From Octopus sinensis (Eukaryota), in the NCBI RefSeq assembly GCF_006345805.1, contig NC_043000.1:96410001-96474000 (forward strand): 64,000 nt of DNA, in the 5' to 3' direction. Positions 1 to 64,000 of the stretch are shown here, one piece after another. The notes below the pieces were generated by a model, which saw only the letters and a list, made by a program, of their open reading frames with translations, did no database searches and had not been told where the DNA came from. How positions within the stretch are numbered: the first letter of the stretch is position 1; every line of letters starts with the position of its first letter. The translations under genes were made by a program, and so were the position numbers.

Positions 1-535
1 CGTTATTTTGGGTCTTAAGGGGACTTTGCACCAGCCACAGATCTGGTCAGCAGCTTTCAGCAGGTTGTCCCTCAGAAACGTCCAGTTGTCTTCTACCCCA
101 TGTGTAGCTATACCCCCTTCCACTTCGTCAAAGGCTTCAAGTAACATATCTCTAATCTCTGTCCATTCGCAGGGGCTTTAAGCTTCCAGACCCTTCTTCT
201 CCATGTTGGTCGTCTTCTAGTCGCCCTCTTAGTCCTGATCCTAAAGTCACTAACTACCAGTCTATGTTGTGGGGTGCATTCTTCGCCTGGGAAGGTTTTG
301 GCATTTTTAAGCAGCCATCTTTCCCTTTTTCTGGCAAGGAGTAGTCGATTTGGCTAGTATGCCGGCCCGATCGGTAGGTGACCAGGTGGCTTGTTGGTTT
401 CCTGAAGTTAGTGTTGCAGACCATAAGACTATTCGCATCGCAGAACTCCAGCAGCCTGGTTCCCTCCTCGTTGTGGGAACCATAACCGTAGCCTCCATGT
501 ACGCCATGGAAGCCCCCAGCATGTCGTCTTTCTAC
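1..535 (-). mobile_element. RTE-clade LINE fragment (AP endonuclease region), decayed, runs off the left edge
   Basis: ORF 254..544 contains VHGGYGYGSHNEEGTRLLEFCDANSLMVCNTNFRKPTSHLVTYRSGRHTSQIDY, the RTE-type endonuclease segment; frameshifted after QIDY. Confidence 0.85.
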
Positions 536-2076
536 TATAAACACAAGGTCTGAAATTTTAAGGAAAGGAGATAGTTAACTCAAATGGTACCTGTTTTATT
601 GAGCCCGAAAAGATGAAAGGCAAAGTTGACATAAAAATGATCAAAATGCTATCCAGCATTTTGTCCAGCATGCTAGCAATTCTGCCAGCTCACTACCTCA
701 ATAGATTTGCTCATAATAATATCTGATAGGGACAGAGAGACTGAGTTATAAGAGAAATGGGTACAATGCCTTGTGCTATTATTTGTTCTGGTTCCCTGTC
801 CTCTGAGTTCAAAACTTGTTGAGAACAACTTTGCCACATATACTTTTGGAGTTGATAAAGTACAAGTCAAGAACAGTGGATTGGCAGAACTGTTAGTGAT
901 CAAACAAAATGCCTTGTGGTAAATGTTCTGGCTCTTTATGAGCTGAGTTCAAATCCTACCAATAGCCAAGTCATTCCTCATCACTCACTAAGAGAAGGTT
1001 TCAAAGTAGAACTCAACAGACTTTAGAACTGGTATCTCTCTTCAATTTGAAAGGCCTCTAAACATCTCAGTAAAATATGCTATAAATACTGGGACTTTGA
1101 AGACAGAATGCTATGGCAATTGAACTTGTATGAATAAATGACTCCAGAGTTTCAGAAGCTGAAAATATCCTCAACAAGAAATTGGTCATATGCTGTCTCC
1201 ACTGCCATCAATAATAATATTTTTGTTTTCTCATGAGATCAAAGACAACTGCCACTCAGAGTTGTGTTACTAATAGAATTTCCTTTGCAGAAAATGATTA
1301 TTTTCTTTCAGATTTGGAAATGTAATAAATCATGTAAACTGGTCATTAATTTAGCATGCTATCATTAAAATATTTCACTCTTGTCAGTTTATTCCCAGTA
1401 ATGTATAAGGAAGAAAAAAGAGTTAAGTTTCTTGTCTTAGTTGTAGTTGATATTAATGAGAAACTTTTGATTCCACAAGGAGATAATAATATATTACACT
1501 GTGTGAAACAATTTTTGTCCTTGGGTAGCAACTGTTATTTCCTATTTCCTTACCCTTAGAAAGTATGAGAAATGGTTAATATTTTCTTCAAACTTGCTTT
1601 TGTTATATTTATTGAAACATCAAAGAATCCCTCTCAACACATGGCTTTGATGCTCCCACACTACTCCTGCTCATGATCAAAGATACACATATTGTCAGCC
1701 ACTAAGGGACATGCTTAAGTGGTTAAAGTCAAGCAATTGACAAGCAAATCTGTGGTATTGAGCAGAATATTTGCTATAATGATATTTCTGCTTCAGCAGC
1801 TCGGTACTGAATCAGTCTGAAATGTAATGGAAAATAGGTTAGTTTCAAAACATCGATGTCCAGGTAACAAAAGCAAAGTTTGAAGGGAATAGTAGCCATT
1901 TCCTTCTATTTCTAGATAGAAGCAAATAACACTTACTGACCAAAGACAAAAATAAATAAATAAATAAATAAATAAATAAAAAATAAAAAGTTTGTTACAC
2001 AGTATTATTCACTTGGTTATATTGACATCTAGTATGTTCATTGATGTTTCTCACTGTAGTTTTCAGTGGCGTTTAA

Positions 2077-2268
2077 CCCTTTAGCATCAAGATTATTCTA
2101 TCAAATGTAATGCTTATTTACCCACAATATTTTGAATTAAACATGCATTATCTCATAGTTTTGAGATTTTGATGTTGTGATTATTTATTTCTAGAACTTG
2201 GCTGATGTGAATATAAAAGAGGTAGAATATTTGAGCCAGGATAAGAAACAAATCTTTCTCTGGAAGGG
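2077..2268. mobile_element. Short piggyBac-like MITE (a more decayed relative at ~2730-2950)
   Basis: TTAA|CCCTT...AAGGG|TTAA with TTAA at 2073-2076 and 2269-2272; similar internal sequence recurs at ~2730-2950. Confidence 0.55.
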
Positions 2269-3136
2269 TTAATAGTTTGTAATCAGTCAACAGTGGTCCA
2301 GTGTCCTAATGCCAAAGGCACTTGGTTCTAGCAGGCTCAGTGTATCTAGCTGTAAATATGCACCATGGAAAATTACAAGGAGAATGAGCATTGTATAATT
2401 GTTTTGTTAGCATTCTATGCTTACTTAAAGGTATTCTGCTGGCTGAAAGAGTGAAAACAATAAGTTGTCTTGTAGTTAGCTTCAAATAAAGTTGCTTGCA
2501 ATGAATCTAGGCATTAAATCTGGTTCAGAATGCATTTAGAGGCTAATATAATAATAATAATGAAATTATTGTATACAGTGCTCAGGTGCACCACAACTTG
2601 TCAAAAGTGCATATAAAGCATATGCAGTAATGTACAAATGTCTGGAAAGTGAACAGTGTATGAGTCAGATACATGCTTGCATGTGTATGGAGGGGAGAAA
2701 ATCAGGTGTAGTGTTGAGTGTATTCAATATTAACCTTTTCACATTCAGATTGCTCTGTCAATTGTGATGCCTGTTTCCTGACATCGTTTGGAATTAATCA
2801 TGCATTCTCTTGTACAATCACAATGATGTGATAGATTACTTTTGGAATGACATTGTAGGGTAGGTGTGAGAGATCAAATCTGGCTAGTTTGAACATAAAA
2901 CAGGTAAAATATTTGGCCCTAAGATAGTCAGTTTGAAAACCAAAAGGTCAGACACATCTGGCACAAGTGTTCACCATACAATTGTTGGATTACTTACTCA
3001 TTTGTAAAAGATTCCACTACCAATTTTCTTTCCAAAATTTTGAGAGTTCAAAGATGATCAACAGAAATATTTAGAAGAAAAAATAAGAAATAAAAATAAA
3101 AGTAAATAAAAAAATGAAAATATTCTGAGAATTTAC

Positions 3137-3269
3137 CAAATAATTTGTCCCAAATTATAAGGCTTCCACCATAATTTTTGTCAATACAATAAGGATTTCT
3201 TCCATGGTGAACTCTGTGGTGACTTGGTGTGTTTAGAATATGTTCAAGTGGTCCAAGAGATCGAATATA
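3137..3269 (-). CDS. AGMO: Alkylglycerol monooxygenase, exon 6 (133 nt)
   Basis: Minus strand ...ttatttcag|TAT ATT CGA...TTA TTT G|gtaaat; [44 protein letters not shown](G), with the HHRVHH box and CIDKNY motif of AGMO; phase 0 matches exon 5. Confidence 0.95.
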
Positions 3270-3645
3270 CTGAAATAAGGAATGATATAAATTGATTAAT
3301 TATTTGCGTAACATGAAGAAAATCCCAGAAGCACTGCTTTTGGCCAAACTTGCTGGAATATTCTCCAAAGCAAGATTTAGTATATTTACATACACATAAT
3401 ATATACTGCTGCTGCTGTTTTTCACCAGGAAACTTATGAATAAAGGCATTCCAGCAGTGACCGACCCATCTTTTTCCTATGTACAAGGAACCCAGGAATA
3501 CATTATCCATTGTGCTATTTCCATAGAAGGTAGTCAGATTTAAGGGGATTTGGCTGCTACATCCAGTAGTTTGAACAACCACCTAAAGGCTCCCTTGTTA
3601 GCTTGGCACATAGTATGTAACATGATATACATAGTGAAAGTTATA

Positions 3646-4167
3646 CCGTAAATCCTCGAGTATAGTCCGCCCTTGAGTATAATATGCAGGGGATTTTTAA
3701 GGGGCTGTACCTCTGAAAAACCTAAACCTTGTGTATAATGCGCACCCCTTCTCTAACTTGAGTTGTGTGTAATTAAGCCAGCAGCACCTAGTCGAACAAA
3801 CACTTCCGTGCATGCGTAATACAATAATGGTGATGCTCTTAACTGTTATATGGGAATGTAAATATGTTTGCAAATTGTTTTTGTTACATGTTATTCTGTG
3901 TTCTGAATACTTTTATTTTAATAAATGTTGCTTACTGCAAGTTATGGATGATTTTTTATGACTTCATTGCTTTCAGACTTAGCTTAAGGTATTTTTCACG
4001 CCCGATATCACAAAATACGTCTGAATAAACATTGCCAGACAGCAAATAGAGACTCGGACATTGCTTAGAAAATATTTTTCATTTTTAACCTCATATATAG
4101 TACACATTAGGGATTTTGACCTTTAAATTTTGGGAAAAAAATGTGGATTATACTTGAGGATTTATGG
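3646..4167. mobile_element. Non-autonomous pogo/Tc2-like element (MITE)
   Basis: TA|CCGTAAATCCTCGAGTATAGTCC ... GGATTATACTTGAGGATTTATGG|TA; ~23-bp TIRs differing mostly by CpG decay, TA duplications. Confidence 0.8.
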
Positions 4168-4684
4168 TAATTAAATCTTCATGGGGTACTATCAAATCAT
4201 CACATTTTGTGTGTGGTAAATTTTATAAGGTATCTCAACACAGGCATAGTTATGTGGTTAAGTGGTTTGCTTTGCAACCATGTGGCTCTGGTGGACCCTG
4301 CTATGTAGCACTTTGGACAAGTGTCTTTTGCTACGACATCAAGTTGACCAATACCTTGTGAATAGGATTTAATAAATAGAAACAGTGCAGTGGCCCATCA
4401 GACACACACACACGCAAAAGATATGCCTGAGAAATTATGCATTGCCCACCATATTCTCCAGACCTCACACCTACAGTTTACCATCGCTTTAGAAGTTTAT
4501 AAAATTATTTGAATAGATTAGGATTTACTTCAAGAGCAGAAGTCAAAAATGAGTGAATTTCCTTGTTCACTTTAAAACTAAGGAATCTTATGAATGTGAC
4601 ATTGAATAGTTCATTGACAGATGGAAAGAGGTCAAAGAGAAGAATGGTGATAATATTGACGGTTACATTTTTTTTTTATTTATG

Positions 4685-4976
4685 CGCCCTTTTCAAGCCT
4701 AGCCAGGCTCATGGGCCTGGTTTCCCGGTGTCTATGGTGTATATGTTCCCTTCAGCTGGACAGGACGCCAGTGTTACTCAAGGAACAGGAAGAAAGAGTG
4801 AGAGAAAGTTGTGGCGAAAGAGTACAACAGGGGTCGCCCCCACCCCTGCCGGAGCCTCGTGGAGCTTTAGGTGTTTTCACTCAATAAACACTCACAACGC
4901 TTGGTCTGGGAATCAAAACCACGATCCTCCGACCGCGAGTCCGCTGCCCTAACCACTGGGCCATTGCGCCTCCACA
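4685..4976 (-). mobile_element. tRNA-derived SINE, family C
   Basis: Minus-strand head TGTGGAGGCGCAATGGCCCAGTGGTTAGGGCAGCGGACTCGCGGTCGGAGGATCG with A/B-box-like motifs; homologous copies at ~19655-19960, 39215-39518, ~40535-40760, ~53210-53502. Confidence 0.85.
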
Positions 4977-5864
4977 AAAATGGTTAAATAAATCAGATAT
5001 TGTTTTTTTTTATTGTTTCAATGAACAGACAGAACATTCATTACAACCTTATATATACAATTACACACACACATATATCATCATTATCATCATTTAACAT
5101 GTGCTTTCCATACTGACATGGGTTGAATGGTTTGACAGAGAACAGGTGAGCTACTGAGCTGTATCAAGCTCCAATCTCATGTTTTGGCATGGTTTCTATG
5201 GCTGGATACTATTCCTAACACCAACCACATTACAGAATGTACCAGGCACATCTTCTGTACCACTGGCACTAGTGATATTATAATAATATAATAATGAAAT
5301 TATTGTATACAGTGCTCAGGTGCACCACAACTTGTCAGAAAGTGCATATAAAGTACATGCAGTAATGTAGAAATGTCTGGAAAGTGAACATGCTTGTGTG
5401 TGTATGGAGGGGAGAAAATCAAGTGTATTGTCATGTAATTTTCCAGAAAGAAAAGAACAGAGAAAAATATAGAGGAAAAAGTTCCCGCTACTAAGGGGGA
5501 AGTATTTGGGAGGGGAAGGTGGAGGTGGCTGGCTTTATGCAAAGTATTGAAAGGCTAAAGTATGATAGATTGACATGCTCAGACATCTTGCTAAAGAGGA
5601 GATATATGGCTGAAGGTGATAAGAGGAAGGTAATGATGGAGTGCACGAGAAAACTCTCAAGAAGCAAGAAGGTGAGCATAAGAGAGAATGAGATGGACTA
5701 AGAGAGCGTGTGGATGCTTTTAGAGGAGTGTGAGTAGGAGTAAGAAGGGGAGGTAAAGGTTAATGTGGGTGCTGAATAAGAGTGGTTGTGTAGATGATTG
5801 GAAATATCAGTATGGAGTGGGGGTACAGTGGGGGTATATATATGTATATATTTTATTTTATTTT

Positions 5865-6245
5865 TTCTTTTACTTGTTTCAGTCAGACTGCAGCCATACT
5901 GGGGTATGGCCTTGAAGAATTTTTAGTTGAATGAATTGACCCAAGTACTTTTTTTTAAAGCCTGGTACTTATTCTGGTGATGTCTTTTGCCCAAACCACT
6001 AAGTTACAAGGGCACCAACACACTGGTTGTCAAGTAGTGGCGGGGGACAAACAGCGATACAAAGACACACGCACACACACACACATACACACGATGGGCT
6101 TCTTTCAGTTTCTGTCTGCCAAATCCACTCACAAGGCTTTAGTTGTCCTAAGGCTATAGTAGAAGACACTTGCCCAAGGTGCCACACTGAATTCATAACC
6201 ATGTGGTTGAGAAGCAAGCTTCTTACCACACAGCCATGCCTGCAC
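5865..6245 (-). mobile_element. tRNA-derived SINE, family B (internal CA/TA microsatellite)
   Basis: Head GCAGGCATGGCTGTGTGGTAAGAAGCTTGCTT..., body ...GTGGATTTGGCAGACAGAAACTGAAAGAAGCCC-(TG)n, tail ...GACTGAAACAAGTAAA; many homologous copies in the window. Confidence 0.8.
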
Positions 6246-6260
6246 CTGCATACATACATG

Positions 6261-6333
<73 letters not shown>

Positions 6334-6700
6334 TCCTTGTCTTGATACTGTGTGATAAATGTGAGTGCCACCATCATACAAGTAGCGTTATTTTTTTAGT
6401 CTTCTGTGAAATATATCTGGCCAAGGGGACATTTAATTTTACTTGGAAATAGGTGAGGGCTGGTTTGACAGGAAGGATATCCAGCTGTAGAAAATCTGAA
6501 ACAGGAAGAGCATTCAGCTGTAAAATCCCCTCTCATCTAATCCATACTAGCATGGAAAAATGAATGAATGAATGAATACTGTGTAGTAAAATACAAATTT
6601 CTGACAATAATTGAATATTTATCAATGAAAGGGTTAAGAAGCTGGTAGAATGTTTCTTGCCTCAAAGAGGAAATTTTTATAATTGTAATGAATGACTTAC

Positions 6701-6796
6701 TTCTGTGTGAATCCAAAACTGGTAAAGCAGATTTAATTGCTCATGTACCATATATATAGATATTGGAACAAATAATGCCATCGGAGTATAGAATGC
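6701..6796 (-). CDS. AGMO: Alkylglycerol monooxygenase, exon 5 (96 nt)
   Basis: ttctcatacag|GCA TTC TAT...CAC ACA GAA|gtaagt; AFYTPMALFVPISIYMVHEQLNLLYQFWIHTE with the AGMO NLLYQFWIHTE motif. Confidence 0.95.
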
Positions 6797-7234
6797 CTGT
6801 ATGAGAAAAACAGTAAAACATTGATAATAGTATCTAAGATGAAACTAATACTTATGTGTTACATTGCCATAACATTTAAGACAAATATACACAAATAATA
6901 TGTCTGTTACATAACCATTATATTATGTAATAGGCATCATGGAGATTGGGGAAGGACTAAGATGTGAACGTTGTGAGAACAATAAAATAGAGAGAAGATG
7001 GAATGAGAGGGTGGGTACAATAAAAGTGTAGCAGAGGATGAAAGCATCTCATGTGGAGAGGATGTAGAGTGAGGGTAGTGAGATAGAGGCTGGAGATAGG
7101 CAGTGGGTGAAAGCAGTAAGAGCATCCCATCTAACAACACTCCCCTTTTTAGTGTTCTGTCTTCCATACACATGTGCACACGCACGCACACACACACGCA
7201 CGCACACACACACCACACACACACACACACACAC

Positions 7235-7287
<53 letters not shown>

Positions 7288-8301
7288 CATCATCATCACC
7301 ATCATTATCATTTCCAGTATTCTACAAGAATGATTATAATTATGAACAAGTAAAATAATAAATTATTATTTTCCTTCTATATCATACTATATATAATTTT
7401 CTCTTCCACTACCGTAATCCACTGTTTCCTTTTTAATATCTTACTAAATCTACCTCAGCCCTCCTATAGTATAATGTTTTATTAATTTTATTACTTATTG
7501 TCTTCCATATATCAATATTTTGATAGTTGATTCTCAGCATTTGTACATATGTATTGTGTTGAAGAATGAAAGAAGCTTTTTTTGTACCTCTATTAATTCA
7601 TAAATTAATTTATACATTATATTATACACATTAATACAGACAAATAAAATAATTTATTATTTGTTATACACAAAAATTAATTGTCTTCTTGTGATAAAGA
7701 TTGTGAAATGATCATCGTTATATGGATGTGAGTATATGTATATTTCTTCCAATGTTCACTATCTTTCCCCTCGTTCTGGTCTAACGACCCTCCATGTTTG
7801 TTTTCATTTGGTTACCTTGCATGTCTCCACTGTCCTGTTTTTGTTCCCAACTTTGGCCCTCCATAAAATCCAAAATTTATTTTGGAAGTTATGGGAGCAA
7901 CTGTCTTTGAAGACTCATATTGTCGTTGAATGCATAAAATGAGGAGTAGATAGACAGCTGACAACTGATGAAGGTCGTTCTTTGTGTTACTTGTCCTGCT
8001 TTTAGTTTCTTTTCTCGTAACTTGCTTGTTTGCATATTTCATGTTATTTACAGTTGGTGATGTGTTGTACCTGTATATGCATATATATATATATATATAT
8101 ATATAATTACATTATATAAAAGGCTTAGTAAAATAAATTACTTTGCCACATACTGAACTCATTAGAAATAGCAGCTAAAAAAATTTTTTTAAAACTATTT
8201 CTAATACTTAAAGAAAATCTCTCTCATATAGTGTTTGCTCAAGTCAACTCACGAAAGTATGGGGGTAAAAACATTAAAAAATCACAAATGCAAGGTTATT
8301 T

Positions 8302-8351
8302 GAGAACGTACGTTTCTAGATTAGTCAAATCGACATTTCTTTCGTCAGCTC
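8302..8351 (-). ncRNA. Type I hammerhead ribozyme motif, copy 1
   Basis: Minus strand GAG-CUGACGA-A-AGA-AAU-GUC-GAUUU-GAC-UAA-UCU-A-GAAA-C-GUAC-G-UU-CUC: CUGANGA and GAAA cores, stem I GAG/CUC, minimal palindromic stem III (ACGUACGU), GUU cleavage triplet. Activity not shown. Confidence 0.75.
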
Positions 8352-8859
8352 AGAACTCCTTGATTCGGATTTGGGAACACTGAAAGTGGGAGCATACCCT
8401 TTTGGCTTCTTCTTCTCACTTCTGAAGATCTGCTCGAACTATCAGTGCTAGCAATTCAAAATTGCAAGCGAAGAATTCTGCTCTCCCCTTTCCACCAGCG
8501 TGGGTTAAAATTGGTAAACACTATGTTTTATCGGTAAAAACCGAAGCATTAAATAGAGAGAAATAAATTATAGTTTCAACAATTGAGGGTAAAACTAATT
8601 AATTATTAATCAATTTCACCAAGTATTCAGTATGTAAAGGGACCATTTAAGGCGAATTCAAATTATTACATTATATAAAAGGGCTTAGTAAAATAAATTA
8701 CTTTGCCACATACTGAACTCATTAGAAATAGCAGCTAAAAAAATTTTTTTAAAACTATTCTAATACTTAAAGAAAATCTCTCTCTATAGTGTTTGCTCAA
8801 GTCAACTCACGAAAGTATGGGGGTAAAAACATTAAAAAATCACAATGCAAAGGTTATTT

Positions 8860-8909
8860 GAGAACGTACGCTTCTAGATTAGTCAAATCGACATTTCTTT
8901 CGTCAGCTC
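8860..8909 (-). ncRNA. Hammerhead motif, copy 2, core variant (GAAG for GAAA)
   Basis: Same as copy 1 but the plus strand reads CGCTTC instead of CGTTTC at 8869-8874. Confidence 0.55.
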
Positions 8910-9620
8910 AGAACTCCTTGATTCGGATTTGGGAACACTGAAAGTGGGAGCATACCCTTTTGGCTTCTTCTCACTTCTGAAGATCTGCTCGAACTATCAG
9001 TGCTAGCAAATTCAAAATATGCAAGCGAAGAATTTCTGCTCTCCCCTTTCCACCAGCGTGGGTTAAAATTGGTAAACACTATGTTTTATCGGTAAAAACC
9101 GAAGCATTAAATAGAGAGAAATAAATTATAATTTCAACAATTGAGGGTAAAATTAATTAATTATTAATCAATTTCACCAAGTATTCAGTATGTAAAGGGA
9201 CCATTTAAGGCGAATTCAAATTATTACATTATATAAAAGGGCTTAGTAAAATAAATTACTTTGCCACATACTGTTATTTTTACTAAGCCCTTTTATATAA
9301 TGTAATAATTTGAATTCGCCTTAAATGGTCCCTTTACATACTGAATACTTGATGAAATTGATTAATAATTAATTAATTTTACCCTCAATTGTTGAAATTA
9401 TAATTTATTTCTCTCTATTTAATGCTTCGGTTTTTACCGATAAAACATAGTGTTTACCAATTTTAACCCACGCTGGTGGAAAGGGGGAGAGCAGAAATTC
9501 TTCGCTTGCATATTTTGAATTTGCTAGCACTGATAGTTCGAGCAGATCTTCAGAAGTGAGAAGAAGCCAAACGGGTATGCTCCCACTTTCAGTGTTCCCA
9601 AATCCGAATCAAGGAGTTCT

Positions 9621-9670
9621 GAGCTGACGAAAGAAATGTCGATTTGACTAATCTAGAAACGTACGTTCTC
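9621..9670 (+). ncRNA. Type I hammerhead ribozyme motif, copy 3 (inverted arm)
   Basis: GAGCTGACGAAAGAAATGTCGATTTGACTAATCTAGAAACGTACGTTCTC read directly on the plus strand; cores intact. Confidence 0.75.
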
Positions 9671-10010
9671 AAATAACCTTTGCATTTGTGATTTTTTAAT
9701 GTTTTTACCCCCATACTTTCGTGAGTTGACTTGAGCAAACACTATATGAGAGAGATTTTCTTTAAGTATTAGAATAGTTAAAAAAAAATTTTTTTAGCTG
9801 CTATTTCTAATGAGTTCAGTATGTGGCAAAGTAATTTATTTTACTAAGCCTTTAATATGTAATAATTTGAATTCGCCTTAAATGGTCCCTCTCTACATAC
9901 TGAATACTTGGTGAAATTGATTAATAATTAATTAATTTTACCCTCAATTGTTGAAATTATATATATATATATATATAATATATATGCCTATATATTATTT
10001 ATATTATATG

Positions 10011-10940
10011 CTAGCAGTATAGCCCGGCATTGCCCGGTATGAAGTTAGGATTATTAAGCTAATCAAGCGCTTTATTTCAAACCAAACTAAGTAAGACTGA
10101 CGTCAAATTTGAGCAAAATCCGCTGAAATTGGTAAACATTTGGCTGAAAATGGGTGCCAGACAATTTGATTGGGAAATCCCATAAGGAATCAGTTTATCA
10201 ATTTTTCCACTCATTGATTGTTTTTTTTGTGTTTTTGGAGAACTTAAAGCATTCAAAGATCCCTGAGCCCTAGGTAATGCCGGCATCAAGTTTGAACAAA
10301 ATACGTCAAAATTGGTAAAAGTTATGGTTGAAAATGGGGTGTAGCCAATTTTAGGGCAAAATCCTATAAGGAATCGGTTTATTGATTTTTGATCCTGATT
10401 GAATGGAAAACCATATAAGGAATCAGTTTATTGATTTTTATTTTACCCCAAATAGGAATTAACCAAACACAACATTGTTGATTAAAAAAAATCTATATTT
10501 ATACTTTAAAGTTGGTTTTCACACCCAACCCAGTTCTGCAGAATCAGTGTCGCAATGGGAATGCATGGGTTGGGAGTTTGACCAGCAGAGGTGATCAGGT
10601 TGCACATGCTGGCCCTTTTGAACACCCCCAACCCCATCACCTAACCCCACTTGGCCCATGGGTTGGGAGCCCTTCTGGCAAGGAAAATAGATTGCCCAAA
10701 AGGGCTCCTGATCCTCTGTATCAGAAGAGGTTATGTTCGGATCACAACTAAGCCTTAACCTAAGCCTAAGCTAACCTAGTGTAAGGGGGCCCAGGAGCCT
10801 CTAAATGGCAGCAAGTAATCCTGATCTAGTCCTAACCCCTCCTAGGGGTACTATCGGTCAAGGCTACATCAAAGATATACATTGGAGAATGTTGCCTCGG
10901 AGATCTGCATTGGAGAAGGTTGCATCAAAGGTTTGCACGC

Positions 10941-10979
<39 letters not shown>

Positions 10980-11175
10980 TCTCTTTTACTCTTTTACTTG
11001 TTTCAGTCATTTGACTGCGGCCATGCTGGAGCACCGCCTTTAGTCGAGCAAATCGACCCCGGGACTTATTCTTTGTAAGCCCAGTACTTATTCTATCGGT
11101 CTCTTTTGCCGAATCGCTAAGTGACGGGGACGTAAACACACCAGCATCGGTTGTCAAGCAATGCTAGGGGGACAA

Positions 11176-11206
<31 letters not shown>

Positions 11207-11400
11207 CATATATATGACAGGCTTCTTTCAGTTACCGTCCACCAAATCCACTCACAAGGCATTGGTCGGCCTGGGGCTATAGCAGAAGACACTTGCCCAG
11301 ATGCCACACAGTGGGACTGAACCCGGAACCATGTGGTTGGTTAGCAAGCTACTTACCACACAGCCACTCCTGCATATATATATATATATATATATAATAT

Positions 11401-11444
<44 letters not shown>

Positions 11445-12410
11445 TATACATATATATTATAATACACACACACACACACACACACACACAATATAAATGT
11501 CACATTCTCTACTATATATATATATTTAATAATGAACCATGTAATTCACACTCTGGAAAATGTATTTCTGTAAAATGTTGGGAGTGGGTAAAATTTCTAA
11601 GCCTTCCACCTCATCCCACCCCATTTTTCGGACCCTAGAAAGAGTTTTGTAGCATATTAGAAAGTCACAGGAATTCATTCACTGAAAAAAAAATTCCAAT
11701 GATTTCAGGATAGGGGTCCGCCCTCGCCCTACATCCTCTTTTTTCTGAACAAACATAAGGGATTTGCAGCATATTAGGAGGTCAAGCTACTTGATTCCAG
11801 CAAAAAAGAAAAATCCGATTTTTTTTTTAGTGAAAATCGTGCGGGTGAAAAGATTGGGGGTGAAATTTCCGAGGTCTCCACCTCACCCCACCCCATTTTT
11901 CAGATCCCAAAAAAGGTTGTGTAGCATATCAGGAGGTCAAAGGAATTCATTCAATGAAAAAAAAAAATTTCCAATGATTCCGGGATAGGGGTGCCCCTTT
12001 GCCCTATGTAGCCCTTTTTCCGAACGAAAAAAAGGGATTTGCAGCATATTAGGAGGTTAGGGTACTTGATTCCACGCAAAAAATCCGAGTTTTTTTTCTT
12101 AGTGAAAATCATGCAGGTGTTAATCTAAAAATTTATCCTTTGTTTTTCTTTATTGCCTTTGCTAGACAGGGGACTTAACTCATGTTAGCAAACTTACAGA
12201 TTTCACTGATGTGGAAATTAGTAAAAGTTATGGCTGAAAATCGATTTTTACCACTATCCACGGGTGCCTGAGGAAAAATAAGTTGACAAAAACACAGCCT
12301 TGGTTGTGAACAATGTCCTCCTAAAATTGGAACAACATGTGTGCTCATTTGTGGACATGCATATACTATTTTCACGTACACACACACATCCTACCTTTTA
12401 TAGATATAGA
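10011..12410 (-). mobile_element. Non-autonomous Helitron-like element (possibly composite) with nested SINE
   Basis: Minus 5' end A|TCTATATCTATAAAAGG at 12410; minus 3' end hairpin CCGGGCAATGCCGGG then CTAG ending at 10011; imperfect internal ~270-bp duplication at ~11580-12120. Confidence 0.6.
10980..11373 (-). mobile_element. tRNA-derived SINE, family B, near full length
   Basis: Head GCAGGAGTGGCTGTGTGGTAAGTAGCTTGC...GGTTCAGTCCCACTG; tail TGACTGAAACAAGTAAAAGAGTAAAAGAG; close to copies at 42815, 44641, 50610. Confidence 0.9.
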
Positions 12411-12429
12411 TATCATATATATATATATA

Positions 12430-12513
<84 letters not shown>

Positions 12514-12537
12514 AGAGGGAGAGAGAAGAGAGAGAGA

Positions 12538-12584
<47 letters not shown>

Positions 12585-12874
12585 AAAAATATAGGTAGTT
12601 AGCTTGCTAGCTAGCTAGATAGATGGATAGATAGACAGACAGACAGACGGAGAGATAGATTGATTGATAAGCTGATAGATAGATAAACAACAGGCTTTTG
12701 AACTGTCTCCATCTACCAGATTCTACCCACAAGGCATTACTCAACTCAGATCTATGGTAGAAATGACTTGCTCAAGGCGAGGCTTAGCGGGACCAAAACT
12801 ACAACAGCTTTATTATAAGGCAAACTATCTAATCACTAAGCCAGGCAACAGCACTCAGGGTTGTTGGCAAATAT

Positions 12875-13099
12875 GTTTCTTTATTGCCCACAAGGGGCTA
12901 AACATAGAGGGGACAAACAAAGACATACAAAGGGAATAAGTCGATTACATCGACACCAGTGCGTAACTGGTACTCATTTAATTGACCCCAAAAGGATGAA
13001 AGGCAAAGTGGACCTTGGCAGAATTTGAACTCAGAATGTAGCGGCAGACGAAATACTGCTAAGCATTTCGCTCGGCGCGCTGATGTTTCTGCCAGCTTG
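12875..13099 (-). mobile_element. tRNA-derived SINE, family A (Nin-domain-like core)
   Basis: Minus strand ...GCTGGCAGAAAC...TTCTGAGTTCAAATTCTGCC...GCCTTTCATCCTTTTGGGGTCAATTAAATGAGTACCAG; other copies at ~18270-18482, ~27700-27930, ~28565-28770, ~29220-29410, ~29930-30580, ~38867-39085, ~46078-46285. Confidence 0.85.
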
Positions 13100-13359
13100 G
13101 CAAATAGATTCTTCAACCCTCCTTTCATGTTTGCTATTTAGGGGAAGACAAATAAAATGATGTTGGAATTGAACTAATAAATATGCAGGGATTATAGAAA
13201 AAAATATTAATGGAATAAAGGCATTTTGTTTTTGTCTCAAAGAAAAAACTTCTGGTAGCAATTAACATTTGAAATACTATGTCTGCAGAAAAAAGTGTAG
13301 GGTTGAGGAAGGAAAGGTGCTTATGGGGTGGGGAACAAAACTGACTATAATCACATTGA

Positions 13360-13710
13360 AGGAAACAATGATGATGGTGGTAATGGTGGTGAAGTTAGTG
13401 ATGGTGGTGATGTTAGTGATAGTGGTGATGGTACAGAAAGAAGTGGTGGTTGTAGTGGGGGTGATTATAATACTGGTGGTGGTGGTACTAGTGGGTATAC
13501 TGGTGGTGCTGTTGTTGTTGATGCTGCTGCTGCTGATGATGATAAGGGTAGTGGCAGCAGTGGCGGTGATGGTGGATGGTGGATGGTGGTGGATGGTGGC
13601 AGTAGTAGTGATGATGATGACAAAGCTGGTCAGTGGTAATCATAGTGGAGGCAGTGGTGGTGGTGATGAGATGATGATGATGATAATGATGATGATGATG
13701 ACTATAATGC
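13360..13710. repeat. Degenerate (GGT/GAT)n low-complexity tract
   Basis: Runs of ggt/gat/ggtgat triplets; a second tract at ~13990-14390. Confidence 0.9.
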
Positions 13711-13758
13711 TGAAGATTTAAATACTGAATTTAGTTGTACATCAGCCCTGGTACCTAC

Positions 13759-13862
13759 CCAACCACTGTAGACTTGAAGGATTGATTGTCTTGTTGCTGT
13801 TGAGAAGTTATAGTCTTCAGAACTGTGATGTACTTGGTGAGCAGACCATAGGATACTAGTCT
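13759..13862 (-). CDS. AGMO: Alkylglycerol monooxygenase, exon 4 (104 nt)
   Basis: ttttatttttccag|AG ACT AGT...GGT TGG|gtaggt; (E)TSILWSAHQVHHSSEDYNFSTATRQSILQVYSGW with HxxHH box and SSEDYN motif; phase 1 matches exon 3. Confidence 0.95.
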
Positions 13863-14599
13863 CTGGAAAAATAAAAGACAAACAAGGGGGTTAGGAAACA
13901 ACGAAAGAATGATTACAACAAATTAGGGTCACCATATAGTATTAAAATTGAGCTGTCAAAGCCGTGTCTGTATGGAAAAGTGGACATAAATATGATGATG
14001 ATGATGACGACGACGACAGTGGTGGTGGTGGTGGAGAGGTTGATGATAATGATCATGATAATAACAACGAAGATGATGATGCTGATGATGGTGATGTGGT
14101 GGTGGTGGTGGTTGGGGTGGTTATGGTGGTTGTGGTAGTAGTGGTGATGGTGCAACAGCTGGTGTTTGTGGTAGTGGTGGTGGTAGTGGTAGAAGTGTTT
14201 GTGATGGTGGTAGTTGTGTTTGTAGTTATGATGATGATAATGATGGTGATGATGATAATAACAACGGTGAATTTAATGAAGATGATGATGATAACAATAT
14301 ATGATGATGATGATGGTGGTGGTGGTGGTGGTGGTGATGTTGATGTGATGATGATGATGGCATCTGGTTGGTGATGATGGTGGTGATGGAGCTTGTGTGG
14401 ATCAGACAGAATTCATTGCGAAAGATTTTCTATGATTAAATGCCCTTCGTTTTCCCAATTCTCACCTATTTCCAAGCAACGTAATGCTTTCTCCAAGCTA
14501 GGTGGTTTTTTTTACAGAGGATTGGGAAACAAAGGACATTACTTCAATGATGGTGATCTTCCTTTATAACAACCGTACAAAGTCAAGACAAGGATGGTG

Positions 14600-14975
14600 A
14601 TGATGATTGTATACAATACCCACCTTCTTTCCAACAACAACTTAGACACCCTTTTGAGCTCCATATATCTAACATTCATATAAAATCAAAAAACAACGCA
14701 GCACCTATGACTTTTGGAAACATTTTTTCATGCTCAGAACTGCTGAAGCATAGAATAAACTGCCTGCATCAGTTGTCAGCTGTTGAGACATGACATCCTT
14801 CAAAACCTCCATGCTTTTTGAAATTCACCAACAGTACACATGATGTTTCCTAAATTCTTTTTCAAATGATTCATTCACTGTTCCCGTCCTGTGCATTGTT
14901 CTACATGGTGTTCATGCACTTTTCACTACTTTTTCTGATGAGTTGTAATGCATCTGAGCATTGTATACAATAAGC
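14600..14975 (+). mobile_element. CR1-like LINE 3' remnant
   Basis: Reads WKHFFMLRTAEA*NKLPASVVSC, like the CR1 ORF2 C-terminus; its tail (GCA(C/T)CTGAGCA(C/T)TGTATACAATAA) recurs inverted at ~2560-2600, ~5295-5340, ~18140-18180. Confidence 0.6.
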
Positions 14976-15897
14976 TCATCATCATCATCATTTAATATCT
15001 GCTTTCCATGCTAGCATGGGTTGGATGGCTTGACAGCAGCTGACCAGCTAGAGTGCTATTCAGGCTCCCTGTCTCTTTTGGCATGGTTTCTATGGCTGGA
15101 TGCCCTTCCTAATGCTAACCACTTTACAGAGTGTACTGGATGCTTTTATGCAACACCAGTATGGGTTCTTTTTATCTGGTACCAGCACCTATGAGCCCGC
15201 AAGATTAGGGGTGCTCAGATGGAGAAGGTTGCAGGGGATGAGCCTGTATGCAAGGACAACCATGCTGCTTTCACATAGCTTGATGTGTCTTTTCAAGCAC
15301 AGCTAACCACCAGGACTTTTGGTTTCCTGTCAACCGCTCTGTGAGTCCCAACATTTGTAGATCCTTTCTCACCACTTCATCATATGTATATATATATATA
15401 TATATATGTTCATGTTCATATCTGCATTGCTTTTGGTGACTTGAGGATGCACATGAGGAGTCACTGAGTGACATGAATGAATTGTAAACATTGGTGAATG
15501 GTAGTGATAGCAGTGTGAGTGTGTTGCTGATAATCTATTTGGTTGGATTTATTTTTCTTTCTTCTCATATGTTATCTTTGATAGGAGAGTCCATCATATT
15601 AGTATACATGCATACATCATGCACACACACACACACACACACACAACACACACACACACATACTTATATAAAGTATCTGATAGACAAATCAATAATGGTG
15701 TAGCTTCATATTTGTTAAATCTGTTAGAAATAGCAACCAAATCTCCCTCTTTAAAAGAGCAGGACACATTTGGTAATATGGGCCTGTGTTCACAGTCTGA
15801 AAAAACATTCATGAAATGATCCCTTTAAAAAAGCAGAGTGCTGAGTCAGGCATGTTGGTATCAAAAGCATTAAAAATCTGAAAGCATCATACTTTAC

Positions 15898-16049
15898 CAT
15901 GTGCAAGTCGATGGAACCAGTAGTAGGAAAAGTCAACGACTAAAAGAGTAAGTATCCAAGTATATGGTGAGTTCCATTCCAGTTTTACAATGTGGTAATT
16001 ATTGTATATCCACTGGTACATATTCAGGAATCCTGACCTCAAAAAGATC
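15898..16049 (-). CDS. AGMO: Alkylglycerol monooxygenase, exon 3 (152 nt)
   Basis: aattacag|G ATC TTT...GCA CAT G|gtaaag; IFLRSGFLNMYQWIYNNYHIVKLEWNSPYTWILTLLVVDFSYYWFHRLAH with the first HxxxH box; phase 2 matches exon 2. Confidence 0.95.
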
Positions 16050-16606
16050 CTGTAATTAATGATAATAAAAAAAAACTTGAACATTGTTATGAAACTATAA
16101 TATTAAGTAAATGAATTAAAATCTTATTGTCTTTTTCCCTATTTGAAATCAATTTGCCAATTATACTTCATTATGGTTAAAGGATTGTCATGTCATATAC
16201 ATAATTGTCCATTCTTATGATTGTTATTTTACATATGTTTTTCTATTCATTATAAGTTTGCTTCCCAGCCACATGGTTCAGAGTTTAGGTTCAATCCCAC
16301 TGTGTGGCACCTTAGGTGAATATCTTCAGCTATGGCCTTGGGCTGATTATGAGTGGATTTGGAAGACATAAGCTGAATGAAGTCCTTTGTATATATATAT
16401 ATATGTCATCATCATCATCATTTAACGTCTGTTGTCCATGCTGGCATGGGTTGGATAGTTTGACCAGGGCTGGCACACTAGAAGGCTGCACCAGTTAAAT
16501 ACATGCCCAACCATAGAGTGACTAATGGTTTTGCATCCATAATCCTTAAAGTGCTTAGCTTTATAGACAGACTTCTTTTTTGGATATATGATCCACTGAT
16601 GATATA

Positions 16607-16659
<53 letters not shown>

Positions 16660-16667
16660 TATATATA

Positions 16668-17382
16668 AAGTATTAATTTATAAAAATATGGTAAAGTAAA
16701 AGAATTCACTTTACCACACACCGAACTTTTCAGAAATAGCAGCCAAAAATTTGGCTATTTCTTCAACTGCAAATAAAAGTCTCCAGACAATGCATACTCA
16801 GAAAAATAACTCACATAGGTATAAGGGAAAAACAATGAAAGATCACATCCATATACGATACCCGAGGACAGTCTGTTTCTGGATTTGTGGGTAAAACGCC
16901 ACTTTTCCTTCATCAGCTCAGAGATTTCTTCTGATTTAGATTTGAAAATACTAAGAATCAAACATACCCGTCCGATATCTGTAACATCGGACAAACCATG
17001 CCAGACACCCAGTACTAGCGAATCCAAAAATACAAATGAGATCTATTATTCTCCCTGTCCGCCCCGTGAGTCATAGAGCATTCCATTTCTACAGAGGTAA
17101 AACTGCAGTTCAAATTCTTGAGAGAAAGCATTATATTGTTATCAAAAAGGGGGTCGAATTAATTAATTATTAATAAATTCGACCAAGCAGTATTCGGTAT
17201 GTAAAGACCATTTACGGTATATTTGAAGTATTAATTTATAAAAATATGGTAAGTAAAGAATTCACTTACCACACACCGAACTTTTCAGAAATAGCAGCCA
17301 AAAATTTGGCTATTCCTTCAACTGCAAATAAAAGTCTCCAGACAATGCATACTTTTTTTGATAACAATATAATGTTTTTTGA

Positions 17383-17386
<4 letters not shown>
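16668..17386. mobile_element. Second, diverged hammerhead-bearing ~555-bp repeat (1.2 tandem units plus short inverted tail) in a (TA)n tract
   Basis: CAGAAATAGC at 16731 and 17286 (period 555); 17354-17374 is the reverse complement of 17129-17148; shares AGAAATAGCAGC, AATTAATTATTAAT, GTATGTAAAG and GACCATTTA with the 8103-9961 element. Confidence 0.8.
16864..16919 (-). ncRNA. Type I hammerhead ribozyme motif (second family)
   Basis: Minus strand GAG-CUGAUGA-A-GGA-AAA-GUGG-CGUUUUAC-CCAC-AAA-UCC-A-GAAA-C-AGACU-G-UC-CUC; canonical cores, GUC triplet, stem I extendable to UCUGAG/CUCGGG. Confidence 0.8.
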
Positions 17387-17435
<49 letters not shown>

Positions 17436-17460
17436 CTTAAATTTATACATACAAGTGTTT

Positions 17461-17492
<32 letters not shown>

Positions 17493-17504
17493 TTATGAAT
17501 CCCC

Positions 17505-17705
17505 ACTTCCCACTACCCTTCTGGACTTATTATGTCACAAATTTGTTTGCACTACACAGTGGAGACATCTTTACTGAAAAAAAAAAAAAAGAAAAAAGAA
17601 AATTTATGAATTTTTCAACCCTCCTTAACCAGTAAAAATTTTGGCCAATTTGAAATTAAAAAAAAATAATTTGGATATTGGCAATCATCATTACAACTAT
17701 CCCCT
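17505..17705. repeat. Unclassified dispersed repeat (second copy ~19285-19495)
   Basis: TACCCTTCTGGAC...GTGGAGACATCTTT...GGATATTGGCAATCATCATTACAAC shared by both locations. Confidence 0.7.
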
Positions 17706-18647
17706 TAGTTGAATGCTAGCACTATGGATTCCTGTAATTCTGAAAGGATTACCATTCTAGCAAAACACTTAATGAGGGGCAAGAAATTTCTGCAATTTGT
17801 GAAAAAAAGTATTATGGAAACTCTTAACTAGTGGTATCTAGGCTAAAATTAATGAATTAGAAGACTGGAAAGAAAGGGAAGAAAAACATATCAATTAACA
17901 GATTACTCACTGAAGAGAGTGGATAGCAAAATCATTTATGAGCTTAAATAAAATAAGTTGCAGTATTGAGTAGTATGGAGTTACTTCCCTTTAAGTTCTG
18001 AGTTAAAATTCTGACGGGCAAAAACTGCTTTTCTGTTTTCTGGTGTTAATAAAGTAAACAGTAGCCAAGTATTGGGATTAATTGAATCAACTATACTTTC
18101 CTTGTTCCCCATATTTATGTTTCTTGCACATATAATAATAATGAACTTATTGTATACAGTGCTCAGGTGCATTACAACCTATTGGAAAAGGGTAAAAGAG
18201 GGGACAGAGAATGGTAATAAGTCAAGTAAAGAAAGACAGCAATGATAGTTAAAGGCACATACATAATCTTTTCTACTCTAGGCACAAAGCCCGAAATTTT
18301 TGGGTTGAGAACCAATCGAATAGATCGACCCCAGTATGCAACTGGTACTTAATTTATCCACCCTGAAAGGATGAAAGACAAAGTTGACCTTGGCAGAATT
18401 TGAACTCAGAACATAAAGACAGTTGAAATAACTACTAAGCATTTTGCCTGGTGTGCTAATGTTTCTGCCAGCTCACTGCCTTAAAGGTACATACATACTA
18501 CACAGCATAAGAAAGGAAAGCGAACAGTAAAAGAACTAGAAAATGGTGCATAAGCACATCAGAAGTAGTGTTGGTGAGTTTCAGGAAGCAAGCAATTTTT
18601 GAAGGAAGCATTATGGCAGAAATCAAGTTCTATGAGTGAAAACTTAC

Positions 18648-18775
18648 AATGGAATTCTTGATAATATTCCAGCACTGATTGAAGTGAGACCATCAGAAAT
18701 TCGTACTTTTCCATGACCAAAGAGCAAGCTAACAAATGCTTCCACCAGGACAAAGGTCATGAAAACTGGTGATGC
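18648..18775 (-). CDS. AGMO: Alkylglycerol monooxygenase, exon 2 (128 nt)
   Basis: ttatttcaacag|GCA TCA CCA...ATT CCA TT|gtaagt; ASPVFMTFVLVEAFVSLLFGHGKVRISDGLTSISAGILSRIP(L), matching the AGMO LTSISAG segment. Confidence 0.93.
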
Positions 18776-20514
18776 CTGTTGAAATAATTTATAGACAAAA
18801 ATTATTATGAACAATTAAAGAAATCATAAAGAGAAATTCAAAACCTGAATATATATCATCATCATCATTTAAGATCTGCTCTCCATGCTAGCATGGATTA
18901 GACAGTTTGATTGGAGCTGATGGAGAGCTGCACCAGGTTCCAGTCTGATTTGGTATAGTTTCTACAACTGGATGCCCTTCTTAACACCAACTACTCCAGG
19001 AGTGTAATGGGTGCTTTTACACACACACACCACACACACATGCCCGCGTGCGCGTGCACTCACATGCCCGCGTGCGCGTGCACACACACACCTGCTGAGT
19101 ATCTCGTCATTGCTGGGTAATTTTCACAGCAGAATACCTTGGCAGACTTTTGGAATAGTACACCCTCATAAGTTGGGTTTTTTTTTCCGTTTTGATGGGG
19201 ATTTTTCATATTTTTTACCACCATACTTTTGAAATGATAGGGGAAAGCTTTTTATGAAAAAAAGTTTTGAAAATTTATGAATTCCCCCTCCCCATTACCC
19301 TTCTGGACCTATTTTGTCAAATTTTTGCTTGCACTACACACTTAAAAACAAGTGGAGACATCTTTGCTGACAAAAAAAAAAAAATGAAAATTTATGAATT
19401 TTTCAATCCTCCTCACTCAGTACCAATTTTGGCCAACTTTGAAATTAAAAAAAAAATTTCGGATATTGGCAATCATCATTACAACAATCCCCCTTTCATT
19501 TACTTTCCAATAGAAAATGAAATGTAATTTAAAAACAATAGTGAAATCCTTTTTAATATTTTCATTAACTCCACATCTGCCATAAATCCTAAAACTTTTG
19601 ATTAAAAAATTTTTTTTTAATCATAGTTTTAGAGTATGGACAATTTTTTTTTTTGTTGTTTGTTCCTTCTCGAGCCATGCCTGGCTCATAAGGGCTGGTT
19701 TCTCGGTTTCTTGGCGTTTAGGTTCCCCACCTGGATGGGACGCCAGTCCATCGCAGGTGAGCTGCAAGATGCAGGTGGAAAGAGTGAGAGAAAGTTGTGG
19801 CGAAAGAGTCAGCAGAAGTTTTGCCATTACCTTCTGCCGGAGGTGCGTGGAGCTTAGGTGTTTCGCTCATAAGCACAAACATTGCCCAGCGTGAGATTCA
19901 AACCCACGATCCCTCGACCATGAGTCCACTGCTCTAACCACTAGGCCATGTGCCTCCACATGGACAGTCCAAATATGAAATTTATTTCTGTTTATATTTT
20001 CAAAATAATGACATACATGTGAACGATTTAATGGAGGTTTAGCTGGTGTTTCTTGCATATCCCACGACCACCTGGTGTCTTCCTAGTTTCTTTGTAACTT
20101 GGACATGTATTGATGTTTTTCAATATTTTTCTCTCCACAAACACATTTATTTAGAAAAAAAGTGTGTTAAGCCAAGGAAAAAATATTTTCCAGATATTTA
20201 GCTGTTTTTATCTAGCATACAGAGTTTTCTGGTGAGAGCTTGATACTTTTTAATCTACTGTTTCAGGAGAAATCTACACATGTGCGAACATGTAGTGGTT
20301 TCAGGCTTCTAGTAGTAATCAGTCCAAGCTATACTTTTCCAATCTGTCATGTCCAAAGATGATTGTTAATTTACCTTTTCATACTTAAGGAAGGTTCTTC
20401 AGCATGATACCATTCAGTAACATGAACTGGCTGTTATGAAACCAAATTTATGATATTGTATGAATAATATACCCCCATATTACCTAATATATGATTTGTT
20501 TTTTCTGACTTATA

Positions 20515-21371
20515 CAAGGTGGTATCAAAAGGTTTCCATCCTAGTTATGTTTAATAAAAAATAACTTATTTACCTAAGTTTTAACATCATTTCCTTTGAA
20601 ATAGTCACCTTGCACAGAAATACACCGGTCCCAGCATTCCTGCCATTTTTTGAATCTGGCCTGGAAGTTGTTTCCTGTAAGTGAATCGAGGACCTTCTAC
20701 GATGCACTCTGGATCTTGACAACATTGTTAAAATGATGACTTCTGAGCTGCATTTTCATCTTGAAGAAGAAATGGAAGTCTACAGGTGCTAAATTTGGTG
20801 AACAGGGCAGGTACAGAAGCAATACCTTGTTGCTTTTGATGAGAAACACACAAGTGAGGAGCTTGGTGAAGAATTCTATTCTTCACACTCCACAGATCTG
20901 GTCACTTTCCTGAAATGTCCTCCCTCTAATGCTTCAAAACATTACAGTAGAACTCTTGAGTGATAGTCTGGCCCTGGAGGATGAATTCTCGATGCACAAT
21001 ACTGTGGATATCAAAAAAAAAATGACGTGTATGCTCTTGATTGAGTTGTAGCTCTGTTGTGCCTTTCCAAGCGCCCGTGGCACTCGAAGCATTGCGTACA
21101 ACCCATTGCCTCATTGCTGTAAGCTTGTTGAAGGATGCAGACTTCCCAAGTTTAATTCAAAATTTTACATTGGTTCTTTGTTCCTAATTCCTGTCCATGA
21201 TAAAAATCACAGGCTACAGCATGCATGGGATCACAAAAGCACAAATTCCACAACTTGCAAAGTAAACACACCTCCTGAAGGTCACTGTAGCTCTCATTGT
21301 GCACACAACCATATGCTGCCATCTGTTGACATGCTAGAGAACTAATCCAGGAACTTTTTGATACCACCTCG
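20515..21371 (-). mobile_element. Internally deleted mariner element
   Basis: TA|CAAGGTGGTATCAAAAGGTTTCC ... GGAACTTTTTGATACCACCTCG|TA; transposase remnant FFFDIHSIVHREFILQGQTITQEFYCNVLKH. Confidence 0.85.
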
Positions 21372-22525
21372 TATAAGTGTATACCTATAATTATATCTAT
21401 ATCGCTCCTCCACTCTGCTCCTGCAGTCCAACACTGCTTTGTCATCTCTCACTTCTGTCCTCCCTTTTGCCAATTGCTTCATTGTTATCCTGTGATTTTC
21501 TTATATATCTGTGTTAACCACTCACTGCATTCCCTTATCCTTCCCTCTTCACCCTTGCACTCTCATGAACTTCCTGCTCATTCACCCTGTCCAGTGCTCC
21601 ATAAACTCCACTTACATTCATCACCTCATACCTCAAGGGTATGCCCTGGCACATCAACATCATCTTATTTCTCTCTGTCTCTCTCTCTCTGTCTCTCCAT
21701 CATTCTCTCTTCATCTCTCTGTCTGTTTGTCTGTCTCTCTTCTACTGTATTAGCCATGTATCACCTTGACAGCAAGACATCTGTTTCTGTTCCTCAGTCA
21801 TGTACCACCTGGTACAATGCCACTACACTCAACACTACCCCTACTCTCTGTTGTGGGAAAGTGGTTCTGAGGGAGGTGGCTTTGTGCCTCAATTGAGGGT
21901 TATTTGCCTTGAAAATTAAGTTGGTAACCTCACTGGTGCAGGTGCCATGTAGAAGGCACTCAGTACACTCTGTAAAGTGGTTGGTATTAGGAAGGGCATC
22001 CAGCCAGTGAAACCATGCCAAAAACTAACAGTAGAATTCCATACAGTCTTCTGGCTTACCAGCTTCCTTCAAACGGTTCAACCCATACCAGTATGGAAAA
22101 TGGACGTTAAATAATGAAGATGATGATGATCTGTCTATCTATCTGTCTGTATGTCTGTTACATGTGTGTATGTGTGTGTATACGAATGACCCTAAAGATG
22201 ATACGAATGACCCTAAATGTGAAATGACAGCAACATATGACAAATAAATGCCTTTATGGAGACCTTCCAAAAGTTAGTGAGAAGATCAGGCAAAGGTGGC
22301 TGCGACTATCTGGTCACTGCATGCACCACCCAGTACTGGAGACATCCAAATCAGTCTTGTGGAACCCACTTCATGGTGATATTAGAAGAGTAAAATAGCA
22401 CACTTACATCAACAATTTGATTGCAGACATTGGCCTCCTGGGATGTATCCAGGACCTTGAGGTAGTGATAATGGACGGAAAAGTGTGGTGGGTGAAATTT
22501 TTTGTTGCTGCCTGGGTTTGAACCC

Positions 22526-22590
<65 letters not shown>

Positions 22591-23239
22591 TTGATACTGA
22601 GTACTCCCTTTTCTTCCTCTTGTTTACACTTACATAAACATACCCACAATAATTGTTGTTGTTGCTTTCTTTTTGTGTGTGTGTATGTATTTATATATCT
22701 ATGTAAGTATCATCATCATCATCATCATCATTTAACGTCTGTTTTCCATGCTGGCATGAGTTGAACGGTTTAACTGAAAACGTAACACTAGCATCAGCCA
22801 TGACTATGATCTCACTCGGCTTGACAGGTCCTCTGAAGCACAGTATACCACCAAAGGTTCTGGTCATTTGTCATTGTCTCCGTGAGGCCCAATAGTCAAA
22901 TGGTGTTTTTTACATGCCACCAGCATGGGTGCCAGTTACATGATACTGGATCAGCTAGGCCATGACTACAATTTCACTCAGTTCAACAGGTCTTCACAAG
23001 CATGGCATATCGCCCAACATTTGAAGAGTGCTTTTTATGAGCCAGTTATGCGACACTGGCATTGGCCATGACTACATTCTCACTTGGTTTGATGGGTCTT
23101 CTCAAACATTGCATATAGCCAATGGTCTCAATTACTTGTCATTACCTCTGTGTGGCCTAGTATTCAAAGATCATGCTTCACCACCTTATCCCATGTCTTC
23201 CTTGGTCTACCTCTTCCATAGGTTCCCTCCACCATTAGA

Positions 23240-24605
23240 GTTCAGCACTTCTTCACACAGCTGTTCTCGACTATATGCATCACACATAACCATACCAGCA
23301 CAGTTGCCTCTCTTGTACACCACATCTGATGCCTCTTATGCCCAACTTTTCTCTCAAGATGCTTACACTCTGTCATTCACGCACACTGACATTATACATC
23401 CAGCGAAGTCTATTAGCTTTATTTCTTACAATCCTATGTATGTCCCATGTTTCACTCCCATGTAGTATAGCTGTTGGGAGAGACCCTTTGTTACCAACTG
23501 CGGTAGGAGCTCTCTGAACTTTGCCCAGCCTATTGTTATTCTAGCAGCTATGCTCTTTGGAGCATCTACCTCTGCTACTAACTTGGTCACCTAGGTAATA
23601 GAAGCTGTCAACTACTTTTAGTTTTCCCTGCTGGCATTTGATTAAGTCTATTTTCTGTACATTTTCAGAGTTAATTGTAACTGTGCACCTTCCACACACA
23701 AAATCTATTTTCCTTGTTAACATTCCTCTGATATTGCTGCACCTTTTATGTATCCATAGCTTACACCAGGTACATGTTATGGAGTTTCTACCTACTACAG
23801 ATTGAGCAGGGCCATCTACCTGAAGCGATTTGTGATTTGTCTGCTCTCCTACTTACTAAGACTTTGGTTTTTGCTAGATTAACTCTAAGACACTTTGATT
23901 TGAGACTTTGCCTCCCCACCTGAAATTTCTTTTCTAGTCCTGGTTGTGATTTGGCTCTAAGAACAAGGTCTTCAGCTTAGAGGAGCTCCTAGGAGCTTTG
24001 TTATTGCCTGGAGGACTATGATGAGCAAGAAAGGGCTGAGTACCGATCCTTGGTGAATCCCTACTTGTACCCTGAATTCCTTGCTATACTCATTGCTAAC
24101 CTTCACCTTAATGACAACATCCCTGTACATAGCTTGTACAGCTCTCACCAACCACTCATTTATCCTTAGCTTCCACATTGATCATCAGATAAAGGAGCAG
24201 GGGACTCTGTCAAAGGCTTTCTCTGTGTTGACAAAAGCCAGGTACAGGGGTTTATTTTTGGCTAGATATTTCTCCTGCAGTTGCCTAACTAGGAATATAG
24301 CATCGGTCATGCTCCTGCCTAGCACAAATCTGAACTGCATCTCATTTACACCAACTCACTTCCTAATTAATTGAGCTATGACTCTTGCTGTGACTCTCAT
24401 CTCCTGGTCCTGCAATCTGATGTCTCTGTAATTATTCCTAAAGTGTCACCTTTGCTTTGTAGCTGTTGACTATAATGCAGCTGCATCAATTGTTGGGTAT
24501 GACTCCTTTGTGGACAATCTTATGAACTACATGGGTAACTACTCTGCCAGATATTTTAATCATCTCAGATGGGCTGGAGGCTTTCCTTGTCTTCATATCC
24601 TTAAG
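23240..24605 (-). mobile_element. RTE-clade LINE fragment (reverse transcriptase), decayed
   Basis: WLVRAVQAMY...FRVQVGIHQGSVLSPFLLIIVLQAI and KLKVVDSFYYLGD; multiple stops and frameshifts. Confidence 0.85.
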
Positions 24606-24822
24606 TAAGTATACACACACAAGCACACACACACACATACATATATACATATGTACATACATACATGAATGGTTGTGTGGTAAGAAGTTTGTTTCCTAAT
24701 CACATGGTTCTGGGTTCAGTCCCACTGTATGGCACCTTGGGCAAGTATCTTCCACTATAGCCAAAGACTGGCTGACCAAAGACTTTGAATGGATTTGGTA
24801 GACTGGACTGGAAGGAAGCTGT

Positions 24823-24856
<34 letters not shown>

Positions 24857-26581
24857 ACATACACACACACACACACATACACACACACACATACACACAC
24901 ACATACACACACACACATTTGCATATATTTGTGTATTTGTGTGTGTGTGTGTGTGACTCCTTGTCTCAACATCATGTGATAGATGTAAATGAGTTTCACT
25001 ATCATGCATAAATAAACGTTTCCAATCGTTTGTGAAGAACTTATCTAGCCACAGAAAATCTAGCCTAATAAATTCCAAGTGACCCCCATGCAAGCATGGA
25101 CAATTGGGCATTAAAACAATAATGTCAATGACGATGGCAACGACAACGACGATGATAATATGTATGCATGTTGCTGTTATTTTCATTTTCAAAAGAATGA
25201 GAGAGAGAGAATAAAACAGAAACCAAAAAAAGGTTTTTAAAATGCGGTTGTCCTTAGTTTTTGACACCAATTCTAAACAGCTGAGAATTACATTTACGTA
25301 TGCATTTGTGTCTTTTATAATTATCAAATCCTTAACAGATTTATGGATTAACATAAAAATGATAAATCTGATAGTTATTTAAAAACGTTTTAAGATATTA
25401 TTTGGGCGGGACTATTTAGATAACTAGGTTTCTTTAGGAGATTAATAACAATTTATTGGTTTTGAACTTATATTTTTGGCAATTCTTGTTTAATGAAAAA
25501 TTCCTAATTAAATCTAATGTAACTTGCAGCATTTTAATTTAGGTTTAATCCAAAAAATCGAAGATCCACTGGAAGTAACTCAGATTTGTGAGCAATAATC
25601 AAGAAATATATGTTAACGGAAAGAAGAGGTTGCTTTCAACTTATCCGTACAAAATTCAAAAAGTATCCACTTACACTCTGTGTGTGTGTGTGTGTGTGTG
25701 TGAATGTAGGAATTCTTTATCTCTTATTTTTTTTACTTGCTTCAGTCAAACTGCGATCATGCTGGAGCACCCTATTGACTTAAGTACATGTTCTTTCTTT
25801 CTTTCTTTCTTTCTCTCTTTCTTTCCTTTTTGTTTGAAGTCTGGTACTTATTGTAACGGTTTCTGTTGCTAGACCACTAAATTACGGGAGCGCAAACAAA
25901 CCAGCACCGGTTTTTAAGCAAGCGATGTGCATGTAAGAATTACACACACACATACACATACACGCACACACCTGACGAGTTGGTTTCGTTTGATGAGCCT
26001 AAGAAACTTTAGATATCATTCATGGTCCCCGAACCAAACTTATTAAATTGTATGTATGTATGTATGTATGAATGTGATCAGCTTCCACACAGTTTCTGTC
26101 TCCAACATTCACTCTCACGGCCTTGGGTTATAATAGAATACTTGCTCAATGTAACATACAGTGGGAATGAATCTGAAGCCATTTTCCTCACCCTTTTCTT
26201 TTTGTCTTAAAAAAACATTATTGAATCGTCTTTGAAATTTTTTTGTTTTTGTTTTTGTAACCTGAACTTCGGACTTACTGAACAAAGAGCCATGTTGAAA
26301 ATAATTACGTATAAATAATGGGAACATAAACGTGTTTTTGATGTGGTTACTGTTTATGTTGGCCACAGCATTTAAGCAGGGGAATAATATATGATCCATA
26401 AGGTTGAGAAAAAGAGGGGACAAAACAAACGTTGGGGGTCAGGGTATCGAATGAGACGAAACATATGAATAAACAAACAATTAAAATATATACAATTAAA
26501 TGATAATGAGTGAATAACAAAAAATGAAGCGGAGGACGTGGTTGACCCCACAAACAGAGAGAGAGGGAGAGAATTAGTTAC

Positions 26582-26707
26582 CTCTTTTTCATATTCCGGG
26601 ACGTCTTCAGGATACTGAAAAGAAGTTTCGTTGGGAGTCACCAAATAAAACATACGCCTCAATTTACTCCCAGTTGGACTGAACCAAGCCGACTGTAAAC
26701 TCTCCAT
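26582..26707 (-). CDS. AGMO: Alkylglycerol monooxygenase, exon 1 coding part (126 nt)
   Basis: AAAC-ATG-G start context; MESLQSAWFSPTGSKLRRMFYLVTPNETSFQYPEDVPEYEKE|gtaact, matching the AGMO N-terminal RMxFY...ETSF...VPxY pattern; phase 0. Confidence 0.93.
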
Positions 26708-26918
26708 GTTTACTTCTTGTTCTGTCTTCTTACTTTGTTTACACTTTCTTTTGCGTCCTGGTGCGATCGGGTGGTTAGAAAATAAAAGAAATAATAATAA
26801 TAATAATGATATTTATAATAGTATTGTGTCTACAAATACTGTTACTTATTATTGTTTAAGTACTACTATAATAAGAATTTTTGTTTTGTGCGATGCCTAT
26901 GTTTTGCCTGGAGACAAT

Positions 26919-27020
26919 CTCCGCCCAGACCTACATTAGAATGAGCAAATGTAAATAAATTGTCGACTGCTAATCTTTTTTTACCCCCACTTCTAAATGT
27001 CCTTCCTTACATTACGTCAT
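26919..27020 (-). promoter_or_regulatory. Candidate AGMO proximal promoter motifs (GC box, CRE-like site)
   Basis: Minus-strand TGGGCGGAG (CCGCCC at 26921-26926) and TGACGTAA (27012-27019) 0.2-0.3 kb upstream of the ATG in repeat-free sequence; motif match only. Confidence 0.3.
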
Positions 27021-27960
27021 GATGTTGTGTCACAGTTTAAGAGATAAAACTCAGATTTCCTCTTGGTTTGTATACAATACACGTATTCATTTATTAATTT
27101 AACTGATGATTAGAAATCTATAAACTCGTTCATGCACACGCATATGTGTGATACTTTGTAAAGTTAGGTACAATATCCACTTAAACATTTTGGTGGAGAA
27201 AGCTAAAACTGTCGATTGATAAGCCATGTACTTGCACAGGTATTTGATTGGTGTTTATCTTATCGATCGTTGTAAGAACAAACAGTGATTCGAACTCAAA
27301 AGTACAGAATCGTAACTAAATATCGCAACATTTTGTCCAGCGCTCTACCAATTCTGAAGCCCACAGCTCTCACACTTGTACATGTGATGGTTCCTGATTA
27401 AGGTACAAGGCCAACAATTTTAAGGAGAGGAGTTCAATCGGTTCTATCCACTCCAGTACTTGACTGATACTTTATTTTATCGTTTCTGAAAGGTTGAAAG
27501 ATAAAGTTGACCGATGCGAGACTTGAAATCAGGAAGGAAAGAACCGAAAGAAATACTGCAAGCATTTTGTCCACCGTTCTATCAATCTACTACTCTCACA
27601 CACGTACACCAAATAAAATTCATTCGCGTGTCCCCGTATAGTAGTTTTTATAGCCATATCAAGTTTCCAAATCTCCCCATCACATTCTTTTCTTATTTCT
27701 TATTTCTTTACTACCCACAAGGGGCTAAAAACCGAGAGGACAAACAAGGACAGACAAACGGATTAAGTCGATTATATCGACCCCAGTGCGTAACTGGTAC
27801 TTATTTAATCGACTCCGAAAGGATGAAAGGCAAAGTCGACCTCGGCGGAATTTGAACTCAGAACGTAAAGGCAGACTAAATACCGCTAAGCATTTGCCCG
27901 GCGTGCTAACGTTTCTGCCAGCTCACCGTTTTCACCCAATAACTTTAGTAATCTAGCAAA

Positions 27961-27961
<1 letters not shown>

Positions 27962-27991
<30 letters not shown>

Positions 27992-28067
27992 TGTATGTAT
28001 GTATGTATGTATGTATGTATGTATGTATGTATGTATGTATGTATGTATGTATGTATGTATGTATGTA
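27962..28067. repeat. (TATG)n microsatellite
   Basis: Perfect tetranucleotide run; others at 31169-31293, 31968-32046, 32354-32456, 34589-34707, 37679-37796, ~54360-54478, ~62950-63035. Confidence 0.95.
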
Positions 28068-29929
28068 TCGGCTGGTATGTAACCAATGAATTAGAGTACT
28101 TGGAAGAAAGTAATTTTCGCCAAATTGTTTTGCCAAAGGTTCGAGAAGCTTTGCCAAAAGTTATAGAATTTTGGATATTGAACGATCTTAGGTGCCGCAC
28201 AGAACTCTGTCACTCAATTCCATGGAAGTATTCTCACTTTTTCTACTTGTTTTGTCTATATTCACTATGAACAATTATCAAACAAATAACTGAAGTATTT
28301 GCACTTTACGCACTGAAAACTTTTAAAGTTATCACTTGCACAATAGCGTATGTTTTTTCAGTTCAATTAGTTCATTGCTCATATTTAAGTGCAAGTGTTC
28401 GAATTTTCGAAATAATAACAACATAGAAACGTACATTATTATTGGTTTCAAATATTGGCACAAGGCCAGCTGATTTAGGGGAAGGGCTAAGTCGATTACA
28501 TTGACCCCAGTGCTCACTGATACTTATTCTATCGATCCCAAAAGGCTGATGAAACGTACATTATTAGGCAGCAAGCTAGTGTAATCGTTAGAGCATCGGA
28601 CAATGTGCTTGGTGGTATTTCTTCGGGCTTTCTACGTTTTGAGTTCAAATTCTGCCGAGATTGATTTTTCTTTTCATCCTTTCAGGGTCGATAAAATAAA
28701 GTATCAATCATATACTTGAGTTGATGTAATCGACTGTCCCCTTATTTGAGCCAAAAATTGAAACCATTATTAGCGTGGTCTTTCTCACTTTAGTACACAA
28801 CCTACCAACCTATCTTCCTTCTATTGGGCATGTATTGCTAATGATGATATGACGACCACCTCTATAGAGGAAACATGTAATTTGGTAGACGGAAACATTG
28901 GGTAAGCTCGTCAGAAGAACCGTTACTGTTCATGGGATGGGGGTGGACTTAAACAATTACTTAGTTTAACATCAATACCTGGTCCTTGGGGTCTTTTGGC
29001 AGATTCAACCTTATCTGAAACATTTGTACCATGTCTCTGGTCTGAGAATGATTTCTTCCCGTTCTCTCGTCATCCTACCTCTCTCAGGGGTCCCTGAAAA
29101 GGGTCATAATGCTGCCCTGCCTCTACTGATTTAGAAATAGAAAAAAGAAAGTTCTTAAAATGGCATAAACTTAGAAGACTCTATTAGATACCTTCAAAAA
29201 CAGAAAATAAAATATTTGTTTCAAATTTTGGCAGAAGACCAGCAATTTCAGGGGAGGAGATAAGTCGATTAAATCGAACCCAGTGCTCAACTGGTACTTA
29301 TTTTATTGACTCAGAAAATACGAAGTTCATACTCGACCTCAGCGGATTTTGACCCCAGGACGTAAACATTTTGCCCGGCGTGCTAACGATCCTGCCAGCT
29401 CGTCACTTTAATGTCAAGAATTGGGTAGAAATAAATTACAGTGAATTTATAAGGACAGCACTAGAAAACAGGAAGAAAATGAAGAATGGTGTGGTTGGTT
29501 AATATCAAGAATTGAACTAACTTGGAATACAATGAATGCATAGGGGCAACACAAGAAATACCGAGATAGCGATCTAAGACAACCAGTTGATACCATTTAA
29601 CAACTTATACTTAACCACTACCCTTGTTATTGTTGTAGTTTTTGCTTAACCTCTGGCCAATCCTTATCAAAAGCATCCAGTTGTCACCATCCCACGGCAT
29701 AGAGTATCTAGAACTGCATTATCAACGATCCATTATTATAATTGCCTTTAGCTGCAATTTAAAGAAGATCGAACAGCAATGTTAATTTCTTATTAATTCT
29801 TTTTTTGCTACTGATAGTATATGCAGGCAAAGCTTAAAGGTTATTTTCTGCTTTTGTCTGTTATTTGTTGCTTCCCATAATTCAATAATTTAATATTTTT
29901 CGTTTTAAATCAAATTATATCTCTATTTT

Positions 29930-30580
29930 AAGGTGGCCAGCTGGCAGAATCATAAGCACGCCGGGCAAAATGCTTAGCGGAATTTCGTCCGTCTTTATGT
30001 TTTGAGTTCAAATTCCGCCGATGTCGACTCTGCCTTCTATCCTTCGGGGGTCGATAAAATAAGCACTAGTTGAGCACTGGAGTTGATGTAATCGACTTAA
30101 CCACTTCCTCGAACTTGTGCCAAAATTCGAAACCAGTGCTATAGACAGCGAGCTGGCAGAATCGTTAGCACACCGAGCAAAGTGCTTAACGGCATTAGTT
30201 CGTATTTACGTTCTGAGTTCAAATTCTACCGTGGTCGACTTTGCTTTTTATTCTTTCGGAGGTCGATAAAATAAGTACCAGTTGAGCACTGTAGTCGATG
30301 TAATCGACTTCCTCTCTTTCCCCAAATTACTGGTCTTGTACCAAAATTTGAAATCAACATATTTCTGCTCTAATAAGTCAGCGAGTTGATAGAATAGTTA
30401 CAGCGCCGGGGAAAACGAAGCCAAAAAAAAAAAAAAGGCATGTCTTCTGGTTTTTGCAGTTGTGAGTCCAAGTCCCACAGGTATTGGCCTCTCCTTTCTG
30501 AATCGATAAAATAAGTACTTGTGAAGTACTGGAGTCAATATAATCCTCTTAAAACTTACTGGACTTGTTCCAAAATTTAA
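29930..30580 (+). mobile_element. Three head-to-tail family A SINEs
   Basis: Heads at ~29932, ~30148, ~30378, each followed by GAGT(T/C)CAA...GATAAAATAAG...CCAAAATT; third copy most decayed. Confidence 0.8.
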
Positions 30581-31293
30581 AAGAAAACACGTTTTAATAT
30601 TTTTGTGTATTTTACTCTAATATTCCAAAAGCATTGAGATTCCCAAAGTAACAAAACTGCTTTTTTTCATAATAAACAACAATAACAACAACAAAAGATA
30701 ATACAGAGAATAATAGAGGGTAACTCTTTAACACTCTTTTAAATATGTGTCATCCAGATAACAGAACCTATCTACTCTTAAGTTATCAGAGCGGTCCATG
30801 GTCTTCAGTTCAGGGCTGTTCATTTCATGCCCTTTACTGATTTATTTTTGGTTTGCCACTAATCTCATTACGTCTTTTGTTTATCCATTCTTTGGCTCTG
30901 ATTGTTTAATAATTTGCTATTTAAAAAAAAAATGGCTTAGTTAAAGGAAGAAGGGCAACGGTCATGATCCCCTTCAAGGGCCTCTGTTGATAACAGGAGA
31001 AAAGAAATAAGCGATTCTTCTGTGGGAGAGCTGCCACGAATATTTGCAACGGAGTGAATTTCACTATAAGTACAGAAGGAAGAAGTGGTGGTGTGAAGCA
31101 AGGCAACGCATAAATCTATAACTCAAGAATGTCTTTGGCGTTTCTCATCTTTCCATGTATATACGCTCATGCGAGCGCATGTATGTATGTATGTATGTAT
31201 GTATGTATGTATGTATGTATGTATGTATGTATGTATGTATGTATGTATGTATGTATGTATGTACGTACGCATGCATGCATGTATGTATGTATG

Positions 31294-31967
31294 GTCAGGA
31301 TGAAGGATTCAAGGATGCCTAAACAACTCTTTTATGGAGAGTTAGCTAAAGGAGAACGACCTACACATAAACCAAAAAAGAGGTATAAGGACTTGCTGAA
31401 GGCTTCCTTAAGAGATGCTTGCATCTCTCTAGACACATGGGAAGGCATAGCTATTGATCGTAGCAGGTGGAGAAGGATTGTGCACAAGGGGACAGCCACT
31501 TTTGAGAAATCTCGAGTTGCTCATGAGAAAGTAAGGAGGGATGTCAGGAAGGGCATCGATGTTACACTTCCTGATGGGAAGGGTCTTCCTATGATGCTGA
31601 CATGCAGTGTCTGTGCAAGACCCTGCCTCAGTAAAGCTGGACTCAAAAGTCATCTTCGTAGTCATAAAGCGAAACAGATTAGTGACAACCTGGCCACTGG
31701 TGGTGATGTTACACACCATACTAATCATATCTGTCAGGCACGTGGAAGAGAGTGTAATTCGGCAGGAGGACTTAAACGACATGCAAAGGTACATGAAGCC
31801 CATTTACAACTACAGCCGGCTATTACCGGTAAAGGTTTTAGTTGCTAATTCTGCACAAGACATGGTAGATCTTTGGCTGGGCTAAAAAGTCACATTCGAT
31901 CACAGTACCAGTAACAGTTAATCTTCGTGCAATGGCCATACTCGATAACGAGGGGGCAGCCATAATA
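31294..31967 (+). mobile_element. 5'-truncated RTE-clade LINE 3' end with C2H2 zinc fingers
   Basis: VRMKDSRMPKQLFYGELAKGERPTHKPKKRYKD...TWEGIAIDRSRWR, then CSVCARPCLSKAGLKSHLRSH and two further decayed fingers; flanked by (TATG)n on both sides. Confidence 0.85.
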
Positions 31968-32046
31968 ATGTATGTATGTATGTATGTATGTATGTATGTA
32001 TGTATGTATGTATGTATGTATGTATGTATGTATGTATGTATGTATG

Positions 32047-32351
32047 TGTGCAGATTTGTATGCATTGTTTAATGTATTCTGATGCATATAGTTGCATATC
32101 TAGACGTATTCACATATATTTAATTGATAAACTTCGGGAAAGTTTCACAGACTTTTACAGTTCCATTGATGGATTGGATCTGTAGTCTTCGAATTAGCTT
32201 TCTACTTTCTGATTTTCAGAAGCCTAATTTTTCGAGACTGGTATTTAGGCAGTGTGTTACATATCCATGGAACCCAATAATTACAGGTATAAACCTGAAC
32301 TTGTAATCTGGATAGAGTGACTGAAGATTTCTCAATAGTTCAGCGTAGGTA
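32047..32351 (-). mobile_element. R4/Dong-type (RLE) retrotransposon, short 3' end (copy 1)
   Basis: Minus strand TYAELLRNLQSLYPDYKFRFIPVIIG; strongly similar to 34708-35011; bounded by TATG arrays. Confidence 0.8.
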
Positions 32352-32383
32352 TTTGTATGTATGTATGTATGTATGTATGTATG

Positions 32384-32415
<32 letters not shown>

Positions 32416-32456
32416 GTATGTATGTATGTATGTATGTATGTATGTATGTATGTATG

Positions 32457-34588
32457 ATCTTTTCTGATTTTAATTATTCAAATTCTTCCTTTGAGGAAGG
32501 AGCTGGTTTCTGATAAAGATACAAAGCTCCATCGCTGGAATGTAGATGAAAACAATGTCACATTTTGAATTTGAGAAAAGTCTTTCAAATTTTTACCGTT
32601 TCATTTACAGGTTATATTTGTAGAGTGCAAGTTAGTCGGTTGATTTCATTTTCTGAAAACGCTAGCTTATCCAGATTGTCCTTTTGACATTTATTCACGA
32701 AACCAAGTGCACATTATTATTGGTATAAATGTGAATTTACAATTTGGATATAGAAGCTGGAAGTTTCGAAAACGTCGTCCATAGTTATCCTCTTTCTCTT
32801 CCATTTTCAGAGATATTCACATCAGCTGGGCAGTTGACCGCTGTGACGGTACATACTTTTTCTTGTCTGTCCCAAACAACACTATCCAGTCTGTTATGTT
32901 TACATTTGACATGTTTTGATGGGATGTTCCACCAGTATTCCTTGTGTTGATATTTGTGTATGTATTCAATAAGAGGGTTATTCTCTATATTTATTCCAGG
33001 ACAGTCTTTTTTTCTGAATTGCATTGTACGTGGTCTGATCAATAAGTATCCGGACTGTTGTTATAGTAACGAAGCTAAAGCACAGAGAATAAAGCTGCTT
33101 GGCACAGATTGACCTTGAACTCTGCTGTGCATGCGCACTAAGTTCTAGCGTTCTAGCTTACTTCTACTGTTTACAGCAGTGCTTAGAAGGAAGGTGTGTA
33201 GCGTGTGATCGTCGCATTGACCATGACAGAGAAAGCTGAGCAGAGAATCTGCATCAAATGTTGCCAAAAGCTTGGCGATACCTGCTCAGAGGCCTACGCA
33301 AAGTATTTAAAAGGTTTTCATCGTTTTCGACACAATTAAGGTAATTTTGTTCCACTGAAACCCAAGTGTCTTTTTGGTCAGCTGAAAGCAGTTTTGGCAC
33401 AAACTTAGTAGACATGCGTCCCTTACCCAAATCTTCAGCTATGATGGACTGAACTGAACCGTAACTAATCTGCACATCCTCTGATAACTCACGGATGGCG
33501 ATTCGACGATTTCCCCTTACAGCTGCACGCACATCTGTGATGTTTTTCTCAGTTCTGCTGATTGCGGGACCCCAGAACGTTCGTCAATATCGACATTTTT
33601 CGGCCATCTTGGAAAACGTCTGAACCACTCGTACATTCCTCATACACTCCTCTCCATACAATTTCTGTCACGGTCATGGTCAATGCGACGATCACACGCT
33701 ACACACCTTCCTTCCGATCACAGCTGTAAACAGCGGAAGTGAGCTAGGACGTTAAAACTTAGTGCGCATGCACAGCAGAATTTGAGGTCAATCTGTGCCA
33801 AGCAGATTCACTCTGCGTTCTTTAGCTTCGTTACTATGGCAACAGCCCGGATACTTATTGATCAGACCTCGTATACTGTTTTTGCGATAACATTGTGTCC
33901 GTAGGGAGGTAGTACCTTGACATTTTGGGGCAGCTGCTTATCACATGTATGATGCCATCTTCAGAAATATAACATAATCTACGTTTTCGGTTGCATGTTG
34001 GAGCTCCAAGGGACTCACTGTTTCATTTGTTTATTTGGTATTTCTCTTGTTCTTGGATTGCAAACGAGTCCAAAAGAGGCTGCACTTCACGTCGATATTA
34101 CTGCTTTCTTCAAGTCTTCGGGAAACATACGTATGCATAGTGTTTTTGGTATACTGTGCATTTTACATGCAGGTCTTCGAGATACGGTGGTCCAGTTGTT
34201 TTGGAGTTGTATGGGAGGTCATGAGGAAGAGAGTGCTTCCTGCGGAGCTCGCTGCCATAGGTTATTATTCGCATCACTTATCAGCACCAAGTTAATGTTA
34301 TTGTGTTTGCTGTTGTTGTTTAGTAAGTGCTGTCTGAAAGAGACTATACGACATTCGAAGGCGGTTTGCACCACTCTCAAGCCTCTGTCTGTGGAAATTA
34401 TCAGTTGAAGTGTATATCTTGCGGGTTTTAACATTTATGTAATGGATTTCCTCTACGGACCAGAGAAGTACCCCAATGTGGGCACTGGTACTGCAAATGC
34501 ATTGTGATATTGTTTTGCTGTAAAAGGAGAGTTCCGATTACCATATTTTTCTAAATCTTTCGTAATATTCTCGGGTTTCTCTAACTTC
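32457..34588 (-). mobile_element. R4/Dong-type retrotransposon, truncated (copy 2), split by a mariner insertion
   Basis: HNAFAVPV, GLRVVQTAFECRIVSFRQHLL, HVISSCPKMS zinc-knuckle remnant, EYWWNIP...CKHNRLDSVVWDRQEKVCTVTAVNCPADVNI restriction-like endonuclease region. Confidence 0.8.
33029..33871. mobile_element. Mariner-derived element built from two 5' ends in inverted orientation
   Basis: TA|CGTGGTCTGATCAATAAGTATCCGG ... CCGGATACTTATTGATCAGACCTCG|TA; arms match ~200 bp up to the ATG; plus MTEKAEQRICIKCCQKLG, minus RRIAIRELSEDVQISYGSVQSII...KFVPKLL. Confidence 0.85.
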
Positions 34589-34707
34589 ATGTATGTATGT
34601 ATGTATGTATGTATGTATGTATGTATGTATGTATGTATGTATGTATGTATGTATGTATGTATGTATGTATGTATGTATGTATGTATGTATGTATGTATGT
34701 ATGTATG

Positions 34708-37678
34708 CATATGTGCAGATTTGTATGTTTTGTTTTATGCATTCTCATGCATATAGTTGCATATCTAGACATGCTCATATTTTTCTAAATGATAAACTTC
34801 TGGAAAGTTTTACAGACTTTTACAGTTCCAGTGATGGATCTAAAGTCTTCAAATTAGCTTTCTCCTTTCTGATTTTGAGAAGCCTAATTTCTCAAGACTG
34901 ATATTTAGGCTGTGTGTTACATATCCCAGTGACCCAATAATTACAGGTATAAATCTGAACTTGTAATCTGGATAGAGTGACTGAAGATTTCTCAATAGTT
35001 CAGCGTAGGTATTCTCTTTTTCACTGACCTTCAGCTTTATGTTAGCATCTCCTGGTCAGCTAATTTCTACAACTTACACAGTTTCTCTTCACTATCCCAA
35101 ATCATTATATCAGGTATGTTGTGCTTACATTTTATTGAGGTTTTCACTGGGACATTCCACTAGTACTCCTTTTTATTATGAGTGTCTATGGCTTCTACCA
35201 TACTGTGGGTTCTTACTTTTTAGTCCTCGGGGTTATCCTTCCGACGGATTTCATAACACAGTATCCTAGCTACATCATGTCTTATCGGCAGATAATGCCG
35301 TGATGACATTTTCAGACAACTGCTTATGATGTGGGTGATATCTACGGTGTTAACTCCACAAAGTCTGCATCAGTTGTCACATTTTACTGCTATTCCTGCA
35401 TCTCTAACCCTTTTGTGCATCAGGTATTTCGTTGATATTTCCTGTTCCTGGATTGCAAAACGCGTACCCTTCAAAGTGGGAGGTTGTAATCCAGCTATTG
35501 GTCCAAGATAGACTGCTTTGATGATCGATGTTACTATCATCTCGGAGCTTTCTACTAACATATCCATGTTTAGTCTTCTGCTCATATAGGCTCATCCTTT
35601 CATCTGATGATATGTTGCGGTAGAGTCGTGAAACTTCTTTGTGCATGCATTTAAGCTTATCAGACAAGGAATGTTGCTCAAGGAGCCGCCTTCCAAGTGT
35701 TAGGATGGTTAAGGAAGGAATGCACTTCGACACTTGGTGGTTAAACGATGTTGCCGCAGGGATATGATACGACATTCAAAGGCATTTTGGATCGATGTTA
35801 AGCCTCTGCCGCCTTGTTTTCGTTTTAGGTGGAGGCGCTTTACATTATTGTTTATGTGGAAATTATGTGTGCTTGTTAGTATTTTTCGTGTGTTCGCAGC
35901 AATGGCTCGGATGTCATCAAGCGTCCAGTCAAGCAGCCCAAAAGTTGGTACGAGCACTGGCACTGCAGACTCATTGTGGACCACTGTTTTATTGAATGCA
36001 GAGAGTTCTGAGGTCCAAATGTTATTTATTCGGTTGTAATATTCTTTAATGACACGTGTTTTGTTGCAGGCGCCATTGTAAGATATGTTTTCATCCATCC
36101 CTAGATACCTGTAACACTCCTCGTCAGATGTAGGGGAAACAGTTAAGTCATTGATGGAAATGCTGCTAGTCTGGTTTACAGTTTTCTTCCTTTGCACAGT
36201 AACATTTACCCTGACCAAACTCCCTTAACAACATTTATCCTGACCAAACTCCAACCCTGCATCCTTTGAGAATGTTGTAACTAGGTCAAGGCTCTTTTTC
36301 ATCTCATGCCTATTCTTTGCATAAAGTTTCAAATCATCCACAAAGAAACAGTGTGTAATATTAGCATTTCTGTTGTGAACCAGTGAGCTATCCTTCAGAC
36401 TTCCTTAACATGAATAACAAGGAATTTACAGAAAGTATAAACATCATCACAGGGGGGCTGTCCCCTTGGAATATGTCTTTGCGATACTGTATTCTATCAG
36501 TGATAATACAATCATTCTCTGTGTTTAATTTCAAGATGGTGGCCCATGATGAAGTCACTCAGGTCAGCTGTGGCTTTGACTCTGCTCACTGGAACTTTAG
36601 CAAGTTGAAGGGCTTCTAGCATCCATGAATGGGGAATAGAGTCAAAGGCTTTCTTGTAGTCTAGCCACACTGAAACTAGGTTCCTCCTATGCTCTCGCAC
36701 CTCTGACATCACAGTTTTGTTGATTAACAATTGCTCGGCACATCCCCAGACTCCCTTCTTTCTTGTTCTGCTGTGATGATGTTATTGGTTTCACAATGGT
36801 CCTGGAGGAAGAGGTTTAAGCATGCTGTATATATCTTATACATTAAGTTTTGGTATACAATTGGCCAGTAGTTTTTTGCTATGTGGGTGGTTCTGCATCT
36901 TGGGATCAATTTTGTCACTGCCAGAGCTAACCAGTGTGTTAAGCTACTGTACCCACTGAGAGCTTGCTAGTGCAAATTGATAAGATATGGTCGGTAGAAG
37001 GTTAGCTTCTTGTACCAATATCCAACAATCAAGTATCTTTCCGGCGCTTTTCCATCCTGGAGTTTCTGGATCACAGTTGCAAGAGTATCATCATCAATAC
37101 TTTATGTCTTGGGTGTAACGCAAGAGCAATAACTTCTTCGGATTTCTTCCAGCCACAGAGCATCTTGGTTAAACTCTTTCTCTTCACTCTTTTCCTCTAG
37201 ATGGAGTCTATGTCTTCTCGTGAAGGAGCTTCTGTGATGTTCACTGCTCCTCTCATGTCTGTATATTGCTACCTGGTTCCGTTTAAATTTTTTGTTTATT
37301 GTTTTTCGCTCGGTTATTCTCTTCTGATGCCAGAGTTTCTCACTGACAACTTTTAGCTCCTGCTTGAGGGTAATTAGTTTGCAAGTGAGTGTCCTCTTTT
37401 TGCTATCTTCAAACATCATTTCTATCTCCTTCTTTACTTTCTGTTGGTGGGACGTATAGTGATTTGCTTGTTTGCACATGACTGATGGTCTTCTGTAAAC
37501 CAGTTTTCTTTATCTCTGTCTTCAAAATCCGTGATGGTGCTTTCGGTTTCGGTTTTGTTCACTATTTGAATGTCATTCATTTACCGCTGTGCACTGATAG
37601 CCAGAGCATATAGACATTGCGTTAATCTGCCAGAATGTGGGTTCGCCACACTGCTGTAAATACTCATCACCAATACAC
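34708..37678 (-). mobile_element. R4/Dong-type retrotransposon, ~3 kb decayed (copy 3)
   Basis: RT motifs WLDYKKAFDSIPHSW, FQGDS, HCFFVDDLKLYA, YRYLG; GGRGLTSIQNAFECRIISL; FAIQEQEISTKY; RLE C-terminus; many stops and frameshifts. Confidence 0.9.
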
Positions 37679-38216
37679 ATGTATGTATGTATGTATGTAT
37701 GTATGTATGTATGTATGTATGTATGTATGTATGTATGTATGTATGTATGTATGTATGTATGTATGTATGTATGTATGTATGTATTTATGTATGTATACAC
37801 ACACGAATGAGTGGATAAACGGAAGAAAGTAACATATATTGTTAAGAAAAGTTTGACTCGGCTCAGCATGACAGGAAGTTTCGTGGGCGCGCAGGATACG
37901 TCCATCTATCCTAAGCGTCCTCAAAATTTCAAATCATATGGACCTGAGTCAAACTGTCATACATACATAAATGCATACATACACATATATATATATACAC
38001 ACACACAAAACACACCCACACACACACACACACACGTTCTCTGAAGAGTTTCTAATCGGAGATACCTCTCATGTTTATCCTGCATGTACAAATTTTATAA
38101 CTCCTATTAGCAAATGAAACATGTGTAATGGTGATTAAATAATACGAAAAAAAATTCTATTCTCCTGTTTTGATATATGCCACGTATGTATAAAGCTACA
38201 TCCATATGTATGTATG

Positions 38217-38248
<32 letters not shown>

Positions 38249-38296
38249 TGTATGTATGTATTATGTATGTATGTATATATATATATATTATATATA

Positions 38297-38341
<45 letters not shown>

Positions 38342-38350
38342 ATGTGTGTA

Positions 38351-38509
38351 TATGTGCCCATATTTGTACATATTTTCACTTACATACATATATGTGCCCA
38401 TATTGTACATATTTTCACTTACATACATATATGTGCCCATATTTGTACATATTTTCACTTACATACATATATGTGCCCATATTTGTACATATTTTCACTT
38501 ACATACACA
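38351..38509. repeat. Minisatellite, 4 x ~40 bp
   Basis: Unit TATGTGCCCATATTTGTACATATTTTCACTTACATACATA at 38351, 38391, 38430, 38470. Confidence 0.95.
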
Positions 38510-39214
38510 TACAAACAAATATATGACAGTTATTGAACATTGATATTACGCAAGTGTCATTTCTGTAAGTTCACATGAAATGCGAAAGTTCAGAGATAAT
38601 AATAGACGATTAATTATAATGTAAACATTAAAAGCCAAAAAAAAGTAACTACAGAAAACAAACTAAACAAAAAGACAAAAAAGAAAAAAGAAAAAAAAAA
38701 TCGCATTATGAACAGTCTTCCTTCTTTCGCTCTCTACCTTTCTTTCTCTGGCAGTCAAACATCTCCCTATCTCTCCAGAATGTAATGATTCTTTAAATAT
38801 TCAATTTCTATAGTGGAACATCGCGAAACATATCGTCGATTGTTGTTCAATATTAACATAATTAAAACGGCGAGCTGGCAGGATCGTTAACACACGAAGC
38901 AGGCAAAATGCTTAGGGGCATTTCGTCTGTCGTTACGTTCTGAGTTCAAGTACCGCCGACGTCAACTGTGCCTTTCATCCTTTCAGGGGCGATAAAATAA
39001 ATACCAGCTGAGCACTGACGTCGATGTAATCGACTTAGCCACTCCTCTCGAACTCGATAGCCTTGTGCCAAAATTTGAAACCATTATTAACATAATTAGC
39101 AAGGCAGCGAGCTGGCAGAATCGTTAGTATGACAGACTAATTAGTGATATTCTTTCCGGCTCTGCATTCTGAATTCAAATTCCACCGAGGTCGACATTAC
39201 TTTTCCTCCTATAG

Positions 39215-39518
39215 TTGTTTGTTCCTTCTCGAGCCACTCCTGGCTCATAAAGGCCGGTTTCCCGGTTTCCTTGGCGAATAGATTCCCCACCTGGACGGGA
39301 CGCCGGTCCGTCACAGGCGAGCTGCAAGATGCAGGAGGAAAGAGTGAGAGAAAGTTGTGGCGAAAGAGTCAGCAGAAGTTCGCCATTACCTTCTGCTGGA
39401 GCCGCGTGGAGCTTAGGTGTTTCGTTCATAAACACACACATCGCGCGGTCTGAGATTCGAACCCGCGATCCCTCGACCGCGAGTCCGCTGTTCTAACCAC
39501 TAGGCCATGTGCCTCTAC
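39215..39518 (-). mobile_element. Family C SINE inserted into a family A SINE, 12-bp TSD
   Basis: TTCCTCCTATAG at 39203-39214 and 39519-39530; the host SINE resumes (AAATAAGTACC) after the insertion. Confidence 0.9.
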
Positions 39519-39730
39519 TTCCTCCTATAGAAGCTCGCTGAAATAAGTACCAAAATTTTAGGCCTCGTGCCTACAGTAGAAAGAATTAACATAATTAGTA
39601 TTTAATTAATTGAACCTAGAGTAGTGAATAATAATTCTTCCTATTTTGGCACAAGATCTGGAATAGCTTTGGTTTCTTCTTTCATTTCTGGATGTCACAT
39701 CGTACTAGTTACATCTATTTCTAAATATTT

Positions 39731-40456
39731 GATCCCTAGACAGAACCAAATAGGCATATTTAAGGAATATAACCTGGAAACTGTCGTCAGTACCAAATTA
39801 ACTTACCAGATATTACCTTTGACCTGACTATAGGGAACAAGCATCCCTTCAGACAACTAAACAATATTGCAAAAAATTTAGCCCATGAAATGGCTGAGTA
39901 AATATCTTAACTATCCTCTGATAGGATGATTTTCCACCAGGCTATCCTCTATTACAATCTAAAAACTACGAAGAAGCAACTTTAATAAGAAAGTAATTTA
40001 TAAGATTACTTATCTAAGATATGCATTTCGAACGACCTATGTCACTTACTAAAAATTATGCACCCACTTTTGCATTATTTTCGGTACAACCTTCGTATGT
40101 TGTACCGAAAATAATGCAAAAGTGGGTGCATAATTTTTAGTAAGTGACATAGGTCGTTCGAAATGCATATCTTAGATAAGTAATCTTATAAATTACTTTC
40201 TTATTAAAGTTGCTTCTTCGTAGTTTAGATTGTAATAGAGGATAGCCTGGTGGAAAATCATACTATCAGAGGATAGTTAAGATATTTACTCAGCTATTTC
40301 ATTGGGTAAATTTTTTGCAATATTGTTTAGTTGTCTGAAGGGATGCTTGTTCCCTATAGTCAGGTCAAAGGTAATATCTGGTAAGTTAATTTGGTACTGA
40401 CGACAGTTTCCAGGTTATATTCCTTAAATATGCTTATTTGGTTCTTTCTAGGGATC
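39731..40456. mobile_element. Near-perfect 726-bp palindrome made from a Penelope-like RT C-terminal fragment
   Basis: Arms 39731-40090 and 40099-40456 around an 8-nt spacer; left arm reads (frameshifted) IFKEYNLETVVSTKL / DITFDLTIGNKHPFRQLNN / LSSDRMIFHQAILYYN, resembling PLE RT/thumb sequence. Confidence 0.75.
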
Positions 40457-40484
40457 TTTTCCTTTTCATGGGCAGCTCGATTAA

Positions 40485-40535
<51 letters not shown>

Positions 40536-41789
40536 CCTGTAACTTAGTGTTAGGGTGTTGGACTTACGATCGTAAGATTGTGGTTTCGATTCCTGAACCG
40601 GCCGGGCGAGGTGTTGTGTTCTTGAGCAAAACACTTCATTTCACATTGCTCCAGCCCACTCAGCTGGTAAAAAATGAGTAATTCTGCGATGGACCCGGCG
40701 CCCTATCCAGGTGGTGAATATATATGCCAAGGAAACCGGGAAACCGGCCCTATGAGACTTTATGATTTGGGAAGGAAATTTACTTTTTCTTTTATACATA
40801 CGTATGTATATTAATAACACTGATTGATCACTTGATGATGGATGCTTCTGATCATTAAAATTCACTAACTGATTTGCCAAAATAATTAATAAGTAAAAAT
40901 ATTGTGTTAAGAAGTTGCAGGAGATATCACAGAAAAGTATCGACTTTTAGAAATAATTAGTCAAGACGTCTTCTGCTGGCTATCGAATCAGATGTTAAGA
41001 TGAAAAAGTAAATGGAGAGAAAGGAAAATGGAAAATAGGTAAACCCACAAATAGACAAAGATATATATCAATTAATAATTTTATTAAAATAAAAATCTAC
41101 CATTCTTATCGGGCCTTTTTTTGAAAATGAACTTTGTACTCATAATTTTTCTCTCATATCTCCTTCATTACTTGTATGTAATCCCTCTGTATTTATTTCA
41201 TCAATTCATTTATCTATTTTTCTCATCTTCCTCCTTAACTTACATGTATTTCACTTCCCCAATTCTTTTATCTTTGAATCAATCATATCTTTGCTCTGTG
41301 TAATAGAGTATGTGGCATTGTGGATTGACAAAGAGTAATGATTAATTATCTGCCTTGATAGCTGTACAATGGTTGCAAGTTAGGTGCTTGATAAATTTTT
41401 TTAAATCTTTCAGATAATATATCAAGTGGCGTATAGTGTATGATTTAATGAGATTTTTAAATCCTGGTAAACACATATAAAGTATTTTTTTTAAATGTCA
41501 CGAAGACAAACAATTGTTTCTCATTTAGGCCCAAAGCCAGTAGTTTTTTGGGGAAGGGCTATCAGTCTATTACATCGACCGTGTGTGCTTGCCTGGCACT
41601 TTGTTTTAGCGACCCCAGGGGGATGAAAGATAACGTTGATCTCCGCAGGATTTCAACTCAGAAACTAAAGTACCAGAAAAATATCGCAAGATATTTATGT
41701 ATATATGTATATATCCATGTAATGTATATATGCATGTATGTGCGTACACATATATGCATATATGTATATCTACCAACTGAAGTCTTCTC

Positions 41790-42600
41790 TCCTAAGACCA
41801 AGTGAAGTCTTTGCTCGTAGATTCAAAGTCCAACTGAAGTCTTCCCTCCTTCAAACCGGCGTCAGCCCTGACACTTGGGAAACCAAAGCCGCCGACTGTC
41901 CATCCTGCGGAGAGCAGTTCATTTCGGCTGTTGCTTTTGAAGAAAGGAGGAAGACTGAAGAAGTAAAAAGGCAACACAATGTTCAGCAACTTCAGCCAAG
42001 ACCACCTCTCGCACGCGAATTTTTTTTTCCCACGAGAGTTTCGGACCCCAGTTATGAACTCATTTACATACAGCCAATCAGAGCTCAACTATCAAGCTAA
42101 TTTATGAGCGCATAACCAGTGATAGGCGATAAGATAAGGTCACTTGGGTAATGACCATTCTACTTCTCACTTTTAATAATGCTTGTGTTCTTACTTTGTA
42201 AAACAGTAAGAGGAGAGGGTTGCTAGCATATCACCCTCTACCCACATTTTTGTCATATGGAGCCCTAACAAAATCCGATAATAGATACAGATGCAAACCT
42301 ATCTAATTACTTGTCTCCTAAAATCAGTCATAACTTGGCGATCGGTCGACTTACAACACCGTTCTTCGTCTTGAGTTTACTTGGTAGAGTGCGTTTGCTA
42401 ACTTGACAAGATCAATGTGAGCTCTGATTGGTTGTATGCAAATGAGCTCATTACTGGGGTCGGGAACTCTCGTAGGAAAAAATTCTGCCTCCCACCCTGC
42501 TATGCGATCAATGCTTGAGACTGTTTCATCCCCGATATGGCCTTCTGAACCATGTCAGGTTTGAGCATTACGTAGGCACCAGATGAACCAAACTTGAACA
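41790..42600 (+). mobile_element. RTE-clade LINE 3' remnant interrupted by a MITE
   Basis: RRFKVQLKSSLLQTGVSPDTWETKAAD...QPRPPL resumes after 42491 as LLCDQCLRLFHPRYGLLNHVRFEH (C2H2). Confidence 0.7.
42011..42488. mobile_element. MITE with ~75-bp imperfect TIRs and apparent 3-bp TSD (CTC)
   Basis: GAATTTTTTTTTCCCACGAGAGTTTCGGACCCCAG...CAGCCAATCAGAGCTCA mirrored at ~42418-42488; CTC at 42008-42010 and 42489-42491. Confidence 0.75.
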
Positions 42601-42814
42601 CGTGCGCATGCCGCCGCCGACGACGATATCTACTAGAATAAACCTCGTTGTCAATTTATATGTATATAAGTGAATTTATTCTTGTATTGTTCGATGGCAT
42701 GGTCTTTTCATGTGTGAAGATATCTGTTAATATTGATTTTACATACGATTTACTTATTTAAAGTTTAAAAATTTCTCAAAGAATTGAATTTATATGAATG
42801 TCTATCTACTTTTA

Positions 42815-43238
42815 TTTTACTCTGTTACTTGTTTCAGTCATTTGACTGTGGCCATGCTGGACCACCGCCTTTAGTCGAGCAAATCGCCCCTAGGACTTAT
42901 TCTTTGTAAGCCTAGTACTTATTCTATCGGTCTCTTTTGCCGAAGCGCTAAGTTACAGGGACGTAAACACACCAGCATCGGTTGTCAAGCGATGTTGGGG
43001 GGACAAACACACACACACAAACACACACACACACACACATGTATATGTATATATATATATATATACACACACATATATACGACGGGCTTCCTTCAGTTTC
43101 CGTCTACCAAATCCACTCACAAGGCTTTGATCGGTCCGAGGCTATAGAAGAAGACACTTGCCCAAGGTGCCGCACAGTGGGACTGAACCCGGAATCATGT
43201 GGTTGGTAAGCAAGCTACTTGCCACACAGCCACTCCTG
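42815..43238 (-). mobile_element. tRNA-derived SINE, family B
   Basis: Full-length homolog of 10980-11373. Confidence 0.9.
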
Positions 43239-43757
43239 TTTACTGTATTATGATGTGTTGTAATAACTCCTAGTTTTAAATCAGTAAAAGCATTTTTCTT
43301 TTCAAACTTAAAAACGCTATTGTGTTTAATTTTAATATTGTAGTAACGAATTTTTCATGTTTCCATATTAGTCGCTGAATTTAGTTTGAAACAATAGTGG
43401 TCCATTAAGTTTTCAAGAACTTGGCTTCAATATCGGAATAAACTGATGATGATATGAAGGGTGTAATGTTCGCACGCTTTGCAGTAGATCACAAAGGATG
43501 ACGGGCATAGAGTTATAACTGATAAAATCATGAACGCCGGATTTAAATGCAATATAATATAATATGCTATAATATGATGTAACGTAATATGATATAATGT
43601 AATATAATAGCATAATATGAAAGGATATGTAGATAGCTAGATATAAATGTGCATTCGTACGTATCTATGTAGGTATGTTTGTATGTGTGTATGTATCTAT
43701 ATGTCTATCTTGCATTCTATTTCTCTCTCTCACACACACAGAGGTATGTATGTGTAA

Positions 43758-43805
<48 letters not shown>

Positions 43806-43812
43806 TCACATG

Positions 43813-43845
<33 letters not shown>

Positions 43846-43989
43846 CTGTATGCATGTGAGTATTTGTATATACACACAAATACAGAGAAACAGAGGGAGA
43901 GAGAGAGGATGACAGAGAGAGGAATGGGTTTGGGGAGAGTAATACAACTACACACACATAAGCATGTAGCGGTGACCTAAAGCGGAATC

Positions 43990-44530
43990 GCTAGTTACGC
44001 GGTCCGCATCACGACCGAATCACAATAGCTTTACATGATCGGCCAATTAATCAGCGTGAATCTGTCATATGATTTAATCTTCTAGAATCTTCTTTTTGTA
44101 CCCTATAAAAGGCCGCTTTTGGTGGGAATTAATTGTAGAATGTTGAGGCAGCTGAGCGACACGTGTATCCATTCTTGTTACACCAAACATCTCAAACCGT
44201 TCGGCTCGCATTTTTGCAGCCAGACGATCCAGGCAGACCGCTAAGACAGAATGAGCTGATAGATGACCATGAACCTCTGTCATCACGAAGATAGCTTGCT
44301 TTATTGTTTTCAAATATGTTGGACAAGCTACATGTTTCCGTACTTATAGCTTGCTGTAACCTCAGAGCAGTATCTCTCTCTTTCCGCATGTAATTATTGT
44401 TATTAATTGTAAAAGGCCAACGCAGTTTGTATTTATGTGAAATAATAAATTCTTCTGTTAAATGTTCGCGGATGTTGTTCAGATACTTCTTCATGCAGTC
44501 CAAAAGACATATTTTCAATTGCAAGTCACA
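43990..44530 (-). mobile_element. Decayed Penelope-like element 3' part (GIY-YIG endonuclease region)
   Basis: Frameshifted minus-strand reading TEEFIISHKY / NCVGLLQLITIITCGKR and RSAWIVWLQKCEPNGL resembles the PLE pattern FNC...YLITC..CGK and WI..L.T..PNGLN. Recognition by eye only. Confidence 0.5.
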
Positions 44531-44640
44531 AACTTCGCAACTGATGAATATGCAGATGAATGGTTAAATAGATTGATGAATGGATAAATGAATTCATAAA
44601 TAGTAAATGAGACAAGAACCCCCCCCCCACAAAAAAATCA

Positions 44641-44803
44641 CGGCTATGTGGTAAGTAGCTTGCTTACTAACCACATGGTTCTGGGTTCAGTCCCACTGCG
44701 TGGCATCTTGGGCAAGTGTCTTCTACTACCGACTAAAGCTTTGTGAGTGGATTTGGTAGACGGAAACTGGAAGAAGCCCGTCGTATATATGTATGTATAT
44801 AAA

Positions 44804-44842
<39 letters not shown>

Positions 44843-45050
44843 CTGTGTTTGTGTCCCCAACATCGCTTGACAACCGATGCTGGTGTGTTTACGTCCCCGT
44901 AACTTAGCGGTTCGGCAAAAGAGACCGATAGAATAAGTACTAGGCTTACAAAGAATAAGTTCTGGGGGTCGATTTGCTCGACTAAATGCGGTGCTCCAGC
45001 ATGGCCACAGTCAAATGACTGAAACAAAGAGTAAAAGTGTAAAAGAGTAA
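44641..45050 (+). mobile_element. tRNA-derived SINE, family B
   Basis: GGCTATGTGGTAAGTAGCTTGC...GGTTCAGTCCCACTG...(TG)n...TGACTGAAACAAAGAGTAAAAG. Confidence 0.9.
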
Positions 45051-45315
45051 GGGTCTCAATGAAAAATATATCAAACATCATAAAACATTTTAACTGTTAA
45101 TAAAAAAATAGAAAGCAATCAAACAAACATTGGCAGGGTTCAACAGAAAGCTTTATATTCCAATGGAAGCAATCGTAGAAAAGCGAAATAAATGTTTGTG
45201 CGCATGGGAAGGTACTGTTTAAATTGATGATATAAAGAAAGAAACTGGAACTGAAACGAAATGAAGGTGCCGCTTTATTTTCTTTAAATTTCCAGAAATG
45301 AAATGCAGTGCGCAC

Positions 45316-45358
<43 letters not shown>

Positions 45359-45450
45359 TGCATGTTAGCCTGTCAGTCTATCTATCTAAATACATACATG
45401 CGCGCGCGGGCACACACATAAATGTATACGTACACATGTATATATATATT

Positions 45451-45489
<39 letters not shown>

Positions 45490-45517
45490 TATATATATAT
45501 ACACACACACACGTACG

Positions 45518-45553
<36 letters not shown>

Positions 45554-46479
45554 CTTACATACATAGACACACACTCAGTGTGTGTATTTATGTGTATACG
45601 TAGAATCAACTTGTTCTTGATAGAAAGTCCTTGTATGAAAACACTCAGACGCGAAAAGACAAGAGAACAAAAAGGTTATTTTTTTCTATTATTTGCTTAG
45701 TCCTTTATTGTTAGAAACGTAACGTATTGGTCAGTCGTTGTTTCAAATGCTTTTAAAGAAAAGTAGAAAACTGAAAGATAGTGACGTCCACAACTTCATA
45801 TCTTGTTATTCGAGTGAAGCACAAGAAAAAGCATAAAATGACATACATCTACACATACACATACACATATAAATATGCACATATAGAATGCACATGTTGT
45901 ACACGTACACATACATACTTATGTAGTGAAAGGTGTGAAAATGTATTAATGATATTATAATATATCATTTATAGATATATCCAAATATATACTATTTTGA
46001 ATATATTTTCTACAAACCAACAAAAATGTCTCTTCTTTGTTGGTTAGATAACTAAATAATAATTACGTTGCACATGAAGGCGGTGTGCTGTCAGAATTGT
46101 TAGCACACCGGGCAAAATACTTTGCAGCATTTCGTTCGTCTTAACGTTCTGAGTTCAAATTCCACCGATGCTAACTTTGTATTTCATTCTTTCGGGGTCG
46201 ATAAAATAAGTACTAGTTGATCACTGGGGTCTATGTAATCGACGAGCTTCCTGCACTGAAATTTTGTGCCAGAATTTGAAACCAGTAACTACATAGCACA
46301 TGGGATGTGAGTACATACTTGAAATATCTACTTGAATTTGTAACTATTGTACATATACGTCTGTCTTGTTATATTAAGTGGACTATTTCTCTTAAAATGA
46401 AATGATTAGCAATATTTAAAGTCTAAGTTTTGGTGTGTGACCGAGTAGTTGCAGTACAGAACGGATGTAAAAGTCTCAT

Positions 46480-47780
46480 TTTCTTTAATTATCAAAATGC
46501 CCAGAAATAGATGTTTCCTTTCATTCATTCGAAATTGGACCACTTCCTGAATTTTATTGATGTATAACAGTCATAACAGTCATCCAGGAATCTTTTTCAG
46601 TTTCCTTTTCAGTAGGACTAGAAAAGCTTATCAAAAGTAATTGCATATCAAGCATAGATCTTTTTCTTCTGGGAATCTCATGAACAGTGTTGCAAACATG
46701 GGTGCAACTTTCAGACCCATTCCATCCTCTTACCAAAAAAGAAGTATTTTTCTAACACCAATTGTAATCTTTCAAGTATGAATTGTTTTTAAAAACCTCT
46801 CCTGAATTATTCTTAGGTATTTGTCTATCTAGAATCCCACAACTTCCAATCCTAATCCATAGGGGATATTTGTGCAGAGGCTGGTCAGAAGGAAACTAAC
46901 CAGTATCGTCTCTATTTTCATAGTTTCTGGAACGTTGTCCAAGAAATCTCTGTTCTCTCGGATGAAGTTAGGAATCAGTTTCCCTAGTAGTTTTAATCTG
47001 ATGTCCAGCATATTGCTTTAATCATTGGTTTGATTTTGGTCATACAAGAACTGGGCCTAATTTTAAGTCAGACAATTTAGGAATTTTTATCTATAATGTA
47101 TGGAGGTCCTTTAAGCTGCTATGGATTTCCTCAGATTTATGAATTTTCGGTAGTCCATAAATTGTTGCTTTGTTTTACCTCAAAATTAGTTAAGTGAACC
47201 AATTCATTTGCCGTTAAATTGTTTTTCAATGTGTCCATTAATTTATCAGTTTTGTTCATTGTTTATTTGCATTAGATTCGAATTTGTTTTGTAGAAATGT
47301 TGTTCCTTTAGTTGTTTTAAGAGATTTCCTGTAATGGGTCTTGTCCATATTGTAACGACCTCACCTTTGTTAACCTTCTCTATAACCTTTAATGGTTATA
47401 GAGAAAGCTTTTTGTAGACAATGGATTTTGCTGTTTTGTAATGTTTTATTTTATACAATTTGAATTTGATGATTTTTCAGACATGTTATATATTCTTATA
47501 TGTGGTTATTCCTGTTCATCGGATGTTTAAATTTCATTTTTTTTTACAAGTGATGGATCTATGCAGTCCTTTCTTTTGGGAAAATTCCCATAGATAAGGT
47601 TTTCTACAGGCTTCCACACGATCTTTTGTGTCAGATTTTAGAGTTTGTGTGAATTTAAAATCCATTTGCTAAAAGTTTATTTCGTTGTGATAAATTAATT
47701 CTTTAGAATCAGCTGCTCTAGCTTTGAATCACTAATGTTTTCTTTCATTTTTGCATGGGACTATTGTTTCTTAAAATGAA
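46480..47780 (-). mobile_element. Decayed Penelope-like reverse transcriptase fragment
   Basis: YGLPKIHK (~47135-47160) and LDIRLKLLGKLIPNFIRENRDFLDNVPETMKIETILVSFLLTSLCTNIPYGLGLE, hallmark PLE RT motifs (LPKIHK; LVSFDVTSLYTNIP). Confidence 0.85.
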
Positions 47781-48077
47781 GTTAAAAAACAAAACTGAGA
47801 ACAGGGAAAAACGCTTACACAAACTCTTCCTTTCACTAAGCTTAGGTTAATCTGCTTTGTTTTTAAAAATTATTTATATAATTAGTAACTTTTCAACTCC
47901 TTCCATACTCACATATACACATACACGCATACACACACGTAGACACACGCACATGAACACACATACGCATACATACACATGCACAAAGAGCTTTGTTTTC
48001 GACACTTTCATTTTAATTCATACTAGGTTTTCATTAACTAAAAATGAATAATTTTTATCTTGCGTAAATTCTCTTTC

Positions 48078-48134
<57 letters not shown>

Positions 48135-48393
48135 TCCATAAAATATTTTTCTTTTCTCTTTTCCTCTCCATACATTTGATTGACACATAATTCAACACTT
48201 GATTTAACAAAATATTTTCTTATTTTTACCAGAAAAAGAAACCTTTTTTAGCTTTTACAATGATCAATCATTCTTTTATTCTGTATTGACGAACATCGTG
48301 TTTGAGTGTTTACACCCACACACATACATATATACATAAACATGCACTTACATACATATATACATACACATATACACACATAAATACACATAA

Positions 48394-48473
<80 letters not shown>

Positions 48474-48987
48474 TATACATGTATGTATTTACATATACAT
48501 GTACAATATATATAGATAGATATAGAAGCACATATATATGTATGTTTATATATATATATATATATATGTATGTATATACATGTGTATACACACACACGCA
48601 CACACACCTCCTCACACACACACACACACACTCACATGTATGCAAGTAAGTATGTATGTGTCTGTTTTTACGTATACAATATTTGTATATGTATAACTAC
48701 GTTTATGGCTTTATCTGTATGTATATCCTTATGCGTGGGCTGTCACATCTGAGGAGCGCAGATGAGTGTGTCGATGGTGTTACTGACATCCAACCCAGAA
48801 TTCATCTGCTTGTATCCTGTCATTGGCACTGTGTTATATCTATGAATACGATGGTAATATCCAGAAACAACTAAGTGATCAAACTGTAAAGCTCAAGTAT
48901 ATCATGTTATCTTGTAGTATGCTACACCAGTTAAGGTTGGGTAAATGACAGACATAGTCATACTGATTTGTCCCATACTAAATACTA

Positions 48988-49556
48988 TTAGGTCGTCCGG
49001 AAAGTTCGTGTCGATTTTTAAAAAAAAGAAACAGGTCAATAAATACTTGCCATTACATTTTAATCAACCAAATATGAACCATTTTGTTGCACAATGCGTC
49101 TCCATCTTTCCTTTAACTTGAAAATACTCTCTTCCCAGAATTGAGGTGGTTCCATGACAAAGAATTCATCAAGGTATCTTTTTACGTCATCCAAGGAATT
49201 GAAATTTTTACCATTAAAAAAGTCTATTGTGCAGTGACCTGAATAAGTGGAAATCCGAAGGAGCAATATCTGGTGAATATAGAGGGTGGGGTAACACATT
49301 CCAGCCAAGCTGCAGTAATTTTTGTCTGGTTCCCAAAGCACCAAGTGCTGAAAATGAACTTTCTTATCTTCCATTTTAAAGGGTTATAGAATTAACACAG
49401 GTTATAGGAACATAAATCTTCTTCCACGAAAAGATAGGTTAAACTGTGCTCTAAATGGAGGTGTAGTCAAATTCTATTTTATGGACACAACCATGTTCTA
49501 AAATAAATCGAAATGTAAGCTACTATAAATCGGCACGGACTTTCCGGACAACCCAA
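48988..49556 (-). mobile_element. Internally deleted mariner element
   Basis: TA|TTAGGTCGTCCGGAAAGTTCGTGTCGATTT ... AAATCGGCACGGACTTTCCGGACAACCCAA|TA; fused termini MEDKKVHFQHL...NGKNFNSLDDVK...ERWRRIVQQNGSYLVD. Confidence 0.9.
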
Positions 49557-49850
49557 TACATGAAGTCAAAATTTCTACAACCTAGTGGAATTCAAATTCA
49601 CCAGCGGTTATGGAAATAAAAGGGTAGTGAAGTATTCAAATGTCGACGATACGCTTCTTATAACAAGCTCTATGTTGTGTATAAGCCTAAGACAATCTCC
49701 AGTCATTTGCTACAAATCGTTACCAAAGGTTCTTGCAGGTAGCATTTATAACAAAAATGACTATACACGTTAACTGATGAGCATTTTGTTAGTTGAGAGC
49801 GGTGAATAAGTGAATTCAGGATACTAAAGTTTTGAAAAAGAACACGTACG

Positions 49851-49955
<105 letters not shown>

Positions 49956-50029
49956 AACATACACACCACACACACACACGCACGCACGCACACACACATG
50001 TATACATATGTACTTGAATTGTTGCAAGC

Positions 50030-50818
50030 ATGGCTGTGTGGCTAAGAAATTTGCTTTACAGCCACGTGGTTTCAGGTTCAATCCCACTGCCGTCTACTCT
50101 AGCTCTGAACCGATCAATGCCTTGTTAGTAAATTTGGAAGATGGAAACTGTGTGGAATCCTGTCGTGTATATATATGCGTGTGTGTCCGTGCGCATGCGT
50201 GTGGGTGAACGTGCGTGCGTTTGTGTGCGCGTGTGCGTATACGTATGTATGTGTTAGCGTGTCATTGTGTGTAAGGTATCTTTGTGTTTGTCCCCACCAC
50301 TAGTTAACAACCAGTGTTGGTTTGTTTACGCCCCTGTAACTTATTGGTTCGGCAAAAGACGGCGATAAAATAATTAGCAGCAGATTTGAAACAAATAAGT
50401 ACTGGATTGATTTGATTCACTAAGCCTTTCGAGGCGGTGCCCCTCTATGGCCGCAGTCCAATGTCCGAAACAAGGAAAAAGAATACATATCTATATGCAT
50501 GTATATATTTGATGTATTTTGTGTATTTTTGCAGTCCATAGGTTGAGACCGATATGTAAGTAGCGTCTGTAATATTTCGAAGTTGTTCCAAATAAATGAT
50601 ATCTGTTGATTACTCTTTTACTCTTATACTTGTTTCAATCATCTGACTGCGGCCTTGCTGGAGCACCGCGTTTAGTCGAGGAAATCGACTCCAGGACTTA
50701 TTTTTTGTAAGCCTAGTACTTATTCTATCGGTCTCTTTTGCCGAACTTCTAAGTGACGGGGACGCAAACACACCAGCATCAGTTGTCAAGCGATGTTGGG
50801 GGGACAAACACAGACACA

Positions 50819-50860
<42 letters not shown>

Positions 50861-51020
50861 TATATACGACGGGCTTCTTTCAGTTTCCGTCTACCAAATC
50901 CACTCACAAGGCTTTGGTCGGCTCGAGGCTATAGTAGAAGACACTTGCCCAAGGTGCCATGCAGTGGGACTGAACCCGGAACCATGTGGATAGTAAGCAA
51001 GCTACGTACCACACAGCCTA
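50030..51020. mobile_element. Tail-to-tail pair of family B SINEs (+ ~50030-50480 older; - ~50610-51020 younger)
   Basis: Both carry the family B head, microsatellite core and tail, in opposite orientations. Confidence 0.8.
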
Positions 51021-52266
51021 TGGTTTCTCACTTGATTTTTCATCTCATTAAGAGTTTCCCCGTAACATCAGTGACTTTATACATGAAGGCTCACCATTAC
51101 AAACACACAACTGCACATACGTAAACGCATGCATGTAAATATATCAACAGTAAGATTATATGCTTTGGAACACTTAATAACATACAACCCCCCCCCCCCC
51201 CCCGAAAAATAACCTAATTTACTTTCCAACCCCCAACCCCCAAAAAGGACTCATTTGATGAGGTCACATAAGTTGCTATAAAAATGTTTTTCTGTAAAAA
51301 CGAAGGGAAATTTAGAACAGAAGGTATTAATTAGAATGATATAGTACCAGTGTTTAAAATAATAGTTTTCGACCAGTGTAATGTAATATTCTTTGCAACT
51401 TCGTGGTTCCGGCACATTGGGCTAGTGTCTTCTGTTATAGTTCTGGGCCGACCAATGATTTGTGAGGGAATTTGGTAGACTGAAACTCGGTAGGATCCCC
51501 TCGTATATATGTGTATGTGTGTTTTTGTGTTTGTGTGTGCGTTTATCCTATCACCGCTTAAGAACTGATGTTGGTTTGTTTACGTCCTCGCAACTTAGCT
51601 GTTCAACATAAGAGAACGACAGAGTATGTACAAGACTTAAAAAGAAAAGTCAGTAATGGGATCGATTTGTTCCCCTAAAACTCTTCAAGGCGGTGCCCCC
51701 AAAAGGAAGAAAATGGCGAAAATTCTGTTAGAACCAACGAATTCAGATTTTTTTGTTCAAACCATTTGAATTTTGCAATAAATGGATAGCTTCTCTGTTG
51801 AACAAGGGAGTAAATGGCAGTTAGATCGAAAATTACCATTAATGCATGGCGATGAGTAAAACACGCAAAAAAATAAGCGAAACACAGGTACGACTGAGAT
51901 GGAGGTAGAATTACTTCTGCCTTTATAGCGCGTAAAGAAAACGTTGTTGTAGGAATGTACGAAGCACGTGTACTACAGCAGTACTATACGTAGTTTTAAC
52001 ACTGAAATTGAAGGGCAGTGGCGAATTATGCCTACCTAATCTACAAAAAAAAAAAAGAACAAGATATATTGCATTTTATGCATTGTAATCAGAGTAACCT
52101 CCATAATTTTATTGAATTAGGTGCATATTATTATATGCCATGAAAGGAAAATGTTGCTATCGATCTATTTTGTTCAAGGTAGGCAGTGCCTACATTGCCT
52201 GCCGAGGCGGCACGTCCCATATATATATATATAAGCATACGTGTATATAGATGCCCACTACATGGA

Positions 52267-52328
<62 letters not shown>

Positions 52329-52370
52329 TGTACCCATACGTATACATGCACACACAGACATATATGTATA

Positions 52371-52960
52371 TCTATTATATAAAATCCGTTCTGTCTGTCT
52401 GTCTGTCCGTGTGTGTGTCTTCTAGGATCTCGGGCACCCTCCATCCGATTACGCTCAAATTTGATATGTAGATACCGGCGGTATCAGGGCGTGTATAAGT
52501 CTTGAAAAAATTACAAAAATCGATTCCAGGTGAGAATGCGATCGATAAAGCCGTGGGAACGTGCATTTGTACGCGCAAGTATATCAGCTGTTGCGATCGA
52601 TACTATGCGTGCGCGAGAAAAATGCACGTGCATTTTGCGCAAAAAAGCCGGCTGGCTTGAAATAATGCCACAAAATGTAGTATATTTAAGAGACCAAAAA
52701 AGCCTGACCTTTAGCCACAGAAGGATGTGGGCATGCGGTAGGCCTCTCTTCTGCCATTCGACGTTGTATGTGAAACAACGAACTGCTCCGAACAACTGGC
52801 CGTACCTGAGCAAATCCATCATTTTTTGAAGCTTCAGATGGAAGACACGTGCAATGATGTCGTGCCTGTGAGAGGAATGTTGGCCATTGAGGAGATGCGG
52901 ATTTTGGTTTAAATGTTTCACAACTCAGCACCGTCCATTGGACGAGGGGCGTTTTGCTCG
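52371..52960 (+). mobile_element. Non-autonomous Helitron carrying an antisense Rep fragment
   Basis: A|TCTATTATATAAAATCCGTTCTGTCTGTCTG 5' end; 3' hairpin CGTCC-ATT-GGACG then CTCG|T; minus strand encodes RHDIIARVFHLKL...VEWQKRGLPHAHILLWL (Helitron Rep HUH motif). Confidence 0.8.
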
Positions 52961-53666
52961 TGCTATATATAACAGCTTAATATTAATCTTTTCAGCCAGT
53001 CTAATCACTTACTACTTTTTACTGCATACATGAGAATAAAACTTCGACAACGGAAGGATACTGAATACAAATGACTTAAAATCACGATTTTCCACTTTTT
53101 CTGTCCATCGACAGATAAAAAACTGCAGAAGCTAAAACTATGTTCATAAAGCAAAAAGGATATACTTTACATTATATTTCAAATTACCTAAAATCTTTTT
53201 TTTTCTTTTCGCCCTTTTCAAGCATAGCCAGGCTCATGGGTTTCCCGGTTTCTGTGGCGTATGTGTTGCCCCCAGCTGGACTGGACGCCAGTCCATCGCT
53301 GCGTTACTCAAGAAACAGGAAGAGAGAGAAAGTTATGGCGAAAGATTACAACAGTGGTCGCCACCACTCCCTGCCGGAGCCTCGTGGAGCTTTTAGGTGT
53401 TTTCGCTCAATAAACACACACAATGCCCGGTCTGGGAATCGAAACTACGATCCTCCGACCGGGAGTCCCCTGCCCTAACCACTGGGCCATTGCGCCTCCA
53501 CAAGTAGTATCTTAGTGATTAGTTAATTAAATATACGGCTATATTATAAATGGTATCTTTAACAAACACCCAAACACAAACCCACCCACTCACACACACG
53601 CACGTACATACGCATGCACGCACGCACAGGCACACACGCACGCACACACACACACATACACATACA

Positions 53667-53699
<33 letters not shown>

Positions 53700-54479
53700 C
53701 ACACACACACACACACATACACACAATAATTTTTCCCCTGCGTTAAGTAGTCATACTTTCTCTAACATTTAAAAACCTCTGGGCAATGTTTTTAATCAAG
53801 ACCTGTTAAGACAGGCAACGCTTAAAACTCTCGTATTTGGTAGGCATTGAATGCCCTGCGCTTTCTAAAATGATTCAAATAATATTTGCTAAAGAGCTTA
53901 CGTTGTTCTTTTCTCACACCAAACATATTTCTAATTAGATATTTGATTCTCATTGCTTTGAATATGTTAACACGAATACAACTATTGAAAATGATCTCTT
54001 CCATTAGCTAAATATAATTGTACGATTTCCCCCAGTAAATGTATAATCCTTACTGAAGTATTTCTATTAGATTTAATGAACAATGTGTCTTAATCAATTT
54101 AAAGTAGTTGTTAAGAAAATGAAATTATTTAATAAAAAGTATTGCTTTAGCAAAACGCACATACACTCGCGTGCGTAGACATATGGCTGCAGTAAATATC
54201 ACTGGCACATACTATGTTAGCTAAATATGATTATGATTTCTCAGCAAATCTCAGTTCTTTACTCAACCATTTGCTTTTCTTTAGAATTAATAAACAATAA
54301 ATCTGTATCTTTTAAAATGAAAAAGTTAAAATAAAACGTATAGAAATGGCGGCCATCATATACATACATACATACATACATACATACATACATACATACA
54401 TACATACATACATACATACATACATACATACATACATACATACATACATACATACATACATACATACATACATACATAC

Positions 54480-54520
<41 letters not shown>

Positions 54521-54721
54521 GGCAAACAGTCAGACAGACAGATAGATACATGGTTAGATAGATAGACAGATAGATATACATGAATACACACATCTGAAAT
54601 TTCTATACTCCTTGCATGTGGTATCAAAGGTGTATGCGCTATTTGTAGTAGGTATGTGATGGATTGTGGTTCCGTTGATCGAATCAACTGGAACCTTGTC
54701 GTCGTAACCGACGGAGTGCCA

Positions 54722-54774
<53 letters not shown>

Positions 54775-54791
54775 ATATATATATACACATA

Positions 54792-56049
54792 GTGTCATCC
54801 AGTGTTTTCAATTGCATGAACTAAAAGTCGGAAGAGGACGAGATAAACTACCTGCATCAACTTGCTATAAAAGCAGGTAGTAATTTTACCTTGTATTTAT
54901 TCTTAGTGTAAGTTTTGAAGAGTGCAGTTCGATTTTAACAGTTATTTTTCAAAGCTATAATGGAAGTGACAAAGGAGCATATTCAGCATATTTTGGTTTA
55001 CGAATTCAATAAAGGCAATAACGCAACGGAAAGAGCGAGGAATATTAAAGCAGTATATGAGGATCAGACGATAAGCATAAGCCAGTGTCAACAGTGGTTC
55101 CAGAAATTCCGAACCGGAAAGTGCAGCCTAGAAGACGAGCCTCATCCTGGAAGATCTGTAGAGCTCGACGAGTACGTCTTGCAAATCCTGGTGGAACAAA
55201 ATCCCATCGTGACTGTTGAGGATCTAGTAGAGAAGATTGGATTTTGTCATTCAATCACTCATCGACACCTGCGTGCCATCGGAAAAGTCTGCAAATTGTG
55301 TCAATGGGTTCCTCACAAACTTTCCGAGTCTAATCACACGCAGAGAGTAAATGTGTGCTCTTCTTTGCTGTCACATCTCACGAATGAACCTTTTTTAGAC
55401 CGAATAGTGACTGGTGACGAGAAATGGGTTCTCTATAAAAATGTCAAGGGCCGAAAGCAATGGGTATGGAAAGGAGAAACACCGGCACCCCAGGCTAAAG
55501 AAGGTCTTTACCCATGCAAGGTGTTGTTATTTGTTTGGTGGGATATGAAAGGTTTAGTCCACTTTGAACTTTTAAGCCCAAACCAAACGATAACAAAGGA
55601 GATCTACTGTGAGCAGCTTGAGCGGCTTAGGTCAGCGCCAGAAGGAAAATGACTATCTTTGGTTTCAAGACAAAATGTGCTCTTCCACCAGGATAATGCT
55701 CGGCTACATACAGCGAGGATGTCATTCCAAAGACTGGAGTAGTTTGAATGGGAAATGATGCCCCACCTACCATATTCGCTGGATACTGCCCCATCCGATT
55801 ATCATTTATTCCGCAGTCTTCAAAATTATTTGGACGGAAAAATATGAAGTCAGAACAGTACTGGAAAAGTATTTTTCGTCACGGACAAGTGAATTTTGGA
55901 AGAGGGGACTTGCAAGACTATCAGATAGATGTAAGAGCATTGTAGAAAATGAAGGAGAGTATAGTTTAGATTAAAAAGAACTTTGTTTATCTTAATTTTG
56001 AAAAATAAATGAAGTATACAAAAACCGCATTATTTATGGGATGACCCAA
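54792..56049 (+). mobile_element. Near full-length mariner (DD34D) transposon, inactivated
   Basis: Right TIR GCATTATTTATGGGATGACCCAA|TA, decayed left TIR (GTGTCATCC); ~1.26 kb. Confidence 0.9.
54960..55974 (+). pseudogene. Mariner transposase pseudogene
   Basis: WVPHKL, IVTGDEKW, HQDNA, YSLDTAPSDYHLF with 34 positions between the 2nd and 3rd Asp; in-frame TGA (55650-55652), TAG (~55739) and a later frameshift. Confidence 0.92.
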
Positions 56050-56086
56050 TACGTATATACACATATATTATTTATACACACATGTA

Positions 56087-56216
56087 TAGTAGAACCTCGG
56101 TTTTCGAGCAACTCTGATCACGAATAAATCGTATTTAATCTCCTGTCTTTCTCATATTCATTTAATATAGTAGCTCGGTTTACGAACGCCTATGATCACG
56201 AATAAATAGTGCTTTA

Positions 56217-56311
<95 letters not shown>

Positions 56312-56339
56312 ATATATATATATCTACCATAGTGCTTTA

Positions 56340-56424
<85 letters not shown>

Positions 56425-56527
56425 GTCTGTCTGTCTGTCCGTCCGTCTGTCTGTCTGTCTGTCTGTCTGTATATATAAAGCACGATTTATTCGCAATCAG
56501 AGTTGTTCGAAAACTGAGGTACTACTG
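56087..56527. mobile_element. Tigger/pogo-like MITE with internal (TCTA)n expansions
   Basis: TA|TAGTAGAACCTCGGTTTTCGAGCAACTCTGATCACGAATAAATCGT ... ACGATTTATTCGCAATCAGAGTTGTTCGAAAACTGAGGTACTACTG|TA. Confidence 0.8.
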
Positions 56528-56639
56528 TATACATAAAACAGGATGTTATTGTGCACCAACAATGTGTGTTTGTACACCAACAAACACACATGCGTACAAA
56601 AACATACATTAAATAATCACATTATGCAAAAAATAGGGC

Positions 56640-58513
56640 TACCTCCAAATGTCCTGGCTTTTAGGTAGCGTGTTTTTGCTGGGTACAGATAGTAATAGGA
56701 GGGGATGTAAATGCCTCAAATATCTGCTCAGACGTTTCCAACTGTCTGACAGGTACCGACTCGACCACCCGAATGTGCTAATGTGGACATGGAGCAACCG
56801 CATCGGGTCGTATTTAGATAGAGTATTCTGTAGGACAGTGGATAAGGAGAGTGTAGGCTGTCCACAATTCCATATAGTCAACTACACAGATCACAAATTT
56901 GTGACTCGTAAACTTGACTTAGATAAGACACATAGGCAGGGTCCCGGTTACTGGAAGATGAACGCGTCGTTCACAGCACGCTAGGCTTACAGGGACCGGA
57001 TTAGCACATTAGTTAAGAGAGCACTGACGGACGCCATCGTCAACAATAGATAGTGGTATGCCCTAAAGAAAGCAATTAAAGTAGAATCGGTTAGGTACAG
57101 TAAGGCCCTAGCATTAGACCGAAATAGAATAGAGGGCGACCTAGAAATTAGAAGAGGCACATCACGCGTTCAGTTCGTCAAGGATGCCCCCTCTCGTCGC
57201 TTCTGTACGTATTGACTCTTGAGTCACTACTGCGGAAGCTGGCGATGTTGAGGGGCATCCCGCGAGAGCTGGGATGCGGGAGGAGCGTGTCTGCATACAT
57301 GGACGACGTCACCGTGATAGTGTCGAGCCACAAGCACATCGAGCTGGTCCGCGAGACACTAAAAGAATACGAAGCGGTAACGGGAGCAAAAATTAACCAG
57401 GAAGAGTCAGTGGATTTGCAGCTCGGCACCTGGAGAAGCAAGCCCATGCCGTCCAACAGCGTCTCCATCGTGGGACACTGAACCGACGGGCTAGTTAAAT
57501 TGCTCGGAGTTTGGTTCGGTATGGACCTCCAAATGGAGAAGAGCTGGGACGAGATAACGAGTAGGGTGGCCACTTTAACCCAGCAATAAGCCGAGAGGAA
57601 GCTATCCCTAAAAGGTCGGGCGGAGGTGGCGAATTCGTACATCGCATCCGTCATCGATTACCGTCTGACCGTCGTGCATTCTCCTGACTCTACCATCACC
57701 AAACTGGAACGCATACTCTTCCATTTTTTGTGGAAGAGAAGCGTTCCGATGGTTAGGAAATCCATTTGCTGTCAACACCCGCTAAATGGAGGGTTGGGCA
57801 TGCCGTGGTTGATGATACGCAGACATGCGCTGAGACTGCGACATCTCCGGCACTTCATAGACAACGGTGAACAGGTGTGGTCGCCGTTTGCGCGGCGCGC
57901 TTTCCCGCAGCTTGACTCTTTGGCCGAACTACTGTCGGGGATCAGAGACCGAGGCTAGGCGAATGGCACCGCGAGTTCCGCCTTGCTCTCAAGCAACTCT
58001 GCCGTCCGGGACCAAACTTGTGCGACTTCAATTCCACAAAGGCGTTCTATAGAAGATTAATGGACGACATTCTCGGGTAGAATCTGGGCGTCGACGGGAA
58101 ACATCTGACCCGCCTGTTCAGGACAACTTTCCGACCGGGACCTATGGACAATCACCAGAGATCTCTGGCCTGACAGTGCTATCGAGAAGCATTACCCGTT
58201 CGGGATAAGCTCTACAGGCGCGATTCGAGACACACCGAACCGACTTGGTCTGCCACCGGGAAGGTAAGGCAGTCTTCGTCGTACTAGTGGCCATGGTGAA
58301 AGAATGTGTGTGGTGGACTCGAGCGAAAGGTTTGGAGACAAACACTTTCCTCTCTGGCCAATCGCTCATCAACTTTTTCAAGTACCACTTGAAAAGGAAG
58401 GTGAGAAAAGAGAGGCAAGTTTTGTCTCGTAAAAGTTTTCAATAAAAGGTGCAAAGATGGTACGCGCGAATGACGAAACCACTTTGAGCATGACCCTGTA
58501 AATCGAAAAAAAC

Positions 58514-58549
<36 letters not shown>

Positions 58550-58825
58550 ACTTTGCTCTCATGTGTTTTTTTTCCTTCCCTGCCTGAGATTACCGTGGTC
58601 TTTTTTGTTGGCTTTTCTTTCCACGGATAAACCTAATCTGTTTTTACGTTTTTGATGTTCTCTGTGATACACGATCCCTTTTGATGGTTTTTTAAAAAGT
58701 TTTTTACACTATCCCCTTTTGATCGGAAATTTATTTTCTCCTCTCCCTTTTTTTTCTTTCGAACAGAAAAGCTCTACATTGTATTTTGTCCCCTCTGTGT
58801 TCGGCCCTGTGTGGCTAATAGAGAA
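56640..58825 (+). mobile_element. Tx1/L1-clade LINE, internally deleted and decayed
   Basis: Endonuclease end WTWSN..SYLDRVF...TDH..GPGYWKMN; RT VRQGCPLS, SAYMDDVTV, KLLGVWFG, LSLKGRAEVAN, GGLGMP. Confidence 0.88.
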
Positions 58826-59008
58826 ATATATATCATGGGGCTAAATGCAACAGTAACACCCCCACCACCCTGCCCTGTCCCTAGCCATATTCAGATGGCT
58901 TTAGTCCCTTATGTTATATATATGATGTTATACACATATATAGATAGATCTAGAGATAGATGGATAGATAGATAAATAGGTAGATCTATGTCTGTATAAC
59001 ATCATATA

Positions 59009-59062
<54 letters not shown>

Positions 59063-59579
59063 ATATATATTATTTATTTATTTATTTATTTTATTTTATC
59101 TAGTTTCAGCTCACGAGCTGTGGCCATGCTGGGGCACCGCAATATATATATATATTCTTTTATGCTTATTTGTAAAAATTTCACATTCAAAGTTGAAATG
59201 TGGTTTCCAAACTTTTCGCTTGTTTTTCTGACCGTTGTATCTTCGAGCGCTCAAAGTAACCTGATTATTCCTTTCCAAGATCTGACCGTCACTAAAAATT
59301 AAGTTACCTAAATTGTCAGTTCCTTTTTTTTTCTTTTTCAGAAGGAACCAACAATTTTTCGTTGCCCGTAGCAGTCAAATCGGCATCTAACATAACAAAG
59401 TAATATCGACACAGTGTGTTCCCTAGAGACGACACTTACTCGGCGAATGAACTCACTACATTTAAATATAATGTCATTGAGAGTAATAGATATAGTCCTA
59501 TGTAAAAGAGTCGTGGACTGAACGGACAAAATGGCTGACGACAAGGATGATGGAATAAGGACGAGGAAGAAGGGTAGTT

Positions 59580-59990
59580 AATGGTGGTGGTATTAGCGAT
59601 AGAGGTACTGGTGGTGCTGTTTGTTGCTGGTGGTAGTGTTGATGATTGTGGTTGTGGTGACGTTGTTGGTGATAGTAGTGGGGAGGGACAAGGAGATGGA
59701 ATTGACGGTGGTGGCTTTGGTGATGGTGGAGATGGTAGTAGCTGCGATGGTGATGGTGATAGTAATAGAGGTGGCTGTGATAGTGATGGTACTGATAATG
59801 CAGTGGTGGTGGTAGCGGTTGCAGTCATAGTGGTGTTGTTGGTGATGGTGGAACAGATGTAGCAACAATAGCAGTGGTCGTGGTGGTGATACTGAAGGTG
59901 GTATGGTGATAACGGAGGTGGTGGTGGCAGTGGTTGTGATAGTAGTGATATCATAATAATTTTGCTGATGATTGTGATGGTGAAAGGTGG
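59580..59990. repeat. Degenerate (GGT/GAT)n low-complexity tract
   Basis: Triplet-rich degenerate repeat giving Pro/Thr/Val-rich spurious ORFs. Confidence 0.85.
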
Positions 59991-60598
59991 CAGCCGTGTT
60001 GATAGATTTTCTGATTTTGTCGAAATGATTGTGGTATCCAGTTCTAGTTTTTTTTATTCGCAAAATATGCATTTTTTAAAAGACAGTAAAAAAAATCTGA
60101 AAATCGGCTATAATAATATAGTTTTCCAGTCTTATTTCTATGAAGGTGTGATGTTGTGGAGAAAAAAAAACTGGAGGAAAAAGTTACAGAGGTTTAAAAA
60201 TCGAAAAAAAAAACAAACTGTGTATTTTTAGCCAATAGCGAGACAGAAATTTTCTGCGTTTAGTGGAGTGGTGTCAACTTTAAGGTTGGGCCCTGCGAAA
60301 TTTATAGTTTAGCGTCTGTGAAATGACCTGTTCAGTGTAGGTTTCTAAATAAACAGAAATAACTAATAAAATCAACATGTATAATCTTACTGTATCTTTT
60401 GTCTCTTCATTGATTATATGTTTTTATTATTTAAAAAAAAAAAATGTTATATTAATATATTTGTCTGTATGTGTTTACTTTATGCGTATTTCAGTATTAT
60501 GTATACCTGTCATGTATTTGTGTTAATCATTAATATATAAGTACATGAAAGTTGAGTAACGTTTCCATGCTTGGATTTATAAACTACGATAAGAATAA

Positions 60599-61020
60599 CA
60601 CTGGTCAACAAAGGATTTGTTCCAAGAAAAAGAGTACCTGTATCTTATGTTTTTGCATGCAGAATTCAAAAATAATGTCAGATTTTCTGTATCACCCACA
60701 GTTTCGTTGTTTCACGATATTCCTCTCAGTTCCTGTTATGTGGGCTCAATTTCAGTTAAGCTGTTGAAATGTGAAGCTAACGGTTTAAGAAATTCTCTTA
60801 ATTTAAATGTTTATGAATAGAATTAACTTAGTGAAATCACAAATCCAGCTATCTGAGTCCCTGAAGCTTGAAAATCCTGAGCCGATGAGTCACCGATGCT
60901 TTGTCAGTACTGTGCTTGAAGTGTGGGTGTGCGGTTGTATACAAAGTTCACATATTCCATTCACCTTTATAATGCCAAGAAGCTGTATAAACATCGCAAA
61001 CAACTTTTGCTATATATGAA
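60599..61020 (+). mobile_element. Chapaev3-like (CMC) DNA transposon 5' fragment
   Basis: TAA|CACTGGTCAACAAA terminus and transposase start MPRSCINIANNFCYI* (Chapaev3 N-terminal C......FCYIC pattern). Confidence 0.6.
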
Positions 61021-61232
61021 AAATATGTAAAATATCAAGATAATTGAATAAAAATATCTATAATAAAATATACATCGATGCATCGATACACCAAAATTGA
61101 AAGCAATCCGAGCAAAATTAAAGGGGGGCTCATTTTGCGAATGAAAATGCTAAATCCTCCAGTTCTTGTAAAATGCCAAAGTCGTCGAGTTTGCAGTTGT
61201 TTAATGAAAATGTCCTGCATCAGTGTCTGTAT

Positions 61233-61326
<94 letters not shown>

Positions 61327-61419
61327 TATCTTTCTCTTTTTAATCTAGGATAAATTTTGACCGGCCACCTACTTGGTAGTAAGGTCGTGAAAGAATGCAT
61401 CTTGTTTCGTTCATCATTC

Positions 61420-61720
61420 TTAAATTCTTACGAAGGTCTTGCAGATTTTTATAGTCTCAGATATCGTGATCAATTGTAGCGTGTGAATTAAGGATTTGCG
61501 TTTTCTTTCGAGATCCCAAGTTCAGCCATGCTTAGCTCCAAACGGTTTGCTATGCACTTTGTTGCTTCAACTATAACAAGTATGAATCTGAAAGTGTGTT
61601 TTGGGAACTGGATTTGCAAACTCCTTATCAATGGTTCATAGCTGTCCTCTTTCTCTTGTATTTTTCTAAGCACATTGTACTGACCAATTCTCAAATGCCT
61701 GCAACAATTTTGGTCTCACT
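61420..61720 (-). mobile_element. R4/Dong-type RLE fragment
   Basis: KIQEKEDSYEPLIRSLQIQFPKHTFRFILVIVEA, homologous to the C-termini of the 32-37 kb copies. Confidence 0.7.
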
Positions 61721-61849
61721 ATGAATACTGCAAAACAAAAGACTAGCATCACTCTTTCCCAGAACATGCATAGTGTTCACTTCCTAGAATAAAATTACAT
61801 GGAACTGAGTTGAGAAATGAAAATAATTTTGAATATTTTGGAAATATAC

Positions 61850-62540
61850 TATCCTCGAATTCCTACATTGATATTGAGGTGTCATTACACATTTGGAAAA
61901 CTGCAACATAGAGTGTAGGACAGCGCTGGTGTTCGCAACGATACCGAAATTAATATTTGCAATGCTGTCATCAAATGGAAGTAGCATTGCAAACTTTAAT
62001 TCTGGTGTCTCCTCTATGATGTTGAAACATGGATTCATACAAAACAAAACAGAAACAACCCCCACCACCATTTCCACATGTCTCACTTAAGGAAGATTCT
62101 TGGAAAAATATAGCAGGATTGAATTCTCCCAATGTACAAAGAATCAGGCATGCCAAAACACCTAGATTGTTGGTCAAGATCAAGCAAATTCATATTGTAT
62201 TGGACTGGATACGATACTCAAATGTTTGGCTTAAGACTGTCACAAGCAATCTTCTATTCTGAGCTTAAAAACTTCAAGGTTCAGAGGTGATTCACTTTGT
62301 AAAAAATTCAAAGATGCATCGGTGCAAACCACAAAGACTATAACATCAACCCAAACTCATAAGAAGATATTATTCGAGACGGGTTCTGCTTGGAAGGAAG
62401 TTAGTACCAAGAAGCTTGAATTGCCACGAATCTGTATAGCAGAGTCCAAAAAGAGAAGCTCGCAAATCAAGCCCTTACAATCCTAATGTAAGTGAACATT
62501 AGTGTGCAGTCTGTGAAAAACATCTGCAAGAGAAGGCCTT
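61850..62540 (+). mobile_element. Heavily decayed RTE-clade LINE 3' part
   Basis: Frameshifted LYDVETWIHTKQ, QAIFYSELK, KKFKD, DYNINPNS*EDI, CAVCEK. Confidence 0.6.
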
Positions 62541-62693
62541 ATTGATTATACCAAAATCTATAAACAGGAAATATTTCCCTTTTTATTTACAGTTGCTAAG
62601 TCATCGTCAAATGTGACTGTCGACTTGTATGTATATATATATATATATGTATGTTTGTACTTACATATAAGAGAACAAAGTGTACGTACGCTG

Positions 62694-62735
<42 letters not shown>

Positions 62736-63497
62736 AAATACAAAATGGGACAAGAACGCAAAACATTCGGACAACTAGGTGATACAAAAAGGGACAACAA
62801 AACATTCCGATAGACGATACAAAATAAACAAGGACGGGTCATTCGAAGCCTTTTATCTTCAGTCAAGAACCGGATCATCTTCGCAATTTCGGCTGATTAA
62901 TCTTGAGATTGCTTCAATCTGGACAGTCCCACACATGTATGTACGTACGTATGTATGTATGTATGTATGTATGTATGTATGTATGTATGTATGTATGTAT
63001 GTATGTATGTATGTATGTATGTATGTATGTATGTATGCATGTATGTGTGCATTATGTATGTATATGTATTTCTCTCTGTCTGTTTCGCATATATGTGTGT
63101 GTGAGTGTGTGTGTATGTATGTGCATGTATGTATGTACTTATATCATAAGTGCATGTACGTGTTGTGTGTGTGTGTGTATTATATGTGCATGCATGTATA
63201 TATACATGTATATAATTATGGAAGATGTTAGAAGATTGATTAAAAATATAAAACAATACAATAAATATAGTTTTTGTCGATTCTGATGGATGTCCAGTGA
63301 TTGTGAAGAAATGATAGGCTTGGAAATGTTATGTTGGAAAGAACTGAAAAGTCGGTACCGCAAAAATAGATAGAATTTTCTTTACGTAACAAAAGAAAAA
63401 AAATGCAATGAAACAAAATGAAATAAATAAATAAAGAACAAAAATCAAAGGAGGCGAAATTAATGGAATGAATATAATTTGAGAAAAGTTGTGGTTA

Positions 63498-63645
63498 TGA
63501 TACTGGTGTTGATGACACTGGTGTTGATGACACTGGTGTTGATGACATTGGTGTTGATGACACTGGTGTTGATGACACTGGTGTTGATGACATTGGTGTT
63601 GATGATACTGGTGTTGATGACACTGATTAATGACACTGGTGTTGA
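63498..63645. repeat. Minisatellite, ~9-10 x 15 bp (TGATGACACTGGTGT), followed by (GAT)n
   Basis: Direct observation of tandem units with C/T variants. Confidence 0.92.
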
Positions 63646-63783
63646 TGATGATGATGATGATGATGATGATGAGGAGGAGGAGGATCAAAAGCAAACGAGT
63701 GTTGAATAGTAGTAGTAGTGGTACTGGTGATGGTGGTGGTAGTTCTGGTGACGGTGGTGGCTGTGGCGGCAGTGACTGGTTTG

Positions 63784-63827
<44 letters not shown>

Positions 63828-64000
63828 AGTTGTGGTGGATTGAACAGAAATAGTAGTCTCAGCACCGCCACTATACAGCACCACTGGCTGAGGCTTTCTG
63901 CCTGTCTATCTCCAGAGGCAATGCGCCCACACTAACTTAAGAGGGTAGCTGAGAGCATCACACTTCACCTTTCCTGTAAATAAACCAGTTGTAAATAGCA

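What the first reader, a model, noticed from the sequence alone, without database searches (positions are those of the whole stretch)
8302..8351. Atypical hammerhead architecture supported by covariation between two families
Seen: this motif and 16864-16919 differ in sequence yet keep the fold: stem I GAG/CUC; CUGA(C/U)GA; an A opposite an A at the first stem II position; helix AGA/UCU vs GGA/UCC; 3x3 A-rich internal loop; inner helix GUC/GAC vs GUGG/CCAC; GAAA; tiny quasi-palindromic stem III (ACGUACGU vs ACAGACUGU); triplet GUU vs GUC. Established: canonical hammerheads have a Watson-Crick pair (usually G-C) at 10.1-11.1, and palindromic short stem III forms cleave as dimers. Inference: a selected structural variant with A10.1-A11.1 and an extended two-helix stem II.
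Basis: partly seen in the sequence, partly recalled or inferred. Interest (0 to 1): 0.8.

Follow-up and report, generated by a model that had tools for sequence, protein, structure and literature searches.

The report
Hammerhead ribozyme with unpaired stem base
A mobile repeat present in thousands of copies in this animal genome carries a predicted self-cutting RNA (a hammerhead ribozyme) in which a normally fixed base pair beside the active site is mismatched, A opposite A here but more often U opposite U in sister copies, so the pair is likely dispensable rather than A·A being specially selected.

Summary
Both motifs are type I hammerheads inside related ~560-nt repeats (65% identical, so one superfamily). 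These repeats behave like non-autonomous Penelope-like elements (retrozymes): tandem and inverted copies, fixed 3' ends, (TA)n targets.

The two-helix stem II is real: 7 of 7 pairs show two-sided changes in 25 hand-picked representatives. It reads as a canonical 4-position stem II whose loop 2 is opened by an extra hairpin. The bases of the known U1.7/loop-2-A contact are kept.

A·A is fixed in the two window subfamilies and ancestral on the tree, but only 1,362 of 4,484 genomic matches have it. U·U dominates the listed remainder; A-U, U-A and G·U also spread; G-C was found in 4 copies. Both positions change no less often than flanking DNA, so A·A looks tolerated, not selected.

Precedents exist for U·U, for an internal loop 2 and probably for A·A. 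I found no report of the combination, and Rfam misses it. Cleavage, expression and the partner element are not shown. Verdict: new variant of a known kind.

The parts
8302..8351 (-). Type I hammerhead, subfamily A, intact: core 8348-8342, 10.1 = 8341, proximal helix 8340-8338/8320-8318, internal loop 8337-8335/8323-8321, inner hairpin 8334-8324, 11.1 = 8317, GAAA 8316-8313, predicted cut between 8305 and 8304
   Evidence: cut site inferred from the hammerhead consensus
8298..8298 (-). U1.7, predicted tertiary partner of the last loop-2 A (8321)
   Evidence: U in 28 of 30 subfamily representatives and 20 of 22 hand-picked families; the contact itself is from the literature
8860..8909 (-). Second tandem copy of hammerhead A with A15.1 changed to G (8871), probably impaired
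9621..9670 (+). Third copy of hammerhead A, intact, in the inverted arm of the insertion
8103..9273 (-). Head-to-tail arm of the subfamily A insertion, about 2.1 units of ~559 nt; 3' end about 199 nt after the cut, at (TA)n
9278..9961 (+). Inverted arm of the subfamily A insertion; 3' end about 294 nt after the cut, at (TA)n
16864..16919 (-). Type I hammerhead, subfamily B, intact: core 16916-16910, 10.1 = 16909, 11.1 = 16880, GAAA 16879-16876, predicted cut between 16867 and 16866, U1.7 = 16860
16660..17386 (-). Subfamily B insertion: about 1.2 units of ~562 nt plus a short inverted end piece (about 17355-17386)
8081..8105 (.). (TA)n target run at the left end of insertion A
9958..10009 (.). 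(TA)n target run at the right end of insertion A
16602..16667 (.). (TA)n target run at the left end of insertion B
17387..17433 (.). (TA)n target run at the right end of insertion B

Best explanation
This is a type I hammerhead fold carried by a ~560-nt multicopy repeat that is likely a non-autonomous Penelope-like element (retrozyme), and it is predicted to self-cleave tandem transcripts into unit-length RNA despite a mismatched 10.1/11.1 position that is likely tolerated rather than selected as A.A. Shown: the fold, its covariation, the copy numbers, the element's ends and targets, and the variation at 10.1/11.1. Inferred: (1) stem II is the canonical four positions (mismatch plus 3 bp), and the 3x3 loop is loop 2 with a hairpin inserted between its third and fourth base; (2) U1.7 docks on the last loop-2 A and compensates for the weak first pair; (3) two neighbouring copies form stem III as a dimer; (4) unit RNAs, possibly circular, are reverse-transcribed from an internal start about 293 nt after the cut and inserted at (TA)n by a Neptune-like RT/GIY-YIG protein acting in trans.
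For: Stem II: 94% of cells paired, 7 of 7 pairs with two-sided changes, 0 of 500 shuffles reach the covariation score, slid controls 20-46% paired. The 10.1/11.1 column is unpaired in 18 of 25 and the two loop columns nearest the proximal helix in 25 of 25. States at 10.1/11.1: A.A 1,362, A plus non-A 355, non-A 2,767; G-C in 4 copies of one array. Flank tree: A.A ancestral; U.U arose in two multicopy lineages, each beside an A-U or U-A subfamily. Geometry: families with the same first position plus 3 bp and a plain 6-nt loop (L203 A.A, L172 G.U, L205 U-A) fix the numbering. First and last loop-2 bases are A in 30 of 30, matching the R:A opposition reported as essential in CChMVd (PMC2632901). 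U1.7 is in 20 of 22 families while 1.1-1.6 are mixed. Stem III stays self-complementary in all 30 representatives (at least 8 paired positions) although its sequence and length vary; hairpin +2.4 versus dimer -9.8 kcal/mol for A, +2.1 versus -6.9 for B. Element: monomer spacing mostly 555-566 nt; 3' ends fall at about +195 and +293, beside (TA)n in 25 of 25 and 32 of 35 (A type) and 28 of 28 and 13 of 14 (B type). Long RT plus GIY-YIG ORFs (781 and 775 aa) exist in G000.
Against: No cleavage or expression data. 5' ends of insertions are not enriched at the predicted cut: 3 of 70 against 2.1 expected, and 1 of 53 against 1.6. No autonomous element shares the unit's sequence among 53 PLE-protein loci; the adjacency in L096 is separated by (TA)n. 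Core invariance across subfamilies is partly built into my search patterns. The alignment was hand-picked for the two-helix form and 16 of its 25 rows are related. U1.7 is C in one spreading subfamily. Only 1 of 9 predicted Xenopus retrozyme dimers cleaved in vitro (bioRxiv 10.64898/2026.07.22.740005), and minimal PLE hammerheads cleave poorly (PMC4209133).
Confidence: 0.6

Rival explanations
1. A10.1.A11.1 is a specifically selected non-canonical (sheared-type) pair that extends the purine stack beside A9.G12 or tunes the cleavage rate.
For: A.A is ancestral and kept along the deep branches separating subfamilies A and B. It is 20 of 30 representatives. It recurs in 3 of 18 families found incidentally, one of them (L014) with the same 3x3 loop and no flank similarity. 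A.A or U.U make up 27 of 30 representatives, and G-C is almost absent from the superfamily.
Against: Only 1,362 of 4,484 matches are A.A. The largest expansion is U.U, judged from the 100 listed rows. Each position changes 4 times against a flank mean of 1.77. Eight different states occur among 22 families, including G-C in 4.
Confidence: 0.15
2. The motif is a weak or non-cleaving hammerhead-shaped structure kept for another role, such as recognition by the Penelope protein, and the arrays come from read-through transcripts.
For: 5' ends are not enriched at the cut. Insertions run through the site in long arrays, e.g. the run at G000:C1:132.52 Mb. The canonical first pair is missing. The whole motif is not unusually stable. 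Low or absent activity is reported for many PLE and retrozyme hammerheads.
Against: All conserved core bases, an NUH triplet (U, C or A at position 17, never G among the matches; H is required by my pattern), a self-complementary stem III and the U1.7/loop-2-A pair are kept between subfamilies only 65% identical. An axolotl retrozyme hammerhead with U.U at this position cleaves (PMC7229834).
Confidence: 0.13
3. The numbering differs: the 5' A is the extra base between A9 and G10.1 known from PLE minimal hammerheads, the 3' A is a second insertion before G12, and the true 10.1-11.1 pair is the normal A-U or G-C that follows.
For: An unpaired base between 9 and 10.1 with a conserved G10.1-C11.1 is the published PLE consensus (PMC4209133). 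Subfamily B has G-C right after the A.A. One row of that paper's Fig. S3 shows AGAAA instead of GAAA.
Against: The two bases form G-C, G.U, A-U or U-A pairs in sister subfamilies and other families. Counting them as 10.1/11.1 gives the canonical 4-position stem II before a 6-base loop 2 and a 6-bp stem I before U1.7. The two readings describe the same secondary structure.
Confidence: 0.12

Closest known systems
Non-LTR retrozymes with type I hammerheads (Cervera and de la Pena 2020, PMC7229834; Li et al. 2026 preprint), especially axolotl HHR_Amex2
   Same: Non-coding tandem repeats of a few hundred bases with one type I hammerhead per unit and a short palindromic helix III. HHR_Amex2 has a U.U mismatch at the base of helix II and cleaves, better as a dimer.
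   Different: The unit is ~560 nt. The first position is A.A ancestrally and varies between subfamilies. Loop 2 is internal and capped by a second helix. Circular RNA and cleavage are not shown here.
Penelope-like element pLTR hammerheads (Cervera and de la Pena 2014, PMC4209133; Craig et al. 2021, PMC8557442)
   Same: Tandem plus inverted insertions, a tail at one end, (TA)n targets as in Neptune and Naiad, palindromic stem III. One listed PLE hammerhead, probably the bracovirus one by row order, seems to have A on both sides at the stem II base.
   Different: The published consensus is a 5' bulge plus G10.1-C11.1, a long plain helix II and a short helix I. Here helix I is about 6 bp with U1.7, and the tail is about 95 nt rather than 30-40. 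No ORF is attached.
CChMVd (-) hammerhead (Dufour et al., PMC2632901)
   Same: Stem II continues through an internal loop 2 into a capped hairpin. A 5' purine opposite a 3' A at the bottom of loop 2 is reported as essential.
   Different: A viroid ribozyme with a hairpin loop 1 and an asymmetric 2:6 internal loop, not a symmetric 3x3 loop in a genomic retroelement.
Natural U10.1.U11.1 hammerhead (Perreault et al. 2011, PMC3088659)
   Same: [quoted passage not shown] The paper says U.U is the best tolerated mispair.
   Different: Treated as a rare exception, and mispairs at 10.1-11.1 were a rejection criterion. Here mismatches are the rule across thousands of copies and include A.A.

Membership tests
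Type I hammerhead ribozyme | Core CUGANGA, GAAA and NUH triplet around three stems, stem I open | tested here: met
   N7 and H17 vary while the other core bases do not (partly fixed by the pattern)
Type I hammerhead ribozyme | Watson-Crick pair (usually G-C) at 10.1-11.1 | tested here: not met
   A.A in the window; paired in 3 of 30 subfamily representatives; G-C in 4 genomic copies. Exceptions are in print.
Type I hammerhead ribozyme | Stem II supported by covariation | tested here: met
   with the caveat that rows were hand-picked and many are related
Type I hammerhead ribozyme | Bases for the loop 1/loop 2 tertiary contact (U1.7; R...A in loop 2) | tested here: met
   searches show the bases are conserved; the contact itself is inferred
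Type I hammerhead ribozyme | Site-specific self-cleavage | not testable with these tools
   no assay; insertion 5' ends give no sign of it
Rfam hammerhead families | Match to an Rfam hammerhead model | tested here: not met
   no hammerhead family at E <= 10 in targeted scans of either motif; none among the 150 listed of 194 whole-window matches
Non-LTR retrozyme | Non-coding tandem units with one type I hammerhead each, dispersed in many loci | tested here: met
   no PLE protein similarity was found in the units themselves
Non-LTR retrozyme | Accumulates as unit-length linear and circular RNA | tested here: inconclusive
   no run on record as RNA was listed; contigs cannot show ends or circles
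Penelope-like element (non-autonomous) | Partial tandems, inverted 5'-truncated arm, tail at one end, microsatellite target | tested here: met
   against the description in PMC8557442
Penelope-like element (non-autonomous) | Sequence shared with the pLTR of an autonomous PLE | tested here: inconclusive
   none in 53 PLE-protein loci, but only 150 of 5,029 GIY-YIG candidates were scored
Naiad PLE clade | Linked to an ORF with N-terminal GIY-YIG, or homologous to a Naiad 3' UTR | tested here: inconclusive
   three 11-base core motifs were absent from the paper's supplementary zip, which holds the Naiad consensus file (line wraps could hide a match); no alignment was made

The most novel reading that the evidence does not exclude
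This genome holds a large, undetected class of fully active, tertiary-stabilised type I hammerheads in which the 10.1-11.1 pair is dispensable. Natural subfamilies step from A.A to U.U through A-U or U-A intermediates, and the mismatch plus 3x3 loop-2 plus hairpin module recurs in families with unrelated flanks. Rfam and mismatch-rejecting descriptors miss them, so animal hammerhead counts are underestimates, and some Penelope-like elements reported as having only a hammerhead core may carry working ribozymes of this type.
Probability: 0.3. Interest if true: 0.65.

Novelty: new variant of a known kind. Interest (0 to 1): 0.42.

Why it matters
The 10.1-11.1 pair is described as the most conserved stem pair of the hammerhead after A15.1-U16.1, and it has been used to reject candidates (PMC3088659). 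Here about 4,500 genomic copies give a natural, phylogenetically ordered series at that position (A.A, A-U, U-A, U.U, G.U, rare G-C) in nearly the same background. That makes it directly testable whether the peripheral loop contact frees the core from this pair, and whether retroelements tune their cleavage rate. It also points to a blind spot in ribozyme searches. It does not define a new ribozyme class or a new element type.

Tried and rejected
Rfam: no hammerhead match.

Other collections: a pattern for the A.A architecture gave 39 metagenome matches, of which 0 form a complete hammerhead, and 0 viral matches. These collections hold little animal DNA, so this says little about distribution.

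Expression: no RNA holder listed. Four guessed-RNA contig sets cover the unit but may be DNA. Contigs from organisms D, E, C and B cover the motif region, and the table of differences listed no row at 8341 or 8317. None of this is used as evidence.

Cleavage footprint in insertion 5' ends: a first script gave a false peak from broken chains and crashed. The corrected one found no enrichment. In one search the 3' end classes at +314 (A type) and +528 (B type) are probably artefacts of the reference array.

Autonomous partner: not found. The apparent links in L096, L154, L161 and L310 look like neighbouring or nested insertions; (TA)n runs separate them from the ORF in L096, L161 and L310, and L154 was not read.

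Naiad link, suggested by the 'HHR_half_core' labels in File S1 of PMC8557442: not supported by a three-motif text search and otherwise untested.

Avoidance of G-C as a selected trait: not claimed, because few master lineages and mutational distance could explain it, and G-C occurs in 4 of 22 families.

L222 as a third U.U lineage: it is 1 of 47 matches, so it is not counted as a subfamily.

Earlier scan notes: nothing returned.

Full report
OBSERVATION. Both motifs are in the sequence as described, on the minus strand. Motif A has 10.1 at 8341 and 11.1 at 8317; motif B has them at 16909 and 16880. The isolated stems II fold as drawn (z -1.84 and -2.60), while the whole motifs are no more stable than shuffles and stem III is not formed in the monomer MFE. 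A covariance model built from 25 representatives finds four strong matches in the window: the two named, an intact copy at 9621-9670 (+), and a copy at 8860-8909 (-) with A15.1 changed to G; the next match has E 0.39. No Rfam hammerhead model matches.

CONTEXT. Each motif lies in a repeat unit of about 560 nt. Insertion A (8103-9961) is about two head-to-tail units plus an inverted arm; insertion B (16660-17386) is about 1.2 units plus a short inverted end; both are bounded by (TA)n. In G000 (2.72 Gb; probably a cephalopod, my untested guess) the DNA searches had 2,172 and 1,347 first-look candidates, of which 40 and 39 were scored, and returned many 92-99% identical tandem and inverted copies. 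Spacing between same-strand ribozymes is mostly 555-566 nt. 3' ends fall in two classes, about +195 and +293 from the predicted cut, nearly all beside (TA)n (25 of 25, 32 of 35; 28 of 28, 13 of 14). 5' ends are scattered and not enriched at the cut (3 of 70 against 2.1 expected; 1 of 53 against 1.6). This matches the description of Penelope-like insertions with partial tandems, inverted arm, tail and (TA)n preference (PMC8557442, section 6 and passages read), and internal initiation of reverse transcription (PMC11167929, part 1 of 4 read); the tail here is about 95 nt. G000 has long RT plus GIY-YIG ORFs, which I call Neptune-like from the CxxC linker and the (TA)n target (label from my own knowledge). 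None of 53 such loci shares the unit's sequence in continuity.

IS A.A SELECTED? In close copies of the two window subfamilies, found by BLAST and not by pattern, A.A is nearly fixed: about 43 of 44 and 42 of 43. Across the superfamily it is not. In one pattern frame, A.A has 1,362 matches (control 0), A with non-A 355 (control 1; listed rows almost all A-U), and non-A at 10.1 2,767 (control 1; the 100 listed rows are mostly U.U, with 10 G.U, 3 U-A and 1 U.C). A looser A.A pattern gave 1,526 against 27. G at 10.1 with non-U at 11.1 gives 8 matches, 4 of them G-C in one array. A tree of 30 representatives built from flanks only puts A.A at the root and on all deep branches (midpoint root; three rows under half filled; single-change copies of listed subfamilies left out; non-A subfamilies were sought on purpose). 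U.U arises next to an A-U subfamily and next to a U-A subfamily, and the first is a real multicopy lineage (42 of 47 matches). Parsimony gives 4 changes at each of 10.1 and 11.1, against a mean of 1.77 over 337 flank columns. Among 22 hand-picked families the states are A.A 6, G-C 4, A-U 3, U.U 3, G.U 2, U-A 2, U.G 1, C.A 1. I picked these, dropping six weak candidates and L091; four were fetched by pattern, and A.A is 3 of the 18 incidental ones. An autonomous element's own hammerhead (L173) has U.U. So the position is degenerate. A.A is a successful and old state, but nothing shows it is preferred.

IS THE TWO-HELIX STEM II REAL? Yes. On 25 hand-picked sequences (16 subfamilies plus 9 from other families), the 3-bp proximal and 4-bp inner helices are 94% paired, and all 7 pairs have two-sided changes. 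None of 500 shuffles reaches the score, and slid controls are 20-46% paired. The 10.1/11.1 column is unpaired in 18 of 25 and the loop columns in 25, 25 and 20 of 25. Relatedness and my selection inflate these numbers. Within the superfamily alone, the intermediates A-U, G.U, A.C and G-C are visible at 10.2/11.2, and the inner helix keeps pairing through 5-8 state changes per pair at two positions. Families with no flank similarity to A or B (L014, L053) repeat the layout, and more turned up, whose pattern demanded A.A.

WHAT THE ARCHITECTURE IS. Counting the mismatch, the proximal stem has four positions, and the 3+3 loop bases equal a six-base loop 2 opened by a hairpin. Families with the same first position, 3 bp and a plain 6-base loop exist in G000 (L203, L172, L205). 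The first and last loop bases are A in 30 of 30 representatives, and position 1.7 is U in 28 of 30 (one exception is a copy with a deletion, one a real U to C subfamily). It is U in 20 of 22 families, while 1.1-1.6 are mixed; the downstream region is U-rich, up to 14 of 22. These are the bases of the known U1.7/loop-2-A Hoogsteen contact (PMC11875169, passages, which also reports that this U is not essential in its own construct) and of the R:A opposition in CChMVd, whose minus-strand hammerhead already has an internal loop 2 capped by a hairpin (PMC2632901, abstract and sections 20, 21, 24). Stem III changes length from 8 to 10 bases but stays self-complementary, and pairs far better as a dimer than as a hairpin.

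MECHANISM. Shown: fold, covariation, copy structure, ends, targets. Inferred: transcription through tandem units, dimer-assisted cleavage after GUU or GUC, support from the peripheral contact, unit-length and perhaps circular RNA, and copying by a PLE protein in trans into (TA)n. Against easy acceptance: there is no RNA evidence, no cut-site footprint and no partner, and only 1 of 9 Xenopus retrozyme dimers cleaved (bioRxiv 10.64898/2026.07.22.740005, parts 1-3 of 5 read).

WHAT IS KNOWN. A natural U10.1.U11.1 hammerhead is reported, and mispairs there were a rejection rule (PMC3088659, passages and section 8). Axolotl HHR_Amex2 has U.U at the base of helix II and cleaves (PMC7229834, passages and section 15; its supplement was too large to read and may list more species). 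PLE minimal hammerheads have one extra base before G10.1-C11.1 (PMC4209133, parts 1-2 of 4 and supplement parts 1-2 of 3). In its Fig. S3 one core cell reads AGAAA, which by row order in machine-read PDF text is the bracovirus PLE row and would be an A.A precedent; that assignment is uncertain. PMC9901934 (passages) gave no figure for this pair. PMC6765202 and PMC7936874 were read as passages only. Lunse et al. 2017, Hammann et al. 2012 and Tuschl and Eckstein 1993 could not be read, and any of them may bear on novelty. Searches for hammerhead with A10.1/A11.1 (15 of 47 listed), for 10.1, 11.1, mismatch and stem II, for internal loop, stem II and retrozyme, and for octopus or cephalopod with hammerhead or retrozyme showed no description of this family or of the combined architecture in the listings, within an open-access library.

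VERDICT. Real, abundant and structurally well supported; a new variant of a known kind. The claim that A.A itself is selected is not borne out: the more general result is that the 10.1-11.1 pair is degenerate across thousands of copies and many families. Interest 0.42.

Noticed in passing
window 46361-47168 (-): Broken fragment of a Penelope-like reverse transcriptase (tblastn E about 5e-19 to the 775-aa ORF), unrelated in position to the hammerhead repeats.
   Followed up: no
window 8122-8147 (-), also 8682-8707, 9240-9265, 9825-9850: A second hairpin near the unit's 3' end resembles stem II (3 bp, 3x3 loop, 4 bp) in subfamily A, but reads as a nearly continuous helix in B. It could be part of the protein-binding end.
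   Followed up: no
L146, L145, L158, L159, L161 (G000 GIY-YIG loci): Autonomous Neptune-like elements carry hammerheads with the U3-A8 core variant 3' of the ORF; their 10.1/11.1 is G-C or A.C.
   Followed up: partly
L169:2032-4374 (+), L172:2745-5069 (-): Long uninterrupted RT plus GIY-YIG ORFs; several 781-aa copies are listed, which suggests recently active Penelope-like families.
   Followed up: partly
L014:2942-3034 (-), L209-L213, L053:2168-2262 (+), L178:393-490 (+): Further (TA)n-associated repeat families with the same two-helix stem II; L014 and L053 have no flank similarity to the window units.
   Followed up: partly
G000:C3:126331132-126332857 (L295-L298): One four-copy array of the G.U subfamily has the canonical G-C pair at 10.1-11.1.
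   Followed up: partly
L091 (G000:C1:134287931-134287966, -): A core with A.A and a plain 7-bp stem II, but without a convincing stem I.
   Followed up: no
window 39731-40456 and 33022-33878: Two other long inverted-repeat elements; neither gave a strong match to the hammerhead model.
   Followed up: no
PMC8557442 File S1: Several Naiad elements, including two from cephalopods, are labelled HHR_core or HHR_half_core because they did not fit the stem descriptors. They are worth rescreening with a mismatch-tolerant model.
   Followed up: partly

Follow-up and report, generated by a model that had tools for sequence, protein, structure and literature searches.

In the available portion of Craig et al. 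(2021; PMC8557442), insertions of Penelope-like elements (PLEs) are described as strongly truncated at the 5' end, arranged in partial tandems, and accompanied by an adjacent inverted, 5'-truncated copy; they carry a 30-40-bp tail at one end only and prefer (TA)n. Non-autonomous PLE partners form multicopy head-to-tail insertions, Naiads (endonuclease-positive PLEs) are reported from Octopus spp., and the integration mechanism is still termed undefined (PMC8557442). Non-LTR retrozymes are non-coding PLE partners, and in the accessible text on them PLEs are proposed as the mobilising enzyme, with DNA-target-primed copying of RNA into tandem cDNA (PMC7229834; Li, Clavereau and Pollet, 2026, 10.64898/2026.07.22.740005). 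The 'min-HHR' and variant hammerheads of PLEs lie in pseudo-LTRs; a single copy is expected to be of low activity, and the palindromic helix III suggests action as a dimer, according to the consulted sections of Cervera and de la Pena (2014; PMC4209133).

We analysed a 64,000-nt stretch of Octopus sinensis DNA (the window), in which positions 16668-17386 hold 1.24 units of a 555-558-bp non-coding repeat and a short inverted piece, within (TA)n. This 719-bp feature is probably an insertion of a dispersed non-coding family, a non-autonomous retrozyme-type PLE partner, made by target-primed reverse transcription of a minus-strand RNA. The tandem-plus-mirror-image layout in (TA)n is typical of PLEs, so the RNA was likely copied by a PLE enzyme. 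As a hitch-hiking mobile element the repeat is of a known kind and no new system; its insertion pattern is the footprint already in print for Penelope-like retroelements (PMC8557442). Shared with the PLE insertions of that account are the 5' truncation, the partial tandems, the inverted copy, the one-sided tail and the (TA)n bias. The present unit differs in having no RT/GIY-YIG ORF and a tail of about 95 nt instead of the published 30-40 bp (PMC8557442), and comparison with the 3' kb of one PLE and with 28 PLE loci tied it to no autonomous PLE by sequence. Traits in common with metazoan non-LTR retrozymes, as these are portrayed in the sections consulted, are short non-coding head-to-tail units, low GC and co-occurring PLEs. 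A candidate type-I-ordered hammerhead core with a short palindromic helix III, on the presumed transcript strand, resembles theirs; it escapes recognition by Rfam Hammerhead_1 and has A.A at the base of helix II. The words 'microsatellite' and 'inverted' are absent from the text of Cervera and de la Pena (2020; PMC7229834) to the extent that it was available; for retrozymes that paper therefore appears not to describe a (TA)n target, convergent arms or a pair of start sites.

Structure of the insertion and of its sister copy

The insertion under study belongs to what we call subfamily 2. Its left flank is a (TA)n array at 16602-16667 (TRF period 2, 33.5 copies; sequence reading) and its right flank another at 17387-17433 (TRF, 23.5 copies, 100%). 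Between them, the long arm occupies 16668-17353 on the plus strand, 1.24 units in cDNA sense ('A' orientation); it starts at a site designated S2 (unit position A1, which is also its first base outside TA) and ends at A131 (segment map +1-559, +1-131). Its RNA template would accordingly have been the minus strand. The short inverted arm (17354-17386, minus strand; inverted match and sequence reading) is read as two abortive pieces, each begun at a site designated S1. The first, 17355-17378, is the reverse complement of 17125-17148 with 95.8% identity over 24 nt (A458-481 reversed), and the second, 12 nt at 17375-17386, holds a second TTTTTTGATAAC and adjoins (TA)n. The AAGT unit starts at 16668 and 17226 are spaced by 558 bp, which three 1-nt deletions in the second copy reduce to a best period of 555; the self-match of 17218-17353 to 16660-16798 has 95.7% identity over 139 nt.

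The sister copy, of subfamily 1, spans 8106-9948. Its long arm (8106-9273, plus strand) has 2.09 units of period 558 and an S2 start, and its inverted arm (9274-9948, minus strand; 675 nt, 1.2 units) has its outer end at S1, with A468 as the first non-TA base. The flanks are (TA)n at 8081-8105 (TRF) and 9949-10009 (TRF 9958-10009). The two units agree at 342 of 531 ungapped columns (64%), their GC content is 33-35%, and both are non-coding, the longest stop-free frame in a trimer being 83-95 aa. The two copies have homologous end points, both in (TA)n; among the loci examined, further subfamilies are represented by two short diverged fragments at most.

The initial annotation had pointed to the equal unit size, the common target and the homologous end points of the two elements, and these observations hold. 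The periods are 555 and 558, and TRF arrays stand at all four flanks. Both elements begin 11-15 nt past GACCATTTA: in subfamily 2 this block lies at 17206-17214 with the unit start at 17226, and in subfamily 1 a gap of 15 nt separates it from ATTACATT. Both close with an inverted piece whose outer end maps to the TTATA/TATAT directly upstream of the AATTAATTATTAAT stem-loop, at unit position about 458-470. The broader view of diverged subfamilies with one unit size, target and set of end points is likewise supported, by the 64% identity and by the ends and TA flanks genome-wide.

Between S1 and S2 lies a conserved 95-nt 'tail' module (17132-17226, minus strand; self-inverted match, sliding identity), made up of the stem-loop GGTCGAATT/AATTCGACC (17152-17184) and the GACCATTTA block. 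It is the stretch best conserved between the subfamilies, with a sliding identity of 73-87% (alignment columns 16-90). The stem is kept in subfamily 1 via G-C to A-U and C-G to G.U changes that pair only on the minus strand; these are read from the two-sequence alignment only, as the two further fragments are too few for a covariation count.

Targets, end points and arms across the genome

At first look the 2.7-Gb genome gave at least 1391 candidates of subfamily 2 and at least 2166 of subfamily 1, on many contigs. We tabulated 46 insertions picked by full-unit matches, a choice that biases their unit numbers upward, and 19 more picked regardless of length. The proposed targeting of (TA)n proved to be very strong: 78 of 90 flanks carry (TA)>=5 within 30 nt, against a window background of 1.8-2.0% on each side (P about 7e-119). 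Nor are the end points random across copies, as 65 of 70 defined ends fall in S1 (A458-471) or S2 (A1-18), two small sites that make up 32 of the 558 unit positions (P about 2e-74) and lie about 95 nt apart on either side of the conserved hairpin module. At the junctions (TA)n merges into the TATA of the unit, and the start sequences seen are TATATTG.., AAGTATT.. and TAATTTAT... Start positions shift by a few nt while keeping the register of the TA microhomology, which fits annealing of a primer better than nicking at one set base would.

Two-armed insertions make up 25 of the 46 and 7 of the 19, and all 32 are convergent ('+ then -'), none divergent, so that a single polarity prevails. Among 24 two-armed insertions, S1+S2 was found 19 times, S1+S1 never and S2+S2 once, with about 10 mixed pairs expected (P = 2e-4). 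In the same 19 of 24 two-armed insertions the tail is one-sided: the S1 end carries the 95-nt module and the S2 end is without it. Single arms have a hot-spot site at the A start in 20 of 21 cases, and their other ends scatter from 39 to 559; opposite, non-start ends of arms are generally variable (A39 to A559). Arm lengths range from 0.2 to 5.3 units. Median identity within the same arm, between opposite arms and between insertions is 0.993, 0.995 and 0.979 in subfamily 2 and 0.972, 0.970 and 0.945 in subfamily 1. Sequences from one insertion thus resemble each other more closely than those from separate insertions, as a common template for the two arms would predict.

These data modify the integration scheme of the initial annotation, which had envisaged a defined start, copying of more than one unit, and a subsequent inversion. 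One end is indeed defined in every arm, but there are two start sites and not one. More than one unit was copied in many arms (up to 5.3), from which a multimeric or circular template follows, although 10 of the 19 insertions not selected for length are below one unit. The idea of an inversion after copying from one start does not stand: the outer ends are each a start (at S1 or S2), from where the arms extend inward to a junction of variable position.

In one lineage the unit contains a 5-kb LINE, and this composite went through the same copying process several times; the unit/LINE junction occurs in 17 places with differing outer starts. A site-specific LINE insertion may account for such composites where they form LINE-18 nt-LINE tandems, but it cannot account for the copies in which the arms meet or stop within the LINE (C9:102.29 Mb and locus L160). 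The LINE in contact with the family made an 18-nt duplication at a non-TA insertion site.

A hammerhead-like motif on the presumed template strand

A descriptor search detected a type-I-ordered hammerhead-like motif at 16861-16922 on the minus strand in subfamily 2. It consists of helix I (UCUGAG/CUCGGG), CUGAUGA, a long helix II, GAAA, a 3-bp helix III and GUC, with a predicted cut between 16867 and 16866. In subfamily 1 the match lies at 8301-8352 (descriptor position 8348, minus strand) and reads CUGACGA ... GAAAC GUAC GUU, with a palindromic helix III; the inverted arm holds a homologous copy at 9620-9671 on the plus strand (descriptor position 9624), and in the second tandem unit GAAA has become GAAG. 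The core has type I order, helices I and III and H17, and occupies homologous places in both subfamilies. All three descriptor matches in the window fall in these two elements, compared with 0.08 per shuffled window, and shuffled units gave 3/2000 matches for subfamily 2 and 4/2000 for subfamily 1. The motif is on the strand predicted by the arm polarity. The circular minimum free energies, for the minus and plus strands respectively, are -162.8 and -111.7 kcal/mol in subfamily 2 and -142.9 and -127.0 kcal/mol in subfamily 1.

The Rfam hammerhead search gave no match over 7900-17600 at E <= 1, and none at E <= 10 in the 131-nt stretches 16830-16960 (subfamily 2) and 8270-8400 (subfamily 1); a control hammerhead family (L051) scores 30 bits and is seen only in the narrow search. 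The base of helix II is A.A, where G10.1-C11.1 is usual. No insertion end point coincides with the predicted cut site (A199/200), and the repeated copying of LINE-carrying RNAs, in which the motif lies between passenger and priming site, argues against efficient self-cutting by a single motif. With the min-HHR, as characterised in the part of PMC4209133 at hand, the motif has in common a helix I of 4-6 bp, an over-long helix II, an unpaired nucleotide at its 5' base and a short palindromic helix III. It differs from that description in an unpaired A on both strands at the helix II base (1x1 A.A) and in a helix II of 25-30 nt with an internal loop. Two other candidates were set aside: Rfam miRNA-family matches at 9192-9337 are merely the fold-back junction, and a permuted hammerhead (cf. 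Eckert et al., 2023) does not fit blocks in the standard C-G-S order and a module without CUGANGA.

Logan contigs from four runs whose kind was guessed (X1, X2, X5 and X15) include unit-length contigs that would fit tandem DNA, circles or transcripts; one of 597 nt in X5 is a circularly permuted unit. In three small Logan runs, of guessed kind, the unique flanks were uncovered by contigs. Such contigs of guessed kind make up all 24 runs found for the family, which related species carry as well (three organism codes).

Possible agents of mobilisation and what the footprints mean

The same genome holds an autonomous RT+GIY-YIG PLE with a 781-aa ORF, which scored 29.1 bits for RVT_1 (just below the cut-off of 29.6) and 27.8 bits for GIY-YIG (above the cut-off). 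GIY-YIG candidates numbered 5029 at first look, with 149 matches among the 150 scored. Of 13 copies of the PLE 3' end (...ACAAATATAT), 11 adjoin (TA)n and 2 carry a hairpin tail of 38 nt. A third small family of this genome, with a type I hammerhead recognised by Rfam, shows this two-arm layout too, with an identical strand relation. The units resemble the PLE 3' end in layout only (TA-rich site, hairpin tail, TA-rich site). Alignment to the 3' kb of one PLE gave no significant likeness (local score 21, shuffled mean 24); being below the shuffled mean, it led us not to claim a short likeness (ACTTCA..AAATATACC) at S2. An nhmmer search of 28 PLE loci with a two-unit profile turned up nothing but a neighbouring copy of the family (L046) and weak matches to another small hammerhead family, and blastn of the units against 8 PLE loci found a single 23-nt match. 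Rfam on four PLE loci at E <= 0.1 returned microsatellite-like miRNA matches only, and locus L089 has neither an ORF nor a relative of the unit. As GIY-YIG was C-terminal in every match examined (10 loci), no Naiad was retrieved; the partner comparison covered the 3' kb of one PLE and the 28 PLE loci.

The partner searches linked no reverse transcriptase to the units, a point in favour of an AP-endonuclease LINE as their carrier in place of a PLE, the inverted arms being L1-style twin priming at a TA-rich cut. In L1 twin priming two cDNAs are made from both target DNA ends, giving an inverted 5' segment and a variable joining point. The topology is thus the same, and the genome has active APE-type LINEs (one ORF of 1026 aa combines Exo_endo_phos, RVT_1 and zf-RVT). 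We nevertheless regard this reading as improbable: poly(A) or a simple 3' tail occurs at 0 of 70 defined ends, the sole LINE touching the family left its duplication at a non-TA site, and an abundant PLE with the same (TA)n target is at hand in the genome. Two internal UAUA priming sites, tandem multi-unit arms and the (TA)n target also set these insertions apart from L1 twin priming. A rolling-circle origin, by a Helitron-like or other HUH transposon or replicon starting at the AT-rich stem-loop, would read the circular template of the initial annotation literally as DNA, and has next to no likelihood. Helitrons and HUH elements insert at TA dinucleotides, have a hairpin near one end and produce read-through tandem arrays, so the defined start, variable end, more-than-unit length, TA insertion and conserved stem-loop with AT-rich loop are all reminiscent of them. 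The start-to-hairpin position does not fit, however, as the starts precede the stem-loop by about 25 nt or follow it by about 45-60 nt, with none in the loop at 17161-17175, and they scatter over A1-18 and A458-471 in TA-microhomology register. The end motifs do not fit either: there is no 5'-TC and no 3'-CTRR with a fixed 3' end, the variable ends being the 3' ends. Convergent arms, each with a defined start site, are not a Helitron product, and the unit is without an ORF.

Copying at the DNA level would produce much of what is seen. Broken (TA)n ends could invade a small circular or tandem DNA copy of the unit at TA microhomology and copy it inward from both sides, and the start microhomology, convergent arms, more-than-unit copies and variable inner junction fit two-ended templated repair. 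Variants include microhomology-mediated repair and rolling-circle synthesis on extrachromosomal circles. TATA is palindromic, however, and entry into a double-stranded template would therefore be expected on both strands alike; the single polarity of all 32 two-armed insertions, and of 20 of the 21 with one arm, speaks against it. The G.U-only pairing changes, the lower folding energy and the hammerhead-like motif are all on the predicted template strand, and the same layout recurs in an RT-encoding PLE and in the Rfam-hammerhead family of this genome. We therefore consider DNA-level copying quite improbable; a single-stranded DNA template of fixed polarity would give the identical anatomy.

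In the preferred reading, copying of a minus-strand RNA by a PLE enzyme, the PLE reverse transcriptase/GIY-YIG endonuclease would cut (TA)n, and the exposed ...TATA-3' ends would prime cDNA by annealing to UAUA of the RNA, at S1 or S2. By continuing along a multimeric or circular RNA, the enzyme would produce the more than one unit of many copies. The second DNA end would prime at the other site of the same RNA, giving the one-sided 'tail', and the two cDNAs would be joined at a random point. On the template strand, the putative hammerhead may process multimeric transcripts, perhaps only as a dimer. We put forward tentatively, as a possibility that we hold to be rather doubtful, that one RNA serves both DNA ends of a cut (TA)n site, which would prime on it at two UAUA sites flanking the conserved 95-nt hairpin module. 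If true, two-end priming would explain two unexplained hallmarks of Penelope, the one-sided 'tail' and the inverted arm, and the module would act as a portable cis signal with the capacity for passengers as large as a 5-kb LINE.

PLEs are common in invertebrate genomes, and a short, young and abundant family offers many clean insertion footprints. The single polarity and the two start sites, one per end, place constraints on any model of PLE integration, as do the near-identical arms and the passenger-carrying copies. A minimal cis element to be used in retrotransposition assays can also be proposed from the footprints. In genome annotation, thousands of (TA)n fold-back and tandem blocks become classable as PLE-dependent, and not as unknown satellites or assembly artefacts.

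Two related elements inside (TA)n arrays

The element of the second subfamily (16668-17386) is flanked on both sides by (TA)n (16602-16667 and 17387-17433) and has three parts: one complete unit starting at 16668, the opening 131 nt of a next unit starting at 17226, and a 24-nt inverted piece (17355-17378) that is the reverse complement of 17125-17148 and is followed by a second TTTTTTGATAAC abutting (TA)n. In the self-comparison, 17218-17353 and 16660-16798 show a 95.7% match, and the best period is 555 when three 1-nt deletions are taken into account. The element of the sister, first subfamily (8106-9948) likewise lies inside (TA)n; its long arm (8106-9273) holds 2.09 units in the same orientation with a period of 558, and its inverted arm (9274-9948) is 675 nt long. 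Units of the two subfamilies are 64% identical (342 of 531 ungapped columns). Conservation is strongest in a stretch of about 95 nt that contains a stem-loop and the GACCATTTA block, in another hairpin, and in the core of a hammerhead-like motif. The initial annotation had reported a common unit size, the (TA)n setting, corresponding starts, inverted ends and high divergence between conserved blocks, and all of these observations were borne out.

Other repeats lie nearby. A very abundant SINE-like repeat (CATCATCATCATTTAACGTC...GGTTGGA...), with a summed contig depth of thousands to millions in the runs examined, ends at 16400-16494, adjoining the second-subfamily element. A 272-bp tandem repeat at 11605-12119 (1.9 copies, 81% matches by TRF) is flanked by (AT)n/(AC)n and (TA)n/(AG)n arrays, and six long (ATGT)n/(TATG)n arrays within 10 kb (27962, 31179, 31968, 32354, 34589 and 37679-38351) may mark a larger repeated block.

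Genomic copies, arm starts and mode of copying

The 2.7-Gb genome, in which the window occupies C4:96410001-96474000, was searched for copies of both units. For the second subfamily, 39 of 1391 first-look candidates were scored and yielded 146 matches; for the first, 40 of 2166 were scored and yielded 143. Identity of the copies to those in the window is 92-99%. The first sample mapped comprises 46 independent insertions, 24 from the second subfamily and 22 from the first, once loci that overlapped and one that was duplicated had been removed; it was picked by full-unit matches and is hence biased upward in unit number. A second sample, picked by a 90-nt segment independently of length, added 19 second-subfamily insertions of 0.23 to 1.95 units, 10 of which are shorter than one unit. 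One first-subfamily insertion occurs with identical unique flanks on two chromosome-scale contigs in opposite orientations (L074/L075, C10:60.47 Mb; L076/L077, C5:62.95 Mb) and reflects duplication, either of the genomic segment or in the assembly.

Tabulation of end points and flanks genome-wide showed the pattern to be general. At least five TA repeats were found within 30 nt in 78 of the 90 scorable flanks of the first sample, compared with a background of 1.8-2.0% per side in the window (P about 7e-119), so the TA targeting proposed in the initial annotation held against background. With positions numbered along the unit (A1 onward, in the plus-strand sense of the long arms), every arm begins, in this orientation, at a defined site. 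The first non-TA base fell in A458-471 (site S1) or A1-18 (site S2), two TA-rich sites around the conserved hairpin module of about 95 nt, for 65 of 70 defined arm starts; the remaining five lie at A30, 72, 108, 183 and 523. At the start junctions (TA)n merges into the TATA of the unit, and no arm start was found inside the loop of the stem-loop among the mapped insertions. The far ends of single arms vary from A39 to A559. Two arms were present in 25 of the 46 insertions of the first sample, all 25 convergent from starts at the outer ends and none divergent, and in 7 of 19 in the second sample, again all convergent. Among the 24 two-armed insertions having both ends on the contig, an S1 start was paired with an S2 start in 19, S2 with S2 in one and S1 with S1 in none; the marginal frequencies predict about 10 mixed pairs (P = 2e-4). 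This S1+S2 rule places the module at only one end of the insertion.

Units and arms within an insertion are more similar than units from different insertions. Median identities within the same arm, between opposite arms and between insertions are 0.993, 0.995 and 0.979 in the second subfamily and 0.972, 0.970 and 0.945 in the first, and one array contains three units identical at 559/559 positions. One inner junction (A152|A229) is common to seven loci, which indicates that some two-armed structures are inherited or are segmental duplicates.

A defined start at the 3' side of the target, a variable far end and a single polarity fit target-primed copying of a single-stranded template. The numbered strand would be the copy and its complement the template, with insertion by target-primed reverse transcription at (TA)n and priming at two UAUA sites flanking the hairpin module. 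A double-stranded DNA template is disfavoured, since the palindromic TATA should allow entry on either strand and only one polarity was observed. A nick at a fixed base was considered as the origin of the arm starts; against it, the starts scatter by a few nucleotides in TA register. That scatter, in a register of TA microhomology, fits annealing of a ...TATA-3' end. The initial annotation had proposed a fixed start followed by inversion after copying. The defined starts stood; since both arms begin at priming sites, the apparent inversion is a second priming from the other DNA end and not a turning of the first copy.

Hammerhead-like motif and LINE-bearing copies

The putative template strand carries a motif at homologous positions in the two subfamilies. 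Helix I has 6 bp in the second subfamily and 4 bp in the first; the core is CUGAUGA or CUGACGA; helix II spans 25-30 nt with A.A at its base and, beyond it, GGA/UCC or AGA/UCU, an A-rich internal loop and GUGG/CCAC or GUC/GAC; GAAA stands 3' of helix II; and a short helix III (ACA/UGU or the palindrome ACGUACGU) precedes GUC or GUU and the helix I partner. A simple descriptor gave three matches in the 64-kb window, all inside the two elements; shuffled windows gave 0.08 matches each on average, and 3-4 units in a shuffled set of 2000 gave a match. Rfam returned no match to the motif, even at E <= 10 on 131-nt stretches, and the predicted cut (16867|16866) does not coincide with an insertion end. 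In Cervera and de la Pena (2014, PMC4209133), hammerheads of Penelope-like elements (PLEs) are described as acting as dimers and having low activity; their helix I is short, their helix II is long and leaves a base unpaired at its 5' end, and their helix III is a short palindrome. The unit motif matches these in kind, and we therefore call it hammerhead-like. It probably derives from PLE-type hammerhead ribozymes; that it is a working ribozyme we consider an evenly balanced proposition.

Circular folding favoured the template strand, with -162.8 kcal/mol vs -111.7 for its complement in the second subfamily, and -142.9 vs -127.0 in the first. The corresponding z-scores are -6.5 vs -3.2 in the second subfamily and -5.9 vs -6.3 in the first, where the template strand is not favoured. 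The module stem (GGTCGAATT/AATTCGACC in the second subfamily, GGTGAAATT/A(G/A)TTTTACC in the first) keeps its pairing via one G-C to A-U change and G.U pairs, which are A.C on the opposite strand.

Some second-subfamily copies are interrupted by a LINE of roughly 5.1-5.5 kb, which is bordered by A336 and A319 so that 18 nt of the unit are duplicated, and which has the same sense as the inferred unit RNA. Its 1026-aa ORF contains Exo_endo_phos, RVT_1 and zf-RVT domains, and an upstream ORF of 405 aa had no Pfam match. Full-length LINEs inside units were found at L120 1465-6541 (C14:26.36 Mb), L121 1743-7124 (C12:75.19 Mb) and L122 1604-7080 (C11:40.78 Mb). The unit/LINE junction is full-length at 17 places with different outer starts and flanks; the composite is copied to many (TA)n sites. 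At C9:102.29 Mb two unit-started arms enter the LINE from both sides and meet within it, at L160 an arm breaks off after 1.67 kb of LINE sequence, where an inverted arm made of unit sequence alone adjoins it, and one locus has two plain units ahead of a LINE-bearing unit. These composites and the mixed array indicate that the template can be about 6 kb and a heterogeneous multimer. There is no need for a 555-nt monomer circle as template, and the S2-proximal part of the unit with the module seems sufficient in cis. Efficient self-cutting of a single motif would separate the LINE from the priming site, which fits dimer-dependent, weak or no activity.

The passenger LINE also forms head-to-tail tandems (L140-L143; C9:70499064-70514641, C4:149553304-149558795, C6:112817673-112830984). 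At four places tandem LINE copies are separated by only 18 nt of unit (A319-336), and other LINE arrays have a period of about 5.4 kb without this spacer. The tandems reflect either a LINE re-entering the regenerated target site or whole LINEs tandem-copied by a Penelope-type process.

Penelope-like elements of the same genome

In a Pfam search for GIY-YIG, 150 of 5029 candidates were scored, with 149 matches. One autonomous PLE family (L051 1621-5560 and 12 other copies within L031-L058) has a 781-aa RT+GIY-YIG ORF, preceded and overlapped by a 479-aa ORF with no Pfam match. Its 3' UTR contains repeated TGACGTC-containing blocks. Of 13 copies, 11 have the 3' end ...TTTTTTACAAATATAT directly against (TA)n, and in 2 of the 13 this end is followed by a 38-nt hairpin tail and then TA. 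This tail layout is that of S2, module and S1 in our units. No sequence similarity was found between the units and this family, and neither Rfam nor the descriptor found a hammerhead in it. A third small non-coding family (L051 6264-7360), beside one PLE copy and in (TA)n, has two convergent arms with outer ends mapping about 135 nt apart in the unit, and shares the one-sided-tail layout. It carries a type I hammerhead (Rfam Hammerhead_1, 30 bits, E 5e-6, below the gathering score of 34) on the complement of the outer-to-inner reading, as in both subfamilies. A second PLE family, whose 775-aa ORF ends ...LNKQ, is present at L057 (C8:18.82 Mb); upstream of it, a short element flanked by TA arrays carries, on the reverse strand near position 1086, a CUGAUGAG...CGAAAC hammerhead core that looks canonical.

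According to Craig et al. (2021, PMC8557442), endonuclease-positive PLEs are strongly truncated at the 5' end, form partial tandems, have a 5'-truncated copy inverted beside a direct one and carry a 30-40-bp "tail", often at one end only; the authors state a (TA)n preference for Naiads and head-to-tail copies for non-autonomous partners, and term the PLE mechanism undefined. The preprint version lists Octopus spp. among Naiad hosts. Metazoan non-LTR retrozymes are described in Cervera and de la Pena (2020, PMC7229834) as short tandem units with type I hammerheads and circular RNA expression, with target-primed copying into tandem cDNA by PLEs as a proposal; the words "microsatellite" and "inverted" are absent from that paper. 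A preprint by Li et al. (2026) argues that such retrozymes derive from PLE pseudo-LTRs.

We consider the units to be non-autonomous, retrozyme-type partners of PLEs that likely entered (TA)n by target-primed reverse transcription. Our confidence in this class of mechanism is good; a circular template is a tentative proposal that we lean slightly against. The element belongs to an already known kind of system, to which the pair contributes sister subfamilies with a non-canonical motif, the S1/S2 rule and the passenger copies.
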